From: an uncultured Puniceicoccaceae bacterium
GTDB lineage: Bacteria; Verrucomicrobiota; Verrucomicrobiia; Opitutales; Oceanipulchritudinaceae
DNA length: 64,000 bases
Direction: 5' to 3'
Assembly: GCA_963933835.1 (NCBI GenBank)
Contig: CAWVVV010000002.1
Span: forward strand, 384,001 to 448,000
The position numbers and the translations under genes were made by a program. Under the pieces are notes generated by a model, which was not told where the DNA came from, ran no database searches, and was given only the letters and a program-made list of their open reading frames with translations. This document shows positions 1-64,000 of the stretch, piece by piece (position 1 is the stretch's first letter; every line of letters starts with the position of its first letter).

Positions 1-2
1 AC

Positions 3-1088
3 TTTGCTGCGATTGAAAATTCCGATCGTAAAATTTACGGACTGCAGTTTCACCCCGAAGTCTTCCATACCGAGCAGGGCACGGATATTATCCGTAACTT
101 TGTGAAGGGTATCTGTGGCTGTGTGGGTGATTGGACGATGGCTAACTATGCCGAAATGACGATCGAACGGATACGCAAGACCGTCGGTGACAAAAACGTC
201 ATTCTGGGACTGAGCGGTGGGGTAGATAGCTCTATCGCCGCGGCCCTCATAGATCGCGCTATTGGAAAGCAGCTCACTTGTGTATTCGTCGACAATGGAC
301 TGCTCCGCAAGGACGAGGCTGGAGCTGTCGAAAAGCTCTACGGAGACAACTTTAAGCTCAACCTCGTCGTTTCCCGATCAGCGGATCTATTTCTAGATCG
401 GCTCGCTGGTATTACGGATCCGGAGCAGAAGCGTAAGATCATTGGGAACACCTTCATCGAAGTCTTCGAAGCAGAGGTTGGTGGCATTGGTGAAGTAGAT
501 TTTCTAGCACAGGGCACGATTTATCCCGACATCATTGAATCGGTTCCGATCGATGGAAATCCTGCCGCTTTGATTAAAAGTCACCACAATGTGGGTGGGC
601 TTCCGGAGCGAATGCGGATGAAGATCCTCGAGCCTCTCAATGAGCTATTTAAAGACGAAGTACGTGCTCTAGGTGAAGAGCTAGGTTTGCCAAAAAGCGT
701 GGTGTGGCGCCAGCCCTTCCCCGGCCCAGGCCTCGCTGTTCGGATATTAGGTGATATCACACGTGAAAATCTCACCGTCCTCCGCAATGCCGATGCAATT
801 CTAATGGAGGAGATGAAAGCGGCGGATCTCTACTACAGCGTTTGGCAGAGTTTTTGTGTCTTCTTGCCCGTGCGTACTGTTGGAGTGATGGGTGACGAGC
901 GCACCTATGACAACGTCATCGCCCTGCGTATTGTTGAGAGTATTGATGCGATGACAGCGGACTGGGCGAAGCTGCCTAACGAGCTCTTGGCAAAAGTCTC
1001 AAATCGGATCATGAACGAAGTGAAAGGTATTAACCGCGTTGTTCTTGATATTTCTTCGAAGCCCCCAAGCACGATCGAATGGGAATGA
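3..1088 (+). CDS. guaA: GMP synthase (glutamine-hydrolysing), 5' end outside window
   Basis: Frame open from base 3 ([20 protein letters not shown]); [33 protein letters not shown] and C-terminal KPPSTIEWE motifs. Confidence 0.97.
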
Positions 1089-1828
1089 TCTTTCGCCGCA
1101 CAACAGTCGGATTAGTCTGCACATGGTTTTTTTTGGTCGGCCTTGCGTGGGGCGATGAACCTAAAGTAGACGTCGGATCGATCATTGAGCGCGCCCGTGC
1201 AGCCATTGCATCTGAGGAGGTCCTCAATGAGCTAGACTCTTTGTATTTCGAAGGCGTCCTTGAGCTTTATCAGAATAACATTCGCGGCGCAGTTCGTGTA
1301 TTCCTCCAAAAGCCTGCGTTTCAACGCATAGAGGTCGAAACAGAGGCTTTTCTAAAAGTCACCATTATCGGGGAGGATCTTGGCTGGGAGATCTTAACCA
1401 ATAAGCAGGCGGAAGACGCAGTGCCAAAGAGGCGCCTGCTGACACCTGAAGAATATTGGGAAAATCGCTACAATGCTGTCGAAAACCTCTACTTTTACCA
1501 TGGCTACAAGCGAGAAAGAGGGCAGCTGGTATTCCTCGAACAGACATTTCTTGAAGGTATTGAAGTGGATGTTTTCCAAGTAACTTTTGATCAAAAAAAT
1601 ATTCACCAGCGTATGATCTCGGTCGACACGGGTGAACTGGTCGCGTCCAAGGCGCCGGATGGGACACTTGTCTTTGCGCGTGAGCGTGAGACGATTGATG
1701 GCATCAAGCTGCCGAAGGAAGTGGAATACTACTCTGATGGGAAACGCGTCTCACGCGTCCGTTTTAATAAGATTGAAGTGAACCCGTGGCTTGATTCTGC
1801 CCTCTTTCGGGTGCCTGTATTTCGTTAA
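1085..1828 (+). CDS. Exported protein, LolA-like/outer-membrane-lipoprotein-sorting-like fold
   Basis: Signal peptide ending AWG; ATGA overlap with guaA stop; beta-rich; C-terminal [15 protein letters not shown] typical of LolA-like families. Confidence 0.6.
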
Positions 1829-1840
1829 TTAATATCCAGA

Positions 1841-3148
1841 ATGAGACTACTCGACTACACAGACCCGAAGTTCTACGCGAAGCTAGAACGCTTTATTGTC
1901 GGCCGTAGTGAAAAGCCTGAGATCAATGAGCTCGTCGGTGATATTCTATCCGATGTTAAAACTCGTGGTGATAAGGCACTGATCGACTACACGGAGCGGT
2001 TTGATGGCCATCGTTTTAAGCCATCTGAACTACGGCTCAAAGAAGAAGACCTACGCGCCGGTGTTGATGGCCTGACCGCTCGACAGAAGCGGGCAATGAA
2101 GGCCGCAATTCGATGCGTAGCAGACTTTCATCGGAACACGTTTCCGAAGAACTGGATGGGCACAAATCCACAGGGCGCGAAAGTGGGCGAACGCTGGTAT
2201 CCGATCAAAAGAGTCGGCATTTACATCCCCGCGGGGAATGTGCCACTCGTGTCTACGGTCGTTATGACGACCACGCTCGCAAAGCTAGCAGGCGTCGACG
2301 AGATCGCAGTTTTCACACCTCCTGGGCCTGATGGCGCTGTCGATGCTGGTATGCGCGCAGCTCTTTGCCTTGCGGGTATAACAGAAGTCTACCGAGTTGG
2401 CGGTGCGCAGGCGATTGCAGCAGCAGCTTATGGGACGAAAACGATTCCGGCTGTTGATAAGACGATGGGACCGGGAAATGCGTTCGTTACCGAAGCGCAG
2501 CGCCAAGTGTTTGGTCGGGTAGGGGTCGATCTCCTCCCTGGGCCAAGTGAGGCTCTTGCGATCGCTGATAAGACAGCAAATCCTGAATGGCTAGCGGCCG
2601 ATCTTCTCGCGCAAGCTGAACACGGCAGTGGTGCCGAAAAAGTTTATTACGTTTACTCTAACGAGAAACAGCGTGCTGCGGTTGAGCTAGCGATGGACCA
2701 GCAGGTGAAGACGCTTAAGCATCGCAAGGCGATTGAGAAGATCCTCAAAACGAACTGCCTAGGATTGAAGGTTTCAAACTTGGATCAAGCGATTGAGGTG
2801 GCCAATTTTATCGCACCCGAGCACCTCGAACTTCACGTCGCGAAAAAGTCGATACAACCCCTTGTAAAAGGCATTCGAACCGCTGGAGCCATCCTTTGTG
2901 GTCACGAAACACCCACTGTGATTGGCGATTTTACGGCGGGGCCAAGCCATGCCTTACCGACGTCACGATCAGGCCGTTTTTTCAGTGGCTTGAAGATTAC
3001 TGATTTCATGAGGCGCTCGAGCATTGTTCAATACGACCGTAAGTCTCTAGAGGCCGCGCGTGAAGTTGTTGCCGTATTTTCAGAGCTTGAGCAGCTCGAT
3101 GCCCACGGGCGCTCGATGGAGATTCGATTCGAAAAGGGTTCAAAGTGA
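1841..3148 (+). CDS. hisD: Histidinol dehydrogenase
   Basis: GGAQAIAA, GPGNAFV, PGPSE, DLLAQAEH, APEHLE, GPSH motifs. Confidence 0.96.
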   Translation: MRLLDYTDPKFYAKLERFIVGRSEKPEINELVGDILSDVKTRGDKALIDYTERFDGHRFKPSELRLKEEDLRAGVDGLTARQKRAMKAAIRCVADFHRNTFPKNWMGTNPQGAKVGERWYPIKRVGIYIPAGNVPLVSTVVMTTTLAKLAGVDEIAVFTPPGPDGAVDAGMRAALCLAGITEVYRVGGAQAIAAAAYGTKTIPAVDKTMGPGNAFVTEAQRQVFGRVGVDLLPGPSEALAIADKTANPEWLAADLLAQAEHGSGAEKVYYVYSNEKQRAAVELAMDQQVKTLKHRKAIEKILKTNCLGLKVSNLDQAIEVANFIAPEHLELHVAKKSIQPLVKGIRTAGAILCGHETPTVIGDFTAGPSHALPTSRSGRFFSGLKITDFMRRSSIVQYDRKSLEAAREVVAVFSELEQLDAHGRSMEIRFEKGSK

Positions 3149-4251
3149 GCTCTCCCGGAGAGTCCGATTTTACTGCCGAGACTTGGGCCAATCCGCATGT
3201 GCGGTCGTTGCATCCATACGTTCCTGGAAAGCAGCCGAAGGGAAGTGATTGGACAAAGCTGAATACGAATGAGCTCCCGTATCCACCGAGCCCGAAGGTC
3301 TCAGAAGCGGTTGCTGCTGAGGTCTCCAGGCTTCCTAAATACCCGTCACCAACCAGCGCTCCATTGCGAGAGGCGATTGCGGCTCATCACGGACTCGATC
3401 CGTCACAGGTATTGATTGGCAATGGCTCGGATGAGATATTAACCATGCTCTTTCGTGCTTTTGCGGGTCCAGAGCGTGAAGCAGGAGAAACAACCCCAAG
3501 TTATTCTCTGTATCCAGTTTTAGCGACGATTCAGAATACATCTGTTCAATCCTACGCGCTCGAGAAAGACTTGAATTTGCCGCTCGAAGAGATCGCTAGT
3601 TGTCGAGCACCGGTCTTTTTTCTCACGACGCCGAACGCACCTTTTGGGAAAGGATTCAGCCTCGATGAACTTAGGACAGCAATTGACGGCTTCGCGGGCA
3701 TCTTTGTTGCCGACGAGGCGTATGCAGATTTTGGCGACACCTCTGCGATTGAGCTCCTTAGTCAGTGTAAGAATTTGGTTGTGACGCGGAGTTTCTCAAA
3801 GAGCTATGGCCTTGCTGGACTTCGTGTCGGCTATGCCTTGGCTAGCCCAGAAATCATTGGCCTGCTCGATCGCCTGCGTGACAGTTATAATGTGAATTGC
3901 TTGAGCCAGGCAGGCGCGCTCGCCGCTTTTCAAGATCAGGCTTATCTGAATCTTGTTGTTGGGAAAGTGAAGGCGACGCGTGAGCATTTCAGCGTAGCAT
4001 TGCGTTCGATGGGATGGGAGGTCGTTCCGTCCCAGGCGAATTTTATTTTTGCGCGCCCGCCGGTTTCAGGCGAACAGAATCGCAGTGCATTGGCGTCGGA
4101 GATTTTTAGCCGGCTAGAGTCCAAGAAGATCCTAGTTCGCTACTTCCCGAAAGACCCACTGACGGCCGACGGACTGCGTATCAGTATTGGGACGGACGAT
4201 GAGATGGACCGGTGTCTCGAATCTTTGGCTGCTCCTCCTATTGGCGGGTAG
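3145..4251 (+). CDS. hisC: Histidinol-phosphate aminotransferase
   Basis: KLNTNE, GNGSDE, DEAY, PLP lysine motif RSFSKSYGLAGLRVGY; overlaps hisD stop. Confidence 0.95.
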   Translation: MSSPGESDFTAETWANPHVRSLHPYVPGKQPKGSDWTKLNTNELPYPPSPKVSEAVAAEVSRLPKYPSPTSAPLREAIAAHHGLDPSQVLIGNGSDEILTMLFRAFAGPEREAGETTPSYSLYPVLATIQNTSVQSYALEKDLNLPLEEIASCRAPVFFLTTPNAPFGKGFSLDELRTAIDGFAGIFVADEAYADFGDTSAIELLSQCKNLVVTRSFSKSYGLAGLRVGYALASPEIIGLLDRLRDSYNVNCLSQAGALAAFQDQAYLNLVVGKVKATREHFSVALRSMGWEVVPSQANFIFARPPVSGEQNRSALASEIFSRLESKKILVRYFPKDPLTADGLRISIGTDDEMDRCLESLAAPPIGG

Positions 4252-4278
4252 TCCCCGTTTTCTCCGCGTTGAGCCCAG

Positions 4279-4307
4279 TTGACATAGGGCAAGGTCTCTT
4301 CCAACAT
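4279..4307 (+). promoter_or_regulatory. Possible sigma70-type internal promoter upstream of hisB
   Basis: Perfect TTGACA (4279-4284), 17-nt spacer, weak -10 CAACAT, in the 100-nt hisC-hisB gap. Confidence 0.35.
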
Positions 4308-4351
4308 TTTTGAAATCTGCTGAAAGATTCAGCACATAGACAGGAAGACCC

Positions 4352-4948
4352 ATGTCAGATACACGCTCAGCAAAGATTGTCCGAAACACGAACGAGACTC
4401 AAATCGAGCTCAAGCTCACGATCGACGGAACGGGAACGAGCTCGATTTCGACGGGCATTCCGTTCTTTGACCACATGCTCGAACTCTTCAGTCGTCACGG
4501 GATCTTTGACCTTGAGCTCAAGGCGACCGGTGACATCGCAGTTGATTACCACCACACGGTGGAGGATGTCGGAATCGTTCTCGGTGAAGCCTTTAAGAAG
4601 GCGCTCGGTGACAAACGAGGTATTCGACGCTACGGGTTTTTCGTCCTGCCAATGGATGAATGCTTGGCCCGTGTAGCGGTCGACCTCAGCAATCGCCCCC
4701 TCATGGTTTACAAAGTCGAGGCGGAGGAAGCTTTCGTGCGCGATTTTAACATCCACCTTTTCCGCGAGTTTTTCCAAGCCTTTGCCAATTCAGCCGGTGC
4801 GAACGTGCACCTCGGGCTGGTCTATGGTGACGAGCCCCACCACATCGCGGAGGCACTCTTTAAGGGCTTCGCTCAAGCGATGCGCATGGCCTGTGAATCT
4901 GACCCACGTCGCGGCGATCAATTGCCGACGACGAAGGGTATGGTGTAG
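4352..4948 (+). CDS. hisB: Imidazoleglycerol-phosphate dehydratase
   Basis: [42 protein letters not shown]. Confidence 0.97.
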
Positions 4949-5023
4949 TCCTTTTCAATACTCTTATTTTTCGGCCGTCTTCTGGCCTTCCCGTTTGGCA
5001 TGATCTGTGTTGTTTAATCGGCT

Positions 5024-6172
5024 ATGAATGGTGGGGGAATTATAGCGGCGGTTGAAAATGCGCCTTGGCACGAACTATCCGTAGTGGGCTTTGAGCTCTG
5101 GCGACTGCTGGCGTTTTCGGCGGCTATTTTTGGTGGCTATCTTATAGGAAAAATTCTCGCTCTAGTCTTTCGCCAATTTGAAGCACGGGCGCTGAAAGCG
5201 GGGCGACATTTAGCGGAGGCACTTTGGTCGTCCTTTGCGAGTGCGCTGGGGCCGTTGGGCTTGGCCATGGGGCTGAAGTTTGGGATTCTCTTTCTTGATC
5301 TGATGGCAGTCGCTGGCGAGGTCATCAGCACGATAACCTCTGTATTTGTCGTGATCGCGATTGGCTGGCTCTGCTTCTGTTTGGTCGAGGTGCCGACGGC
5401 GACGTATTCACGCTGGTCGCGACGCCAGAAGTCAAAACTCACCGATATGCTCGTGCCAATCATGCGCACGGGACTGAGGGTGGTCGTCTTCATCCTCACG
5501 ATTGTCCAGATCGTGCAGGTCGTCAGCGACAAGCCGATCAGCTCAATCTTGGCCGGCTTGGGGATCGGCGGGCTGGCCTTTGCTTTAGCAGCTCAGGATT
5601 CGCTCAAGCACCTCTTTGGCTCGGTGGTCGTTTTCACCGACCGGCCGTTTGAAGTAGGGGATCGTCTCGTCGTTGATGGCCATGATGGGCCCGTCGAGGA
5701 GGTTGGCTTTCGTTCGACTAAAATACGGACGTTAGATGGCCATCTCGTGACGGTTCCGAATGGCGACTTGGTGAACAAGAGCATCTTGAATATCTCCAAG
5801 CGGCCGTTTATCAAACGGCAGTGTGATATTTCGATCACCTACGACACCCCGTCCGAGAAGATCGAAGAAGCCATTCAAATTCTTAAGGACCTCCTCGAGA
5901 ACCACGAGGGGATGGATGAGGAGTTTCCGCCGCGCGTCTACTTTAAGGATATGAAGTCGGACTGCCTGAATCTTTTCGTCATCTACTGGTATCACCCGCC
6001 TGCTTATTGGGACTATTTGGCGTTTTCGGAGCGCTTTAATCTCGAGGTAATCAAGCGCTTCCGCGCGGCTGGGATCGATTTTGCCTTCCCGACGCAGACA
6101 CTTTATCTTGCAGGCGATGAGGCTCGGCCGTTGAACATCGGCCTGAATGAGCTCCCCGGAAAGTCCAGTTAA
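5024..6172 (+). CDS. Small-conductance mechanosensitive channel family protein
   Basis: [42 protein letters not shown] (MscS family). Confidence 0.93.
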
Positions 6173-6803
6173 GCCAAAACTCGCCGTGATTGATTACGGC
6201 ATGGGTAACCTGCGCAGTGTTGTGAAGGCGTGGGAGCACGTCGGCGCGGATGTTCAGCTGATCAGTCAGCCTTCGGAGGCGGAGGGTGCCGATGCGCTCG
6301 TTTTTCCGGGGCAGGGCGCGATCGTCGATACGATGGAGCTGCTCCAACGCACGGGCTTCGATAATCTCGTCCGTGAGTGGATTGGTGCGGATAAACCGTT
6401 TTTTGGAATCTGCCTTGGGTTACAGGCGCTTTTCGAAAGCTCTGAAGAAGGTGGCGGAACGCCGTGTCTGGGGATTTTCCCCGGTGAAGTGAAACGCTTT
6501 TCTTTTCCAGCCGAACTGGGCCTTAAAGTTCCGCACATGGGTTGGAACACAGCTGAATTTACTGAGAAAGGTGGCTTAAAAACGCCGCTCGGCCCTGAAG
6601 GCGAGGCACCGTTCTTCTACTTCGTCCACAGCTATCATGTGGATACCGCGCCGGATGACATAGTCTGGGCGAAAACGACTTACGGCGCTAAGACGTTTGT
6701 CAGTGCAATCCAGAGAGGCCGTTGCTTCGCGACCCAGTTCCACCCGGAGAAATCTCAACGCGTGGGACTCGAGCTTTACCGCGCATTTCTGGAAACGCTC
6801 TAG
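6147..6803 (+). CDS. hisH: Imidazole glycerol phosphate synthase glutaminase subunit
   Basis: [35 protein letters not shown]. Confidence 0.96.
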
Positions 6804-6949
6804 GTGTCAATTTTGGGCATTTCGTAGAACGCAACAGCTAGCTAAAGTGTTCTAAGGCTCGTCGATCGGCGGGGCTTTCTGAGATTTTATCACGATATTG
6901 GGCTGAGAGGACTTGCCCCGGAGGTAAGACCCGTGGTTCTTTTATAGTT

Positions 6950-8266
6950 ATGAGTAGTGATCCTTCCAATTCTTCGTCGGCGGAGACAGCCAGTGTCGAT
7001 CTAACCCTTGATGGTAAAACTTATACCTATCCAATTATCGTTGGATCGGAAGACGAGAAGGCGATTGATTTGCGTAAGCTGCGGGCGGAAACCGGATACA
7101 TCACTTACGATGATGGCTATGGGAACACAGGATCCTGCCTGAGCAAGATCACCTACATCGACGGCGAGAATGGCATCCTGCGTCACCGAGGAATTCCGAT
7201 CGATCAACTCGCGGAGCGTTCAACGTTTCTGTGCACGTCCTATCTGATCATCTACGGCAAGCTCCCGAATCAAGCGGAGTTGGAAACGTTTCGCAAAAAG
7301 GTGGGGGCAAACTCAGGCCTGAACGAAAACTTCAAGAATCACTTCGAGGGCTTTCCGAGGGACAGTCATCCCATGGCGGTCCTCAGCTCGATGCTGAACG
7401 CTCTTGGCTGCTACCACCCTGAGATGACGAGTAATGATCGCGCACAGGACCTAGAACACTTCGACGATGCGGCAGCGTTTCTCCTTTCCAAAGTGAGATC
7501 CATCGCGGCGATGACGTATCGCATGAGCAAAGGCCTGCCCTACAACTACCCGCGCAAAGACCTGCGCTACGTGGAGAACTTCCTCCACATGATGATTACC
7601 GAGCCTCACGCTGAATACGAAGCGATCCCAGAAGTCACGGCAGCACTCGATCTTTTCTTCCTCCTTCATGCTGATCACGAGCAAAACTGCTCAACCTCCA
7701 CCGTCCGAATGGTGGCCAGTAGTGGGGCAAACATGTTCGCCTCTGTCTCGGCGGGGGTCTGCGCTCTCTGGGGCCCTCTACACGGCGGCGCGAACGCGGC
7801 GGTGATCAAGATGCTCGAGCAAATCCATGCTGATGGTGACGACGGTAGCCGCTTCATCGAAGCAGCTAAGACCGGTAAGGCGCGCTTGATGGGCTTCGGT
7901 CACCGTGTTTATAAGAACTACGATCCGCGGGCGAAGATCTTCGGGCAGGTTGCAGAGAACTTATTCACGACGCTCGGAGTGCAAGATCCGCTCCTCGATA
8001 TTGCTCGTCACCTCGAACAGGCGGCACTCAGCGACCCTTACTTCATCGAGCGTAAGCTTTACCCGAATGTAGACTTTTACAGTGGTATCGTGCTCAAGGC
8101 GCTCGGTATTCCAGTTGATATGTTTACGGTCATGTTTGCCATCGGGCGGATGCCTGGCTGGATCGCAAACTGGAAGGAAATCGCTGAGACTTCGAACAAG
8201 ATCCACCGCCCACGTCAGATCTATACAGGTGCAGTCAAAACCGACTATTCTACAGCCGCTAAATAG
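6950..8266 (+). CDS. gltA: Citrate synthase (type II)
   Basis: [46 protein letters not shown]. Confidence 0.97.
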
Positions 8267-10025
8267 GATCTGACTTAGTTCTAGGCAATAGCTCGACGGT
8301 CTCACCGTCGAGTGACGTCGCCTTCGGAAATAGGTCAGCATTAGTTCGAAGCCATTCGCTCCCCATGGGCTTGAGGAGCAGGTCGTCACCTTCCCACTGA
8401 AAGTTTACGCTACCCAGATCAAGGTGTTCAATACGGCCAGCTCCTGTTTCCTCGTTGATTTCGAGGAGTTGGTAGATCCCGAGCCAAGGTGAGAGCCACC
8501 AAGTAGCAGCGCCTTTTTTCAGTTCAATCAACGTATCTGGATCAACTGTATCTGGATGCTCTTTCCCAAAGAAGAGTTCGTTCGCATCGAGGACGAGTGC
8601 GTGGTGGGTATCGAAAATTTCCTTGGTCAAGAAGATGGGTACACTTCGAGCGTAGTCTTTACCGAACTGCTCAGACATAAGAAGGCGAAGGAACGGATCG
8701 ATCGTCCATTGGTAGTCTGCGCTAGATGTCAGTAGGCCGAAGAGGTATTTCTTTCTTTTACCTCCATAAGTTGATTCGACGGATGGAATCACAATCAATG
8801 CATCGGGAGGGCCATCATTTAAACTCGCTTCGATTTGAGCCCGATATGTGAGCACCTCATTTGACGCTGGGCTTACCCAAAATCTATGTAAGACGTCTCC
8901 GCAGGCAATGACTTGAAGCGCTGCGATGAAGGCAAAGGCAGTCAAGGTGAACCGTTCCCTACGTGGGCTGGCGATTGACCGGAGGCTACTGAAAACCAAA
9001 ACGATGATGATCGCACTGAAAGGTCCCATTAGTCTGTATGGGCTGCCATCGTAGAGATACAGACAAGGGATAAAAATAAACATGAGGGCGCCGATCCCTA
9101 GGCCCCTTAGGCTCGAGATGACACGGGGACCTCGCCAGAGACTAAAGACACCCCCAGTAAGAAGGGCTGCAAGGGTCGTGATCGCTACAACTGTTTTTGC
9201 AGTTAAGCCGTAGAAGTACGCCCAGCCATGGAGGGTCTCAGGAATCGCTCTGCCAAATAGAGTAGCAAACTGGTTTAGGAGATCTTGAGCCAGAGATATG
9301 CGTGCTAGGGAAACGCCTTCCTGGGGCGGCATTAGTGGCAGGAAAAGAAGCTTATATGTGATGTAGTAGATTCCTAATACACTGTAAAAATAGGATAGGT
9401 TTAGGGTGTTTTGGCGCAGAAATGACCGAGGGGATGCCTCCTCCTCAAGTAACTTCAAAAGCAGAGGGATCAATCCAAAGAGAGTAGACGGCTGGTATAC
9501 CCAGAGGGCAATGAAGAGACCGATCCAGCCGGCTAGCTTTCGCTTAGAAAATAGGCGGTCTGGTTCATCACAGCAAAGTTGTGCGCTCAAGACTGCCAAG
9601 GCTGCAGCCCAAGTGTAAGGGAAACAGACGGTCCAGAGAACGAGCGTCGCTAGCCCCGGAACACTGCAAATTGCTAGGGTGAGGAATAATCGTGCGCAGG
9701 GACTATAGTTATGTTTGCGAAAAAGCCTTTCGAGAGTGAAGGCAAAAACGAGCAAGCCAATAAAGCCGATGAAACGTACTCCTTGAAGACCAGAAATCCC
9801 GCCTGCAGTTGCAAAGAAGAGCTCAGTCAGGGCTGAGGTCAGAGGACGCCCTTGGATCGAGATCCAACTCTTCCATGTATCAAAGGATCCAAGCGTGACT
9901 TCATTTAAAAACCCAAATGTATCGAGCTTCGCATAGTCGTTTGTGAAGGCAGGAAAATAGACGAGCGTCAGAATCGTCAGCGAGCCCCATAGGGCCCAGT
10001 TCCAGCCGCCCCTTTCTTGCTCCAT
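8259..10025 (-). CDS. Multi-pass membrane protein, GtrII/GT-C glycosyltransferase-like, with degenerate Trp-rich C-terminal domain
   Basis: About 11 hydrophobic segments; acidic loop after TM1, QGRPL and YQP motifs as in GtrII-like proteins; soluble C-terminus with WWLSPWLG. Confidence 0.55.
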
Positions 10026-10747
10026 CAGCTCTGCTTTACGTTTTCTTGGCGATGGGCTTCAGCGAGCGCATCTTCCATCGCGAGGCCTGTGTTCTGGCGG
10101 ATGCCTTTGATGAGGTAGAAGACGATGCCCATTGTGATGACCGTTGAGGGCACTGCGATGATGATCATGCTCCACATTGTCATGCTGCCGACCTCTTCAT
10201 TGAACTTCACCGGGTCGATCGCTGGCTCAGTTTGGATAAAATGGAGCGCTACGTAGTAGTTTAAAACCGCCGAGATGAAAAACGAAGAAGCGAGGAAAAC
10301 GGTCGCTCGGTTGAGTAGCTTCTGGAAGTTTTTGTTTGTCCCTCGGGCGTCGAGTTCTCTCTGAATTCGATCAACGTCAAACAGCTGGGGCGAGAGAAGG
10401 AGCGTTTTGATGAGGGGGTAGGGCGTAAAAAGTGAGCCAAGGATCGCGAGACCAAGGATACCGGGAATCGCAGCTTCTTTGACGATTACCCAGAAGCGAG
10501 GGAGCTCGAGGAGCCCGATTCCGCCGGTTAGCAGGACACTGACGAAGCCGAGGATTGAGATAAAGTTCTTCTTCCCCCGTGTTTTGAGATCGTAGAAAAA
10601 ATAGCCGACCGGGAACGCCAGCGCGAGGACCAGAACTGCCGCGGGAGAGCCGATGAACTGATCTCCCTTGCGCAGGACGAGAACGGGTAGGATAACATTC
10701 AGTCCAAGATTCCACCAAATCGATTCAGGCTTTTCGCTTTTCTCCAT
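10025..10747 (-). CDS. VC0807-family membrane protein
   Basis: NFISILGFVSVLLTGGIGLL, VKEAAIP, SFFISAVLNY, FNEEVG motifs; start chosen at ATG 10747. Confidence 0.8.
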   Translation of the reverse strand: MEKSEKPESIWWNLGLNVILPVLVLRKGDQFIGSPAAVLVLALAFPVGYFFYDLKTRGKKNFISILGFVSVLLTGGIGLLELPRFWVIVKEAAIPGILGLAILGSLFTPYPLIKTLLLSPQLFDVDRIQRELDARGTNKNFQKLLNRATVFLASSFFISAVLNYYVALHFIQTEPAIDPVKFNEEVGSMTMWSMIIIAVPSTVITMGIVFYLIKGIRQNTGLAMEDALAEAHRQENVKQS

Positions 10748-10773
10748 TTGCGCGGATCGTTTTTGATCAAGAG

Positions 10774-11439
10774 ATGAAGGCAAGACCCATTCGATGTCTG
10801 ATTTCCGCGGGACCCACGCGGGAGTACTTTGACCCCGTCCGTTACGTGAGCAATCCCTCGACCGGGAAGATGGGCTATGCTCTTGCCGAAGCGGCAGTAG
10901 AAGCGGGCTGGGAGGTCGATTTGGTTTCAGGCCCCGTGTCTTTGCCGGCTCCTAGTGGCGCCTGCCTCCACTCGGTCATGACCGGTGCAGAAATGTTTGA
11001 AGCCGTCGGCAAGCTTTTCGGTGAATGCGATATTCTAATCATGACGGCTGCCTTGATCGATTTTAGGCCGTGCACCATGGCAGCTCACAAGGTGAAGAAG
11101 GACGTCCTCGATATGGTCGTCGAAATGGAACCTGTGATTGATGTCCTCGCCACGATGGGAAAGCGGAAAACCTCGCAGTTTATCGTCGGATTTGCGGCCG
11201 AGACAAACGACGTCGAAGTTTATGGTCGTCGAAAGCTGGAAACGAAAAACGCGGATTACATCGTCGCGAACCAAATTGGTGTCGAAGGTTCGGGCTTCGC
11301 GTCAGACGACAACAAGATCATTCTTCTCGGACGCGATGGTTCACGCGAAGAGATGGGTCCAACCAGTAAGCGTGCATTGGGGTCCGCGCTGGTCGCGCAG
11401 TTTCAAGTAGACCTAGAAGCGCGTTTAGAATTAGAGTAG
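10774..11439 (+). CDS. coaB: Phosphopantothenate--cysteine ligase (stand-alone CoaB domain)
   Basis: SAGPTRE.FDPVRYVSN.STGKMG, VGFAAET, IVAN; no N-terminal CoaC domain. Confidence 0.92.
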   Translation: MKARPIRCLISAGPTREYFDPVRYVSNPSTGKMGYALAEAAVEAGWEVDLVSGPVSLPAPSGACLHSVMTGAEMFEAVGKLFGECDILIMTAALIDFRPCTMAAHKVKKDVLDMVVEMEPVIDVLATMGKRKTSQFIVGFAAETNDVEVYGRRKLETKNADYIVANQIGVEGSGFASDDNKIILLGRDGSREEMGPTSKRALGSALVAQFQVDLEARLELE

Positions 11440-11466
11440 AAAGATGGATACAAGAGCGCATAAATC

Positions 11467-12657
11467 GTGAAGCCGAAAGAAGATCATTTGCAGTCAGTCC
11501 TAGAGCGGGCTGAAGACCTCGATGTAACGAGCCTACGAACGCTCATCAGCCGATTGGCGAAAGAACGCACTCTCTTTCAGGGCATTCTGACGAGTTTGCG
11601 TGAAGGTATCCTCGTTATCGATGCTTCGGGTTCGATCGAATATGCCAACACGTCAGCTTCAAGCCTTCTCGGATTCAAGTCGCGTGATCTATCGACCTCT
11701 AATCTCTGGAAGCAGGTGCCTGATTTGCGGCGGACGCTCGAGTTTACAGGTGATGGCGACTTGCTCTCGGATCGAGGAATCACGCGGGAGATCGAGCTGA
11801 CTTATCCAGAGTGGCGGATTGTTCGACTTTATCTCTTCCCTTTTGACTTAGAAGCGGAGGAAGGGGTGTCGGTTGCGCGCTATGCCGTGATCCTGAGCGA
11901 TGTCACTCAAGAGAAGGAGCAGACGCAGCAGCAGATTGAAAACGAGCGTGTGCAGTCTATCCTACAGCTGAGCGCGGGCGTGGCGCACGAATTGGGCAAT
12001 CCATTGAATTCGCTCAACATCCATTTACAGGTGGTGGAGCGTTCACTGAAGAAGCTGGAGACTGTTTCACCAGCGACTGAAAAGCTTTCACGGTCCCTTG
12101 AGGTGTGCCTCGGTGAGGTTGATCGACTCGACAGCATCATCACGCATTTTCTCGAAGCGGTTCGACCAACCAGTCCTGATTTTTCTGATCTCGATCTCAT
12201 TGCCGTGCTTGAGGAGGCGGTTGACTTTCTCATGCCCGAGCTGGAGTCGGCGGGCGTCCGAGTGGAGGCTTCGCTTGATCGTACGGTACCGATCGTCGAG
12301 GCTGACAGAAATCAGATTAAGCAGATCTTCTTCAACCTATTGAAGAACGCTCGCCAAGCGATGAAGCCGGGCGGCACGATCAAGGTCGCGGCGACGAGTG
12401 ATGACGAGTTCGTCTATCTGCGTGTAGCTGACAACGGTAGCGGGATCGCCGAAGAGGACTTGCCGCGTATCTTCCAGCCCTACTTTTCGACGAAACAAGG
12501 TGGGCATGGCCTCGGTATGATGATCGTCGAACGTATCATGCGCGACCACGGTGGCCAAGTTGGGATCGATTCGAAGCAGGGCACAGGGACGGTTGTGACG
12601 CTGCATTTCCCGCAAAAGCACCGCAGAATTCGAATGCTCGCTGAGGCCCGGAAGTAG
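11467..12657 (+). CDS. PAS-domain sensor histidine kinase (NtrB-like, cytoplasmic)
   Basis: H-box AHELGNPL, N-box NLLKNA, DNGSGI, FQPYFSTK, GHGLG. Confidence 0.93.
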   Translation: MKPKEDHLQSVLERAEDLDVTSLRTLISRLAKERTLFQGILTSLREGILVIDASGSIEYANTSASSLLGFKSRDLSTSNLWKQVPDLRRTLEFTGDGDLLSDRGITREIELTYPEWRIVRLYLFPFDLEAEEGVSVARYAVILSDVTQEKEQTQQQIENERVQSILQLSAGVAHELGNPLNSLNIHLQVVERSLKKLETVSPATEKLSRSLEVCLGEVDRLDSIITHFLEAVRPTSPDFSDLDLIAVLEEAVDFLMPELESAGVRVEASLDRTVPIVEADRNQIKQIFFNLLKNARQAMKPGGTIKVAATSDDEFVYLRVADNGSGIAEEDLPRIFQPYFSTKQGGHGLGMMIVERIMRDHGGQVGIDSKQGTGTVVTLHFPQKHRRIRMLAEARK

Positions 12658-12671
12658 AGCTAGAATGGGGT

Positions 12672-13540
12672 CTAGCTGCCAGAGAGCGGCACGTAAATCC
12701 AGATGCCGCTGTCTATTTGTTGAGGCGGATTTGGAAAAAAAAAATAGCTCTCCAGTTCAAAGGAGTAGGCCCATGTCGGTCCTCCGCTTGTATCGAAGAG
12801 TGAGAGCCATCCCAACCAGCTGCCGGTATCAACAAAGATGTCATTTATGAGAACATACTGGCCCCATTTCGGGTCGTTTAGCCCTCCTGAGCCGACCTGC
12901 AGGTAAAAAGAATGCTCTTCGTAGTGGAGATCTGATCCTTCAAAATAGCGAGGCCTAGCGTGATTAAATAGATATCTTCCGGCGTTGAAGCAGCAATCTG
13001 CATTGGAAAATCCACTTGGTTTGGCCCAGGATTGTTCATGCCGAATCCGCCCCATGTGTAGTAGAATTACCATGACGGCTGCACGAAGATGTCTTGAGGC
13101 ACCCAAGGGGGATCTCCACTGCCTTCCGTGTCATAGGTAAAGTCCAAGAAGTTATCTTGGCTCACATACACTCCTCCGAGATGCATACCGCGGATGGTGA
13201 AAGAGGTGCTGCCGTCCAGATTGGTGGCGGTTACGGTTGGGCGGACCGTTTCCCCTGGCTGGACGATGTATCGTTCTAAAGCGCCGAGCGCCTCCCCATC
13301 TAGCTGAATGCCCAGATCAAGTGCAGTTTGCGCTGGATCGATGCTGAACCGCCCGCTCACCCAAGAACCGTCGCGGACTCCGGCCCATTCTCCGGGTGCG
13401 GTCTGCTCTGACGCAGGAAGGCCATGGCAGGCTGCGCAGTTTCCAAGCACCGAAGCAGGCGCAGCATACTCGGGAAGTGCCGTTAACTTTACGGCCAAGA
13501 GGCAGCATCCTGCGGCAGAGATAAATTGATAGGTATTCAT
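12672..13540 (-). pseudogene. Exported CxxCH-motif protein with Trp-rich C-terminal domain; in-frame stop plus frameshift
   Basis: Signal peptide then CAACH; TAA at 13067-13069 is followed in frame by FYYTWGGFGMNNPGPNQVDFPMQIAASTPEDIYLITLGLA; adding one base to the T4 run (12942-12945) joins it to FEGSDLHYEEHSFYLQV...VDTGSWLGW. Confidence 0.75.
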
Positions 13541-13647
13541 GAAGCGCCGATTTGATGATCTAGCCTGCGCGATATTCTACCTAAGTAGTATGATCCCTTT
13601 CTTCGCTAGACTAAGAATATCCGACAGCGAGTTCAACAATTGCTGGA

Positions 13648-13929
13648 TCACCGCTGGAGGTAGAACCAGTAGCCGTTTGCTTGAGGACTTGAAACATTGG
13701 TAAATGCCCAACTATTGAAGTTGAGAATATAGACCCAACCTTCGCTATTTGTTGCAAAGCTGACTTCAACCCAACCGAGCCATGATCCAGTGTCGACCCA
13801 AGTTCCGTCTGGAAGATCTGAGATCGGGTAGCCTGCCCATCCATCAACAGGGGAGAGGGGGTCGTTTGCGGCGCGGACGAACTTACGGACCCAACGGTCA
13901 CGCTTACTCATGACAGCGCTCGCGCTCAT
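13648..13929 (-). pseudogene. Isolated Trp-rich C-terminal domain (probable gene remnant)
   Basis: WAGYP...WVDTGSWLGWV...WVY...YWFYLQR matches the C-terminus of the neighbouring gene; no signal peptide or cargo domain. Confidence 0.55.
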
Positions 13930-14178
13930 CGAATGGAGCCTCGCCCCTGACTCTTAGCCTTAACGAGATAACACCTTTCCTCATGTGTTTCATTGTTGGA
14001 TTTGAGCTCAGTGAATGTGGCCGGCCGGTGCTAATTCATAAATATACATTTTGCGTAGTGGAAATTATCTACGATTTAAAAAATGATTGGCCACCCCCCT
14101 CAGGGTCTGCAAGGTGTGCTCCACCAAAGTCGGAATATCCTCTTATATCTGGCATTGGCCTTACCCCCATTGATTTCT

Positions 14179-16821
14179 ATGTACGTATATGTTATCGGAT
14201 CCCTCGGGAGCATTCCAGCTCCATTTTGGCTAGCCCCCATTGGCGGTATTCTTGCCCTCGTGATGGCTCGATTTTTCTCCGCATCGGTAATGCGAAAATC
14301 TGAAGGCGACCCCGAAATGGTGCGTATTGCCCAGGCGGTTCGCGAAGGTGCGATTGCGTATTTGAAACGCCAATACAGAATTGTCGTATACGTTTTTGTC
14401 GGATTGGTCGTTTTCTTGGGAATTCTTGCGGCGATGGGCTTACAGCCTACGCTGAGTCTTGTTGGGGTGCCTCTAGCCGGGTTCTTATCCGGGCTCTGCG
14501 GTTGGTTCGGTATGAAGATGGCGACAAACGCCTCAGCTCGGACTGCGGAGGCGGTGAAGACTTCGCTCAATGAAGGATTGAAAGTTGCTTTCAGATCCGG
14601 CGCGGTGATGGGGCTCAATGTCGTAGGCTTCGCAATTCTCGATGTTGCATTCTGGTTCATCTTACTGACCTCGATCGGTGATAAACTGGGGATCAATGGT
14701 GGGATTGTTGAGATGTCGACGATCATGCTCAGCTTCGGAATGGGTGCTTCTACGCAGGCTCTATTCGCTCGTGTTGGTGGAGGTATTTATACGAAGGCGG
14801 CGGACGTCGGCGCAGATCTCGTGGGTAAGATCGAGGCTGGTATTCCTGAAGATGACGCCCGTAACCCCGCCACGATTGCCGATAACGTCGGGGACAATGT
14901 GGGTGATGTTGCTGGCATGGGTGCCGACCTTTACGAGTCCTACTACGGCTCGATTCTCGCGACCTTTGCACTCGGTGCCGCCTCTGCGTTTGCGCTGGCA
15001 TCACCTGAGCATGCGACTGCCTTTGCTCTCAAACTTGGATCCGCCCCGATCGCCTTGGCCGGAATGGGTATCTTCGCATCGATTCTAGGAATCTTTACCG
15101 TGAGGGCCCGCAAAGATGCTTCTTTTTCCGAGCTTCTCAAGGGCTTGCACTTTGGTGTCTACGTCGCCTCCGGGCTTATTGTTCTGGGCGCTTTTGGGAT
15201 GCTTTACGTGCTCTTGGGCGATGATCCGACACTGGCCGCTCTAGGGGTTCCGTGGTGGCGTTTCGGCCTTTCGATTGTCGCGGGGCTCGTCGCGGGGCTC
15301 GTCATAGCTCATGCTACGGAGTACTATACTTCGTATGAACATCCTCCGACAAAGCGCATTGCTGAACAGGCACTGACGGGACCCGCTACGGTTATTATCA
15401 GCGGTATCGCGGAAGGAATGAAATCCACTTGGGCTTCTCTTTTAACAGTCGTCATCGCAATTCTCGCGGCCTTTTCCGCTGCGGGCGGATCAGAGAGTTT
15501 CCTCCTCGGTCTCTTTGGCGTCGGAATCGCGGCGGTCGGAATGCTCTCAACGCTTGGAATTACTTTAGCGACCGACGCTTATGGGCCGATTGCCGATAAC
15601 GCAGGTGGGAATGCTGAAATGACGGATCAAGACCCCGAGGTGCGGAAGCGCACGGACATGTTGGATTCGCTTGGAAACACGACCGCGGCTACGGGTAAAG
15701 GATTCGCAATTGGCTCAGCGGCATTGACTGCCATGGCCCTCCTCGCGGCCTATGTCCAGATTGTCCAAACTCAGCTACACGGCCAAGCCGCTCGATTTGC
15801 GGAAGCAGAACTCGTATCTGTAGAGACGCCGACCGCGGTTTACAAAGGATACGGCATCTACGGCCTGGCCTTTCCTGATGGCACTTTTGATGGGGCGATT
15901 GCGATAAAACCACAAGGGATGAAACCACTTTCAATTGCGACGGAAGCTCCTTCGAAAGGTGATGTGATGCCTTGGGTCGAATCACCGTTCAGACTTCGAA
16001 CGAGTGAGCTTGGGATCAAAGATGTGCTGGCTTACTATGACGTTAGTCTGACGAACCCACGCGTCCTTGGGGGGCTCTTTGTCGGCGCCATGTTGGCTTT
16101 TGTTTTTTGTGCCCTGACGATGAATGCCGTCGGTCGAGCAGCCTATGAAATGATGGGAGAATGCCGTCGTCAGTTTGGTAAAATGCGGGAAGCCTTTCGT
16201 GCCAACGGCATGAGTGAAGAGGACATCGCTAACCCGTTGTCGTGGCCAAAGCAGGTGAAATATGAAGGGGTTGAGTATCCTGATTACGCGACCTGCGTGT
16301 CGATTTCGACTGCAGGTGCCCAGCGAGAGATGGTCTTCCCGGCCATCCTTGCGATTGTTTCTCCGCTTATCCTAGGACTTATTTTAGGCGTTGCGGGAGT
16401 GATGGGCATGCTCGTGGGCGGTCTTGTTTCCGGGTTCGCGCTTGCTGTATTCATGGCCAATGCAGGAGGTGCGTGGGACAATGCGAAAAAGCTTCTGGAA
16501 TCATACGGCAAAATCACCGCAAAGGATTTTAAAGAGAATGCGTCCGTCCGCGAATCGATTCCGGAGTCGGTGCGCTCGACCATTTTAGACCGCGCCAAGG
16601 AAGCAGTGCGCAAGGGTGACCCTGAGCTCATCGTATATGGCAAAGGGTCCGACGATCATAAAGCAACGGTGGTCGGCGATACCGTGGGTGATCCTTTCAA
16701 AGACACCTCTGGCCCAAGCCTCAATATACTCATCAAGTTGATTTCAATCGTCTCCGTTGTTTTTGCCGGATTGGTCGTAAACTACGGTGCCATTGTCGGA
16801 AGTTTCCTCGGATTAGAATAA
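14179..16821 (+). CDS. hppA: Membrane-integral ion-translocating pyrophosphatase, K+-dependent type
   Basis: [56 protein letters not shown]; start at ATG 14179 preferred over 14083. Confidence 0.95.
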
Positions 16822-16911
16822 CGCCCGAGCGTCTTTTGCCGTCTTGGCAAGTGAGGCTTCGGCTTCGCTTGCCAAGATGAGTGCCGGCACCAATTCTCGT
16901 GATCGGTTGAT

Positions 16912-17520
16912 ATGGCAGGATTTGATGAGCAGATAGTGCGGGAGTATTTTGAGCTACATGGCTTCCTCGTGCGCCAGGCGCGAAAATACCAAATCCAGTC
17001 GCGCAAGAAACTGGCTGAGGAGGAGATCGACCTGCTCGTCTATAATCCGGCCTACGCGCTTCAGGAGCGGAAGCCCAACTTCCTCCTCTTCGCAACCGAG
17101 CTTCCATATGTTCATCGCGCCGTTGTAGTAGTGAAAGCGTGGCACACGACGCAGCGCTTCACGCCGACGATGCTGAAGAATAGCGCTGAGTTCTTTAAAT
17201 TCCTCGAAAAGAACGTCATCAAAACTGCCGAAAGTCTTTTTCAGGATGAATCGGAGGATTTCGACCGGACGGATCTGCTCAAGGTCCTCGTCCTTCCGGG
17301 CTTGCCGACGCAAGAGCCTCATCGCAGTGAATCGATCCAACTCCTGCGTGAGCACGGCGTTGATGGGATCATTTCGTTTCGCTCCATGTTGCTCGATATT
17401 CTGCAGAAGGTGGAAGTAAATCGAAACTACTCAAAGAGCGATACGCTGCAGATTCTGCGGATCCTCAAGAATTATGATCTCGTGAAAGACCCGCAGTTGG
17501 GATTGTTCCCGGCTGAGTAA
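16912..17520 (+). CDS. Conserved hypothetical protein with PD-(D/E)xK-like fold
   Basis: E..VREYFE..GF.V, EIDLLV, VVVKAW pattern; first gene of the lpxA-pdxA run. Confidence 0.6.
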   Translation: MAGFDEQIVREYFELHGFLVRQARKYQIQSRKKLAEEEIDLLVYNPAYALQERKPNFLLFATELPYVHRAVVVVKAWHTTQRFTPTMLKNSAEFFKFLEKNVIKTAESLFQDESEDFDRTDLLKVLVLPGLPTQEPHRSESIQLLREHGVDGIISFRSMLLDILQKVEVNRNYSKSDTLQILRILKNYDLVKDPQLGLFPAE

Positions 17521-17526
17521 AAGCCC

Positions 17527-18348
17527 ATGTCGACTCTACTCATTCATCCCACAGCAGTGATTCACCCTGCTACGCGTATCCATGAAACAGTGACAATCGG
17601 ACCCTACTCAGTCATCGAGGAGGGCGTTGAGCTCGGGCCGCAAACGACGGTTGGACCCTTCGTCCAGATCTGCTCGGGCGTATCGACGGGTGAGCAGTGT
17701 GAGATCCATGCACACTGCGTGATCGGTGGTCTTCCGCAGGCCCTGAACTTCGATCCCAAGACGCTGAGTGGAGTGAAGATGGGTGACCGTGTTGTGATTC
17801 GAGAAGGCTCATCCATCAACCGCTCAACGCAGGCGGGTAGTTTTACTGAAATAGGGAACAATTGCTTTCTTATGGCGACGACTCATGTGGCGCACGACTG
17901 TATCGTCGGGAACCACGTGATCATGGCTCACAACTCCGGTCTCGCCGGCCATGTTACGGTCGGTGACAACACCTTTGTCGGTGGCGCCGCCGTCTTTCAC
18001 CAATGCTGCCGAATAGGTGAAGGAGCCATTATCGGCGGAGCTTCCCGCATCAGCATGGATGTGCCGCCTTTCACGATGACCGCTGAGCGGAATGAGCTGA
18101 TTGGCCTCAACCTCATCGGGCTCAAGCGACGCGGCTACAGTCGGGAGGCGATCAAGGCGCTGAAACTTGCTTTTCGCGAAGTTTGCGGGACCTCGGGAAA
18201 CATGAAGGAGCGAGCGGCCTTACGCTTGGGAAAAGGAGTAGCTGAAGAGGTTGAGCGCTGCTTCTTAGCCTTTTTTGCCGATGGGAAACGCGGCTTCGTT
18301 CAGCCGAATGGACGCGCTTTAGATAATGAGGCCGGGGCGAAATCATGA
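17527..18348 (+). CDS. lpxA: Acyl-ACP--UDP-N-acetylglucosamine O-acyltransferase
   Basis: Hexapeptide repeats, HVAHDC.VG, LAGHV, VFHQ, DVPPF, GLN.IGLKRRG. Confidence 0.93.
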   Translation: MSTLLIHPTAVIHPATRIHETVTIGPYSVIEEGVELGPQTTVGPFVQICSGVSTGEQCEIHAHCVIGGLPQALNFDPKTLSGVKMGDRVVIREGSSINRSTQAGSFTEIGNNCFLMATTHVAHDCIVGNHVIMAHNSGLAGHVTVGDNTFVGGAAVFHQCCRIGEGAIIGGASRISMDVPPFTMTAERNELIGLNLIGLKRRGYSREAIKALKLAFREVCGTSGNMKERAALRLGKGVAEEVERCFLAFFADGKRGFVQPNGRALDNEAGAKS

Positions 18349-19253
18349 AGCCACTCGCGCTCACCTGTGGTGACCCCGCAGGCGTGGGACCTTTGATTAT
18401 TAGGGACTGGCTAGAGAGTGATCTTGAGCGACCTCCCGTCATCGTCTTTGGCCCAGCGCAGTGGCTTGAAACACTGTCCGTCGAGGGTGTAGCGGTTGGA
18501 CCGAAAGGCTATGTCGCCGAGCCCGGCTCGCCGAGTCCTGAGGGTGCGCGGGTTGCGCTAGCAGCGATGGAGGTAGCGGCCGCAGCGTGCCTCGAAGGGC
18601 GCTGTAGTGCCGTCGTGACGGCCCCAGTGAGCAAGGCTGAGTTACAGGTAGTGGGCTATCCCTTCCCCGGGCAAACCGAGTTTTTTGCCGATCGCTGGGG
18701 TGGGGCACCGACAATGGCGTTTGCGGGCGAGGAGCTACGGATGGTGCTGGCGACTTGGCATGATCCGCTCATCGAAATTCCCCAAATTTTAGAATCTCAT
18801 CCAGAGTTGATCGAGCGCGCGGTGGAGCGGGCTGACATGCTCGCGCGGGCACATGGATTTGATCGCCCTCGCATCGGCGTCTGCGGTCTTAATCCGCATG
18901 CGGGCGAGGGTGGAGTCCTTGGAAGTGAAGAGCAGCGTTTCATCGATCCGCTTCTGGATCGCCTGCGTTCGAAGTATCCGGGGCTTTCAGTCTGCTTGCC
19001 AGGGGACACCGTTTTTTGGCGGGTGCGCAAAGGAGAGTTCGATGTGGCGATCGCGCTCTACCATGATCAAGGCCTTGGGCCGCTCAAAACGCTGGAATTT
19101 GATCGGGCGGTGAACATCACCCTCGGTCTCCCGTGGGTGCGGACGAGTCCTGACCACGGGACTGCGTTTGCCCTCGCTAAAGCAGGTGAAGGCATCGATT
19201 CGGGTAGCTTCTCGAGGGCCGTGGAGTTCGCGGTGCGGCTAAGCTCACTTTAG
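18345..19253 (+). CDS. pdxA: 4-hydroxythreonine-4-phosphate dehydrogenase family protein
   Basis: GDPAGVGP, TAPVSK, GLNPHAGE, YHDQGL, RTSPDHGTAF. Confidence 0.92.
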   Translation: MKPLALTCGDPAGVGPLIIRDWLESDLERPPVIVFGPAQWLETLSVEGVAVGPKGYVAEPGSPSPEGARVALAAMEVAAAACLEGRCSAVVTAPVSKAELQVVGYPFPGQTEFFADRWGGAPTMAFAGEELRMVLATWHDPLIEIPQILESHPELIERAVERADMLARAHGFDRPRIGVCGLNPHAGEGGVLGSEEQRFIDPLLDRLRSKYPGLSVCLPGDTVFWRVRKGEFDVAIALYHDQGLGPLKTLEFDRAVNITLGLPWVRTSPDHGTAFALAKAGEGIDSGSFSRAVEFAVRLSSL

Positions 19254-19391
19254 CCTTAGAACAGTCTTGTTCGACAGATTATTCTTGATTTGAGGCCTTG
19301 ACGGGCGCCTTCCTGCGTTTGATTAGATTTACCCTTGTATGTTGCTGGGCCGAAGCCTTGCTCCTGCCATTCTTTCAACAAAATTCAACTA

Positions 19392-21454
19392 ATGCACCTC
19401 ACTGCCTCGCGGTTTATCCGATCGATTTCGACCTCTACTGTTTGCCTCTGCGTAACGGTCCTTTCATCATGGGGAGTAGATGCGGAACCGAACCCAGAAG
19501 TGGTGTCTATGACCCCATTTATGGTGAATGCTACAAGGATGGAAGTGGCGATCGATTCGATTCCTGCTGCGGTGAGTTTTATCGACCTTGAAACGGTGCA
19601 GCAGGGGACTCAGCAATTGGGACTGGATGAAGCGCTTAAAATGGTGCCAGGAGTCTTTATCCAAAATCAGTACAACTTCGCTCAGGATAACCGGATTTCG
19701 ATTCGTGGGTTCGGTGCACGGGCGAATTTTGGTATTCGGGGCATTCGCTTGATGATCGATGGTATTCCCGCAACGACGCCGGATGGACAAGGCAGCGTGG
19801 ATCGAATCGCACTCGGGTCGGTTCAAAGTATCGATGTGTTAAGAGGGCCTGCTGGGGCCTTTTATGGAGCTGCTTCCGGTGGAGTAATTCTGATCAAAAC
19901 GGAAGAAGGCAGATCGCCTCCTTTTTTGGAAACACGTTTGGCAGTAGGCGCGGATGATTTTTTTGAAACTCAGGTTAAAGCGGGTGGGGTCTCGGGTAAG
20001 TTGAATTATTTTTGGGGCTGAAGTAGCTAAGGACACCAAAAACTGTCCTAATCTACTGAAATGTATGTAAGAAGAAGCCGTCTGAGTTCACACAATCAAC
20101 CCTGAGACTGATCGTAAATGTAATCGATATACCGATACAGGACGACCCCGGATCTCTCACTCTCGCGGAGGCCACAGCCAACCCGAGACAAGCGAGGCAG
20201 CGTAATCTGGACTTCGACGGTGGTGAAAGGGTTCAGCAAGAGACCTTTGGTCTGACCTACGAGCGGGAGTGGAATGAAGTGCATTCGCTCAGTGTCTCGA
20301 GCTACCATGTGCACCGGGATTTCGCGAACAAGCTACCCTTCGAGTCCGGTGGCCAAGTATCATTTGAGAGAGCCTTTTGGGGCGGAGGGGTCCAATACAA
20401 TTATAAGAACGAGGAATCTCGTTTGAGCGTGGGCTTAGACTACGATCGTCAGGACGACGACCGTCGCAATTTCGACAACCTTCTCGGGGTGCGTGGACCG
20501 ATCGTTTTGGATCAGAATGAACTCGTTACGAGCGTCGGCCTATTCAGCATCTATGACTACGCTTTGACGGAGAATCTGACCATAGCTGCAGCACTGCGTT
20601 ATGATCTAGTGAAGTTTGCTGTGAGCGATCATTTGCTGAGCGATGGCGATGATTCTGGGGAATTGGAATTTGAAGAATTTAGTCCCATGGCAGGATTAAT
20701 CTGGGCGATCGATCCGGCCATAAGCCTCTTCGCAAATGTCTCGACCTCCTTCGAAACGCCGCCGACGACGGAGCTCGATAATCCTAATGGCGGCGGTTTC
20801 AATTCGGATTTGGACGCACAGAAAGCACAAAGCTTTGAGGTAGGAGCAAAGGGGCTTCTCAGCATCGCTGGGCGACCTTTAAACTATGAGCTCACCGCCT
20901 TTCATCTCGATATTGAAGACGCCTTAGTGTCCTACGAGTTGGCGGCCTTCCCAGATCGTGAATTCTTTCGCAATGCGGGTAGCAGTCAGCGCCGTGGTGT
21001 AGAGACGGCTGTGAGGATGGAATTGTTCCCAGGACTGACCGCCTCGGCGATGTACACCTGGTCGGATTTCAGCTACGAGCAATTTGTCACCGACAGCGCG
21101 GACTATTCGGGGAATACCACTCCGGGGATTCCGGAGCACTTTGGTAGTGTTCAACTGAAGTATGAACATAAGTCAGGCTTCTACGTGCGTTGGACAACTC
21201 AGTGGGTCGACTCGATCTACGCCAACGAGAGTAACGCTACCGAAATAGATTCATACACGGTATCCGACTTGAGATTTGGATTGGAAAAAGATTTCGGAAA
21301 CTGGCGTTTGGCTCCTTTTGTCGGCATAAATAATCTCTTCAACGAGACTTACTTTTCCAATATTCGAATAAATGCATTTGGTTCTCGATTCTACGAGCCA
21401 GCGCCTGAGCGCTATGTCTACGGAGGAATTCGTATCCTCTACTCATTCGATTGA
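19392..21454 (+). pseudogene. TonB-dependent receptor (YncD-like), interrupted near 20019-20083
   Basis: Plug domain (NFAQD.RISIRGFGAR, IDVLRGP...YG) stops at TGA 20019-20021; barrel resumes in another frame from about 20084 (EFTQSTLRL...DDPGSLT...NPRQA) to YEPAPER...YSF. Confidence 0.85.
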
Positions 21455-21523
21455 TTTCGGGACGAGCTTCGGCAGCCGGTAATCGTTGCCGAGCTTGCAC
21501 TATAGAATGTTATCAGCAGAGTT

Positions 21524-21904
21524 GTGAGTGTGAACGAAGTCATCACTAAATTGCCCGAAGGCGTGCGCGAAGGGAATGAAAAGCTCGTTCTCCTGACCTC
21601 GGCCGCGGGCTCAAAAGTCGCCACCCTGCTCGATCGCGAGGGTGCGGGTAATTACCTGCGGGTTAAAATCAATGGCGGCGGATGCAATGGACTTTCCTAC
21701 AAACTCAAGTTTGTTGAGGGCTCCAAAAAGGGTGATATCCTCGTGCGCAGCCAAGGCGTCGAAGTGCTCGTCGACCCCCGGAGTGCGCTCTACCTGCGCG
21801 GCACTCATCTCGACTATTCTGATGCGCTTGTATCGGGCGGCTTTAAATTCTCCAATCCGAATGCGCGGTCGAGCTGTTCGTGTGGGGAAAGCTTCTCTGT
21901 TTGA
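21524..21904 (+). CDS. A-type Fe-S cluster carrier (HesB/IscA/ErpA family)
   Basis: GGCNGLSY and CSCGESF motifs. Confidence 0.93.
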   Translation: MSVNEVITKLPEGVREGNEKLVLLTSAAGSKVATLLDREGAGNYLRVKINGGGCNGLSYKLKFVEGSKKGDILVRSQGVEVLVDPRSALYLRGTHLDYSDALVSGGFKFSNPNARSSCSCGESFSV

Positions 21905-22055
21905 GGGCAAAAAATTCTTTGCCAAATGGGGCACATTCACGGTTGTCAAGGCACTCGGCTTGTCCCATTTTACTCAGCTTTTAATGGGATCTCGCTTCAA
22001 TGATGCTTCTGCATCGCCTGAGTATTCTCACTTTTAAGGTCTCCTAAACTCATAC

Positions 22056-22727
22056 ATGGCATATCCATCTGGTCCGAGAGGACGCCGCGGCCGCATGCCG
22101 CGTGGCCCTCGCAAGAATGATCGCATCCGAGCTCGCGAAGTGCGGCTCATCAGCCCTGAAGGCAAACAAATCGGTGTAGTTGAACGCGACGAAGCGTTGA
22201 AACTGGCGAAAGATGTTGGGCTCGACTTGATCGAAATATCGGGGAGCGCCCGCCCGCCTGTCTGCCGTATTCTCGATTACGGTAAATACATGTATGAGCT
22301 CTCCAAAAAGCAGAAGGAGAGTAAGTCGAAGAAGTCGATCACGACGAAGCTGAAGGAAGTGAAATTCCGCGTTCGGATCGAAGAACACGACTACCTCGTG
22401 AAGATTCGCCGTGCGGAAGTCTTTCTCTACAAGGGGGCAAAGGTGAAACTTTCCCTCATGTATCGTGGTCGCGAGAACGAGCACAAGGAGCTCGGTATCG
22501 AAGTGCTCAAGAAAGCTGCCAAAGATCTTGAATTGATGGCGGTGCTCGATAGCTATCCACGGATTTCAGGGCGTCATGCTAGCGCTGTCGTTTCACCTCT
22601 CCCTATTCAGCAACGCCGTCTAAAGTTCAACACCAAGATGGCTGCTGAACAAGAACAGCCGGACGAGCCGGACGAGCCGGAGCTCGATGGGGATGAGGAA
22701 GAAGAAGGCGTAGAAGACGAGTCCTAG
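22056..22727 (+). CDS. infC: Translation initiation factor IF-3
   Basis: [44 protein letters not shown]. Confidence 0.96.
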
Positions 22728-22756
22728 GTCGGACTGCGTCGCCTAGACCCCTACCA

Positions 22757-23149
22757 ATGTCGATGCGACCGACGGATCTCCTGCTTGTAGCAATCGGGGG
22801 AATGGTTGGCGCACTTGCTCGGGTCCTAGCCGAGCAGATGTTTGCTCCGCTTGCAGATGGCTTGGGGCTTTTCGCTGCGAATGTTTCAGGTGCACTGGCA
22901 CTTGCCTCGATTGCTGTTCTCAGCGATCGCATCGCTCCCAGAGTGCGTGTTTTTCTAGGGACTGGTTTCTGCGGATCATTCACGAGTGTTTCGGCACTGA
23001 ATGCGCTTGTTGCGCTTGAGACGCAGGGTGGGAGTGCTTTTTCCGGGGGGATGTATTTTGCCCTATCGATCGCCTTCGCGCTGCCGCTGGTCTATTGGGT
23101 CTTGGGTTGGAAGTCGCGAGATGAAGTCGAGGGAGGGCGCTCACAGTGA
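22757..23149 (+). CDS. crcB: Fluoride channel Fluc/CrcB, subunit 1
   Basis: GGMVGALAR, ANVSG, GTGFCGSFTSVS; four TM segments. Confidence 0.85.
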   Translation: MSMRPTDLLLVAIGGMVGALARVLAEQMFAPLADGLGLFAANVSGALALASIAVLSDRIAPRVRVFLGTGFCGSFTSVSALNALVALETQGGSAFSGGMYFALSIAFALPLVYWVLGWKSRDEVEGGRSQ

Positions 23150-23502
23150 GTCTGAGCCTTGAAGTCGTCCTTGCCATCGCACTGGGTGGCTCCGCCGGAG
23201 CGCTCCTTCGTTTTTGGATGACGCATCTGGGTAATGGTCGTGCGCCGTGGGGTACGCTAACCGTCAATCTACTTGGATCAGCTGCCCTTGGCATTTTGCT
23301 CAACGTTCAGGGAACGCTTCCGCAGTGGCTTTGGATTGGGCTGGCAGCAGGTGTCTGCGGGGCCCTAACCACATTCTCGACCTGTATGGTCGAAGCGGCG
23401 GAGTGGATGCGAGCGGGTCTCTTTGGGCGAGCGATTGCTTATCTCTTGGCTACCTTTGGAGGTGGAATAGGACTGATCCTGCTTGCTCTTAAGATGGGCT
23501 AG
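23146..23502 (+). CDS. crcB: Fluoride channel Fluc/CrcB, subunit 2
   Basis: GGSAGALLR, PWGTLTVNLLGS, GVCGALTTFST. Confidence 0.9.
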   Translation: MSLSLEVVLAIALGGSAGALLRFWMTHLGNGRAPWGTLTVNLLGSAALGILLNVQGTLPQWLWIGLAAGVCGALTTFSTCMVEAAEWMRAGLFGRAIAYLLATFGGGIGLILLALKMG

Positions 23503-23512
23503 TAACTTGGTA

Positions 23513-25301
23513 ATGGGTAAAATGTTAAGCGTGAATCGACTTCTTCAAGTATGGATATGTCTAGTCTTCGGTCTGCTGACGCTCGAAGCGCAGGCCGCAC
23601 ACCCCTTGGCAGATCGAGTTGTTGTTGTCGCAAATGCGGATGACCCTGATTCGGTTGAAATTGCGCGGGCTTATCAGAATTTTCGGGGTATTCCCGAGGG
23701 AAACGTCATCCTCTTATCGCTTCCGCTAGCACCACAAATCAGCCGAGTGGTCCTAACTGAAAGGTTGGTTAACCCCCTCCGCGCTGCGTTGATGGAGCGC
23801 GGTCTTGTCACCGGCGAATACCTCGGATCAAACGATGTTCACGGCCGTGAAGAAATCGAATGGAAAGAAATGCCCATTCGTTACCTCGTGCTCTGCCGTG
23901 GAGTTCCTTTGAAGGTCAATAAGGGGTCCAAAGACATCGATAGACCGCTCCTCGATGCTTACGTAAAACGCACTGCAGGTATTTCAGCAATGCCGGGTCC
24001 GTATAGTCGAACTAATGGCTCCGTCGATGGTGAGCTGGCGCTACTCGCCCATAACAATCAACCCGCCACTGGGATCATTATCAACCCGATCATGGGTAAA
24101 CTTCCGATCGATGAATCGGAGCAGATACTACGGGTCACTCGACTCGATGGTCCGACCAAGGAAGACGTCCTGAACATGCTCGAGGGCGTGCGCACGGTTG
24201 AGGCAGAAGGACTGCGTGGGCGTGCCTATTTTGATCTGAGAAATCGGAAGAAGGGCGATGCCTACCGTATTGGAGACGACTGGATTCGCGGTGCATCTGA
24301 AGCGGTTGGGCAAGTCCACTTTGATACAACGGTTGATAATCTGCCCAAGATTTTCGAGCTCCACGATCGTATGGACATGCCTGCAATCTATGCGGGCTGG
24401 TACACTGGTATCGTTGAAGGTCCCTTTCTGGCCCCCTGGCTTTCGCTTCGCTCCAGGGGCGATTGCGATGCACCTGCATAGCTCGAGTGCGGCCCGCCCA
24501 CACCTCAGTCAGCATCACTGGGTGGGCCCACTCATTGCACGAGGGGCGTCGGCGACAGTGGGGAATGTCTACGAGCCCTACCTGACCGCGACGCACCATT
24601 TCGATATTATCTTCAAAGCCCTCCTCATCGGTTATAATTTTGGCGATGCGACGCATGTTGCTCTTCCCTATTTGAGTTGGCAGGCGGCTGCTTTTGGCGA
24701 CCCGCTTTATCAGCCCTTTAAGGTGAGCCATGACGTCATGCTCAAGGCTGCTAAGCAGCATTACGATCCTGCCCATGATGAAGCAGTCATCCTTCGCGAG
24801 GTGAATCGTCTTGAGAGTGGCGGCTTCAAGTTCAGCGCGATGGACATGCTTGAAAAAGTATTCGCCCAGCATCCGTCACCCGCTCTCTCGCTGGCGCTCT
24901 CAGAACGGTTGGCCGCTGATGGGTCCGAAGCGAAAGCGCGTGCTGCGCTCCGCCGATTTGCACAGCCCCGAAGAGTTGAACCGCAACAGTGGGCCGTTTA
25001 CCGTGAGATCGCAGCTAAGCTGATTGAACTCGATCAACCAATTTCAGCCGTCGAGATCTACCGTTCGATCCTCGATGATGGGCGCCTGAACCGCAGCTAC
25101 CGCAAAGTCGTTTTAAAGGAGGCCCTGAATCCACGGGTTGGGCCAACGCCGGAAGAACGCACTGCTTGGCGTGAGACCCTCGATGGCATTATCGAGCAAG
25201 AGCGCATCGAAAAAGAGCGTGCCGCTGCAGCGAAAGCTGAGCGTGAAGCTGCGAAAGCAAAAGAGGAAGCGGCCAAGAAGGCAGCTTCCTCTGAAAAATA
25301 G
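23513..25301 (+). pseudogene. TIGR03790-family protein, split by a +1 frameshift in a C5 run (real or sequencing error)
   Basis: VVVVANADDPDS..IA..Y...RGIP, SVDGEL, RLDGPT, YAGWY in ORF 1; FAPGAIAMHLHSSSA, GNVYEPYL, LSWQ...GDPLYQP in ORF 2; removing one C at 24432-24436 fuses them. Confidence 0.8.
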
Positions 25302-25324
25302 CAGAGCCTTCGCTCGGAGGTGAA

Positions 25325-25948
25325 CTAGATCACGTCTTCGACAATCGAGTCGGCAAGACCGTATTCGATGCACTCTTCAGCATTCAGGTAAAAGTCGCGG
25401 TCGGTGTCGGCGCGGATCTTTTCGATGGGCTGGCCCGAGGCGTCGGCGAGAACCTTATTCAGCTCTTCGCGATGCTTCTCCATCTCTTGCGCCTGAATGT
25501 GAATATCCACGGCCGCGCCGCGCATCGTTCCCATGATCAAGGGTTGGTGAATGAGAACGCGGGCATGCGGATAGAGGAAGCGTCGGCCTTTCGTGCCTCC
25601 GGAGAGAAAGATCGAACCCATGCTTGCAGCAAGACCGACGACGACGATCCGGATCGGACTCGTGATGAGCTTCATCGTATCGTAAACCGCCATACCTGCA
25701 GTGATCGATCCACCAGGGCTGTTCAGATATATCGTGATCTCTTTGCCGGGGTCGATCGCCTCAAGGTAGAGGAGCTCTTCGGTCGCTTGACGACAGCGCT
25801 TGTCATCGACTTCGCCCCAGAAAAAGAGCTTCCGCTCATCCAAGAACTTGCGTCGCATCAGCTCACCCAGAGGCGGCTTCTTGCTTTCAGCAGATTCGTT
25901 TGGGGTCTTCTCTTCTTCGTCTTCAAAACGGGTGGAATTTTGCCACAT
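25325..25948 (-). CDS. clpP: ATP-dependent Clp protease proteolytic subunit
   Basis: YLNSPGGS, AASMG, LIHQP, DTDRDFY, YGLAD. Confidence 0.96.
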   Translation of the reverse strand: MWQNSTRFEDEEEKTPNESAESKKPPLGELMRRKFLDERKLFFWGEVDDKRCRQATEELLYLEAIDPGKEITIYLNSPGGSITAGMAVYDTMKLITSPIRIVVVGLAASMGSIFLSGGTKGRRFLYPHARVLIHQPLIMGTMRGAAVDIHIQAQEMEKHREELNKVLADASGQPIEKIRADTDRDFYLNAEECIEYGLADSIVEDVI

Positions 25949-26019
25949 TTTCCGAAAGAAGAGCCTTTCTCTCAGGCTGGCAAGTCACGAGCTAAGCTTC
26001 TTGCTCTTGAAGACGCTTT

Positions 26020-27657
26020 TTACCCGACGTATTTCTGCACAATCGGGATGCGTCGGCCGACGCCAAAGGCGAGGGGCGTGATCTTGAGACCGGGTGCAGC
26101 TTGTTTGCGTTTGTATTCGTTGAGGTCAACTTTTCGCACGATCTCATTCACGATCTCGCGGTCATAGCCTTGCTCGGCAATTTCGGCGCGCGATTTCCCT
26201 TCTTCGACATAAAGCTGAAGAATGCCATCGAGGATGTCGTAGGGTGGAAGCGAGTCTTCGTCCTTTTGGTCGGGACGCAGTTCAGCTGAAGGAGGCTTCG
26301 TTATCGTGTTCGATGGGATGATTTCGCGGTCGCGATTGATCCATCGGCAAAGCTTAAAGACTTCAGTCTTCGCTAAGTCGGAAATGACTGCGAGTCCACC
26401 GGCCATGTCGCCGTAAAGGGTGCAGTAGCCGACCGCGATTTCACTCTTGTTTCCGGTCGTAAGAAGGAGGGCGCCAAATTTATTCGAAAGGGCCATGAGG
26501 AGGAGGCCGCGAGAGCGTGCTTGAACATTTTCCTCCGTAACGTCTGCAGTGGCGTCAACAAAGAGCGGAGCGAGAGCGGAATTGGCTGCCTCGACGAGCT
26601 CAGCGATCTCAACGGTGTGATAGGCGATCCCGAGGTTGGCCGCGAGGACACATGCATCATCACGACTGTGTTGACTGGAGATTTCGGAGGGGAGGCTCAC
26701 GCCTACGACGTTTTCCGATCCGAGCGCCTCGACGGCGATGGCGGCGGTGAGGGCACTATCGATTCCGCCCGAAAGGCCGATGATTGCTTTGTGGAAACCG
26801 CTCTTTCTGACGTAGTCGCGTAAACCAAGGCTCAGCGCTTCGTAGATGTCGGCGCTTTCTTCCTGCTCAAAGTGTGGGTCAATCGATGGCGTGCCCTTGA
26901 GCTCGACCACTTGCACGGCTTCAGTGAATGGACGTAGTCCAGACTGAAGTTTGCCGTCAGCGCCCACGATCATGGAGTGGCCATCGAAAACTAGCTCGTC
27001 GTTGCCACCTACTGCATTGACGTAGACGACGGGCGCATTGACCCGCTTGGCAGCCTTAGAGACGATTACCTCGCGGGTTGAATCTTTGCCCGTATGCCAT
27101 GGGCTGGCTGACAGGTTGATGAGAAGGTCTAGCTCTGCTTTTTCGAGCTCCAACAAAGGATCACGATTGTAGTGGCGACTCGTTTCGACGATCGCTCCGG
27201 TCCAGATGTCTTCACAGATTGTGAGGCCAATCTTTTTACCCTTCCACTCGACGATCGTCGCTTTTTCGGCGGCGGTAAAGTAGCGGTCCTCGTCGAAGAC
27301 ATCGTAGGTCGGGAGGAGTGATTTATGCGCGCGATGTAAGACCTTGCCCCCTTCGCACCAAGCGGCGGAATTAAAGAATGGTCGGCCCTGTTCGGCCGGG
27401 TTCTTCGTGATCACGCCGATGACCGCTGGCACATCGCCGACGGCTTCTGCGAACGCTTTGAGTACGTCAGCTGTATCTGCTGCGAATCGGCTCTTGAAGA
27501 GCAAGTCTCGCGGCGGATAACCTGTTAGAACAAGCTCAGGAAAGACAACGATGTCTGCCCCGTCTTTGACGAGTTTAGAGTAGGTTTTAAGGCACTTGTC
27601 GAGGTTCCCTCGCAAGTCTCCAACGGTAGTGTTCAGCTGAGCTAGCCCAACTTTCAC
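26020..27657 (-). CDS. nadE: Glutamine-dependent NAD+ synthetase
   Basis: Nitrilase domain (FPEL, ICEDIW) plus [30 protein letters not shown]. Confidence 0.96.
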
Positions 27658-28920
27658 TTAGTCGAATTGATGAGGCGGCAGATGCTTAGCAACGCGCTTT
27701 TGCGAGAGCGAGCTGTAGAGCGGAAGTCCGTTTTCGCGAGGGATCGCGACTTCACCTTCGATGAGCGGCGCAGCGTATTTGATAAATTGATACGTCATGC
27801 TGACGCCGTCTTCGGCAATCCAGTTCGTCGGTAAATTCTTCACGCCATTGGCGACCTCTTGAAGGTCAGCTAAGCCCGTTCCACAAGTGTAGCGTTCGTC
27901 TTCGCCACGGACGAGAGTGATCATCTTGTCGGTGATGCCATTGAGCGCAGCCTCGACGGCCTTTTGGCCTACGAGATTAGCTTCATCGCGGTCCGTCATC
28001 GACATGTTAGTTGCGGCGCAACGTTGCGAGTGGCCGAGACTACAGGAGCGGGCCTTTACGCCCGTAACGTGTTGATCGAGGAGGGACTTGAGGTAAGTTC
28101 CGGCGCCGCCAAGTGCGGCGTGGCCAAAGCTGTCCGTCGTATTACCGACTGCAATGTAGTCCCCATTCGCATCCACGAGGCCTTCGCCAACGACGACGAT
28201 GCAATACTTCTGTGTCTTCAGGACCCCTGTTACATCTTCGAGGAATTTGTTCACGTCGAAGCTGACCTCTGGAAGATAAATGAGGTGCGGTGCGTCTGAT
28301 GGGTGGTCCCGTCGCTTAGCAAGGGAGGCGCCTGCGGCGATCCAGCCGGTATTGCGTCCCATTACTTCGAGAATATACACGATGTCATGCTGACCCATTG
28401 AGGCGGCGTCTTGAGCGAGCTCGCGAACGGTCGTGGCGACGTGTTTGATGACGGAGCCGTAGCCGGGCGTGTGGTCAGTGACAACAAGATCGTTATCCAC
28501 TGTTTTTGGAATGCCGATGCAGCGCATTTCCCAGCCGGCATTGCGGGCAAATTCGGAAATCTTGGCAGTTGAGTCCTGGCTATCATTCCCTCCGATGTAG
28601 AAGAAATAGCGAATGTTGTGAGCCTGGAAAACTTCCAAGATGCGTTGGTAGTCCGACTCTTTCTTGAGCTTGAAGCGGCAGGTGCCGAGGGCAGCCGCCG
28701 GTGTGTAGCCCAAGCCACGAATGGCTTGTTGGCTCTCTTCAGCAAGGTCGATGAACTCTTCTTGAAGAATACCTTGGATGCCATTGAAGCCTCCGTAGAT
28801 TTCTTCAATGCATTCGTGATTAAGGGCTTCGCTGATGACGCCTGCGAGGCTCGCATTAATGACCGCTGTAGGGCCACCGCTTTGCGCTACGAGGACGTTT
28901 CCGATGAGTTCTTCTGCCAT
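27658..28920 (-). CDS. Phosphofructokinase, PPi-dependent signature
   Basis: QSGGPTAVIN, GGNDS (Asp at the ATP/PPi-determining site), PKTVDND, EVMGR. Confidence 0.9.
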   Translation of the reverse strand: MAEELIGNVLVAQSGGPTAVINASLAGVISEALNHECIEEIYGGFNGIQGILQEEFIDLAEESQQAIRGLGYTPAAALGTCRFKLKKESDYQRILEVFQAHNIRYFFYIGGNDSQDSTAKISEFARNAGWEMRCIGIPKTVDNDLVVTDHTPGYGSVIKHVATTVRELAQDAASMGQHDIVYILEVMGRNTGWIAAGASLAKRRDHPSDAPHLIYLPEVSFDVNKFLEDVTGVLKTQKYCIVVVGEGLVDANGDYIAVGNTTDSFGHAALGGAGTYLKSLLDQHVTGVKARSCSLGHSQRCAATNMSMTDRDEANLVGQKAVEAALNGITDKMITLVRGEDERYTCGTGLADLQEVANGVKNLPTNWIAEDGVSMTYQFIKYAAPLIEGEVAIPRENGLPLYSSLSQKRVAKHLPPHQFD

Positions 28921-29058
28921 GGAGTGTAGTAAAGTTCGATTTTGTGAAACGGCGGAAACTTGGTGCTTTCCGATGGGTTGGCAAATTCTTTCGGGGCTTG
29001 AATGAACCCTTTTCTCGGGGAGGGCACAGTTCGCTGATAAATCACCGTTTTTTGGGCC

Positions 29059-31428
29059 TCAATTGGCCTCCGAAAGCCAGTCTGCGAACGCCTGCGTGGT
29101 TCGGATGATGTGTGGGTCTGCCCATTCGGCAGGGAAAAGTGTTTGATAACTTTTTTGGGCGAATCGGTTTCCGTGGAGGAGGATGTCTGCGGAATGGCCC
29201 GGGGCGCGCACGAGTCGACCAATCGCTTGCTGAATCCGCTGCATGCCCGGCACTTGGTAGACGGCACGGAAGGCATCGGGGTGGCCGCTTTCGCTGAGTG
29301 CAGTGCGTCGGGCTTCCTCGACGCTATTGACCTCCGGCAGTGCGGGGCCGACGACCATTGCGCGGGTCACTCGCCCGCCAAGGGAGTCGACCCCCTCTGC
29401 AAAGCTACTCCCGAGAACTAGAAAGAGGGCGTGGGCGGTTAGGAGGGACTGTTCGATGAACTCGTTTTGTTGCCTGAGATCGAGTCCGCGGGGTTGCATC
29501 GCGACTTTGGTCCATGCGCTTTGCCATTCGATCTGTCGGGCGACCTCCTCGGCGTAGCGATAGGAAGAGAAGAAAACCGCAATGGGCTGGGGCTGGCCTT
29601 GGCAGAGGTCGATGACGGTCTCGGCCGTCGTTGGGACTGATTGCGCACGCGCACGGAAGCGGGTATCGACCCGCGCATCGACCGCGACGCGATAGGCGCC
29701 TGCTCGCCATGGGGTCTCGGCTTCGAGGGAACAAACGTGCCCGATGCTTTGTTCGCTCCCCGGGGCCGGGAGTCCGATCATACGGCTGATTTCAGGGTAG
29801 GGCTGGAGCGTGGCAGACATCAGGATAGAGTGGCCGAAACGCTCGATGACGGGCCCGACTTCAGCGGCGGCATCAAGGCAGGTCAGTGACCATTGGCCAT
29901 TTCTCGGGCTCCATGAGAGGAAGGGTAGAAGCGTATTTTCAAGCGATTGGAGGGCTGCAGGGAGACTCCACAGTTGATCAATAAGGAGGGGTGGGACCTG
30001 TTCCCAAGCAATCCGGCCAGTCTGAATATGTTTTGAGCAGCGGCCCAGAAGCAACTGAGCTTCAATGGCTTGCGCTTCCGTTAAGGCATCGCAATGGCTT
30101 AGATGGTCGAGGGAATCAGCCCATTCACGAAGGTCGCGGAGAAACTTCTTATCGATGTCTCCGGCTGCGAGTTCGGTCGCGAAGAGGTGCCAGTTACTAG
30201 CGGAAAAAGAGTGTGACCAGCCGCTAGCGGAACGGCTTGGGAGGTTGTGCGCCTCATCGACGATGAGCAGCGTTTCGGCGGGGTTGAAGCCGATCGCGTC
30301 TTCGAAGACCGAGGATGCGCTGGGCGAGAAGAGATAATTGTAATCTCCGATCCAGATGTCAGCGAGCGGGAGGAGTGCTTTCGCGATCGCGTAGGGGTCG
30401 ACGTTCAAGCGTTCACCGGTGGCGAGGAGTCTCTCTGGCGTGACCGTGGCCTCTTCGAAGAGATCTTCTAGGCGGAGGCCAGCTGCGTTCCAGCTTTGCT
30501 GCATGTCGCGGCGTGAGATGAGCCGAGTCTGGTCGTCGGGCAGGGACAGCTCGCTGCGATTGCGCATTTGCAGGTAGCGCAGTTCAGTTTCCGATCCCAG
30601 CATGCGTTGGAGCTGACTTGTGACGGGAGTTTGACCGGAGCTTTTACCAGTGAGGAAGACGATTCTTGAGACAAGGCCAGAGCGTAAAGCGTCGATCCCA
30701 TGGGCGAGCGCAATGCCAGTTTTGCCGAATCCTGTCGGGGCTTCAAAGAGGACGGTGCGGGCCTTCTCGCTGACCTGACGGAGCAGGTCCGGAACGTCGG
30801 CTTGTCCGCTGCGCCATTCCACAAAGGGTGCGACGGGGGGCATCTCACCGAGTGCCTTTTGGGTCGATTGGCGCAGTTGGACGAATCGACTGAGCTTCAG
30901 TGTTTGCTCCAGAATCCGCCAGCTAGCCTCGCCCTCATCGAGCGCAACTTCTTGGATGAAGCCTTCGTCCATATCGACAAATACGAGGGTGCCGTAGAGG
31001 GGGCGGTCGTTCCAGGCTGGATGCTTGCGAAGAAGTTCGAGGTAGATCGAAAGCTGAGCGAAATAGGTCGGATAAGCATCGCGCAGCTCGTCCGGATCGA
31101 CCGGGAGGGTGCGGCGAACCGTTTTTATTTCTCGCAACTGTCGTTTTTCCGGCTGCGTCCAGACCTCATCAATGCGCCCTCGCAGCAGGGCGGTCCAGCC
31201 ATCGAGAGACCACCGGGCGCTGATCGAGACTTCACACTGTCTCGAGATTTCGGATTCCGTGGGCGCGGCTGTAATCGGAGCGTTTTGAAGCTGATCGTGC
31301 CACTGCCGGCCTACCTCCATGCGCCACTGGCTTCGGCTTCCTGAATCATTGAAACTAGGTGCGAGATCAAAGCGGGCGAATTCGCCAACGCTCAGCTTAA
31401 CTTGCTTTGTCTCGAAAACGATCTGCAC
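29059..31428 (-). CDS. PD-(D/E)xK nuclease fused to DinG/XPD-family SF2 helicase
   Basis: N-terminal GRIDE...EIKT...Q.SIY; EAPTGFGKT, DEAHNL, MSATL, EGVD, QAIGRLVR. Confidence 0.88.
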   Translation of the reverse strand: MQIVFETKQVKLSVGEFARFDLAPSFNDSGSRSQWRMEVGRQWHDQLQNAPITAAPTESEISRQCEVSISARWSLDGWTALLRGRIDEVWTQPEKRQLREIKTVRRTLPVDPDELRDAYPTYFAQLSIYLELLRKHPAWNDRPLYGTLVFVDMDEGFIQEVALDEGEASWRILEQTLKLSRFVQLRQSTQKALGEMPPVAPFVEWRSGQADVPDLLRQVSEKARTVLFEAPTGFGKTGIALAHGIDALRSGLVSRIVFLTGKSSGQTPVTSQLQRMLGSETELRYLQMRNRSELSLPDDQTRLISRRDMQQSWNAAGLRLEDLFEEATVTPERLLATGERLNVDPYAIAKALLPLADIWIGDYNYLFSPSASSVFEDAIGFNPAETLLIVDEAHNLPSRSASGWSHSFSASNWHLFATELAAGDIDKKFLRDLREWADSLDHLSHCDALTEAQAIEAQLLLGRCSKHIQTGRIAWEQVPPLLIDQLWSLPAALQSLENTLLPFLSWSPRNGQWSLTCLDAAAEVGPVIERFGHSILMSATLQPYPEISRMIGLPAPGSEQSIGHVCSLEAETPWRAGAYRVAVDARVDTRFRARAQSVPTTAETVIDLCQGQPQPIAVFFSSYRYAEEVARQIEWQSAWTKVAMQPRGLDLRQQNEFIEQSLLTAHALFLVLGSSFAEGVDSLGGRVTRAMVVGPALPEVNSVEEARRTALSESGHPDAFRAVYQVPGMQRIQQAIGRLVRAPGHSADILLHGNRFAQKSYQTLFPAEWADPHIIRTTQAFADWLSEAN

Positions 31429-31506
31429 ACACGCACTGTGTCGATGCGTTTTCTATCTTGGCAACTCTGACTCGGGATTGCGGCAACAGTGCTCGCAGAA
31501 AAAGCT

Positions 31507-32280
31507 CTACCGTAGCCAAAATTCTTTGATGTGAGGCGGGTCGAAAGTGGGTTCACGATCAACCTTGTTTGCGATATTTTCGTCGAATCGCAGGGAGCGA
31601 AATTTCTGTCCGTCGATGTAGAAATCAAAACCGGACTCGATGATGCCGCCCTCGATTCGGCTGATGCCTACGGGCACTGCGAGAATGCTCTGGAGAGTTC
31701 CGGCGAAGCGAAACGGCATCTCGATGGCGAGAATCAGACCCGATTCGAGATCGAAAATGTAGGTCATCTGGATCGAATCGTTGGATTCGATCTCAACCCA
31801 AGCTGCACTTCGATTCCTAATGGTGCGGTCATCTATGTAGGCAGTTTCCCATTCACCACTGAGGGCTTGGCGGAGTGGGAAGGCGATGTCCGTGACCATC
31901 CATCCTACGCTTAGAAATTGAGCTTTGGAGTCACCCGTGAGAGTGGCTGGGCGCTTGGTTTGTGGCGCGACAGCTTGCGACCAAGTGATCTCACCGTTGT
32001 GGGCGCGCACTTCATTGTGTTTGCGGCCAAGGTGGGTCCAGTGTCGTTCTTCATGCAGCCCATTTTGCTGGCTTCTCGTCCAGGTCAGTCCTGCTTGAAA
32101 GCGTCCTTCAGAATAGGTCCCTTTGCGTATGAGGGCTTGAAAAGGGGCCTCGGTCGAAGAGTCTCCGCGGACTTCGAGGTGACGCTCGATGAGGCGACTG
32201 GCGTCCTCGTCTGCGTGAGCCAATGCAGGGGTGACCAAGGCCGTGATGAGGACTGTCAGGACTTTTGGGGAAAACCGCAT
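31507..32280 (-). CDS. Exported protein, LolA-like fold (similar architecture to 1085-1828)
   Basis: Signal peptide ending AHA; IERHLEVRG start of mature part; C-terminal N......F.PP. Confidence 0.55.
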   Translation of the reverse strand: MRFSPKVLTVLITALVTPALAHADEDASRLIERHLEVRGDSSTEAPFQALIRKGTYSEGRFQAGLTWTRSQQNGLHEERHWTHLGRKHNEVRAHNGEITWSQAVAPQTKRPATLTGDSKAQFLSVGWMVTDIAFPLRQALSGEWETAYIDDRTIRNRSAAWVEIESNDSIQMTYIFDLESGLILAIEMPFRFAGTLQSILAVPVGISRIEGGIIESGFDFYIDGQKFRSLRFDENIANKVDREPTFDPPHIKEFWLR

Positions 32281-32353
32281 TACCCGATAATATCGGACAG
32301 ATGCCTAGAGCCTTAAGGCCGATTGGGCGGTCTTAGATGCCCGCTCCGGAAGA

Positions 32354-33517
32354 CTAAAAGATGATCGAGACACCAGCGGACCCGATTGCAGGGGAACTGA
32401 TGTCGAGCTCGTAGATGGAATCTTCGATTGTAACAGGGTCCAGATCACCGAAGCCTAACTGAATCATGCTGGCGTGAAAACCGACGCTGGGAGTGAGCTG
32501 GTAGCGTAGGAGACCTTCGATGTAGTAGCCTATCAAAGTCTCGTTTTCTTTTACGGATGTGGTTTGGGAGAAATCAGCAAATTGTCGGAATTCGATCGGG
32601 AGACCGTCGTTGATTGTCTTTGTCTCGCTGACCCTGGCATCGAGGTAGGCAAGGGCGACACCGCCACTCAGTTCGAAATAGAGCTCATCGATGAGGCGAA
32701 CGCTGACAGATGGTCCGAGGCGGGCCATGGCGACGGCGCCATTGTATTCGAATTCAACATCGACCGGCACCTCAGCCACAACCGGATTTCCCGTTGTCGG
32801 ATCGATGTAGGAGTAAGTCTGCCCAGTGGCAGATTCATATGTGTTCGCTAACATGCCCACATCGACTCTGACCGGCCCTAGCGAGCTACTGGAATTAAAG
32901 GGTAAGGCAGCACCGAGGTCGATCGGTTGAGAGACGCCAAAATTTTGACTATCGATGCGCAGCTCTGAGTTGACGGTGGTGATGGCATCGAAATCAAGAT
33001 TGTAGATGCCTAAGCCAGCCACGATGCCGAAGCGGATGCGCTTCTTGGCATGGCCAAACTCATATTTGTAGGCGATCTCCCAGCCGGTGTTTGCAGATTC
33101 CTCGAGCTCGAGCTCGGCGCCGAGGGATACCGCGCTGTAGCGATTGAGAGTAAATTCGTCGAGCGACTGGCCCGATTTCCGACCGAAGGGATCGACACTG
33201 GAAACCAAGTTGCCGGTCTGCTCATCCCACGAAAAGACGAATTCAGTCGTGGTTGTTTGGCCTGCGGGGACGGTGATGAATCCGTCATTGTAAAAGTAGG
33301 TTGTTGAACCGTCGTCGGGATTGAGCTCTGAGCCAGTGAATCTGACTGAGCCCAGGTTTTTCAGCTTCATGCTTACGCCAAAGAGCGCGCTGGCGTTGAA
33401 CCGTGTCGTCCAGCGTTTCTCTTGGGCCACCGCTGGCCTGTAGACGGGACGCTGTGCCTCCGCGATCGTTGCGATGCTGAGACTTGCGAGAAGCGTAAAA
33501 AGGGTTGGGCGTAGCAT
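32354..33517 (-). CDS. Putative outer-membrane beta-barrel protein
   Basis: Signal peptide ending AEA; alternating amphipathic strands (GWEIAYKYEF, YFELSGGVALAY, GYYIEGLLRYQL); C-terminal Phe (GVSIIF). Confidence 0.7.
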   Translation of the reverse strand: MLRPTLFTLLASLSIATIAEAQRPVYRPAVAQEKRWTTRFNASALFGVSMKLKNLGSVRFTGSELNPDDGSTTYFYNDGFITVPAGQTTTTEFVFSWDEQTGNLVSSVDPFGRKSGQSLDEFTLNRYSAVSLGAELELEESANTGWEIAYKYEFGHAKKRIRFGIVAGLGIYNLDFDAITTVNSELRIDSQNFGVSQPIDLGAALPFNSSSSLGPVRVDVGMLANTYESATGQTYSYIDPTTGNPVVAEVPVDVEFEYNGAVAMARLGPSVSVRLIDELYFELSGGVALAYLDARVSETKTINDGLPIEFRQFADFSQTTSVKENETLIGYYIEGLLRYQLTPSVGFHASMIQLGFGDLDPVTIEDSIYELDISSPAIGSAGVSIIF

Positions 33518-33524
33518 AGGTCTA

Positions 33525-36500
33525 CTAGTTGATAAGATGAGAGAGACGGTAGAGGCGCATGCTGACATCTCTCGGATGAGGCCAGGTCGCTGGGGGCCCC
33601 TGGTCGATCCAAATAAACTGCGAACCGAGTTTACGAATCTGACCCGGTTGAGCGGGTATCCACTCTCCGTCTTCGGTTAAATATTCGATCGCCAAATTGT
33701 TTGGGTCGACGAACGTCGTGCTGGCAAGGCCGATGTCGAGGTAGATACGGCGATCTGGTAACTCCTGAACACTGTGGATCAGTCCCGAGAAAATGGGGGA
33801 ATTTCTATCACCAAAGAAGTTGAGTGTATCGGTCGAGAGAAACACACGCACCGCGCCAGCTTGGTTGAGGCGTGAGAGATCGAGTGTGCCGGAGCCAGAA
33901 CTTGCAAACTCAAGGTTAAAGGCCATCTCATCGGAGGTGGGAATAAGAGAGCGGAAGGCGCTCCCGCTCTGGGCATCACCGACAGATGTATCTGGGTCGA
34001 CGTCAGGGAGTGCGAGCGGCACGAAGAGTTCGTCTTGAAAGCCTATGGTATCTGCGTTTCCCAGCTCAAATCTGAGTTGATCGATGGGCCGATCGACGCC
34101 TTCGAGGAGAACAATAGGGGTCATCGAAGAGGGGAAACGGAGGGCAAATGGGCGCTGTGCTTCGTAGTAGAACGGGCTTACGCGATTAGGCTCGAAGGCG
34201 ATATCGATGAAGCCGTTTGGAACACCTGTGGATTGGAGTTTAGTGGCGAGAGCGTCACTGTTATCCGGGTCGGCTTCGTCCCACTGGAATGAGCGATAGG
34301 CCGTCTTGTAGGCTCTGTATCCAGCGAGATAAGTGTCTTCTGCGGACTCGCTGTTTTGCACCGGCTGGTTAAGCTGGTTCAAAGCGCTGGCTAAGGAAGC
34401 GGGAGGGGTGAAATCGATCATCGCCTCATGCCATCCAGTGAGGGAATTGTACGTCGCGGCACTAGGAGTTAATTGGTTAGCCGGGTAGGCATCGGTAAGC
34501 TCGATGTCCGGAAGCTCACGAATGACGATTTCGTATTCAGCAAAGGCTTGATCGATGTTTGGACTGTTCTCGTCCGTCTTCGTAATTCGAATACGGATCG
34601 TCTCTTCATAGGGTTCGAAGTTATTCTCCGAGCCTTCTATGCCACTGTAGTTGCCTTCAACATAGTTTGCAAATTCGTCATAGGGAATGGGGTCCTCTTC
34701 GTCGTTGTTCAAGATGACCGTCAGGGTGTTCCCATCGAAGTCAAAAGTGCCATCGCTAGTGAAAAAGCCTGCAGTCACATCAACAGAAGTTCCAACGCTG
34801 TTGAGCGCTTGGTTTCCTATGATAACCTGAGCATCCCAGCCCTCTTGTTCGGCCGTGGTCTTGGTGAAATCAAAGAGGGTAGCTGGAGCATCTCCTTGAT
34901 TTGTGAAAACCTCTACGGTGTAGGAGAGACTCTCATCGGTGAAATTCGTCAGGTAGATGGGAACTTGGATAATAGCTCCAATAGATTCACTGACGACAGA
35001 CCGTGAGGCCCTCATCAGCACTTCATCTGTTTCGATTGCACTATTCAAAGTAGAGGTGAAGCGCCCAAAGCCAATCTCGAGCGGAATTTCAGGGAAGTCG
35101 ATTTGGTAACTAGATTGAAGGTCAGTTCCTGTCGTTAAATCCAAATACACTTTGCTTTGACTGTCCTGTCCGGCGTTTTCGACGTAAAAGGGTAAAGCGT
35201 CAGTGCTGTCTCCGATCGATACTGTCAGATCTTTAGCAACATCGCCGTCAGCTTGCGAAGTGATCGTGAGCGTCGCGAGGGTCGCGCCACTCGGAATAAA
35301 TGCGAAGAAATCTGGGAGGTCATTCACATCATCCTCATCCTCAGGCATAAAAACGTCGTTTGTGTATTCGCCCGAGATCAAGTTGCCGTCCTCGTCAATG
35401 ACAGCAGCGCCGGCACTGCCAGAGAAACTCAGGGGTATGAAGATATCCTCTGGGAAGGTCGCTGTGAGGCTAATGAGTAGTGTTATTGACTCGGTGCGGC
35501 GGAGGCTAGCCCCGGCCTTCTCGTTTGCATCAAAAATCGAGACGTTGATGGCGAGGGTAGGATCTATGCTACTGCTTTCAGATTCAACGATGAAGGCCTC
35601 GATGGGCTGGCTATCGACGGTAAATGTTCGTCCGTCGTTGGGGCTGTCAGGATTGTTAATACTGAGTCTATCGAGCTGAACGAAAAAGTTTTCTTCGCCC
35701 TCATCATCCAGATCGAATGCGGGGGTTAAGCTGATCGTCGTAAAAGTGCTCCCTGCGCTTATAGTCGTTCTTCCAACTCCGGTATAGACAGTGTTGCTGG
35801 AGTCATTTGGATCGTAATTGACTTCGTTCCCTACGGTATCGGCGACAAAGTCTTCGGGGCTCGCTGCGTTATTGCCAGCGAAGCTCAAAGAATAAATGAG
35901 CTCTGTATCTTCAGGGATCGCAGTCCTCAGGCGTAGGTTAATTGAAAAGAAGCCATCCTCATCGGCTTCGTAGCGTCGGTTTCTCTCGAAGAGAATATGT
36001 TCAGGGAATTCACCCGTTGGCGTATCGTCATCTTGGATGATGAGCGTATGGGTTAACTTGTCGCCCAATGCGCTGCCTTCAAACGCACTTTGGTCGATGT
36101 CGAAAATGATTGTTTCAAGTGCCTGTTCAGTGGCTTCGCCGTCTTTGAGGGTGTCGTTGTTAATCGTCACGCTGAATGTGCGTGAAATTTCTCCAAACGA
36201 GAAGGTCATCGAGCCTGTCAGTGTCTCGGGGTCGAAAAGGTATCCGTTCAGGTCGTTTTCCGACGTGTCTTCGGCGACGAAGTAATCCCCGTCTTCTCGT
36301 GCACCCGTTTCGATCGATTGTTGATAAATCGCGGTTGAGGCCGGGTTAATTGAGAACGGAATCGTCACATCAGCGAAGAAGCGATTGCTCAGGGTCATCT
36401 CCACCGTGACGACCGTCGATGAAGCACCCTCTGGGAAGATTTGCTCAAACTCAGCAAACGAAACCGTGACGGTAGCTGGATTATCGGGCGTCTGTGCGAA

Positions 36501-36566
36501 GGCTAGACTGAAGGCACAGAGTGACCCGATGCAGGTTGAGTAGCGTGAGAAGCTTGGGCGTCTCAT
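33525..36566 (-). CDS. Large acidic exported surface protein with Calx-beta/Ig-like repeats and a WIDxGPP C-terminal domain
   Basis: Signal peptide ending AFA; Calx-beta-like segments (VTINND...ETI, HTLIIQDDD, DLDDEGEENFFVQL); C-terminal WIDQGPPATWPHP...RLYR. Confidence 0.75.
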   Translation of the reverse strand: MRRPSFSRYSTCIGSLCAFSLAFAQTPDNPATVTVSFAEFEQIFPEGASSTVVTVEMTLSNRFFADVTIPFSINPASTAIYQQSIETGAREDGDYFVAEDTSENDLNGYLFDPETLTGSMTFSFGEISRTFSVTINNDTLKDGEATEQALETIIFDIDQSAFEGSALGDKLTHTLIIQDDDTPTGEFPEHILFERNRRYEADEDGFFSINLRLRTAIPEDTELIYSLSFAGNNAASPEDFVADTVGNEVNYDPNDSSNTVYTGVGRTTISAGSTFTTISLTPAFDLDDEGEENFFVQLDRLSINNPDSPNDGRTFTVDSQPIEAFIVESESSSIDPTLAINVSIFDANEKAGASLRRTESITLLISLTATFPEDIFIPLSFSGSAGAAVIDEDGNLISGEYTNDVFMPEDEDDVNDLPDFFAFIPSGATLATLTITSQADGDVAKDLTVSIGDSTDALPFYVENAGQDSQSKVYLDLTTGTDLQSSYQIDFPEIPLEIGFGRFTSTLNSAIETDEVLMRASRSVVSESIGAIIQVPIYLTNFTDESLSYTVEVFTNQGDAPATLFDFTKTTAEQEGWDAQVIIGNQALNSVGTSVDVTAGFFTSDGTFDFDGNTLTVILNNDEEDPIPYDEFANYVEGNYSGIEGSENNFEPYEETIRIRITKTDENSPNIDQAFAEYEIVIRELPDIELTDAYPANQLTPSAATYNSLTGWHEAMIDFTPPASLASALNQLNQPVQNSESAEDTYLAGYRAYKTAYRSFQWDEADPDNSDALATKLQSTGVPNGFIDIAFEPNRVSPFYYEAQRPFALRFPSSMTPIVLLEGVDRPIDQLRFELGNADTIGFQDELFVPLALPDVDPDTSVGDAQSGSAFRSLIPTSDEMAFNLEFASSGSGTLDLSRLNQAGAVRVFLSTDTLNFFGDRNSPIFSGLIHSVQELPDRRIYLDIGLASTTFVDPNNLAIEYLTEDGEWIPAQPGQIRKLGSQFIWIDQGPPATWPHPRDVSMRLYRLSHLIN

Positions 36567-36572
36567 AATTAT

Positions 36573-37898
36573 CTAAAAATTGAGGGTTTCTTCAGCGTTT
36601 GTGCTGAGATTGAAGAAAGTGCTTTGGCCGACTGCCGATGATTTAAGCTCAAGCCAGACAGGATCGCTTGAGCGATAAATCCACGGCTGAACATCTTGAC
36701 TGGTCCAGACCCAACCAAAGTCATTCGTGTTGCCTGCCGGAGTGTTGATATAAAACCAAAAGTTGTCTGGATCGAAGGTCCCGCCAGTCGTTGGATCAAA
36801 GACCCATCCTAGCGTCAGGCTGTAGTCCCAATCGCCATCCGACTCAGAAGACCAAAACCAAGCATCGAAGAAGGGCGAGTAGAACCAGCTTGAGAAGCCA
36901 TGTTGCTCTGAGGCGTGATTGGGCTTCGCGAGGGCATTGGGATTTGCAAAGCCAGTTAGATCAACAAAGTCCGGTATCCCATCCCCGTCAAAGTCGCTGT
37001 CATCTATCAGCTCAAGGATGTAGTAACTATATTGAAAGCTCTCAGCTTTTATGGTGGCTGACCCCGGGAGTGTAGACAGAGCCTCGTCACTTGGCAGACT
37101 ATTGAGTTGCAGCGCCCCTCGGAAGGTAAAATAGGGGTCTGTTCCTGTCAGATTATCGTCCAATCTCAGGTTGCTAGATATAAAATTCCACTGCTCAGTA
37201 CTGCTGCTAGAGATCGCAAAATCTAGATTTTCAATTGAGGCGAGCGCATCAGAATGGCTCAGGCCCGCAAACGAGTTAAAAGTGAATGTCGGGTCGTAAT
37301 TCGCGCCGGAGCCAATAAACTGCACGACCCGACCGGTTGCTTGAATGTTCCACGACATCGTTCCGTTCAGGCCGTCAAAGTAGCCTGGTGAGGAGGTTGC
37401 TCCGAGGGTTGAAGGGTTTGCGTTTGTCCGGACAAATCCAGCGATACCTGGCCCGAAGGAGCTAACGGTGCCATTGGTGCCCTCAATGGGGAGCTGCATC
37501 GCGAGAAAACCATTCTCCGTTATTTCATTGAGATTTCCCGCTCCATCGAAGTTTAGGCCGAGGTATTCCGAGATGAGGGTAAAGACGGGCACACTGTCTT
37601 CGACTCCTGTATCGGCAGGCTGCACATGCACATTAAAATCTCTTAGGAAAAGGATGGAAGGACTCGTTCCCTTCGATCCGATCTCAAAGAGATAGAGTTT
37701 GCTGGCGAAATCTGAGTACGGCGTGGGGACGGGTGTTAGCTCATCGAATGATTCGATCGAAAAGTTCACATTCCCCGACTGGGCGCTCATTGAAGTGGCG
37801 AGCGTAACGGCGGCGAGTGCACACAAATTTCTTCGTTTCGCAGCCCATGGGCGTTGATCAGAATGGCGTGCGGTGGGCACTGGTAAAAGATGTCTCAT
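36573..37898 (-). CDS. Exported Ser/Thr/Gly-rich protein with Ca-binding DxDGDG motif and Trp-rich C-terminal domain
   Basis: Signal peptide ending MSA; DFDGDGIPDFVD; C-terminal WFYSPFF...LGWV...FGWVWTSQDVQPWIY. Confidence 0.7.
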   Translation of the reverse strand: MRHLLPVPTARHSDQRPWAAKRRNLCALAAVTLATSMSAQSGNVNFSIESFDELTPVPTPYSDFASKLYLFEIGSKGTSPSILFLRDFNVHVQPADTGVEDSVPVFTLISEYLGLNFDGAGNLNEITENGFLAMQLPIEGTNGTVSSFGPGIAGFVRTNANPSTLGATSSPGYFDGLNGTMSWNIQATGRVVQFIGSGANYDPTFTFNSFAGLSHSDALASIENLDFAISSSSTEQWNFISSNLRLDDNLTGTDPYFTFRGALQLNSLPSDEALSTLPGSATIKAESFQYSYYILELIDDSDFDGDGIPDFVDLTGFANPNALAKPNHASEQHGFSSWFYSPFFDAWFWSSESDGDWDYSLTLGWVFDPTTGGTFDPDNFWFYINTPAGNTNDFGWVWTSQDVQPWIYRSSDPVWLELKSSAVGQSTFFNLSTNAEETLNF

Positions 37899-37936
37899 GA
37901 GAAAATAGAGGTCGGGCGGAGCCTGATGAATGCCCA

Positions 37937-39247
37937 CTAAGTCTGCCCGTTATGGGTGCTGCAAGCATGAAGGCGGGTTTCAAGTTGTCTCAGTATCCGA
38001 CCGACCGCTCCGCGGTGGCGTTCAAAGACCGCGCGGGCATTTTGACCTCGCTCCAATCGCTCAGCCTCATGCCTCACCAGAGTATTCAATACCTCCGGCA
38101 AGTCTTCGGCGGTAACCTCGATGGCAGCGTCGGATTGGAGGAGCTCATTGGCGAGCGCTTGGAAGTTTGACATCCCGGAGCCGAAGAGCAGCGGCTTGGA
38201 AAATGCAGCCCCTTCGATCGGGGTTTGCCCGTCGCCGTGCGGTGGTAGGGATTTGCCGATGAATGCGATGTCCGCGAGTTGAATAAAGGAGCGCAGTTCG
38301 CCGGTTGTGTCAGCGACATAGCACACCACGTCTTGGGCGGAAGTTGCCCCTTCACTGCGAAGGTGAAACGGAACCTTCGCAGCCTTGAGCTCCCGAGTAA
38401 TTTCAGCTCTGCGCTCGGCATGGCGGGGAACGAGGAGCAAGCGGACAGGAAGGCCTGCCTCGCGCAAATGCTTCGTTGCTTCGACAAGGGCCGATTCCTC
38501 GCCGGGCCACGTCGAGGCGCCGACGATGATGAGATCTTCGGTCGTAAAACCAATCTCGCTAAGGAGGCTTGCTAGTGCATCCGCTTCAAGGGTGCTGCTG
38601 CTGGGATCAAAATCAAATTTCAGGTTTCCAACTGTTTCGATCGGGCAGTCGAGCTTAAGCAGTTCGAAGTTTTTCGCGTCGCGTTCTCCTGCCGCGAGAA
38701 TCTGGCTGATTGGACGAAGGAGCGTTTTTGAAAAGGCGCCCATCTTTGCGTAGCGGCGAGCAGAGCGCTGCGACATCCGGGCGTTGATCAGGACAACCGG
38801 CGCTTTGCGCTTCGCCGCTTGTTGTAGGTGTTCTGGCCATAGCTCGCTCTCCATTAGGATCACGAGATCGGGCTGAATTCGTTTCCACGCGCGGCCGGAG
38901 AAGAGGACAAAATCGAGAGGGAAAATACCCTGCCAACGGGTGCAATCAGCGTAGCGTTCCTCGATCAATTTCCGTCCAGTGCTCGTCGTTGTGGTGAGGA
39001 AAACTTCGACGCCATCGTCTGCATCAAGCGCTCTGAGCAGAGGGGCAAGCGCGAGGGCCTCGCCGACACTCACCGATTGAATCCAGATGCGTTTGACACC
39101 TGAGCGACGCGGAGGAATGTTTCCGAGCTTTCCCCAGCGGTGAGCTACATCCTTTGAATATCCCCCTCGACGCCACATCCGCCAGCCGTAGTAGGGCAGG
39201 GCAATGAGTAGAGCGGGTAGGTAAGCAAGCCGATATAGCCAAATCAT
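37937..39247 (-). CDS. waaA: 3-deoxy-D-manno-octulosonic-acid (Kdo) transferase
   Basis: SVSVGE, TTTTSTG, ESELWP, INARMS, GNLKFD, VPRHAER, DTTGEL. Confidence 0.94.
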   Translation of the reverse strand: MIWLYRLAYLPALLIALPYYGWRMWRRGGYSKDVAHRWGKLGNIPPRRSGVKRIWIQSVSVGEALALAPLLRALDADDGVEVFLTTTTSTGRKLIEERYADCTRWQGIFPLDFVLFSGRAWKRIQPDLVILMESELWPEHLQQAAKRKAPVVLINARMSQRSARRYAKMGAFSKTLLRPISQILAAGERDAKNFELLKLDCPIETVGNLKFDFDPSSSTLEADALASLLSEIGFTTEDLIIVGASTWPGEESALVEATKHLREAGLPVRLLLVPRHAERRAEITRELKAAKVPFHLRSEGATSAQDVVCYVADTTGELRSFIQLADIAFIGKSLPPHGDGQTPIEGAAFSKPLLFGSGMSNFQALANELLQSDAAIEVTAEDLPEVLNTLVRHEAERLERGQNARAVFERHRGAVGRILRQLETRLHACSTHNGQT

Positions 39248-39295
39248 ACGTTGGGGTTCGAACGACGAAACGGTTATTCAAGTCCAGTGCTTATA

Positions 39296-42133
39296 ATGAA
39301 CAAGCGTAAAGCCTCCCTACTTACCCTTTCGCTTCTAGGAGCGATCTCATTCCTCGCGGCTGATGGGCCACGGCCCTATGCCCATGAGTCGAGCGACCTG
39401 CCGGTTGATCCGGCGGTCACCTTTGGGGCGCTTGAGAACGGCCTCCGCTATGCTATTTTGCCGAATAAGGAGCCGCCGGGCCGCGTCAGCCTGCGTTTGC
39501 TCGTGGAAGCAGGGCGCCTCGAAGAGCGAGAGGATCAGATCGGGGCGGCCCACCTTCTCGAGCACCTCATGTTCAACGGCTCCGAGCATTTCCCCCCAGG
39601 AGAGCTAGTGAAGCTCTTTCAACGCCTCGGTATGGGTTTTGGCGCGGATACGAACGCCTACACCGGCTTCGACGAAACCGTCTACATGTTCGAACTTCCG
39701 GACACGAATGACGAGACCCTTGAACAGTCCTTTCTTGCCCTCCGCGACTACGCGGACCGTGCCTTCCTACTAGTAGAAGAGGTCGAGCGTGAGCGTGGCA
39801 TCGTCTTGAGTGAGCGACGTGATCGCAACACCGCGGGGCGCCGCTCTGCTGAGGATGCTATTCGCTTCATGATGCCCTACGCGACGGCTGCAGACCGTGT
39901 GACCGCTTCCGAAGGAGATACGCTAGCCCTCACCGTTCAGGATCTGCGGGATTTCTACGAAGACTGGTATTCTGCGGAGAAGATGGCGGTGATCGTTGTT
40001 GGTGACATCGCGCCGCCTCGCGCGGCGGCGTTGATCCAAAAGCATTTCGACGATGTGCGGGCGAACGAAGTGCCGGCTCCTCCTGTGGCGCGTGGTATCG
40101 TGACTGACCGTGAAGAGGCTTACGACGTCTTCGTCGATGCCGAGTTGGCGAGCACAGAGATCGATCTCAACACCATCCGCCCTCGGGATAAGCCGCTGGA
40201 TACTGCGGAGCTACGCGCACACGACGTGGCGATTGATGCCGCCAACGCGATGTTGAACCTACGCTTGGCTGAGCTGGCGCAGTCCGAGAACCCTCCCTTT
40301 CTTTCTGCTACGGGCTATTCCTACCGCTACCTTGGGCTGATTGAGTCTACTGGGGTGTCGGCTAAGGTGTCTGATAGTGAGCAATGGGAGCGAGCCCTCG
40401 CTACGATTCAGTATGAGCTGCGGCGAGCCCTCGAGTTCGGATTCAATGAGAGCGAACTGGAACTTTACGTCGCGAATCAGCTCACTGGGCTGAAGCGGGC
40501 GGTGGCCCAAGCAGAAAGCAGGGAATCTAGTGCCCTTGCTCAGGGACTTGTCGATGCTATCAGCGGTGACACCGTGATGATGAATCCCGCGCAGGAGCTT
40601 GCCTTTTACGGACCACTCTTCGAGAGCCTGACGACGGAAGTAGCTCAAGCAGTTTTGAGTGATCTATGGGCAGGCCCCTCTCGCCTCCTGCGTATCCAGA
40701 CACCTGAGCCGATCGAGAATCTCTACGTCGATATGCGTCTCGCATTTCGGGCAAACGAATCGGTCGAAGTCGAACCCCTCGCAGAAGTCGAAGCAGCCGA
40801 TTTTGGGTATACAGACTTTGGCGAAGCTGGCACGATTGTTGAGCGCAACGCCATCGCAGGCCTCGACGCCGAGCAGATCATTTTCGCCAACAACGTCGTG
40901 CTCAGCCTCAAGAAAACAGATTTTGAAAAGGGGCGTGTGCGCATTGGGGTACGTTTAGGAGAGGGTATCGTATCGATGGACTCCGCTTTGGAGGGCCTTG
41001 AAACGTATAGTCAGATCGCATTTCTATCTGGTGGCTTGGAAAAACACAGCGTCATCGAGCTCGAGAAAATTTTCGCGGGCAGCTCAGTCGGTATCAGCTA
41101 TGCGCCCGAGGAAGATGCGCTGACCCTTAGCGGTGTCACGACTCCAGAAGATCTTCTTCTCCAGCTCCAGTATTTGGCCGCCTATGTGACTGCGCCGGGT
41201 TACCGTCCCGAGGCCGCACGCCGCGCCCAGCAATCGATCCCGCAGCTCTACCGACAGCTCACACAAACGCTCGACGGCGTCTTTGCGCGTGAGGTGCCTC
41301 GCTATCTCGCAGGGGGTGATCCGCGTTTTGGCTACGCTAGTGAAGAGGCCATTCTCTCACACGACCTTGAGGGTCTTGCAGCGTGGCTAGGGCCTCAGCT
41401 TGCGAACTCAAAACTCGAAGTCGCCGTCGTTGGGGACATCGATCCCCAAGCAGTCATTGAGGCTGTCGCGAACACTTTTGGAGCCTTGCCCGAGCGACCA
41501 ATGGTGAAGGAGATCACCGCCGATCGGCAATTGACGATGCCCGAAGCGGGTTCGCTTGGAGAATTTACCTTTGCTACGGACAACCCAAAAGCCCGCCTCT
41601 TCGTCACCTGGCCGACGGCTGATCGTTCAGATATATTTCTGACCCGACGTCTCTCTGTCATGGCGGGACTCGTGTCTGAGCGCCTCCGCGAGCGCGTTCG
41701 CGAGGAAATCGGCGAAGCCTATAGCCCCTATGCATACAATCGCTCCAATGATGCGTATCCGGGATTTGGCTACACCGCTGCGGTTATGGATATCACTGCG
41801 GACCGAATTGAGCCGCTCAGCGAATTGCTCTTCGAAATCGGATCAGACCTCGTGAACAACGAGATTGAGCAGGATGAGTTTGAACGCGTCTTGCGCCCCC
41901 GCATCACCTCGCTCGAGGAGCAGGCCCGCGAAAATCCTTATTGGCTCTACACCGTTTTGCTTGGCTCGCACGAAAAGCCAGAGCGACTCGAATGGGCGCG
42001 CACCTTGTTCACTGACTACCCGAGTATTACGCGGGAAGAAATCGCCGAGCTGGCAAAAGCCTATCTCAATCCGGAATCAGCCTTCCGTGTCTCCGTCGTC
42101 GGATTACTAAGGAGCGAGGAAGAGGACCAATAG
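39296..42133 (+). CDS. Exported M16 zinc peptidase (PqqL-like)
   Basis: Signal peptide; LENGLRY; inverted zinc motif HLLEH; NAYT.FDETVY; LRERVRE..G..YS. Confidence 0.92.
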   Translation: MNKRKASLLTLSLLGAISFLAADGPRPYAHESSDLPVDPAVTFGALENGLRYAILPNKEPPGRVSLRLLVEAGRLEEREDQIGAAHLLEHLMFNGSEHFPPGELVKLFQRLGMGFGADTNAYTGFDETVYMFELPDTNDETLEQSFLALRDYADRAFLLVEEVERERGIVLSERRDRNTAGRRSAEDAIRFMMPYATAADRVTASEGDTLALTVQDLRDFYEDWYSAEKMAVIVVGDIAPPRAAALIQKHFDDVRANEVPAPPVARGIVTDREEAYDVFVDAELASTEIDLNTIRPRDKPLDTAELRAHDVAIDAANAMLNLRLAELAQSENPPFLSATGYSYRYLGLIESTGVSAKVSDSEQWERALATIQYELRRALEFGFNESELELYVANQLTGLKRAVAQAESRESSALAQGLVDAISGDTVMMNPAQELAFYGPLFESLTTEVAQAVLSDLWAGPSRLLRIQTPEPIENLYVDMRLAFRANESVEVEPLAEVEAADFGYTDFGEAGTIVERNAIAGLDAEQIIFANNVVLSLKKTDFEKGRVRIGVRLGEGIVSMDSALEGLETYSQIAFLSGGLEKHSVIELEKIFAGSSVGISYAPEEDALTLSGVTTPEDLLLQLQYLAAYVTAPGYRPEAARRAQQSIPQLYRQLTQTLDGVFAREVPRYLAGGDPRFGYASEEAILSHDLEGLAAWLGPQLANSKLEVAVVGDIDPQAVIEAVANTFGALPERPMVKEITADRQLTMPEAGSLGEFTFATDNPKARLFVTWPTADRSDIFLTRRLSVMAGLVSERLRERVREEIGEAYSPYAYNRSNDAYPGFGYTAAVMDITADRIEPLSELLFEIGSDLVNNEIEQDEFERVLRPRITSLEEQARENPYWLYTVLLGSHEKPERLEWARTLFTDYPSITREEIAELAKAYLNPESAFRVSVVGLLRSEEEDQ

Positions 42134-42188
42134 CTTACGATTGTTTTCCGGGTTGTGCTTCGACCCGAGAGACATATCTCTAATTATT

Positions 42189-42986
42189 ATGGATCGAATC
42201 GTCACTGCCTTTCAGAGCGCCCGGGAAAAGGGCTCAGCCCTGCTCGTCTCGTATTTGTGCGCAGGAGATCCGGATTTAGAGACGTCCTACCAAGCGTGTT
42301 GTAAACTGATCGAGGCCGGAGTGGGGGTAATTGAGCTCGGCGTTCCATTTTCTGATCCACTTGCAGACGGCCAAACAAATCAGCTTGCTGCCGAGCGCGC
42401 CCTAAAATCCGGCATGACGCCTAGCGATGTTTTCACTCTTTCAAGGCGCCTGCGTGCGCACACCGAAGTGTCGATTGTATTGTATACTTACTACAATATT
42501 ACGATGGCACCTGGAATCGAAGCCTATGTCATTGAGGCTAAAGCAGCCGGTGTTGATGCGATCCTGACGCTCGACCTTCCACCGGAAGAGGCGGTTGAAT
42601 TCATCGAGATTTGTAAGAAGCACGGGATGGGAACGGTCTTTATCATCGCGCCGACAACCCCGGATGCGCGGATTAAGCTCATTACCGAAGCAGCGACTAG
42701 TTTTATATACTATGTATCTTACGAAGGAGTGACGGGCGTCCGTACGGAGCTCGCTACTGGCATTTCGGAAGCGGTTCAGCGCATTCGGGCGCACACAAAG
42801 CTGCCCGTTGTTGTCGGCTTCGGAATCAGCACAGCCGAGCAAGTTCGAACCGTCGCTGCTGATGCCGATGGCGTTGTTGTTGGGAGCGCCTTGGTGAATT
42901 GTATTCCGGCCAACCCTGACGATCCTTCCGCTGCCGTTGAAGCCATCGGCACAAAGGCTCGAGAGCTAGTCAGTGGTTTGAGCTAA
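42189..42986 (+). CDS. trpA: Tryptophan synthase alpha subunit
   Basis: ELGVPFSDPLADG, DLPPEE, APTT, GVTG, VGFGIS, DGVVVGSA. Confidence 0.96.
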   Translation: MDRIVTAFQSAREKGSALLVSYLCAGDPDLETSYQACCKLIEAGVGVIELGVPFSDPLADGQTNQLAAERALKSGMTPSDVFTLSRRLRAHTEVSIVLYTYYNITMAPGIEAYVIEAKAAGVDAILTLDLPPEEAVEFIEICKKHGMGTVFIIAPTTPDARIKLITEAATSFIYYVSYEGVTGVRTELATGISEAVQRIRAHTKLPVVVGFGISTAEQVRTVAADADGVVVGSALVNCIPANPDDPSAAVEAIGTKARELVSGLS

Positions 42987-43058
42987 ACAGATGTCCTTTA
43001 GCTGTTCGGTATGCATCCAATGCGTTACGCTGAGCACCCTATCCGTAACGCCCTGAAT

Positions 43059-43349
43059 TTACTCACTTTCACTACCCAATGTTCTGGGGTTCACATCGTA
43101 AAATTGAGTGAGATCGAGGTCGTTGTCCGCTAATTTTGATGAGGGAAATACATCCATAATAAGCTCACGGTGGGGTGAGTCTCGGCGAACATAAGCGATG
43201 AGGGCCCAGTCTCCCCACAGTTTATAAACAGCGCCGAATTCGCAATTATCTCGGATGTGGAGCATCTCCCGATAGAACATTTCACTGACCTTCTCACTAT
43301 CCCAGTATTTGAAGAGAATGGTTCCTCTCCCTCTAACACTGCCTTGCAC
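43059..43349 (-). CDS. Short hypothetical protein or 3' gene remnant
   Basis: 96-aa ORF with protein-like composition; frame stays open upstream to 43412 with no good start. Confidence 0.3.
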   Translation of the reverse strand: MQGSVRGRGTILFKYWDSEKVSEMFYREMLHIRDNCEFGAVYKLWGDWALIAYVRRDSPHRELIMDVFPSSKLADNDLDLTQFYDVNPRTLGSESE

Positions 43350-43607
43350 GCTGGCGGATTGAAATGCTGGATCGGTCGAATAGTCGCTCCTATCTTTAGT
43401 TAGCTGTGGGTATCAACTTCATTGATCTATTACGAACCCGTCTTTCGGAAAATATATGTGTTCGGGCGCGTCTCGGACTAGGCGATTTAGGCCCCTGAAT
43501 GGATGTGCCGCTGTTTTGGCGCGTTCCTTTTGCGCTAAAGTAGTGCGCGACAAGCTTCTCGCAAAATGCGCTAGGGATGTTTCTCTCTTCTACTATAGCG
43601 CTAAAGC

Positions 43608-45308
43608 ATGAAATTTTTCCCAGCCATTTTTAGTCAATTCATCGAGAGCCACACCCATCGTCGCAATCTGATGGTGCTGGTCCGGCTGCTTGGCCTGCTC
43701 TTCGTTCTTCTCATCGCTTTCAGCGTGATTTTTCACCTTCTGATGATGCGGGAAGGCCAAAGCTTTAGTTGGTTTACTGGATTTTATTGGGCGCTGACGG
43801 TTATGTCTACGTTGGGCTTCGGAGATATTACTTTTCACACCGATATCGGGCGCTTTTTTTCCATGGTGGTGCTAGCTACGGGGATGGTCTTCGTGCTCGT
43901 ACTGCTACCCTTTACCTTCATCCAGTTTTTCTATGCTCCGTGGATGGAGGCCCAGCAGGCCGCGGCAACACCCCGGAAACTGCCTGAGGGGACACGCAAT
44001 CACGTTGTCCTGACAAATTGGGACAAAGTCACCTCCAACCTCGTAAAGAAGCTGCCGGCCTACCGCTACGAGTATGTAGTCATCGTCCCTACGCTTGAGC
44101 AGGCACGAGAGCTTACGGATTTAGGTATTCGCGTCGTGCTGGGCGACCTCGACGATCCGAATACATACCGGGCAGTTCAATTGGAGCACGCGGCAATGCT
44201 GGCCGTGACCGGGAGTGACACTTCGAATACCAATGTCGCCTTTACGGCCCGAGAAATTGCACCAGATCTCAAGATCGTCACCACCGCCCGTCGTAGTGCC
44301 TCCTGTGAGGTGCTCCAGCTATCTGGAGTGGATGAAGTGATCCAATTACCCGAAATCATGGGGCAATCGCTAGCCCGCCGCTGCAGTGTTGGGCGCCAGG
44401 CAGTGAGCTTTATTGGACAAATCGACGAGTTACACGTCGCCGAGGCTCCCGTGGGACACACCGATCTTGTCGGACAGACCCTGATTGGGAGTGATATCCG
44501 AAAAGAGACGGGGTTGAATGCGATTGGAGTATGGGAGCGCGGCCGATTTGAGCCTGCCATGGCTGATACAAAATTGACGGCGAATACGGTTCTGGTGCTT
44601 GCCGGTTCAAAAGAACAAATGGCCGCCTTTGATCGGCGCTATGCTCTTGAAGTGGAGGCCGCACCGATCGTGATTATTGGTGCTGGGCGGGTGGGGCGAG
44701 CGGCGGCTCGAGCTTTGGCCGCTCGTGGGCTTGAATACCGACTCATCGAACAACTTGGAGAACGCATTCGTGATCCAGAGCGCTACATTATGGGCGATGC
44801 ATCGCGCCGTGAGGTAATGGAAGCCGCCGGGATCGATAAAGCACCCGCCGCCATTATCACCACCCACGATGACGATACGAACGTCTATCTAACGATCTTT
44901 CTGCGCTGCCTACGACCGGACATACAACTGATCGCCCGGTCGAACCTCGAACGCAATGTCTCCACGCTGCATCGGGCGGGTGCAGATTTTGTCATGTCTT
45001 ACTCGAGCATGGGTGCAAATGGTATCTTGAACAGCTTGCGCGGGGGCAAACTTGTGATGGTAACCGAGGGTCTGGGGCTGTTCAAAGTCGCAGTGGCATC
45101 CAGTTTGGTTGGGCTTTCTCTGATCGAGGCCAAGATCCGAATCGAAACCGGTTGCAGTGTGGCTGGCTTACGTCGGGCAGGAAAAACGTTGGTTAATCCC
45201 TCGCCGACGACTGTTTTTGAGGCGGGGGACGAATTGATCGCGATCGGAGGCGTCGAGGACGAGCGTTCTTTTCTAAAGAAATATCCGCCGCCAGAACACG
45301 TTGGGTGA
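43608..45308 (+). CDS. Two-TM potassium channel with tandem RCK (TrkA-N/TrkA-C) domains
   Basis: Filter TLGFGD; GAGRVG Rossmann motif; two TrkA-C-like segments. Confidence 0.9.
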   Translation: MKFFPAIFSQFIESHTHRRNLMVLVRLLGLLFVLLIAFSVIFHLLMMREGQSFSWFTGFYWALTVMSTLGFGDITFHTDIGRFFSMVVLATGMVFVLVLLPFTFIQFFYAPWMEAQQAAATPRKLPEGTRNHVVLTNWDKVTSNLVKKLPAYRYEYVVIVPTLEQARELTDLGIRVVLGDLDDPNTYRAVQLEHAAMLAVTGSDTSNTNVAFTAREIAPDLKIVTTARRSASCEVLQLSGVDEVIQLPEIMGQSLARRCSVGRQAVSFIGQIDELHVAEAPVGHTDLVGQTLIGSDIRKETGLNAIGVWERGRFEPAMADTKLTANTVLVLAGSKEQMAAFDRRYALEVEAAPIVIIGAGRVGRAAARALAARGLEYRLIEQLGERIRDPERYIMGDASRREVMEAAGIDKAPAAIITTHDDDTNVYLTIFLRCLRPDIQLIARSNLERNVSTLHRAGADFVMSYSSMGANGILNSLRGGKLVMVTEGLGLFKVAVASSLVGLSLIEAKIRIETGCSVAGLRRAGKTLVNPSPTTVFEAGDELIAIGGVEDERSFLKKYPPPEHVG

Positions 45309-45368
45309 GTGAGTGAAACCGACGGCCGATGGGGCAAGCTTGCTTCAGCTGCTTTCGCTTTCGCAGTG

Positions 45369-45471
45369 TTGAAAATAGGGGGGGATTGATTCGGCTAGGC
45401 CTCAGGGCTTTGCCCCAACCTTCGATTGCCGTTTCGCTTCGCTGCACAAACCCCCGAGCGTGGGTTCTCAT
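45369..45471 (-). repeat. tRNA-derived repeat: copy of tRNA-Ser 3' end split by a 59-nt insert
   Basis: AGGGGGGGATT at 45377-45387 equals 45524-45534; CAAACCCCCG at 45447-45456 vs CGAACCCCCG at 45535-45544; TTGAAAAT lies just before both copies on the + strand. Confidence 0.6.
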
Positions 45472-45512
45472 CTGCGCCCTCTTAGCCGCATTTGTCGGCG
45501 ACTGCGTCTTGA

Positions 45513-45606
<94 letters not shown>

Positions 45607-45702
45607 GAATTAAAGATGGGGAGAAAATGGATACTTCGGGCAGAAGCAACCGCAAAGCGCATTTCATTGCGGAAACGCTTGCTCAGAGCACACCGGAACG
45701 GA

Positions 45703-46164
45703 CTACTCGATGACCCAGTAGAAACGTGAGCCAGAAACGATGTCCCGCAGGCGTCCCGTGGTGAGATTGCCGTCGTCGAATTTCGTATCGATCTCTAGGA
45801 GCTCAGACGAAGTGATGGTGTAGCCAACGACGCCGACACCCAGGGCAATCTCCGAGTCGTTGGCTTCGATGTCCCATCGCCCTCCTATACTGGAGGCGGC
45901 CGAAAAGGGGCCAGGGCTGATGTAACCGTTCATCTGCGCGTGCAGTGTTCCCGTGCCTGAGTCGACCGGAAGCGTGCCGTTTTCTAAGTAGAAAGTTTCG
46001 ATCGCACTTTTAAAGACGCGGACATCGTTGATAAACCGAGTCTGAGTCGAGCCTTTGCTTACCGAGATAAAGGTTGGAATGGCGGCTGCAGCAAGGAGTC
46101 CGATGATCACGACGACAATCATGATCTCGACTAGAGTAAATCCTCTCCTTTTTCGGTATTCCAT
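45703..46164 (-). CDS. Type IV pilin / pseudopilin-like protein
   Basis: Class III signal RKRRG|FTLVEIMIVVVIIGLLAA. Confidence 0.9.
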   Translation of the reverse strand: MEYRKRRGFTLVEIMIVVVIIGLLAAAAIPTFISVSKGSTQTRFINDVRVFKSAIETFYLENGTLPVDSGTGTLHAQMNGYISPGPFSAASSIGGRWDIEANDSEIALGVGVVGYTITSSELLEIDTKFDDGNLTTGRLRDIVSGSRFYWVIE

Positions 46165-46330
46165 CTTCCCAAAATTGAGCTAGCGTCTATTTTCTGACAA
46201 TTCCGACGTGTTGTTTTCGGAAGTTTTTAAAGCTCTTTAGCTTGCAAGTGTGATAAATCGGCCAATTTGCTGTTCTCTTTATATGTTTTTAATCAAAATG
46301 AGTGAATTCTTTAGCTTGAGGATAGGATTG

Positions 46331-47365
46331 ATGCCTAAGCAGATGGTCATCTTTTGCTGCGGACTGGCTGCTTTGTGCGCTTCGCAGGCCTCGGCAGCCG
46401 AACTAATCTTCGAAAACGGTGAGCGGCTAAAAGGGTCGATTATCGAGCTTAGTAACGACTCTGTTCGCTTTAAGAGCGCCAATCTAGGCGAGATTACGGT
46501 GCCTCTGGTCGCAGTTGAAATCAAGCGGGATGCGGTCCCTGTAATTACCATAGATCTGAAATCCAAAGGCCTAGCGAACGCTTCGGAAGATCCGCCTGAG
46601 CCTGCCTTGATGGAAAAAGAGGAGGGCAGGGGGCTGCACGATGTTGCTTTGAACCGTTGGACCTCACTCTGGGAAAGGAATGCCTTCTGGTCCACTGTTG
46701 AACGCTATTGTCCGCTGAAGACGTGGAAGAACCGAGTCGATTTCGGATTCTTCTTTCAGAACACCACCCGCAAGGACTTGCGTTACGATTTTGGGTTTAA
46801 CACGCAAAAGCGCGTCGATAAGCACGAGACGGAATTTAACTTCTCCTATGCCTGCCGTCGAATTGACGAGGATGTGAGGCGCGATTGGACGAAAGGTAAT
46901 CTACTTTATCGCTACGACATCGGGGACAGGGTCTTTATTCAGAGCAATGCGCGTTATCAGCGTCGTCCGGAGGAATCCATTTACAGTGAATTCAGTGAGT
47001 CTATTGGACTTGGTTATCGTTGGTTGGATGCCGATTCAGTCCGAGGAACGATCACGCCGGAAATCGGATTTAACTATGCCGACATTGGTGTTTTAGACAG
47101 CTACAGTGTGGCGATCGGTTCTTTCGTTCAGGACTTTGAGATTGATCTATCGGACACCCTAAAGATTTCTCAGGATCTGCTTCTCCAGTACAGTCCTTCT
47201 GATCAAGGAGACTTTGCGATAAACTTCCAAGTGGCGGTAGAGAATCGGATCACGCAGAGCCTAAGTCTCAGAATTGCCTACATCTACATCTATGATGAAC
47301 GGGTAGAGTTCGAAAATCAGAAAACCGAAGAGACGGCCAAAATCACGGTCGGGGCGTATTTCTAG
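46331..47365 (+). CDS. DUF481-like outer-membrane beta-barrel protein
   Basis: Signal peptide; NGERLKG N-terminal domain; W...VDFG, YRYD, GLGYR strands; ends VGAYF. Confidence 0.75.
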   Translation: MPKQMVIFCCGLAALCASQASAAELIFENGERLKGSIIELSNDSVRFKSANLGEITVPLVAVEIKRDAVPVITIDLKSKGLANASEDPPEPALMEKEEGRGLHDVALNRWTSLWERNAFWSTVERYCPLKTWKNRVDFGFFFQNTTRKDLRYDFGFNTQKRVDKHETEFNFSYACRRIDEDVRRDWTKGNLLYRYDIGDRVFIQSNARYQRRPEESIYSEFSESIGLGYRWLDADSVRGTITPEIGFNYADIGVLDSYSVAIGSFVQDFEIDLSDTLKISQDLLLQYSPSDQGDFAINFQVAVENRITQSLSLRIAYIYIYDERVEFENQKTEETAKITVGAYF

Positions 47366-47368
47366 CCG

Positions 47369-47734
47369 CTACTGCAGCTCGATTTCGATGCGCTCAGCAT
47401 CTTTCCAGAGGCTTTCCAGATTGTAGTGCTCGCGCATTTCCTCGGTAAAGACGTGAACGAGGAAATCGTAGGCATCGAGAACCATCCAGCCGTTGCCAAT
47501 GCTGGTGTCGGTCCCGAGCACAGGTAATTTCAGCTCTTTCAATTCCGAAGCAGTCGTCCCGATGAGCGCGCGCAAGTGCGGCTCTGAGGTTCCTGTCGCG
47601 ATGACGAAGAAGTCAGCGAGGGAGGATTTCTCACCCATGTAGAGAACTGTGATCGCCTCAGCTTTCTTATCGAAGAGAGCTTGGCAGCAGGCCTTGATTT
47701 GAGCGATGGAGGGGTGTTCGAGGGCGACAGACAT
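47369..47734 (-). CDS. rsfS: Ribosome silencing factor
   Basis: DKKAE, FVIATG.S..H, W.VLD..D..VHVF....R..YNLE.LW. Confidence 0.94.
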   Translation of the reverse strand: MSVALEHPSIAQIKACCQALFDKKAEAITVLYMGEKSSLADFFVIATGTSEPHLRALIGTTASELKELKLPVLGTDTSIGNGWMVLDAYDFLVHVFTEEMREHYNLESLWKDAERIEIELQ

Positions 47735-47749
47735 GTGTGAGGACGAAAT

Positions 47750-48376
47750 TCAGCTAGAGCTATAGAGGTCGGGATTATTTTGAAGGGTGTTTAAGACAGG
47801 CAAGGAAACGAGATTGTCAATCGGCAAGCCAACCGCCAACCGCTCACGGATCATTGTTGAGCTGATGTTGAAGGTCGGAGCCTCGATCCACGTGGCTTGT
47901 AAGCCTGCTAAATTAGGAAGGCTTTGCTCAGATCCGGGCCGTGCCACCACGATGAAGGTCACCTCGTTGACGAGTAATTCAATTTCTCCCCACTGGTCGA
48001 GCGTGGGTAGTTGATCAGCGCCGATGAGCCAATGGAGTGCCGCACCGGAGAAGCGCTCCCTTAGATGCGCGACCGTCCGTCGAGTGTAGCTCGGTAATGG
48101 CTGATCGAGCTCCCAGTCGATCACGTCGAGCTTGGGCTCACCCCTGACAGCCGCTCGAATCATCTCTAGGCGTAGCTCGCCGCTTGCGATCGGGCCGCGT
48201 TCCTTCAGGGGGTTGCGAGCCGCAGGCACAAAATAGAGGCCCTCAAGCTGTGCCTTTTCCACCACGACCTTCGCGAGCTCGATATGTCCGAGATGCAGGG
48301 GGTCGAACGAACCACCGAAAAACCCGAGGCGCTTGGCGTCGCGCGAGTCGTTTGATGGGGTAGGCGAGGGTGTCAT
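47750..48376 (-). CDS. nadD: Nicotinate-nucleotide adenylyltransferase
   Basis: GGSFDPLHLGH, SYT, IGAD, ISSTMIRER; adjacent to rsfS. Confidence 0.95.
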   Translation of the reverse strand: MTPSPTPSNDSRDAKRLGFFGGSFDPLHLGHIELAKVVVEKAQLEGLYFVPAARNPLKERGPIASGELRLEMIRAAVRGEPKLDVIDWELDQPLPSYTRRTVAHLRERFSGAALHWLIGADQLPTLDQWGEIELLVNEVTFIVVARPGSEQSLPNLAGLQATWIEAPTFNISSTMIRERLAVGLPIDNLVSLPVLNTLQNNPDLYSSS

Positions 48377-48470
48377 TGTTTCAGGTATGGGCGAACTTCG
48401 GTTCGGCCTCAAATCCCGAATGCCTATTTTCCCTTGTCCGGCCAACGTGATCCTCTAGCGTCCCGAGCCT

Positions 48471-49391
48471 ATGCGTCTACGTGAGCTACTCAGTGTATTT
48501 CTAAAAGGTGTTGGTATGGGTGCCGCTAATGTCATTCCTGGAGTTTCTGGGGGGACGATCGCGCTCATCACAGGCATCTATCCGCGACTGATCCAAGCGC
48601 TTAGGCACGCCTCCCAGCCGTCGACGATCAAAGATATTACGCGTGGTCAATGGGCACGAGCATGGGCCCATCTCGACGGATGGTTTCTCGTCGCGCTCGG
48701 GATGGGCGTCGTTGTTAGCATTCTGTCGCTCGCACGGCTTTTCGACTTTCTCCTCCTGCATCACGAGGTAGTGACAATGGCCTTCTTCTTTGGCCTCGTC
48801 CTCGTCTCGATCATCCATGTGGGCCGCACCGTTCCGAATTGGAATGCCAGCCGCGTCGGTGCACTTCTCCTTGGGGTGGTGGTAGCCGTCGGGCTCGCCT
48901 TTGTTGCGCCAGCTGAGGCCAACGCTTCCTTCGGGTATCTTGTCATCTGTGGTGTTGTTGCGATTGGAAGCATGATTCTTCCAGGCCTCTCTGGCTCCTT
49001 TGTCCTTATGTTGATGGGCAACTACGTCCTCGTGATCCGTGGGATTAAGGAATTCGATTTCGGTGTCATTCTTCCAATGGGCCTCGGTTGCGCGGTGGGC
49101 CTGCTGGGCTTTGTCCAAGTCCTTGGCTGGGCGCTAAAGCGCGCCCCTCACGTTGTCATCTCGCTCATGACAGGCTTTGTGCTGGGTTCACTGCTGACGA
49201 TCTGGCCCTGGAAAGTGCAGGACGTCGAAACGATCACGGTCGCGGGCGAGAGCAAGGATGTGGTCACCGGTTACACATGGGAACTTCCGACCCAGTTCGA
49301 TGCCACTTTCTTCATCGCCATCGCACTAATGATCGGTGGCGGCATCTTCCTCCATCTCGTTCAGACGTTTGCGACGGAGCAAAAGTCCTAG
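48471..49391 (+). CDS. DUF368 membrane protein (undecaprenyl-phosphate translocase family)
   Basis: MGAANVIPGVSGGTIA.ITGIY, MILPGLSGS, WPW. Confidence 0.92.
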   Translation: MRLRELLSVFLKGVGMGAANVIPGVSGGTIALITGIYPRLIQALRHASQPSTIKDITRGQWARAWAHLDGWFLVALGMGVVVSILSLARLFDFLLLHHEVVTMAFFFGLVLVSIIHVGRTVPNWNASRVGALLLGVVVAVGLAFVAPAEANASFGYLVICGVVAIGSMILPGLSGSFVLMLMGNYVLVIRGIKEFDFGVILPMGLGCAVGLLGFVQVLGWALKRAPHVVISLMTGFVLGSLLTIWPWKVQDVETITVAGESKDVVTGYTWELPTQFDATFFIAIALMIGGGIFLHLVQTFATEQKS

Positions 49392-49451
49392 CCTCGGCGG
49401 AAAAAGCTCGCTCGCTGGGGCATTGAGAATTGGAACAGAGGATTACTTTAG

Positions 49452-49536
49452 GCCCGGATGGCGGAATTGGTAGACGCTGAGGACTTAAAATCCTTTGCCT
49501 TAGGGCGTGGGGGTTCAAGCCCCCCTCCGGGTACCA
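49452..49536 (+). tRNA. tRNA-Leu(TAA)
   Basis: GCCCGGA/TCCGGGT acceptor stem, anticodon loop CT-TAA-AA, variable arm, GTTCAAG T-loop, encoded CCA. Confidence 0.96.
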
Positions 49537-49602
49537 CTTTGGATCGCGGGTGAAGGCGCTATCGAATCCTTTGGTTGGAGCCTGCCGTAAAAATTGAGCA
49601 GA

Positions 49603-49803
49603 TTAGGCGGAGCGATTAGGTGTGTCCTGATGCCGCACGGTCTCTTTGCTAATCGTTCCACGCTCTTCAATTACAGGCTTCTCTTTGCCCCAATACCATG
49701 CCCATCCGCGCTTCAGGCCACGCTTCAGGTCGTCGAGAATTAGATAGGTGCAGGGAACAAGTAGAAGGGTGACAAAGGTAGCGAAGAGGATGCCCCAGCC
49801 CAG
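49603..49803 (-). pseudogene. 3' remnant of an RND (AcrB-family) efflux permease: last TM helix and tail
   Basis: Hand translation LGWGILFATFVTLLLVPCTYLILDDLKRGLKRGWAWYWGK...NRSA*; not in the ORF track because it has no start. Confidence 0.75.
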
Positions 49804-49966
49804 CTAGTTGGGGTCTGAACAGGAATGTCTGTTGCTCCTTCTTCGGGTAGGCTAGCGCAGCCCGTAAGAAGCGCAATCACCAGGGCGCCGCTCTATGCGC
49901 TTGATTGCTCAAGGTAAGCGGCCTCGTGAGTAATCTGAACGAGGAAACACAAATTTGGATACACAT
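49804..49966 (-). pseudogene. 5' remnant of a lipoprotein, probably an efflux outer-membrane factor
   Basis: ATG at 49966 with GGAG upstream; degraded signal peptide; lipobox GALVIALLTG-C (Cys codon 49857-49859) then ASLPEEGATDIPVQTPTSW. Confidence 0.5.
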
Positions 49967-50196
49967 AGCCCGTGGACTCCGTCAGTCCTGAATGCATGAC
50001 GGAGGGAACAACTGAAAAAAGACACACAGCAGCCTACTTGCTAGATGTTATTTTCGGCAAAAATATTCCATAGAGAAAAAACGCTATCGAAGGCACTCAT
50101 GAGGGGTGATTTAAGAGGCGAAAAACCTCAGGTATCGACTTGCCTCCAATGGGGATGATGGCTCCCATGACTTCGTAACACTCGAGTGGCTACGCT

Positions 50197-50748
50197 ATGA
50201 GCACGACAAAAGATTTCGCATACGACAGCAAGATTGAGGGAGATATCATCGTTTCGAAGGCCGATGCGGTGATTAACTGGGTGCGCAGCCACTCGGTTTG
50301 GCCGATGCCAATGGGCCTTGCCTGTTGCGCGATCGAGCTGATGGCGGCGGGAGGTTCTCGCTTTGATATTTCACGCTTCGGAATGGAAGTGATGCGCTTT
50401 TCGCCCCGTCAAAGCGATTGCATGATCGTGGCTGGAACTGTGACCTACAAGATGGCTGAGGTGATACGCCGCATTTACGACCAAATGGCTGAGCCAAAAT
50501 GGGTCGTGGCAATGGGCGCATGCGCGTCTTCCGGCGGTATGTATCGCAGCTATGCGACACTTCAAGGGGTGGATCGGATCGTGCCCGTCGACGTCTACAT
50601 CTCTGGCTGTCCTCCACGACCGGAGGCGCTCCTCGACGGGATGATGAAACTTCAAAAGAAGATCGAGGCAGAGCGTTCCACCGGACAACTCTTCGGTGAT
50701 CGCCCGGTGAAGCCGCTGGCTTTTCAGAAAACAACCACCGAGGCCTAG
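50197..50748 (+). CDS. nuoB: NADH-quinone oxidoreductase subunit B
   Basis: [30 protein letters not shown]. Confidence 0.97.
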
Positions 50749-50770
50749 GCGCACACAGACTTCTTTTGCT

Positions 50771-51403
50771 ATGACTGAGCTGCTTGCCCACTTTTCTTTT
50801 TTAAGTCCGCGCGAAAGCCTCGATTTACCTGCTTACAACTGTCCGCAGGCTGAGCTCATTGGATTGCTCAATGCTCTGCGCGACGACCACGGCTACGATC
50901 TCCTCACCGATGTCACAGCCATCGATCACTACGAGATGTCACCGCGCTTTGAGGTCGTCTACCATCTGTATTCGACAACCAAATACACTGCTATCCGGCT
51001 CGCGACACCCTGCGCGGATGACAATGAGCCGAGTTGCCCGACAGCTGTTGAGATCTGGCCTGCTGCCAACTGGCATGAGCGTGAAACGTGGGACCTCCTT
51101 GGAATTCGCTTTGAAGGCCATCCGGATCTGCGCCGTATTTTGATGTGGGAAGACTACCCGTATCATCCACTGCGCAAAGAGTTCCCGCTCGCTGGACACG
51201 AAGTCGAGCTGCCATCGGCAGAAATCGCCGAGCGCACAAATACCACGGTGAAGCCTGCCCCGATGATGGGTGGCCCCTTCCACTCTGGACAACGTGGATC
51301 GATGCGTGATCGCGAACCACGCGCTGATGATGAGAGCTGGACTGAAGAGCTCGAAAAAGACGCTGCCCAAGCCCAAGTCGAACGCCCGCGTGAGCTCGAT
51401 TAA
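50771..51403 (+). CDS. nuoC: NADH-quinone oxidoreductase subunit C
   Basis: RFEVVYHL, ANWHERETWDLLGI.F.GHPDLRRIL, HPLRKEFP. Confidence 0.96.
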   Translation: MTELLAHFSFLSPRESLDLPAYNCPQAELIGLLNALRDDHGYDLLTDVTAIDHYEMSPRFEVVYHLYSTTKYTAIRLATPCADDNEPSCPTAVEIWPAANWHERETWDLLGIRFEGHPDLRRILMWEDYPYHPLRKEFPLAGHEVELPSAEIAERTNTTVKPAPMMGGPFHSGQRGSMRDREPRADDESWTEELEKDAAQAQVERPRELD

Positions 51404-51422
51404 ATCAAAAATTTCCACTGTA

Positions 51423-52658
51423 ATGGCTGAAACAAAAGAAATTTCCATCGGAGACATCGCGGCACGTAGTGCAGCGGGTGAAGAATTCCATGGTGACAAG
51501 TTAAGCATCAACATGGGGCCGTCTCACCCAGCGACCCACGGTGTGCTTCGCCTAAATCTTGAGCTCGATGGGGAGACCGTGACGAAGTGTGATCCGGTCA
51601 TTGGCTACCTGCACCGCGGCGACGAAAAGATCGCCGAGAACATGACTTACAACCAATTCATCCCTTACACGGATCGACTGGATTACATTGGGCCGATCCA
51701 CAACAACGTCACTTTTGCAATGGCGGTGGAAAAACTCGCAGGGCTTCAGATGCCACCGCGTTGTGAAACGATCCGCTTGCTTTGCTGTGAGCTCGCACGG
51801 CTTCAGAGCCACCTCCTGGGCTGTGGAGTCTACGGTATGGATTGCGGCGCATTGACCGTTTTCATGTATACGTTCACGGAGCGTGAAAAACTTTACACGC
51901 TCATTGAAGAGCTGACCGGCGCTCGCTTTACGACCAGCTATACCCGCATTGGTGGCCTCGCCCGCGACATCCCTGAAGGTTGGCTCGGCCGTGTCCTTAA
52001 GGTTGTCAATGAGCTCGAGCCGGTCCTCGAAGAGTGCAACAAGCTACTGACCCGAAACCGGATCTTCTACGATCGCACGGTTGGAGTGGGAACAATTTCG
52101 AAAGAAGACGCTATTGCGTATGGCTTAACCGGCCCGAACCTCCGAGCATCCGGCGTCGCGGTCGACCTGCGCAAAGACAACCCTTACCTCGGCTACGAAA
52201 ACTACGACTTCGATGTCCCGGTGGGAGAAAACGGCGACTCATACGATCGCTGGCTCGTGCGTCTCGAAGAGATGTATCAGACGATCAAGATTATCCGCCA
52301 AGCGATTACGAAGATGCCTGACGGTCCTTGGTACGCTGAGGACGCGCGGAAGATTTTTGCCCCGCGCAAGGACAAGGTCCTCACGAGCATGGAGGAGCTG
52401 ATCCAGAATTTCATGATCGTGACCGAAGGGCCCCAGATGCCAGCCGGTGAAGTCTATTTTGAAGCCGAGAATCCGAAAGGTGCGCTCGGCTTCTACATCG
52501 TTTCCAAGGGCGGGGGCGTTCCGTATCGAATGAAGATCCGCAGCCCATCGTTTTGTAACCTCTCTATCCTGCCAAAGCTCTGCGTCGGCTCGATGGTCTC
52601 AGATGTGCCGGTGATTCTCGGTAGTCTAGACTTCGTCCTGGGTGAGTGTGACCGTTAA
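51423..52658 (+). CDS. nuoD: NADH-quinone oxidoreductase subunit D
   Basis: NMGPSHPATHGVLR, GYLHRG.EK, ENPKG, D.VLGECDR; start at ATG 51423. Confidence 0.97.
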   Translation: MAETKEISIGDIAARSAAGEEFHGDKLSINMGPSHPATHGVLRLNLELDGETVTKCDPVIGYLHRGDEKIAENMTYNQFIPYTDRLDYIGPIHNNVTFAMAVEKLAGLQMPPRCETIRLLCCELARLQSHLLGCGVYGMDCGALTVFMYTFTEREKLYTLIEELTGARFTTSYTRIGGLARDIPEGWLGRVLKVVNELEPVLEECNKLLTRNRIFYDRTVGVGTISKEDAIAYGLTGPNLRASGVAVDLRKDNPYLGYENYDFDVPVGENGDSYDRWLVRLEEMYQTIKIIRQAITKMPDGPWYAEDARKIFAPRKDKVLTSMEELIQNFMIVTEGPQMPAGEVYFEAENPKGALGFYIVSKGGGVPYRMKIRSPSFCNLSILPKLCVGSMVSDVPVILGSLDFVLGECDR

Positions 52659-52693
52659 CCGCAGAACCCAAGACATCTCTTTATAAGCACACC

Positions 52694-53200
52694 ATGGCTT
52701 TTGAACCATCCAGCGAAATCCAGTCTTATACCGACGAGCTGATCCCGCGCTACCCGCAGGCTCAGAGCGCGCTGCTCATGATCCTGCACGCCGTGCAGCG
52801 TGAAGTCGGATTCATCTCTCTCGACGCTCAAGTATGGGTCGCGGCTCGCCTCGAAATCACTCCGCTGCAAGTGCGCGAGGTGGTGACTTTTTATCCCTTC
52901 TATCGTGAGCACGCGATCGGCAAGCGCCACGTGCGTGTCTGTCGGACGCTCTCCTGTGCGCTCAACGGCGCCTACAAGATCTGTGACACGATCTGCGATG
53001 CCTTCGATACAAAGCGAAACGATATTTCGCCCGACGGACGCGTCACAGTGGAGTTTGCTGAATGTCTTGCGAACTGTGGCACCGCACCCGTCGTGATGAT
53101 TGACGACGATCTCTACGAAAACGTCAGTCCGAAGAAAGCCGTCGAACTTTGCGAAAAGATCAAAGCCGAGACGCCCGCCACCGCTCCCGCCGCTAACTAA
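52694..53200 (+). CDS. nuoE: NADH-quinone oxidoreductase subunit E
   Basis: VVTFY, CRTLSC, ECLANC..AP. Confidence 0.96.
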   Translation: MAFEPSSEIQSYTDELIPRYPQAQSALLMILHAVQREVGFISLDAQVWVAARLEITPLQVREVVTFYPFYREHAIGKRHVRVCRTLSCALNGAYKICDTICDAFDTKRNDISPDGRVTVEFAECLANCGTAPVVMIDDDLYENVSPKKAVELCEKIKAETPATAPAAN

Positions 53201-53214
53201 CCTGAGGGGATACC

Positions 53215-54606
53215 ATGACTACAGACCTTTCCCAGATGACTTTCCCCAAAGCGAGCACTCCACACCCGAAGGAGACGCGTATCATCCTAGCGAATTCAGA
53301 GCGCGAAGATTTTGACGCTTCGATCGACTGTTACACACGCAATGGCGGATACGATGTGCTGAAGAAAGCACTCTCGATGAAACCGGAGGAGGTTCACCAA
53401 GAAGTCCTCGATAGTGGAATTCGTGGCCGCGGCGGTGCTGGCTTTCCTGCAGGGATGAAATGGAAGTTTCTCGATCGCAAAAGTGGTAAGCCGATCTACC
53501 TGATCTGCAACGCGGACGAGTCGGAGCCGGGGACCTTTAAGGACCGCCAAATCATGCACAAAGATCCGCATCAGCTGATCGAAGGCATGATGATCACGGC
53601 CTACGCAATCAACGCTGCCCAAGCCTTTATCTATATCCGCGAAGAGATGCCTTATGGCGCCCAGATTCTCGATCAAGCGATCGCAGAGGCGAAGGCCGTT
53701 GGTTTTGTCGGCGATAATATCGGCGGAAGCGGATACTCCTGTGAGCTGATTGTTCACCGTGGTGCTGCAGCATACATCTGTGGTGAAGAAACAGGGCTCA
53801 TTGAGTCGCTCGAAGGCAAGCGCGCCTATCCGCGAATCAAGCCTCCTTATTTTCCAGCAGCCCTCGGCCTCTACATGTGCCCGACAATCGTGAACAACGT
53901 GGAGACGCTTTGCCATGTGAAGCATATTGTTGAGCGAGGCGGTCGGGCGTATTCAGAAATTGGGACGCCGAATAATTCTGGAACACGTATCTGGTGCCTC
54001 AGTGGCCACGTCATGCGCCCCGGTTACTACGAACTCGAAACGGGTAAAGTAACCTACGGTGAGCTGATCAATGATATCGGAGGAGGCTTGCGTTCAGGAC
54101 GCACCCTACAGGCGGTCATTCCAGGCGGCTCGAGTTCAAAGATCTGGCGCGCCGGTGAACGCTTTAAAGGCAAGCTCCGAAATGGAACAGAGTTTGACTG
54201 GGCGATCGATGATATCCCGCTCGATTTTGACAGCCCGGCTGCAGCTGGGTCGATGAGTGGCTCCGGTGCCGTCATCGTGATCGACGATAGCGCCGACATC
54301 GTCGAGGTGCTCGCGAACATCAATGAGTTCTACGCACACGAAAGTTGCGGCCAATGCACGCCGTGTCGTGAAGGTAGCCTCTGGATGAAAAAAATCACTG
54401 CGCGTATGGCCAGAGGTGGCGCCCGACCAGAAGATGCTCAGCTTCTCGCCTCGATCGGTGATCAAATCGCAGGGAAGACAATCTGTGCCCACGGTGAAGC
54501 CTGCGCATGGCCGACCCAGAGCTTTGTTAATAAGTTTGAAGATAAATTCGTCGCGAAGGCTGAAGACAAGAGCCCTGAGCCAAAGAGTGAATTCCAAATG
54601 GTGTAG
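53215..54606 (+). CDS. nuoF: NADH-quinone oxidoreductase subunit F
   Basis: GRGGAGFP, NADESEPGTFKDR, YICGEET, HESCGQCTPCREG. Confidence 0.97.
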   Translation: MTTDLSQMTFPKASTPHPKETRIILANSEREDFDASIDCYTRNGGYDVLKKALSMKPEEVHQEVLDSGIRGRGGAGFPAGMKWKFLDRKSGKPIYLICNADESEPGTFKDRQIMHKDPHQLIEGMMITAYAINAAQAFIYIREEMPYGAQILDQAIAEAKAVGFVGDNIGGSGYSCELIVHRGAAAYICGEETGLIESLEGKRAYPRIKPPYFPAALGLYMCPTIVNNVETLCHVKHIVERGGRAYSEIGTPNNSGTRIWCLSGHVMRPGYYELETGKVTYGELINDIGGGLRSGRTLQAVIPGGSSSKIWRAGERFKGKLRNGTEFDWAIDDIPLDFDSPAAAGSMSGSGAVIVIDDSADIVEVLANINEFYAHESCGQCTPCREGSLWMKKITARMARGGARPEDAQLLASIGDQIAGKTICAHGEACAWPTQSFVNKFEDKFVAKAEDKSPEPKSEFQMV

Positions 54607-54612
54607 TAGGAA

Positions 54613-55032
54613 ATGGAGACACAAGTAATTAACCACGAAGTTCACGAAGAGCACGAAGGCTATACTTTCGAGCCTCTCTCGAAACGTATCATTTCCGCAG
54701 CGATCGAGGTTCATCGCGAGTTAGGTCCAGGTCTTCTTGAATCCGCATACATGGCGTGTTTCGCGCATGAATTGTCTTTAATGGACATTGAGGCTGAGTT
54801 AGGGGTCCCTCTGCCTGTTCAATACAAAGGCTTGGCGGTCCCGACTAGCTATCGAATGGATTTGGTAATTGATAATGAAATTTTAGTGGAGTTAAAGAGC
54901 GTTGCTTCACTCGAGCCTATTCACGAAGCACAGGTTTTAACTTACCTTAAGCTCTCTGGTTTGAAAAAGGCTCTGCTGATTAACTTTAATGTTCCATTGT
55001 TAAAAGACGGCATCCGCCGATTTGTCCGATGA
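54613..55032 (+). CDS. GxxExxY-family PD-(D/E)xK nuclease-fold protein
   Basis: VHRELGPGLLESAY, YRMDLVI...VELKSV, H.AQVLTYLKL, LINF. Confidence 0.93.
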   Translation: METQVINHEVHEEHEGYTFEPLSKRIISAAIEVHRELGPGLLESAYMACFAHELSLMDIEAELGVPLPVQYKGLAVPTSYRMDLVIDNEILVELKSVASLEPIHEAQVLTYLKLSGLKKALLINFNVPLLKDGIRRFVR

Positions 55033-55082
55033 AACGATTCAATTCTAGTTTTTTCTTCGTTAACTTCGTGATCTTCGTGTTA
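54631..55082. mobile_element. Putative minimal mobile element: GxxExxY gene between inverted 3x CACGAAG arrays
   Basis: Left CACGAAG at 54634, 54643, 54652; right CTTCGT(T/G) at 55055, 55064, 55073; 22/28 identity between the arms; AT-richer than flanking nuo genes. Confidence 0.55.
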
Positions 55083-55114
55083 GAAAACCACGTTATATTC
55101 GAGGACATTATTTA

Positions 55115-56815
55115 ATGAGTAACTCGATCGAAGATTTGATTAGGATTAACCTGAACGGTAAGGACGTTGAAGTTCCTAACCGAATGAATCTCGTCGATGC
55201 GGCTGAGATGCATGGCGTCGAAATTCCGCACTATTGCTACCACTCTAAGCTCAGTGTGGCGGGTAATTGCCGCATGTGTCTGATTGAGATGGGCACGCCG
55301 GGTCGTGACCGTGCGACAGGTGAGGCAATGCTCAATGAGGATGGCTCGCCGAAGATCATGTGGGTGCCAAAGCCGGTTATCGCCTGTGCGACGAATGTAT
55401 CGCCGGGGATGCATGTGAACACGGAGTCCGAAACGGTGAAGGGATGCCGCGAGGGCGTAATGGAATTTCTCCTCGTAAACCACCCGCTGGATTGCCCGAT
55501 TTGTGACCAGGCAGGGGAGTGCCGCCTGCAGGAATTTTCAACCGACTATGGCCGTGGCTACTCACGCTTCATCGAAGAGAAGAACGTAAAGCCCAAGCGC
55601 ACTCGTATCGGCCCGCGCGTCATGTTGGATGATGAGCGCTGTATTTTGTGCTCCCGTTGCGTTCGCTTTGCAGACGAAATCATTGAAGATCATGTCCTCG
55701 GCTTTATCGACCGTGGCAGCTACTCGACGCTGACGACCTTCCCAGGTAAAGAGCTCAATAGTAATTACTCTCTAAATACTGTGGACATCTGCCCGGTGGG
55801 TGCGCTCACGAGCACTGACTTCCGCTTTAAAATGCGAGTTTGGTTCCTCCGGGAAACGCCTTCGATTGATGCCGAGTCGAGTGTTGGTTGCAACACCATG
55901 GTCGGCAGCCGCGAGGGTAAGATTTACCGAATCACTCCGCAACAGAACGACGAAGTAAACGACACTTGGATGCCTGACTCAGGTCGCGAGCTCTATAAGA
56001 AGGTAGAGTCTAAGGATCGTCTCGATAGCTACGCGATCGAAGGTCGTCCAGTATCGGCAGATGAGGCTCTGGCAAAAGCAGCCGAACTCTTGCAAGGTGG
56101 TAAGGTCGCGATCGTCGGCAGCGCTACGCTTGCGCTCGAAGAACAATTTGTCCTCACCAAAATTCGTGAGACACTCGGTGCTGAGATCCCGTCGTATTGG
56201 GTTTCTCATTACGCAGATGGTGATGGGAAGCTCTTAAGTGCAGACCGCACGCCGAACCTTCGCGGCGGTCTCTTGAGCGGGTTTACCGATGCACTTCCGG
56301 TAGCAGAGCTCAGCGAGCTCGGAGCGAAAATCGATTCCGGCGAAATCACGACGATCTTGTCTGTCGGTGAAAAAATTTGTGCTGCAGGCATCAGTGATGA
56401 ACAGCTGAAAAAGGCGAAGGTCATTTACATTGGTGAAGAGCTTTGCTCGACGAGTCAGTTCGCAGAGGTCGAGATCCCACTTCTCACCGTGTTTGAAAAA
56501 TCAGGCACCTTCGTTAATCAACAGTTTCGAGTGCAAAAGTTCACTCAGGCGATTCCAGGGCCATCGAGTGTGATCTTTGGACTCTCTAATTTTACCAAGT
56601 TGCACCACCTCCTCGACGCCGATTCGCCGTATGCGCCAAGTCCGGCCGCGATCTGGCAACACATGGCACAGGCGGTGCCCGAATTTGCCGACCTGACCTT
56701 CAACGGAATCCCGGCGACGGGCGTTGTTGTTTCCGATCATCGATTCGCGGCGCTTGAATTCGTTGATGGCCCGTCGATTCACTTTCAGCCCAAAAACGCT
56801 GCCGTTGAGGCCTAA
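55115..56815 (+). CDS. nuoG: NADH-quinone oxidoreductase subunit G (short form)
   Basis: IPHYCYH, GNCRMC, HPLDCPICDQAGEC.LQ, CILCSRC, CPVGALT. Confidence 0.95.
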   Translation: MSNSIEDLIRINLNGKDVEVPNRMNLVDAAEMHGVEIPHYCYHSKLSVAGNCRMCLIEMGTPGRDRATGEAMLNEDGSPKIMWVPKPVIACATNVSPGMHVNTESETVKGCREGVMEFLLVNHPLDCPICDQAGECRLQEFSTDYGRGYSRFIEEKNVKPKRTRIGPRVMLDDERCILCSRCVRFADEIIEDHVLGFIDRGSYSTLTTFPGKELNSNYSLNTVDICPVGALTSTDFRFKMRVWFLRETPSIDAESSVGCNTMVGSREGKIYRITPQQNDEVNDTWMPDSGRELYKKVESKDRLDSYAIEGRPVSADEALAKAAELLQGGKVAIVGSATLALEEQFVLTKIRETLGAEIPSYWVSHYADGDGKLLSADRTPNLRGGLLSGFTDALPVAELSELGAKIDSGEITTILSVGEKICAAGISDEQLKKAKVIYIGEELCSTSQFAEVEIPLLTVFEKSGTFVNQQFRVQKFTQAIPGPSSVIFGLSNFTKLHHLLDADSPYAPSPAAIWQHMAQAVPEFADLTFNGIPATGVVVSDHRFAALEFVDGPSIHFQPKNAAVEA

Positions 56816-56824
56816 GGGAAACGT

Positions 56825-57943
56825 ATGATACCATTCGAGATACCTTTTGAGAACACCGTCCTCGTCGTTGTAAAGGGGGCCGTGATGATCGCAGTGGTCA
56901 TGGGGATGGCTGCCTACGCTGTTTTGGTCGAACGCAAGGTAGCGGCCTGGATTCAAGGTCGCCCGGGCCCAAATCGCACAAGCTTGCCTTTGATCGGTGG
57001 CATTCCGGTGATCGGACCCTTCCTTACGCGTCTCGGGGTTTTTCAGCCAGCGGCAGATGGCCTTAAGTTTCTCTTCAAAGAAGATGCGCTGCCGGGCCAC
57101 GTAAATAAATTCTACTACGTCCTCGCTCCGCTCATTTCGTTCATCCCAGCGATGACGACGATGACGGTGCTACCGTTCGGAGTTTGGATCAGTGCTGAAG
57201 GTGTCGCGTCACCGCTTGTCCTTGCTAACCTCGATATCGGGATCCTCTTCATTCTAGCGGTTTCATCGCTCGGTGTTTACGGCATCATCCTTGCGGGTTG
57301 GTCAGCGAATTCGAAATACCCGTTTCTTGGCGGCATCCGTGCGAGTGCGCAGATGATCAGTTACGAGCTTGCGATGGGACTTTCGCTCCTGCCCGTCTTC
57401 ATGTGGTATGCTGGCTCAGGTGCGACAATGAATATAGCGCATATCGTTGATGCGCAGAGCGGTAGATTACTGATTTTTCCTGCTTACACGATTTTCATCC
57501 AACCACTCTCGGCATTGATTTTCCTCGTCGCGCTCTTCGCAGAGACGAATCGCCTGCCGTTTGATATGCCCGAGTCTGAGACCGATCTCGTTGCGGGTTA
57601 CAACACTGAGTATGGCGCTTTTAAGTTCGGGCTCTTCTTTGTTGGTGAATACACCCACATCATCATCGGCTCAGGTGTTTTTGCAGCGCTCTTCCTTGGT
57701 GGGTGGCATATCGGTTACGACATCCCGTGGCCAACAGGCATCCTCGGTGCACTTCTCTCAGCAAGCGTCTTCCTCACCAAAACCTGTGCCCTTGTCTTCT
57801 TCTTCATTTGGGTGCGTTGGACGTTGCCGCGTTTCCGCTACGACCAAGTAATGAATCTCGGCTGGAAGAAACTCCTTCCGATCTCGATCGCTAACCTCCT
57901 CTTCTATACAGTGCTCGTCGCTTTGATGGAGTCTGTTTTATAA
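56825..57943 (+). CDS. nuoH: NADH-quinone oxidoreductase subunit H
   Basis: ERKV...Q.R.GPN, ADGLK...KE, AQMISYE, ETNRLPFD, PRFRYDQ. Confidence 0.97.
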   Translation: MIPFEIPFENTVLVVVKGAVMIAVVMGMAAYAVLVERKVAAWIQGRPGPNRTSLPLIGGIPVIGPFLTRLGVFQPAADGLKFLFKEDALPGHVNKFYYVLAPLISFIPAMTTMTVLPFGVWISAEGVASPLVLANLDIGILFILAVSSLGVYGIILAGWSANSKYPFLGGIRASAQMISYELAMGLSLLPVFMWYAGSGATMNIAHIVDAQSGRLLIFPAYTIFIQPLSALIFLVALFAETNRLPFDMPESETDLVAGYNTEYGAFKFGLFFVGEYTHIIIGSGVFAALFLGGWHIGYDIPWPTGILGALLSASVFLTKTCALVFFFIWVRWTLPRFRYDQVMNLGWKKLLPISIANLLFYTVLVALMESVL

Positions 57944-57961
57944 AGAACCTTTCTCGTCGCT

Positions 57962-58510
57962 ATGCCTACTTCAGTAAAAGTTGTTGATCGCAAGCCGCTG
58001 AGCTTTTCGGAAAGAACCTACCTTCCGCAGATCGTCAGTGGTTTGAAGATCACGATGAAAAACATGTTCAAGCCGGCCGTGACACTGGAATATCCGGATG
58101 AGCGGCCAAAGATTCCAACTGGCTATCGTGGCGTGCCCACGCTCGTAAAGGATCCTAAGGGTCGCGAAAAGTGCGTTTCTTGCCAACTCTGTGAATTTGT
58201 CTGCCCTCCGAAAGCGATCCGCATCACACCCGGTTCAATCGCTGAGGATGATGACCAGGCCCACGTTGAGAAGGCTCCAAAGGAGTTCGAAATCAACATG
58301 CTCCGCTGCATTTACTGCGGGTTTTGCCAAGAGGTGTGCCCAGAAGAGGCGATCTGGCTCCAAGACATCTACTCCGTCAGTGGTTATTCCCGCGAGGAGA
58401 TGGTGAATAAGAAAGACAAACTTTACGAACTCGGTGGAACCCTCCCCGATGAACATTTCAAATGGGATAAAAAGAAGACGGCAGAGGAGGCCGGCGGCAC
58501 ACACCATTAG
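57962..58510 (+). CDS. nuoI: NADH-quinone oxidoreductase subunit I
   Basis: Two CxxCxxCxxxCP motifs. Confidence 0.96.
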   Translation: MPTSVKVVDRKPLSFSERTYLPQIVSGLKITMKNMFKPAVTLEYPDERPKIPTGYRGVPTLVKDPKGREKCVSCQLCEFVCPPKAIRITPGSIAEDDDQAHVEKAPKEFEINMLRCIYCGFCQEVCPEEAIWLQDIYSVSGYSREEMVNKKDKLYELGGTLPDEHFKWDKKKTAEEAGGTHH

Positions 58511-58584
58511 GATGTCTTCGGTTCGTTTGGGAAAAATAACCTTCTCAAGTCGCGGACCAAACTCTTAAGTCCCACAACTTTCGC

Positions 58585-59082
58585 ATGGATTGGCTCTTTA
58601 TCATATTTGCGGTGCTCACCCTCGTGCCGGCTATCGTTACAGCGACTGCGAAGAATCCGGTTACAGCGGCGATGAACATGATCGTCTCGTTTGTCTCGAT
58701 GGCGGCCTTGATGGTTCTGCTCGAGACCTACTTTCTGGCTGTCTTACAGGTGCTGGTCTATGCCGGAGCAATCGTTGTCCTTTTCCTTTTCATCATCATG
58801 CTGATCGATGATGAAAAAGCACCGCGAGCTGGAGTGGTTCGAACGATCGCAGCAATGGTGGCCTTTCTTCTGATGTGTTTTACAGTGCTCTACCTTTTCT
58901 TTGGCGAGTATGCGATGGAAACGCCGGTCCTCGCAGAAGCGACGATGGACACCGTCCGTGTCTTCGGCGTCGAGCTGTTCACTCAGTACATGCTGCCATT
59001 CCAAGTTTCAGGCTTCATGCTCCTCATCGCGATGGTCGGCGTAATTGTTTTGAGTAAAACTCCACCCAAGGAGGACGTCTGA
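58585..59082 (+). CDS. nuoJ: NADH-quinone oxidoreductase subunit J
   Basis: QVLVYAGAIVVLFLFIIML; operon position. Confidence 0.95.
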   Translation: MDWLFIIFAVLTLVPAIVTATAKNPVTAAMNMIVSFVSMAALMVLLETYFLAVLQVLVYAGAIVVLFLFIIMLIDDEKAPRAGVVRTIAAMVAFLLMCFTVLYLFFGEYAMETPVLAEATMDTVRVFGVELFTQYMLPFQVSGFMLLIAMVGVIVLSKTPPKEDV

Positions 59083-59402
59083 TGGCAATCGCCTTACCGC
59101 ACTATTTGCTCGTTTCAGGGCTGCTCTTTGTCATCGGGCTTTTTGGCGTTCTTCTGCGCCGAAACACGCTGGTAGTCTTTATGTGTCTTGAGTTGATGCT
59201 CAGCGCTTCGATTTTGGCTCTGGTTGCATTCTCTCGTTACCATAGCACACCGGAAGCACCTCTCTTCGAGGGGAATACGTTTGTCCTCTTTATCATCGCC
59301 ATAGCCGCCTGTGAAGTAGCGGTTGGTCTGGCGATCATCGTCGCGCTCTGGCGCAGGAAACAAAGCGTCGATCTAGGGTCGATGGCGGAACTGAAAAACT
59401 AG
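59082..59402 (+). CDS. nuoK: NADH-quinone oxidoreductase subunit K
   Basis: RRN, ELML, AACEVAVGLA. Confidence 0.95.
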   Translation: MAIALPHYLLVSGLLFVIGLFGVLLRRNTLVVFMCLELMLSASILALVAFSRYHSTPEAPLFEGNTFVLFIIAIAACEVAVGLAIIVALWRRKQSVDLGSMAELKN

Positions 59403-59415
59403 CTGGCGACGATAC

Positions 59416-61317
59416 ATGTCTGACGTGCCCTCACTGCTCACTCTTATACTAGTCAACCCGATCGTGGCTGCTGCCCTGATCTGGATATTTGGGCGCCAGC
59501 GCCACAATTTGGCAGCGGGTATTTCGGTCCTGTCTGCGGGCATTGGAATGGTGGCTGGTCTGCTCATCCTCCTACAAGCTTGGGATGGCGAAGCGCTTCA
59601 GGGTGGCTCGCTTCAAGTCGAGTGGCTCACGCTCGGGAGTTGGACGCTCAATATTGGTTTTTATCTCAACGAAATTTCGGCCGCGATGCTCGGTATCGTG
59701 ACCTTTGTTGGTTTCTGGATCCATCTTTTCAGCCTTGGCTACATGCAGGGGGATGCGGGCAAGGGTCGCTTCTTTGGCGGGCTTTCGATTTTCATGTTTT
59801 CCATGCTCGGGATCGTCCTCGCGGACAACCTCTTCATGGTCTTCATCTTCTGGGAGCTTGTGGGCTTTAGTTCCTACATGCTCATCGGCCATTATCTTAC
59901 GGATGTAGCGGCTGCCGCTTCGCGAAAGGCTTTCATTACGAATCGAGTGGGGGACTTTGGCTTCCTCCTCGGAATCGTCATGATTTTCTGGCAGTTCGGC
60001 ACGACCGATCTAGTTGCTCTCGGCGAGCAAGGGGTTGCGGTTTCGACCGTCGTCGGCCTGCTCTTCTTCTGTGGCGTGCTTGGTAAGTCTGCCCAGATGC
60101 CGCTTCATGTTTGGCTGCCGGATGCGATGGCGGGTCCGACTCCAATTTCGGCTCTCATTCACGCGGCAACGATGGTCGCGGCAGGTGTTTTCCTCCTCGC
60201 GCGGACGTATTTCCTTTTTGATGACAGTGCGCTGCAGGTTATCGGCTGGATAGGAACGATCACAGCCTTGAGCGCAGCGATCTGGGCTTTCGCTCAGCGG
60301 GATATCAAAAAGATCCTCGCTTACTCCACGCTCTCACAGCTCGGCTACATGGTGGCTGCATTTGGTTTGGGGACGCTTTACGGGCGTCACTACAATGGCG
60401 AAGGTCATGCCGAGTTTGCTGCTCTCTGGGGTGTTGGTGCGTCGATGTTCCACCTCACGACCCATGCTTTCTTTAAGGCCCTCATGTTCCTTGGCTCCGG
60501 CTCAGTCATCCATGCCTGCCACCGCGAGCAAGACATCTTTAAGATGGGTGGGCTCTGGAAGAAGATGCCGATCACTGGGACAATGTTTTTCATCGGCTTG
60601 ATCGCCATTGCCGGGGTCCCGTTCCTCGGCGCAGGTTTCTTTTCAAAGGATCTGATTTTGGTTTTGGCGAAAGGGCAAAGTGCTCCGGCGTTTTACATCC
60701 TGACTTTTACCGCGGTGCTGACGGCAATCTACATGGGTCGTCTCTTCGTCATCGCTTTCCTTGGCAAAGCAAACAGCGAACACGCCAAGGAGACGTCGTG
60801 GACGATGTGGCTTCCGTTGGTTGTTCTCGCGATCTTCTCGGTCGGAGCCATTTGGGGTCTAGAGCTTTTCCCTAAAGGAGTGAAGCCGCTCTTTCATGAT
60901 TACGTGCACCATGCTGAGGGGAATGAGTTCGTCCTCATGGTCATCATCTCTTCGGTCGCTTCTATTGTAGGTCTTGCTGTCGCCTACTTCTTCTATGGAG
61001 CGGGCGCGGCGACTGATCGCTTGGAGAGCGCGCTCAAACCGCTTTGGTCCCTCAGCCGATCACGCTTCTATTTCGATGAGATCTACAGCTGGTATGTGAA
61101 GAACGTCCAGGACCGGGTAGCGGTCTTTGTCGATTTCTTCGATGCGCTTTTCATTGGCGGCTTGGGGATGCGCGGTTCGGCGGGCGCAACCGGTTTAGCC
61201 GGTATGCTGGTGCGGAGTTTCCATGGCGGAAGCGTCGCGATCTATGTGTGGTCTTTCTTTATCGGTGTCGTGATTGTGTGGGTCGTCGCCACAGATGCTG
61301 TCACTTCGCTGTTCTAA
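59416..61317 (+). CDS. nuoL: NADH-quinone oxidoreductase subunit L
   Basis: WELVG..SY.LIG, KSAQ.PLHVWLPDAMAGPTP.SALIHAATMV, HAFFKAL. Confidence 0.97.
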   Translation: MSDVPSLLTLILVNPIVAAALIWIFGRQRHNLAAGISVLSAGIGMVAGLLILLQAWDGEALQGGSLQVEWLTLGSWTLNIGFYLNEISAAMLGIVTFVGFWIHLFSLGYMQGDAGKGRFFGGLSIFMFSMLGIVLADNLFMVFIFWELVGFSSYMLIGHYLTDVAAAASRKAFITNRVGDFGFLLGIVMIFWQFGTTDLVALGEQGVAVSTVVGLLFFCGVLGKSAQMPLHVWLPDAMAGPTPISALIHAATMVAAGVFLLARTYFLFDDSALQVIGWIGTITALSAAIWAFAQRDIKKILAYSTLSQLGYMVAAFGLGTLYGRHYNGEGHAEFAALWGVGASMFHLTTHAFFKALMFLGSGSVIHACHREQDIFKMGGLWKKMPITGTMFFIGLIAIAGVPFLGAGFFSKDLILVLAKGQSAPAFYILTFTAVLTAIYMGRLFVIAFLGKANSEHAKETSWTMWLPLVVLAIFSVGAIWGLELFPKGVKPLFHDYVHHAEGNEFVLMVIISSVASIVGLAVAYFFYGAGAATDRLESALKPLWSLSRSRFYFDEIYSWYVKNVQDRVAVFVDFFDALFIGGLGMRGSAGATGLAGMLVRSFHGGSVAIYVWSFFIGVVIVWVVATDAVTSLF

Positions 61318-61320
61318 ATT

Positions 61321-62910
61321 ATGAGCGCTCCTTTATCACTCGCTTTGTTCGAAGGTCTTCGCCCGGTTTTAGAAGGGTTCGAGAACGCTGGGTACAGCCG
61401 CATCGCTCTCGTTCTCGCCGTGATCTTTCCACTTTGCATGGCGATCTCGATGACGCTGGGTGGAGCCATGTCCGACCTCCATGCGAAGGCAGCAGCGATG
61501 GTTGGTTTCATCGTTCCAGCCGTTTTAAGCCTCTTGTTGGCTGTCGTGTATTACGGTCAGGACTACGCGGGTGGTTATGCCTTTGGGATTCTGCAGGACA
61601 TGGGTCTCGGAAACTTTGGCATCTATTTTCATCTCGGACTCAACGGTATTTCGATGCCGCTCTTTGTCCTCGCAGGTGTTGTTGGCCTAGCGGCGGGTGG
61701 TTACGCCGTCACTGGGAAGATGGAGAAAATCCGCATCTACCTGATTCTCCTCTTGGTCATGCAAGCTGGTCTGATGGGAACGTTTGCTTCGGTTGATGTG
61801 CTCTTCTTCTACCTCTTTCACGAGTTCGCCCTTATCCCAACATTCATCCTCATCGCGATGTGGGGTGGTCGCGGTCGACGCACGGTGGCGCTCGAAATGT
61901 CGATCTACCTGACCCTCGGTGCGATGCTTACGCTGGCGGGTTTGCTTCTGCTCTATCTCAAGAGCGATGCGGTGGCGTTTAACATGATCGAGCTCCGCGC
62001 TTTCGCGTCATCGGTTGAATATGGTAGCTTGATCTCGGCCCTCCTCCTCCTCGGGTTCGGGGTGCTTGTCTCACTCTTTCCTTTTCACAGCTGGGCGCCA
62101 AACGGCTACGCTACGGCGCCGGCATCGAATGCGATGCTCCATGCAGGCGTGCTGAAGAAGTTCGGCCTCTACGGGCTGGTGCAGATCGTTCTTCCGATCT
62201 TGCCTGCGGGCTTTATCGAGTGGTCGCCTGCTCTGATGTGGTTGGCGCTGGGTAATATCATCATCATCGGCTTTGTCACGATGGCTCAGCGCGATCTCAA
62301 GATGATGCTCGGTAATGCTTCCGTGATGCACATGGGTTACGCATTCCTTGGCCTCTTCGCTTTCAGCACGGTCGGTGTTGGCGGTGCTGTCATGATGATG
62401 TTCGCGCACGGTTTTTCGATCGCGCTCCTTTTCCTTCTCGCCGATGTCATCGAACGTCGCGCTGGCACGACTGAGCTTTCTGAGCTCGGTGGCATGGGTA
62501 AAGAAGCACCGGTTCTAGCGGCCTTTTTCATCGCTGCTACGATGGCGAGTATTGGTCTCCCGGGTTTTGCAAATTTCTGGGGCGAACTAGCGATCTTTGT
62601 TTCCCTTTGGGATTCAGCCACGCCTTGGGTTATCGCTCCGGCGGCGGCAGGTATTGTGATCTCCGCTGTTTACGGGCTGCGGGCGGTCTCAAAGATTTTC
62701 TTCGGTGAAGCGAAGGCGAAGTACGAGGGCGGTGACCTGACTGCTCTCGAGAAATGGCCAGCACTTGTTCTGCTCATCGGGCTTCTGGCCGTCGGCTTCT
62801 GGCCGCGACTCGTTTCCGATGATATCGACGCAGCGGTGCAGGATGTGATTCGTGCCGCTGAGCCGGCGCTTGCAGCTGCTGCGCAAGACTTGACTGTGGC
62901 AGAGAGATAA
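61321..62910 (+). CDS. nuoM: NADH-quinone oxidoreductase subunit M
   Basis: FYLFHE..LIP, FPFHSWAP, HMG, HG, GLPG..NF.GE. Confidence 0.95.
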   Translation: MSAPLSLALFEGLRPVLEGFENAGYSRIALVLAVIFPLCMAISMTLGGAMSDLHAKAAAMVGFIVPAVLSLLLAVVYYGQDYAGGYAFGILQDMGLGNFGIYFHLGLNGISMPLFVLAGVVGLAAGGYAVTGKMEKIRIYLILLLVMQAGLMGTFASVDVLFFYLFHEFALIPTFILIAMWGGRGRRTVALEMSIYLTLGAMLTLAGLLLLYLKSDAVAFNMIELRAFASSVEYGSLISALLLLGFGVLVSLFPFHSWAPNGYATAPASNAMLHAGVLKKFGLYGLVQIVLPILPAGFIEWSPALMWLALGNIIIIGFVTMAQRDLKMMLGNASVMHMGYAFLGLFAFSTVGVGGAVMMMFAHGFSIALLFLLADVIERRAGTTELSELGGMGKEAPVLAAFFIAATMASIGLPGFANFWGELAIFVSLWDSATPWVIAPAAAGIVISAVYGLRAVSKIFFGEAKAKYEGGDLTALEKWPALVLLIGLLAVGFWPRLVSDDIDAAVQDVIRAAEPALAAAAQDLTVAER

Positions 62911-62922
62911 AGACTTTTTTTG

Positions 62923-64000
62923 ATGAACGAATTGGCGAATATTCCTGAAGTCACCCATGAGTGGGGAGCGATCCTCCCTGAGATTATTCTCGGGGTCACT
63001 GCACTGCTTCTTCTTGTTCTTGAGGTGGTGGTCCCGGCGCTGAAGCGCTCTCTTCCCTATGTGGCCATGGTCGTTCAGGGCGGGTTAGCGCTCTACCTCG
63101 GATGGGTAACGTTCAGCGCTCCTGTCGTTGATAGTTCGACCTTCTTCGGTGGGATGTTGTCCCAAGGACCTGACACGAATTGGATGCGGATTTTCTTCCT
63201 CGTCTGCGGAGTCTTTGTTTCTCATCTCGGGCTGACCTATTTGAAAAATCGCCCACTGGCCCGGATTGAGTTTTTCCACATTCAGCTGGTCATTGTCGCG
63301 TGCTTCATGTTGCTCGTGCAGAGCGCTCATTTTGGCATGCTCTTCGTTGCGCTTGAGACCCTGACGATTGGGTTCTACATCCTCGTCGCGTATGGCCGGA
63401 ATAGTAATTTCTCTCTCGAAGCAGGCCTTAAGTATCTAATCACCGGAGCCTTCAGCTCGGGTATTATGCTCTTTGGTATCGTGCTCCTTTTCGGTTCGGC
63501 GAGTAATCCGATTTTCGATTACAGCACGACACAGCCACTCCATTTCAATGAGCTGGGAACCTTTTTCACTAGTTACCATCGCATGCATGATGGCGGCCAG
63601 TCGCTCCTTTCACTTGTGGGTGCAGGGCTCGTGATTTGTGGCCTCGCTTTCAAAATCGGCCTCGTTCCGTTTCAGATTTGGATCGCTGATGTTTATCAAG
63701 GGGCCCCGACGCCGGTAACAGCGTTTCTCGCCGTCGCTTCGAAGGCAGCAGGTGTTTTTGTCCTCATCAACTTGCTCCGTGGTCCTTTTGCAGATCTCGA
63801 CGAGATTACAATGCCGCTTCTCACCGTGATGACTGCAGCGACGCTCCTCATCGGTAACCTCGCGGCCCTCGGCCAACGCAATGTAAAGCGCCTGATGGGC
63901 ATGTCCGGCGTCGCGCATGCCGGTATCCTGATCTTGGGCGTGCTGGCTCTGATTTCACGTCCGAGCCTCATGCCAGTGCTCTTCTTCTACCTCGTGGTCT
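62923..64000 (+). CDS. nuoN: NADH-quinone oxidoreductase subunit N, 3' end outside window
   Basis: Hand translation from ATG 62923 (MNELANIPEVTHEWGAILPEII); EAGLKY, FKIGLVPFQIW.ADVYQGAPTP, NVKRLMG.S.VAHAG. Confidence 0.95.
   Translation, partial: MNELANIPEVTHEWGAILPEIILGVTALLLLVLEVVVPALKRSLPYVAMVVQGGLALYLGWVTFSAPVVDSSTFFGGMLSQGPDTNWMRIFFLVCGVFVSHLGLTYLKNRPLARIEFFHIQLVIVACFMLLVQSAHFGMLFVALETLTIGFYILVAYGRNSNFSLEAGLKYLITGAFSSGIMLFGIVLLFGSASNPIFDYSTTQPLHFNELGTFFTSYHRMHDGGQSLLSLVGAGLVICGLAFKIGLVPFQIWIADVYQGAPTPVTAFLAVASKAAGVFVLINLLRGPFADLDEITMPLLTVMTAATLLIGNLAALGQRNVKRLMGMSGVAHAGILILGVLALISRPSLMPVLFFYLVV

Follow-up and report, generated by a model that had tools for sequence, protein, structure and literature searches.

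In REP/REPIN systems the short repeat is a single imperfect palindrome, the associated RAYT gene encodes a Y1 HUH transposase, gene-less copies number in the hundreds, and RAYTs are old. Mu and Tn7 carry several transposase-binding sites at each end, depend on a DDE transposase and generate 5-bp target duplications; TnsA of Tn7 is a PD-(D/E)xK nuclease that takes part in end processing. Free-standing homing endonuclease genes, such as seg and mob of phages, are found between conserved genes, and PD-(D/E)xK homing enzymes exist; we know of no conserved terminal arms or gene-less derivatives of homing genes. A further system is the IVS of 23S rRNA, whose ORF belongs to the four-helix-bundle family PF05635 (S23p). 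The 23S IVS is described as sporadic in distribution, AT-richer than its host and long suspected of being selfish or once mobile, and the IVS of Coxiella as a 428-nt element with a 28-bp terminal stem that is cut by RNase III (PMC4990558). For PF13366, the family of GxxExxY proteins, a table entry gives the function as 'Unknown' and remarks on 'multiple transfers' (PMC3424549). Both the PF13366/GxxExxY and the 23S rRNA IVS protein families are abundant in bacteria and archaea, and neither has a known function.

The locus described here lies in a window of 64,000 nucleotides (the whole stretch of DNA that was analysed) from an uncultured Puniceicoccaceae bacterium, in which a GxxExxY gene flanked by inverted heptamer arrays, the arms, separates nuoF from nuoG. 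Its features are the following:

53215..54606, + strand: nuoF, 51-kDa FMN/NADH-binding subunit, the upstream host gene (PF01512, 6.9e-48; PF10589, 1.3e-28)
54607..54628, + strand: spacer with an apparent ribosome site and the ATG at 54613, outside the left arm (from the sequence)
54613..55032, + strand: GxxExxY/PDDEXK_3 nuclease-fold gene, 139 aa (from the ORF and profile matches)
54629..54658, + strand: left arm, TTAAC followed by three CACGAAG heptamers at 54634, 54643 and 54652 (from the repeats and the family consensus)
55055..55084, + strand: right arm, CTTCGTT, CTTCGTG and CTTCGTG at 55055, 55064 and 55073, then TTAGA; non-coding
55115..56815, + strand: nuoG, 75-kDa Fe-S subunit, the downstream host gene (PF22117, PF10588, PF13510 and others)

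The nuoF gene ends in a TAG codon (54604–54606), and the right arm starts 22 nt past the stop of the nuclease-fold gene. An earlier note, made from the sequence alone, had placed a 139-aa GxxExxY gene between nuoF and nuoG, with three copies of CACGAAG at its start, read in frame as N-HEV-HEE-HEG, and an inverted CTTCGTT/CTTCGTG/CTTCGTG array behind it; coordinates and profile matches agree with this placement, and every heptamer position as well as the in-frame reading was confirmed on the sequence. Recounted by hand, 22 of 28 bases match between the 28-nt arms, as claimed, and a repeat search returned the two arms as 25-nt segments (54634–54658 and 55055–55079), 84% complementary and 396 nt apart. 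The heptamers are kept while the spacers between them vary (TT and AG in the left arm, AA and AT in the right one), again in agreement with the first description. When up to two mismatches are allowed, the triple-heptamer pattern occurs twice in the 64-kb window, as the two arms only, and never in 100 dinucleotide-preserving shuffles of it, which rules out a chance repeat as the origin of the arms. Towards the outside, the left arm extends as TTAAC (54629–54633), and the right terminus is degenerate, since TTAGA (55080–55084) stands where GT[G/T]AA is expected. The cassette has a GC content of 0.425–0.46, compared with 0.53–0.57 in the nuo flanks, so it is indeed AT-richer than nuo, and it contains a single ORF within its arms and therefore no DDE, tyrosine, serine or HUH enzyme, as had been proposed. 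Its site is the nuoF-nuoG spacer and not a 23S rRNA helix, and an Rfam scan of 54400–55300 gave no match. The cassette is found unchanged in contigs from two DNA sequencing datasets, and the joints seen there derive from conserved nuo parts of other organisms; a search for RNA sequencing datasets containing the locus returned none. The segment 54629–55084 is best explained as one copy of a widespread family of one-gene cassettes of ~450 bp.

The only family matched by the 139-aa protein in profile searches is PDDEXK_3 (PF13366, E-value 2.6e-39, 134.7 bits against a cut-off of 22, residues 22–137 covering profile positions 3–117 of 117; TIGR04256 GxxExxY, E-value 1.4e-40, 138.3 bits against a cut-off of 35). 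The putative catalytic D...ELK, previously reported as intact, is present as D83 (54859–54861), E93 (54889–54891) and K95 (54895–54897); in an alignment of 120 sequences at least 90% retain D83 and E93, and K95 is invariant. The AF2 model (pLDDT 88.6) has a PD-(D/E)xK fold, residues 1–16 being predicted as disordered, and its best fold matches, all of them PD-(D/E)xK enzymes and in a middling range, are Cas4 SSO0001 (Z 7.8), BpuSI (7.5), BglII (7.4) and Hjc (6.3), with I-Bth0305I among the weak ones. A sequence search of solved structures returned no match at E-values up to 1. The encoded enzyme is likely to be active, given the conservation of the three residues and the confident PD-(D/E)xK model. 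The only in-frame start of this copy is the ATG at 54613, 5' of the left array, an arrangement shared with 9 of 89 relatives, whereas 60 of the 89 have an in-frame ATG inside the arm. This copy is atypical in the placement of its start codon and in its translated left array, and translation of the array does not stand as a typical trait of the family.

Inverted arrays flank every one of the seven PF13366 genes in this genome, with scores of 30–54 (the 95th percentile score of the cross-locus control for these genes is 25). In a set covering the order and many phyla, 117 of 137 loci exceed the 95th percentile of controls, which were 206 windows shifted by 900 nt, and tandem heptamers, meaning at least two CRCRRAK units at 8–11 nt, occur in both arms at 88 of the 137 loci and in none of the 206 control windows. 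The expectation that other GxxExxY genes would carry paired inverted arrays was thus borne out. The typical arm consists of a terminal TTMAC and three CRCRRAK heptamers (three in 70 of 89 loci, a count that applies to either arm) with an 8–10 nt period, the spacing being mirrored between arms. Both arms share the conserved terminal TT[C/A]AC, and at -7 and +26 conservation is down to background. Besides the 9-nt period noted in this copy (143 times), periods of 8 nt (142 times) and 10 nt (44 times) occur. The arms lie close to the ORF, the median distances being 26 nt ahead of the domain and 7 nt between the stop codon and the downstream arm. The CAC(G/A)GAG heptamer is found from Acidobacteriota to Cyanobacteria and in one Methanotrichaceae archaeon, in cassettes whose proteins, across those phyla, are merely 49–64% identical to this copy.

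Within a locus, the identity from arm to arm is 0.90 at the variable heptamer positions (0.58 between loci) and 0.60 at the spacer bases (0.39 between loci), and the two arms mirror each other in spacer length in 158 of 166 pairs, compared with 36% between loci. The in-register mirroring of heptamer variants within a locus gave a null result (0.925 against 0.915; 12 loci against 8, p 0.5). Canonical arrays are missing in 35 of 143 loci; several of these use other motifs, and about 10 of the 35, read from the list, have reversed polarity. Judged from these comparisons, the heptamer arms are under sequence-specific constraint, and we infer that the heptamers are sequence-specific cis sites. Position 7 of the heptamer (G/T) is associated with protein residues R/N, I/F-M and P/H-Y (z 16–27). 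On the tree this association amounts to two changes and one independent pair, and it may be due to shared descent because there is only one independent contrast. Free covariation between arrays and protein, for which a test had been suggested, is not supported: one CRCRRAK family spans the phyla, and the strongest association is that single contrast.

The same arms may act in the transcript. Among 97 loci, 54 have both neighbours co-oriented with the cassette and 11 have both opposed (by crude ORF calling), and no promoter-like site of the cassette's own was found at this locus; given its sense orientation and the lack of a recognisable promoter, the cassette is presumably read through from the nuo operon. 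One weak terminator-like hairpin lies inside the ORF, at chance expectation, and on these grounds a terminator reading was rejected. In both the MFE and the centroid folds of 54595–55120 the arms pair with each other. An explanation in terms of RNA only, which we regard as unlikely, starts from here: the arms would make a transcript stem that either serves as an RNase III target or obstructs the ribosome site, the heptamers would be kept by descent or because the encoded protein binds the RNA in autoregulation, and the cassette would spread passively, through horizontal transfer and flank recombination. The predicted pairing, the way the arms hug the ORF and the sense orientation without a promoter all speak for it, as does the precedent of the Coxiella IVS, with its 428 nt, 28-bp stem and RNase III cut (PMC4990558). 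In addition, CACGGAG contains GGAG and its partner CTCC, so that pairing of the arms would mask a Shine-Dalgarno-like sequence. However, the mismatches show no excess of G:U on the sense strand, neither in GxxExxY arms (18 sense and 36 antisense among 113 mismatches) nor at PF05635 loci (31 sense and 28 antisense); of the suggested pairing of the arms in mRNA, the folding prediction stands and the mismatch types give no support. The spacers are also far less complementary than the heptamers (the 0.60 and 0.90 given above), and the three-unit count, the terminal TTMAC and a motif kept across phyla would be superfluous for a stem.

The PF05635 genes of the same genomes bear on this question. Inverted tandem arms flank 24 of 26 of them, with CRCNNAN heptamers in only 1 of the 26, and these arms vary freely in motif and unit number. 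In the genomes compared, the arm motif thus tracks the encoded protein family. Since PF05635 shares the architecture with freely changing motifs, as a pure pairing constraint in RNA predicts, tandem inverted arms may on the other hand be a generic stem and not protein-binding iterons.

nuoF is directly followed by nuoG in 21 of 23 evaluable relatives, with 10–181 nt and no GxxExxY match between them, the arrangement that the earlier note had called normal; of the remaining two, one has a cassette and the other an unrelated 629-nt insert. The congener G002 stands outside this count, its nuoF ending at the contig end and its nuoG not being found. The cassette is accordingly not fixed at this position across the family, and the search for empty sites at the junction identifies the block, on sequence comparison, as a DNA insertion into the nuoF-nuoG spacer in the lineage of this genus. 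A quick tree did not place this copy and the nuoF-nuoG copy of G001 together; an AU test did not reject a clade of the two (p 0.885), the constrained tree having the higher likelihood, so that they may go back to a single old insertion or to two.

Other junctions show turnover within the genus. The site downstream of a miaB-like gene is empty in G002. In G000 it holds a CACRGAG cassette, and the final codons of the gene, which this cassette has displaced, can still be recognised behind it. In G001 there is a CGCMGAT cassette, with 36% identity to the G000 cassette at this site and 61% to a G000 copy at another site. The aaRS–lpxI and AIRS–HNH sites are empty in G002, and the aldehyde-dehydrogenase site was not found in G001 or G002. 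By these alignments, the same miaB-like site is empty in one species of the genus and occupied by unrelated cassette subfamilies in two others, and other junctions of housekeeping genes gain and lose related cassettes. Such a pattern, with different subfamilies at one site and the closest relative at another, would be hard to produce by flank exchange alone, as an element acting only in RNA would require. All seven copies of this genome lie directly behind housekeeping genes. In this genome the apparent start codon of lpxI comes from one cassette, and the tail of the miaB-like gene has been displaced by another.

Of 41 related genomes, 22 carry PF13366, and the congener G002 (91% completeness) has none. 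The paralogues in this genome are 30–52% identical to the nuoF-nuoG copy, whose nearest relatives belong to other phyla (60–64% identity), and near-identical copies were not found in this genome, unlike in active IS or MITE families. The check for target duplications was negative: in 84 loci the observed counts equal the expected ones for k = 2–8 and offsets 0–11. The family has no match in 50,697 phage records and occurs in 7 of 72,556 plasmid records, so that no obvious vehicle is seen; on the same counts, cargo of phages or plasmids was rejected.

Several of these features would suit a free-standing homing endonuclease, which would cut the cassette-free nuoF-nuoG junction and be copied in by repair, the arms only insulating or regulating expression. 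Insertion between conserved housekeeping genes with a single diverged copy at each site, the missing target duplication, the patchy distribution and the nearest relatives in other phyla are all compatible with homing, and PD-(D/E)xK homing enzymes exist, with I-Bth0305I appearing among the weak fold matches. Nevertheless, a domain of ~115 aa with no extra DNA-binding module would need a different long target at each site, unrelated subfamilies share a site while close relatives use different ones, and the conserved arms and gene-less arrays would be left unexplained. We consider homing very improbable.

The scan of this genome for gene-less paired arrays of the MITE type, suggested at the outset, was positive. 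Genome-wide there are 88 arrays, compared with 14–25 in five shuffles, and 75 of the 88 have no PF13366 gene next to them. Forward and reverse arrays form 24 pairs at most 250 nt apart, and at least 10 of the listed pairs, read from the list, have matched heptamer types. The exact 7-mers most often repeated at 8–11 nt genome-wide are CACAGAG, CACGAAT, CACGAAG and CACGGAT, and these, together with CGCAGAT, are both the abundant gene-less types and the types that flank the seven genes; CACGGAG, globally the commonest heptamer (163 counted across loci), is rare in this genome (3). The gene-less arrays build up in non-coding clusters, which speaks against an action of the arms in RNA only.

These arrays could also be the mobile or amplifying part of a REPIN-RAYT-like system, in which the GxxExxY genes would be resident and largely vertical, each amid its own repeats, and would disperse or maintain their cognate arrays. 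The number of arrays away from genes, the matched pairs and the agreement between gene-less types and those at the seven genes, with the globally commonest type rare here, argue for such a system, and the low identity of the paralogues suggests that they are old, as RAYTs are. We nonetheless think it quite unlikely, as the genes are patchy and change sites within the genus, the enzyme is not an HUH Y1 transposase, the match of heptamer types may include lineage effects, and the gene-less arrays are equally explicable as internal-deletion remnants of cassettes.

The explanation that we favour, and to which we give roughly even chances, is a selfish one-gene cassette whose arms would be cis sites for its own nuclease and which would ride on host transcripts like an ORF-bearing IVS. 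The GxxExxY gene is held tightly between mirror-image arms of TTMAC and CRCRRAK units, and several molecules of the nuclease encoded by the cassette would most probably bind to the heptamers; this nuclease would cause the cassette to move or to be retained, by a route without target duplication. In the transcript, pairing of the arms would give a stem of ~25 bp with interruptions, comparable to that of the 23S rRNA IVS, and this stem may be cut by RNase III or may limit translation of the nuclease, making the insertion harmless to the operon. A broader proposal, possible but on balance doubtful, is a new class of autonomous mobile element, in which a lone PD-(D/E)xK domain of ~115 aa would recognise triple-heptamer ends, move its own gene without duplication, prefer the ends of highly expressed housekeeping genes, shed gene-less hairpins and be looped out of host transcripts; together with the cassettes of the four-helix-bundle IVS proteins, it would form a superclass of one-gene parasites that are bounded by stems and live in operons and rRNA.

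A description of heptamer arms was not found in the openly available literature on GxxExxY, PF13366, TIGR04256, PF05635, 23S IVS and the heptamers themselves, and this design of a selfish cassette is apparently undescribed. The arms offer a conserved nucleic-acid partner that makes the function of PF13366 experimentally approachable. Should the nuclease move the cassette, the latter would be a mobile unit that is self-contained and very small, and whose short recognition motif looks programmable; an action of the arms in RNA only would mean that IVS-type elements colonise mRNA operons besides rRNA; and the superclass, if real, would explain two protein families of long-unknown function. The cassettes interrupt conserved operons, are able to rewrite the ends of genes and seem to cause breaks in assemblies.

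Compared with known systems, the cassette resembles REP/RAYT in having a single small enzyme gene between inverted short repeats, with gene-less inverted pairs dispersed and repeat variants going with gene variants. It differs in its enzyme (PD-(D/E)xK instead of HUH Y1), in arms that are three-heptamer arrays and not a single imperfect palindrome, in genes that are patchy and change sites within a genus, unlike RAYT, and in gene-less copies that number dozens, not hundreds. Iterated inverted sites at the ends, putative here, and a nuclease of restriction-enzyme fold recall Mu and Tn7, which nevertheless need a DDE transposase, whereas the cassette encodes one 139-aa protein and leaves no target duplication. 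The absence of a target-site duplication, in 84 loci, and of near-identical copies also sets it apart from classical IS and MITE families. With homing genes it shares a small nuclease gene amid conserved neighbours, a patchy distribution and no target duplication, but the family has no match in the phage records and possesses terminal arms and gene-less derivatives. The IVS elements of 23S rRNA in Leptospira and Coxiella burnetii are similar in size (~430–480 nt), with one small ORF and a terminal stem of ~25–28 bp, and the cassette shares with them AT-richness and a sporadic distribution; excision by RNase III is shown for the IVS and would be a prediction for the cassette. The cassette sits in an mRNA operon spacer and not in 23S rRNA, and it encodes a PD-(D/E)xK nuclease fold where the IVS encodes a four-helix bundle. 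PF05635 genes outside rRNA share the inverted tandem-unit arms (24 of 26) with GxxExxY cassettes, and those arms are free in motif and unit number, whereas the arms of the cassette are built from one heptamer family, in three units, with a conserved terminus.

The spacer between nuoF and nuoG contains a cassette in which a GxxExxY gene is enclosed by two inverted heptamer arrays, and the gene and both arrays lie where the earlier note had placed them:

53215..54606, nuoF, upstream neighbor
54613..55032, + strand, GxxExxY ORF of 139 aa, between nuoF and nuoG
54634, 54643 and 54652, left array, CACGAAG at each position
55055, 55064 and 55073, right array, CTTCGTT at the first position and CTTCGTG at the other two
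55115..56815, nuoG, downstream neighbor

The 139-aa product matches the PF13366 (PDDEXK_3, E 2.6e-39) and TIGR04256 (GxxExxY, E 1.4e-40) profiles, and the putative catalytic residues that had been described as intact, D83, E93 and K95, are all present and are conserved in relatives. The repeat search yielded arms of 25 nt each, 84% complementary and separated by 396 nt; drawn at 28 nt, as previously proposed, they match at 22 of 28 positions by manual count on the sequence. The triple-heptamer pattern, at up to two mismatches, has two sites in the 64 kb, both of them the cassette arms, and none in 100 shuffles. The block is AT-richer than nuo, as had been noticed (GC 0.425–0.46 versus 0.53–0.57 outside), and no promoter-like site was found in 54300–55400.

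The AF2 model of the protein is confident (pLDDT 88.6), with residues 1–16, which are encoded by the left array, disordered. Fold searches matched only generic PD-(D/E)xK structures, namely Cas4 SSO0001 (Z 7.8), BpuSI (7.5), BglII (7.4) and Hjc (6.3), and sequence search found no relative of solved structure. The ATG lies inside the left arm in 60 of 89 relatives and only upstream of it in nine, this copy included; a translated left array is unusual among PF13366 cassettes. A table in PMC3424549 gives the function of PF13366 as ‘Unknown’ and reports multiple transfers, and the domain is mentioned in passing in PMC8934634; no description of arms around GxxExxY genes was found in the literature searched.

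The inverted-array design belongs to the gene family and not to the nuoF-nuoG locus alone. The 1.94 Mb genome contains seven PF13366 genes, all seven between inverted CRCRRAK heptamer arrays (CACGAAG, CACGAAT, CACGGAT, CGCAGAT and CACGGAG/CACAGAG), and the arrays that the earlier note proposed to look for around other GxxExxY genes were also found more widely. The comparison set comprised 146 loci: besides these seven, 40 related genomes contributed 59 and named public genomes the other 80, the latter covering Verrucomicrobiota, Planctomycetota, Acidobacteriota, Chloroflexota, Cyanobacteria, Gemmatimonadota, Gammaproteobacteria and a Methanotrichaceae archaeon. Full flanks surround 137 of the loci. 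The inverted repeat of 117 of these is stronger than the 95th percentile of 206 control windows, taken from the same loci at a shift of 900 nt, and 88 carry tandem heptamers on both sides, a pattern seen in none of the 206 controls. Three heptamers per arm is the usual number, reached for each arm in 70 of 89 loci; the period is 8 nt in 142 cases, 9 nt in 143 and 10 nt in 44. The typical arm has TT(C/A)AC outside its outermost heptamer, and conservation is at background beyond -7 and +26. The median distance is 26 nt from the upstream arm end to the protein domain and 7 nt from the stop codon to the downstream arm. The exceptions among 143 loci with both flanks are 19 that are one-armed by the strict pattern and 35 without arrays; the latter include about ten of reversed polarity, as counted from the listing, several with other units and about a dozen without a repeat. 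The reversed loci (L070, L072, L083, L086, L095, L046, L148, L164, L170 and L172) carry a pyrimidine-rich array upstream, with TTCAC ends toward the gene, and could represent neighboring elements or an inside-out arrangement.

The proposed insertion between nuo genes is borne out by this junction in relatives: of 23 that could be evaluated, 21 have nuoF and nuoG separated by 10–181 nt and lack a GxxExxY match there (six further loci were not evaluable). The remaining two are the congener G001, which has a GxxExxY cassette, and a genome with an unrelated 629-nt insert. This insert (L030:2796-3491, genome G033 of another family of the order) contains small ORFs and no GxxExxY match. The G001 copy is 61–62% identical to that described here, the flanking nuoF and nuoG being 83% identical, and its six heptamers are all CACAGAG instead of CACGAAG; either a single old insertion, in which all six units changed in concert, or two independent insertions may lie behind the two copies.

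Other sites within the genus are decisive for insertion and turnover at the DNA level. The miaB-like site is found in three states: empty in the congener G002, with a CACRGAG cassette in the genome under study (G000), and with a CGCMGAT cassette in G001 that is 36% identical to the former and 61% identical to a G000 copy at another site. In G000 the cassette truncates the miaB-like gene, which now terminates at a new stop codon; the final ~10 codons of the ancestral gene can still be recognized downstream of the cassette, after three CCACTC units. Comparison of G000 C2:161.7-162.3 kb (L001:1400-2000) with L178 of G002 places the cassette within the 3' end of this gene. The aaRS|lpxI junction contains a cassette in G000, is empty in G002 and holds, in G001 (L182, C493), a 240-nt gene-less palindrome of CCTAAT/CCTACT hexamer arrays; the apparent lpxI start in G000 is the last GTG of the cassette right arm (L003:1830-1930, C1), and lpxI of G002 has its own ATG. 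The AIRS|HNH junction is empty in G002, and the icd-like|alaS site contains similar cassettes in G000 and G001, which are 69% identical and share their heptamer type. PF13366 genes are present in 22 of the 41 related genomes; G002, which is 91% complete, has none. By these comparisons the nuoF-nuoG block is an insertion, and the family turns over as DNA; homing, as the process behind such site occupancy, seems to us quite unlikely. Many PF13366 matches lie a few hundred bases from contig ends (e.g., G003:C81:31-381, G019:C203:72-410, G005:C10:50-328 and G029:C297:99-419), which suggests that arrays break short-read assemblies, so that copy counts in draft genomes are lower bounds.

Gene-less paired arrays, for which a scan had been suggested, are present in the genome. 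An unbiased count of exact 7-mers recurring at 8–11 nt is led by CACAGAG (16), CACGAAT (11), CACGAAG (10) and CACGGAT (10). There are 88 arrays, compared with 14–25 in five shuffles, and 75 of them lie away from any PF13366 gene; 24 forward-reverse pairs are at most 250 nt apart, several type-matched or nested (e.g., C4:174131-174225 within C4:174033-174272). Stacked or nested non-coding clusters are found in G000 at:

C1:88450-88900
C2:46100-46400
C3:15150-15600
C3:18600-18960
C3:289850-290200
C4:173900-177350

Many of the arrays sit in such clusters, where each reverse array as a rule has GGTTAAA behind it and then a 16-nt module (CTTACAGAGCCTAAGC), which has 35 matches at up to three mismatches versus 14 in a shuffle. 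Such dispersed arrays recall a REPIN-RAYT-like partnership with the protein, which we consider improbable. Heptamer position 7 (G/T) is associated with the first-helix residues R/N, I/F-M and P/H-Y (z 16–27). The array-protein covariation for which a test had been proposed exists as a raw association, but on the tree it amounts to two changes and one independent pair, and it may reflect shared descent.

Within the arms, the commonest heptamers, CACGGAG and CACAGAG, are shared across phyla, where the proteins are only 49–64% identical to this copy. Variable heptamer positions agree at 0.90 from arm to arm within a locus, against 0.58 between loci, and at 0.88 between adjacent units. The arms also mirror each other in spacer length, in 158 of 166 pairs (36% between loci), and spacer bases agree at 0.60 from arm to arm versus 0.39 between loci. 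Constraint is therefore strongest on heptamer identity, the number of units, the mirrored register and the terminus, with spacer sequence far behind, an order that fits sequence-specific sites and not a mere stem. An RNA-only element resembling an intervening sequence (IVS) would have a precedent in Coxiella, for which PMC4990558 describes an IVS of 428 nt that has a stem of 28 bp, is excised by RNase III and is suspected of a mobile origin. Pairing of the arms in the mRNA, raised in the earlier note, is predicted for 54595–55120 by both the MFE and the centroid fold (z = -2.13), but the sense strand lacks a G:U excess (18 versus 36 of 113 arm mismatches) and variant heptamers show no mirrored register (0.925 versus 0.915, p 0.5). 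We regard the RNA-only explanation as rather unlikely, though less so than the partnership.

All seven copies in the genome lie directly behind housekeeping genes (nuoF, miaB-like, class I tRNA synthetase, isocitrate/isopropylmalate dehydrogenase, aldehyde dehydrogenase, AIR-synthase-related and enoyl reductase), and by crude ORF calling 54 of 97 loci have both neighbors running in the direction of the cassette and 11 have both running against it. No target-site duplication, for which a search had been proposed, was found in 84 loci, there are no near-identical copies among the seven paralogues, and PF13366 has no phage and only seven plasmid records; together with a residue-base link resting on one pair, this argues against a classical transposon. 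We give about even odds to a selfish one-gene cassette that rides host transcripts. Inserted as DNA, it would have arms that act as cis sites, most probably for its own nuclease, which may bind and cut as the cassette moves, and in host transcripts the arms could form an IVS-like stem, perhaps open to RNA processing.

A second family in the same genomes shares this architecture. PF05635 comprises four-helix-bundle proteins known from 23S rRNA intervening sequences, and inverted tandem-unit arms surround its genes at 24 of 26 evaluable loci. Two lie in the genome under study:

C1:432323-433119, PF05635 locus with arms
C2:34355-35160, PF05635 locus with arms

The PF05635 comparison also covers L187-L216. 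The units vary freely from locus to locus (GGCTGTA, ATCTTA, CAATGCA, CGGAGGG and others), as does unit number, and CRCNNAN heptamers occur in one of the 26 loci only. Inverted tandem-unit arms are therefore generic to such small cassettes and the motif is tied to the encoded protein family: both families have the arms, but motif and unit number are free around PF05635 genes, whereas GxxExxY arms are built of CRCRRAK.
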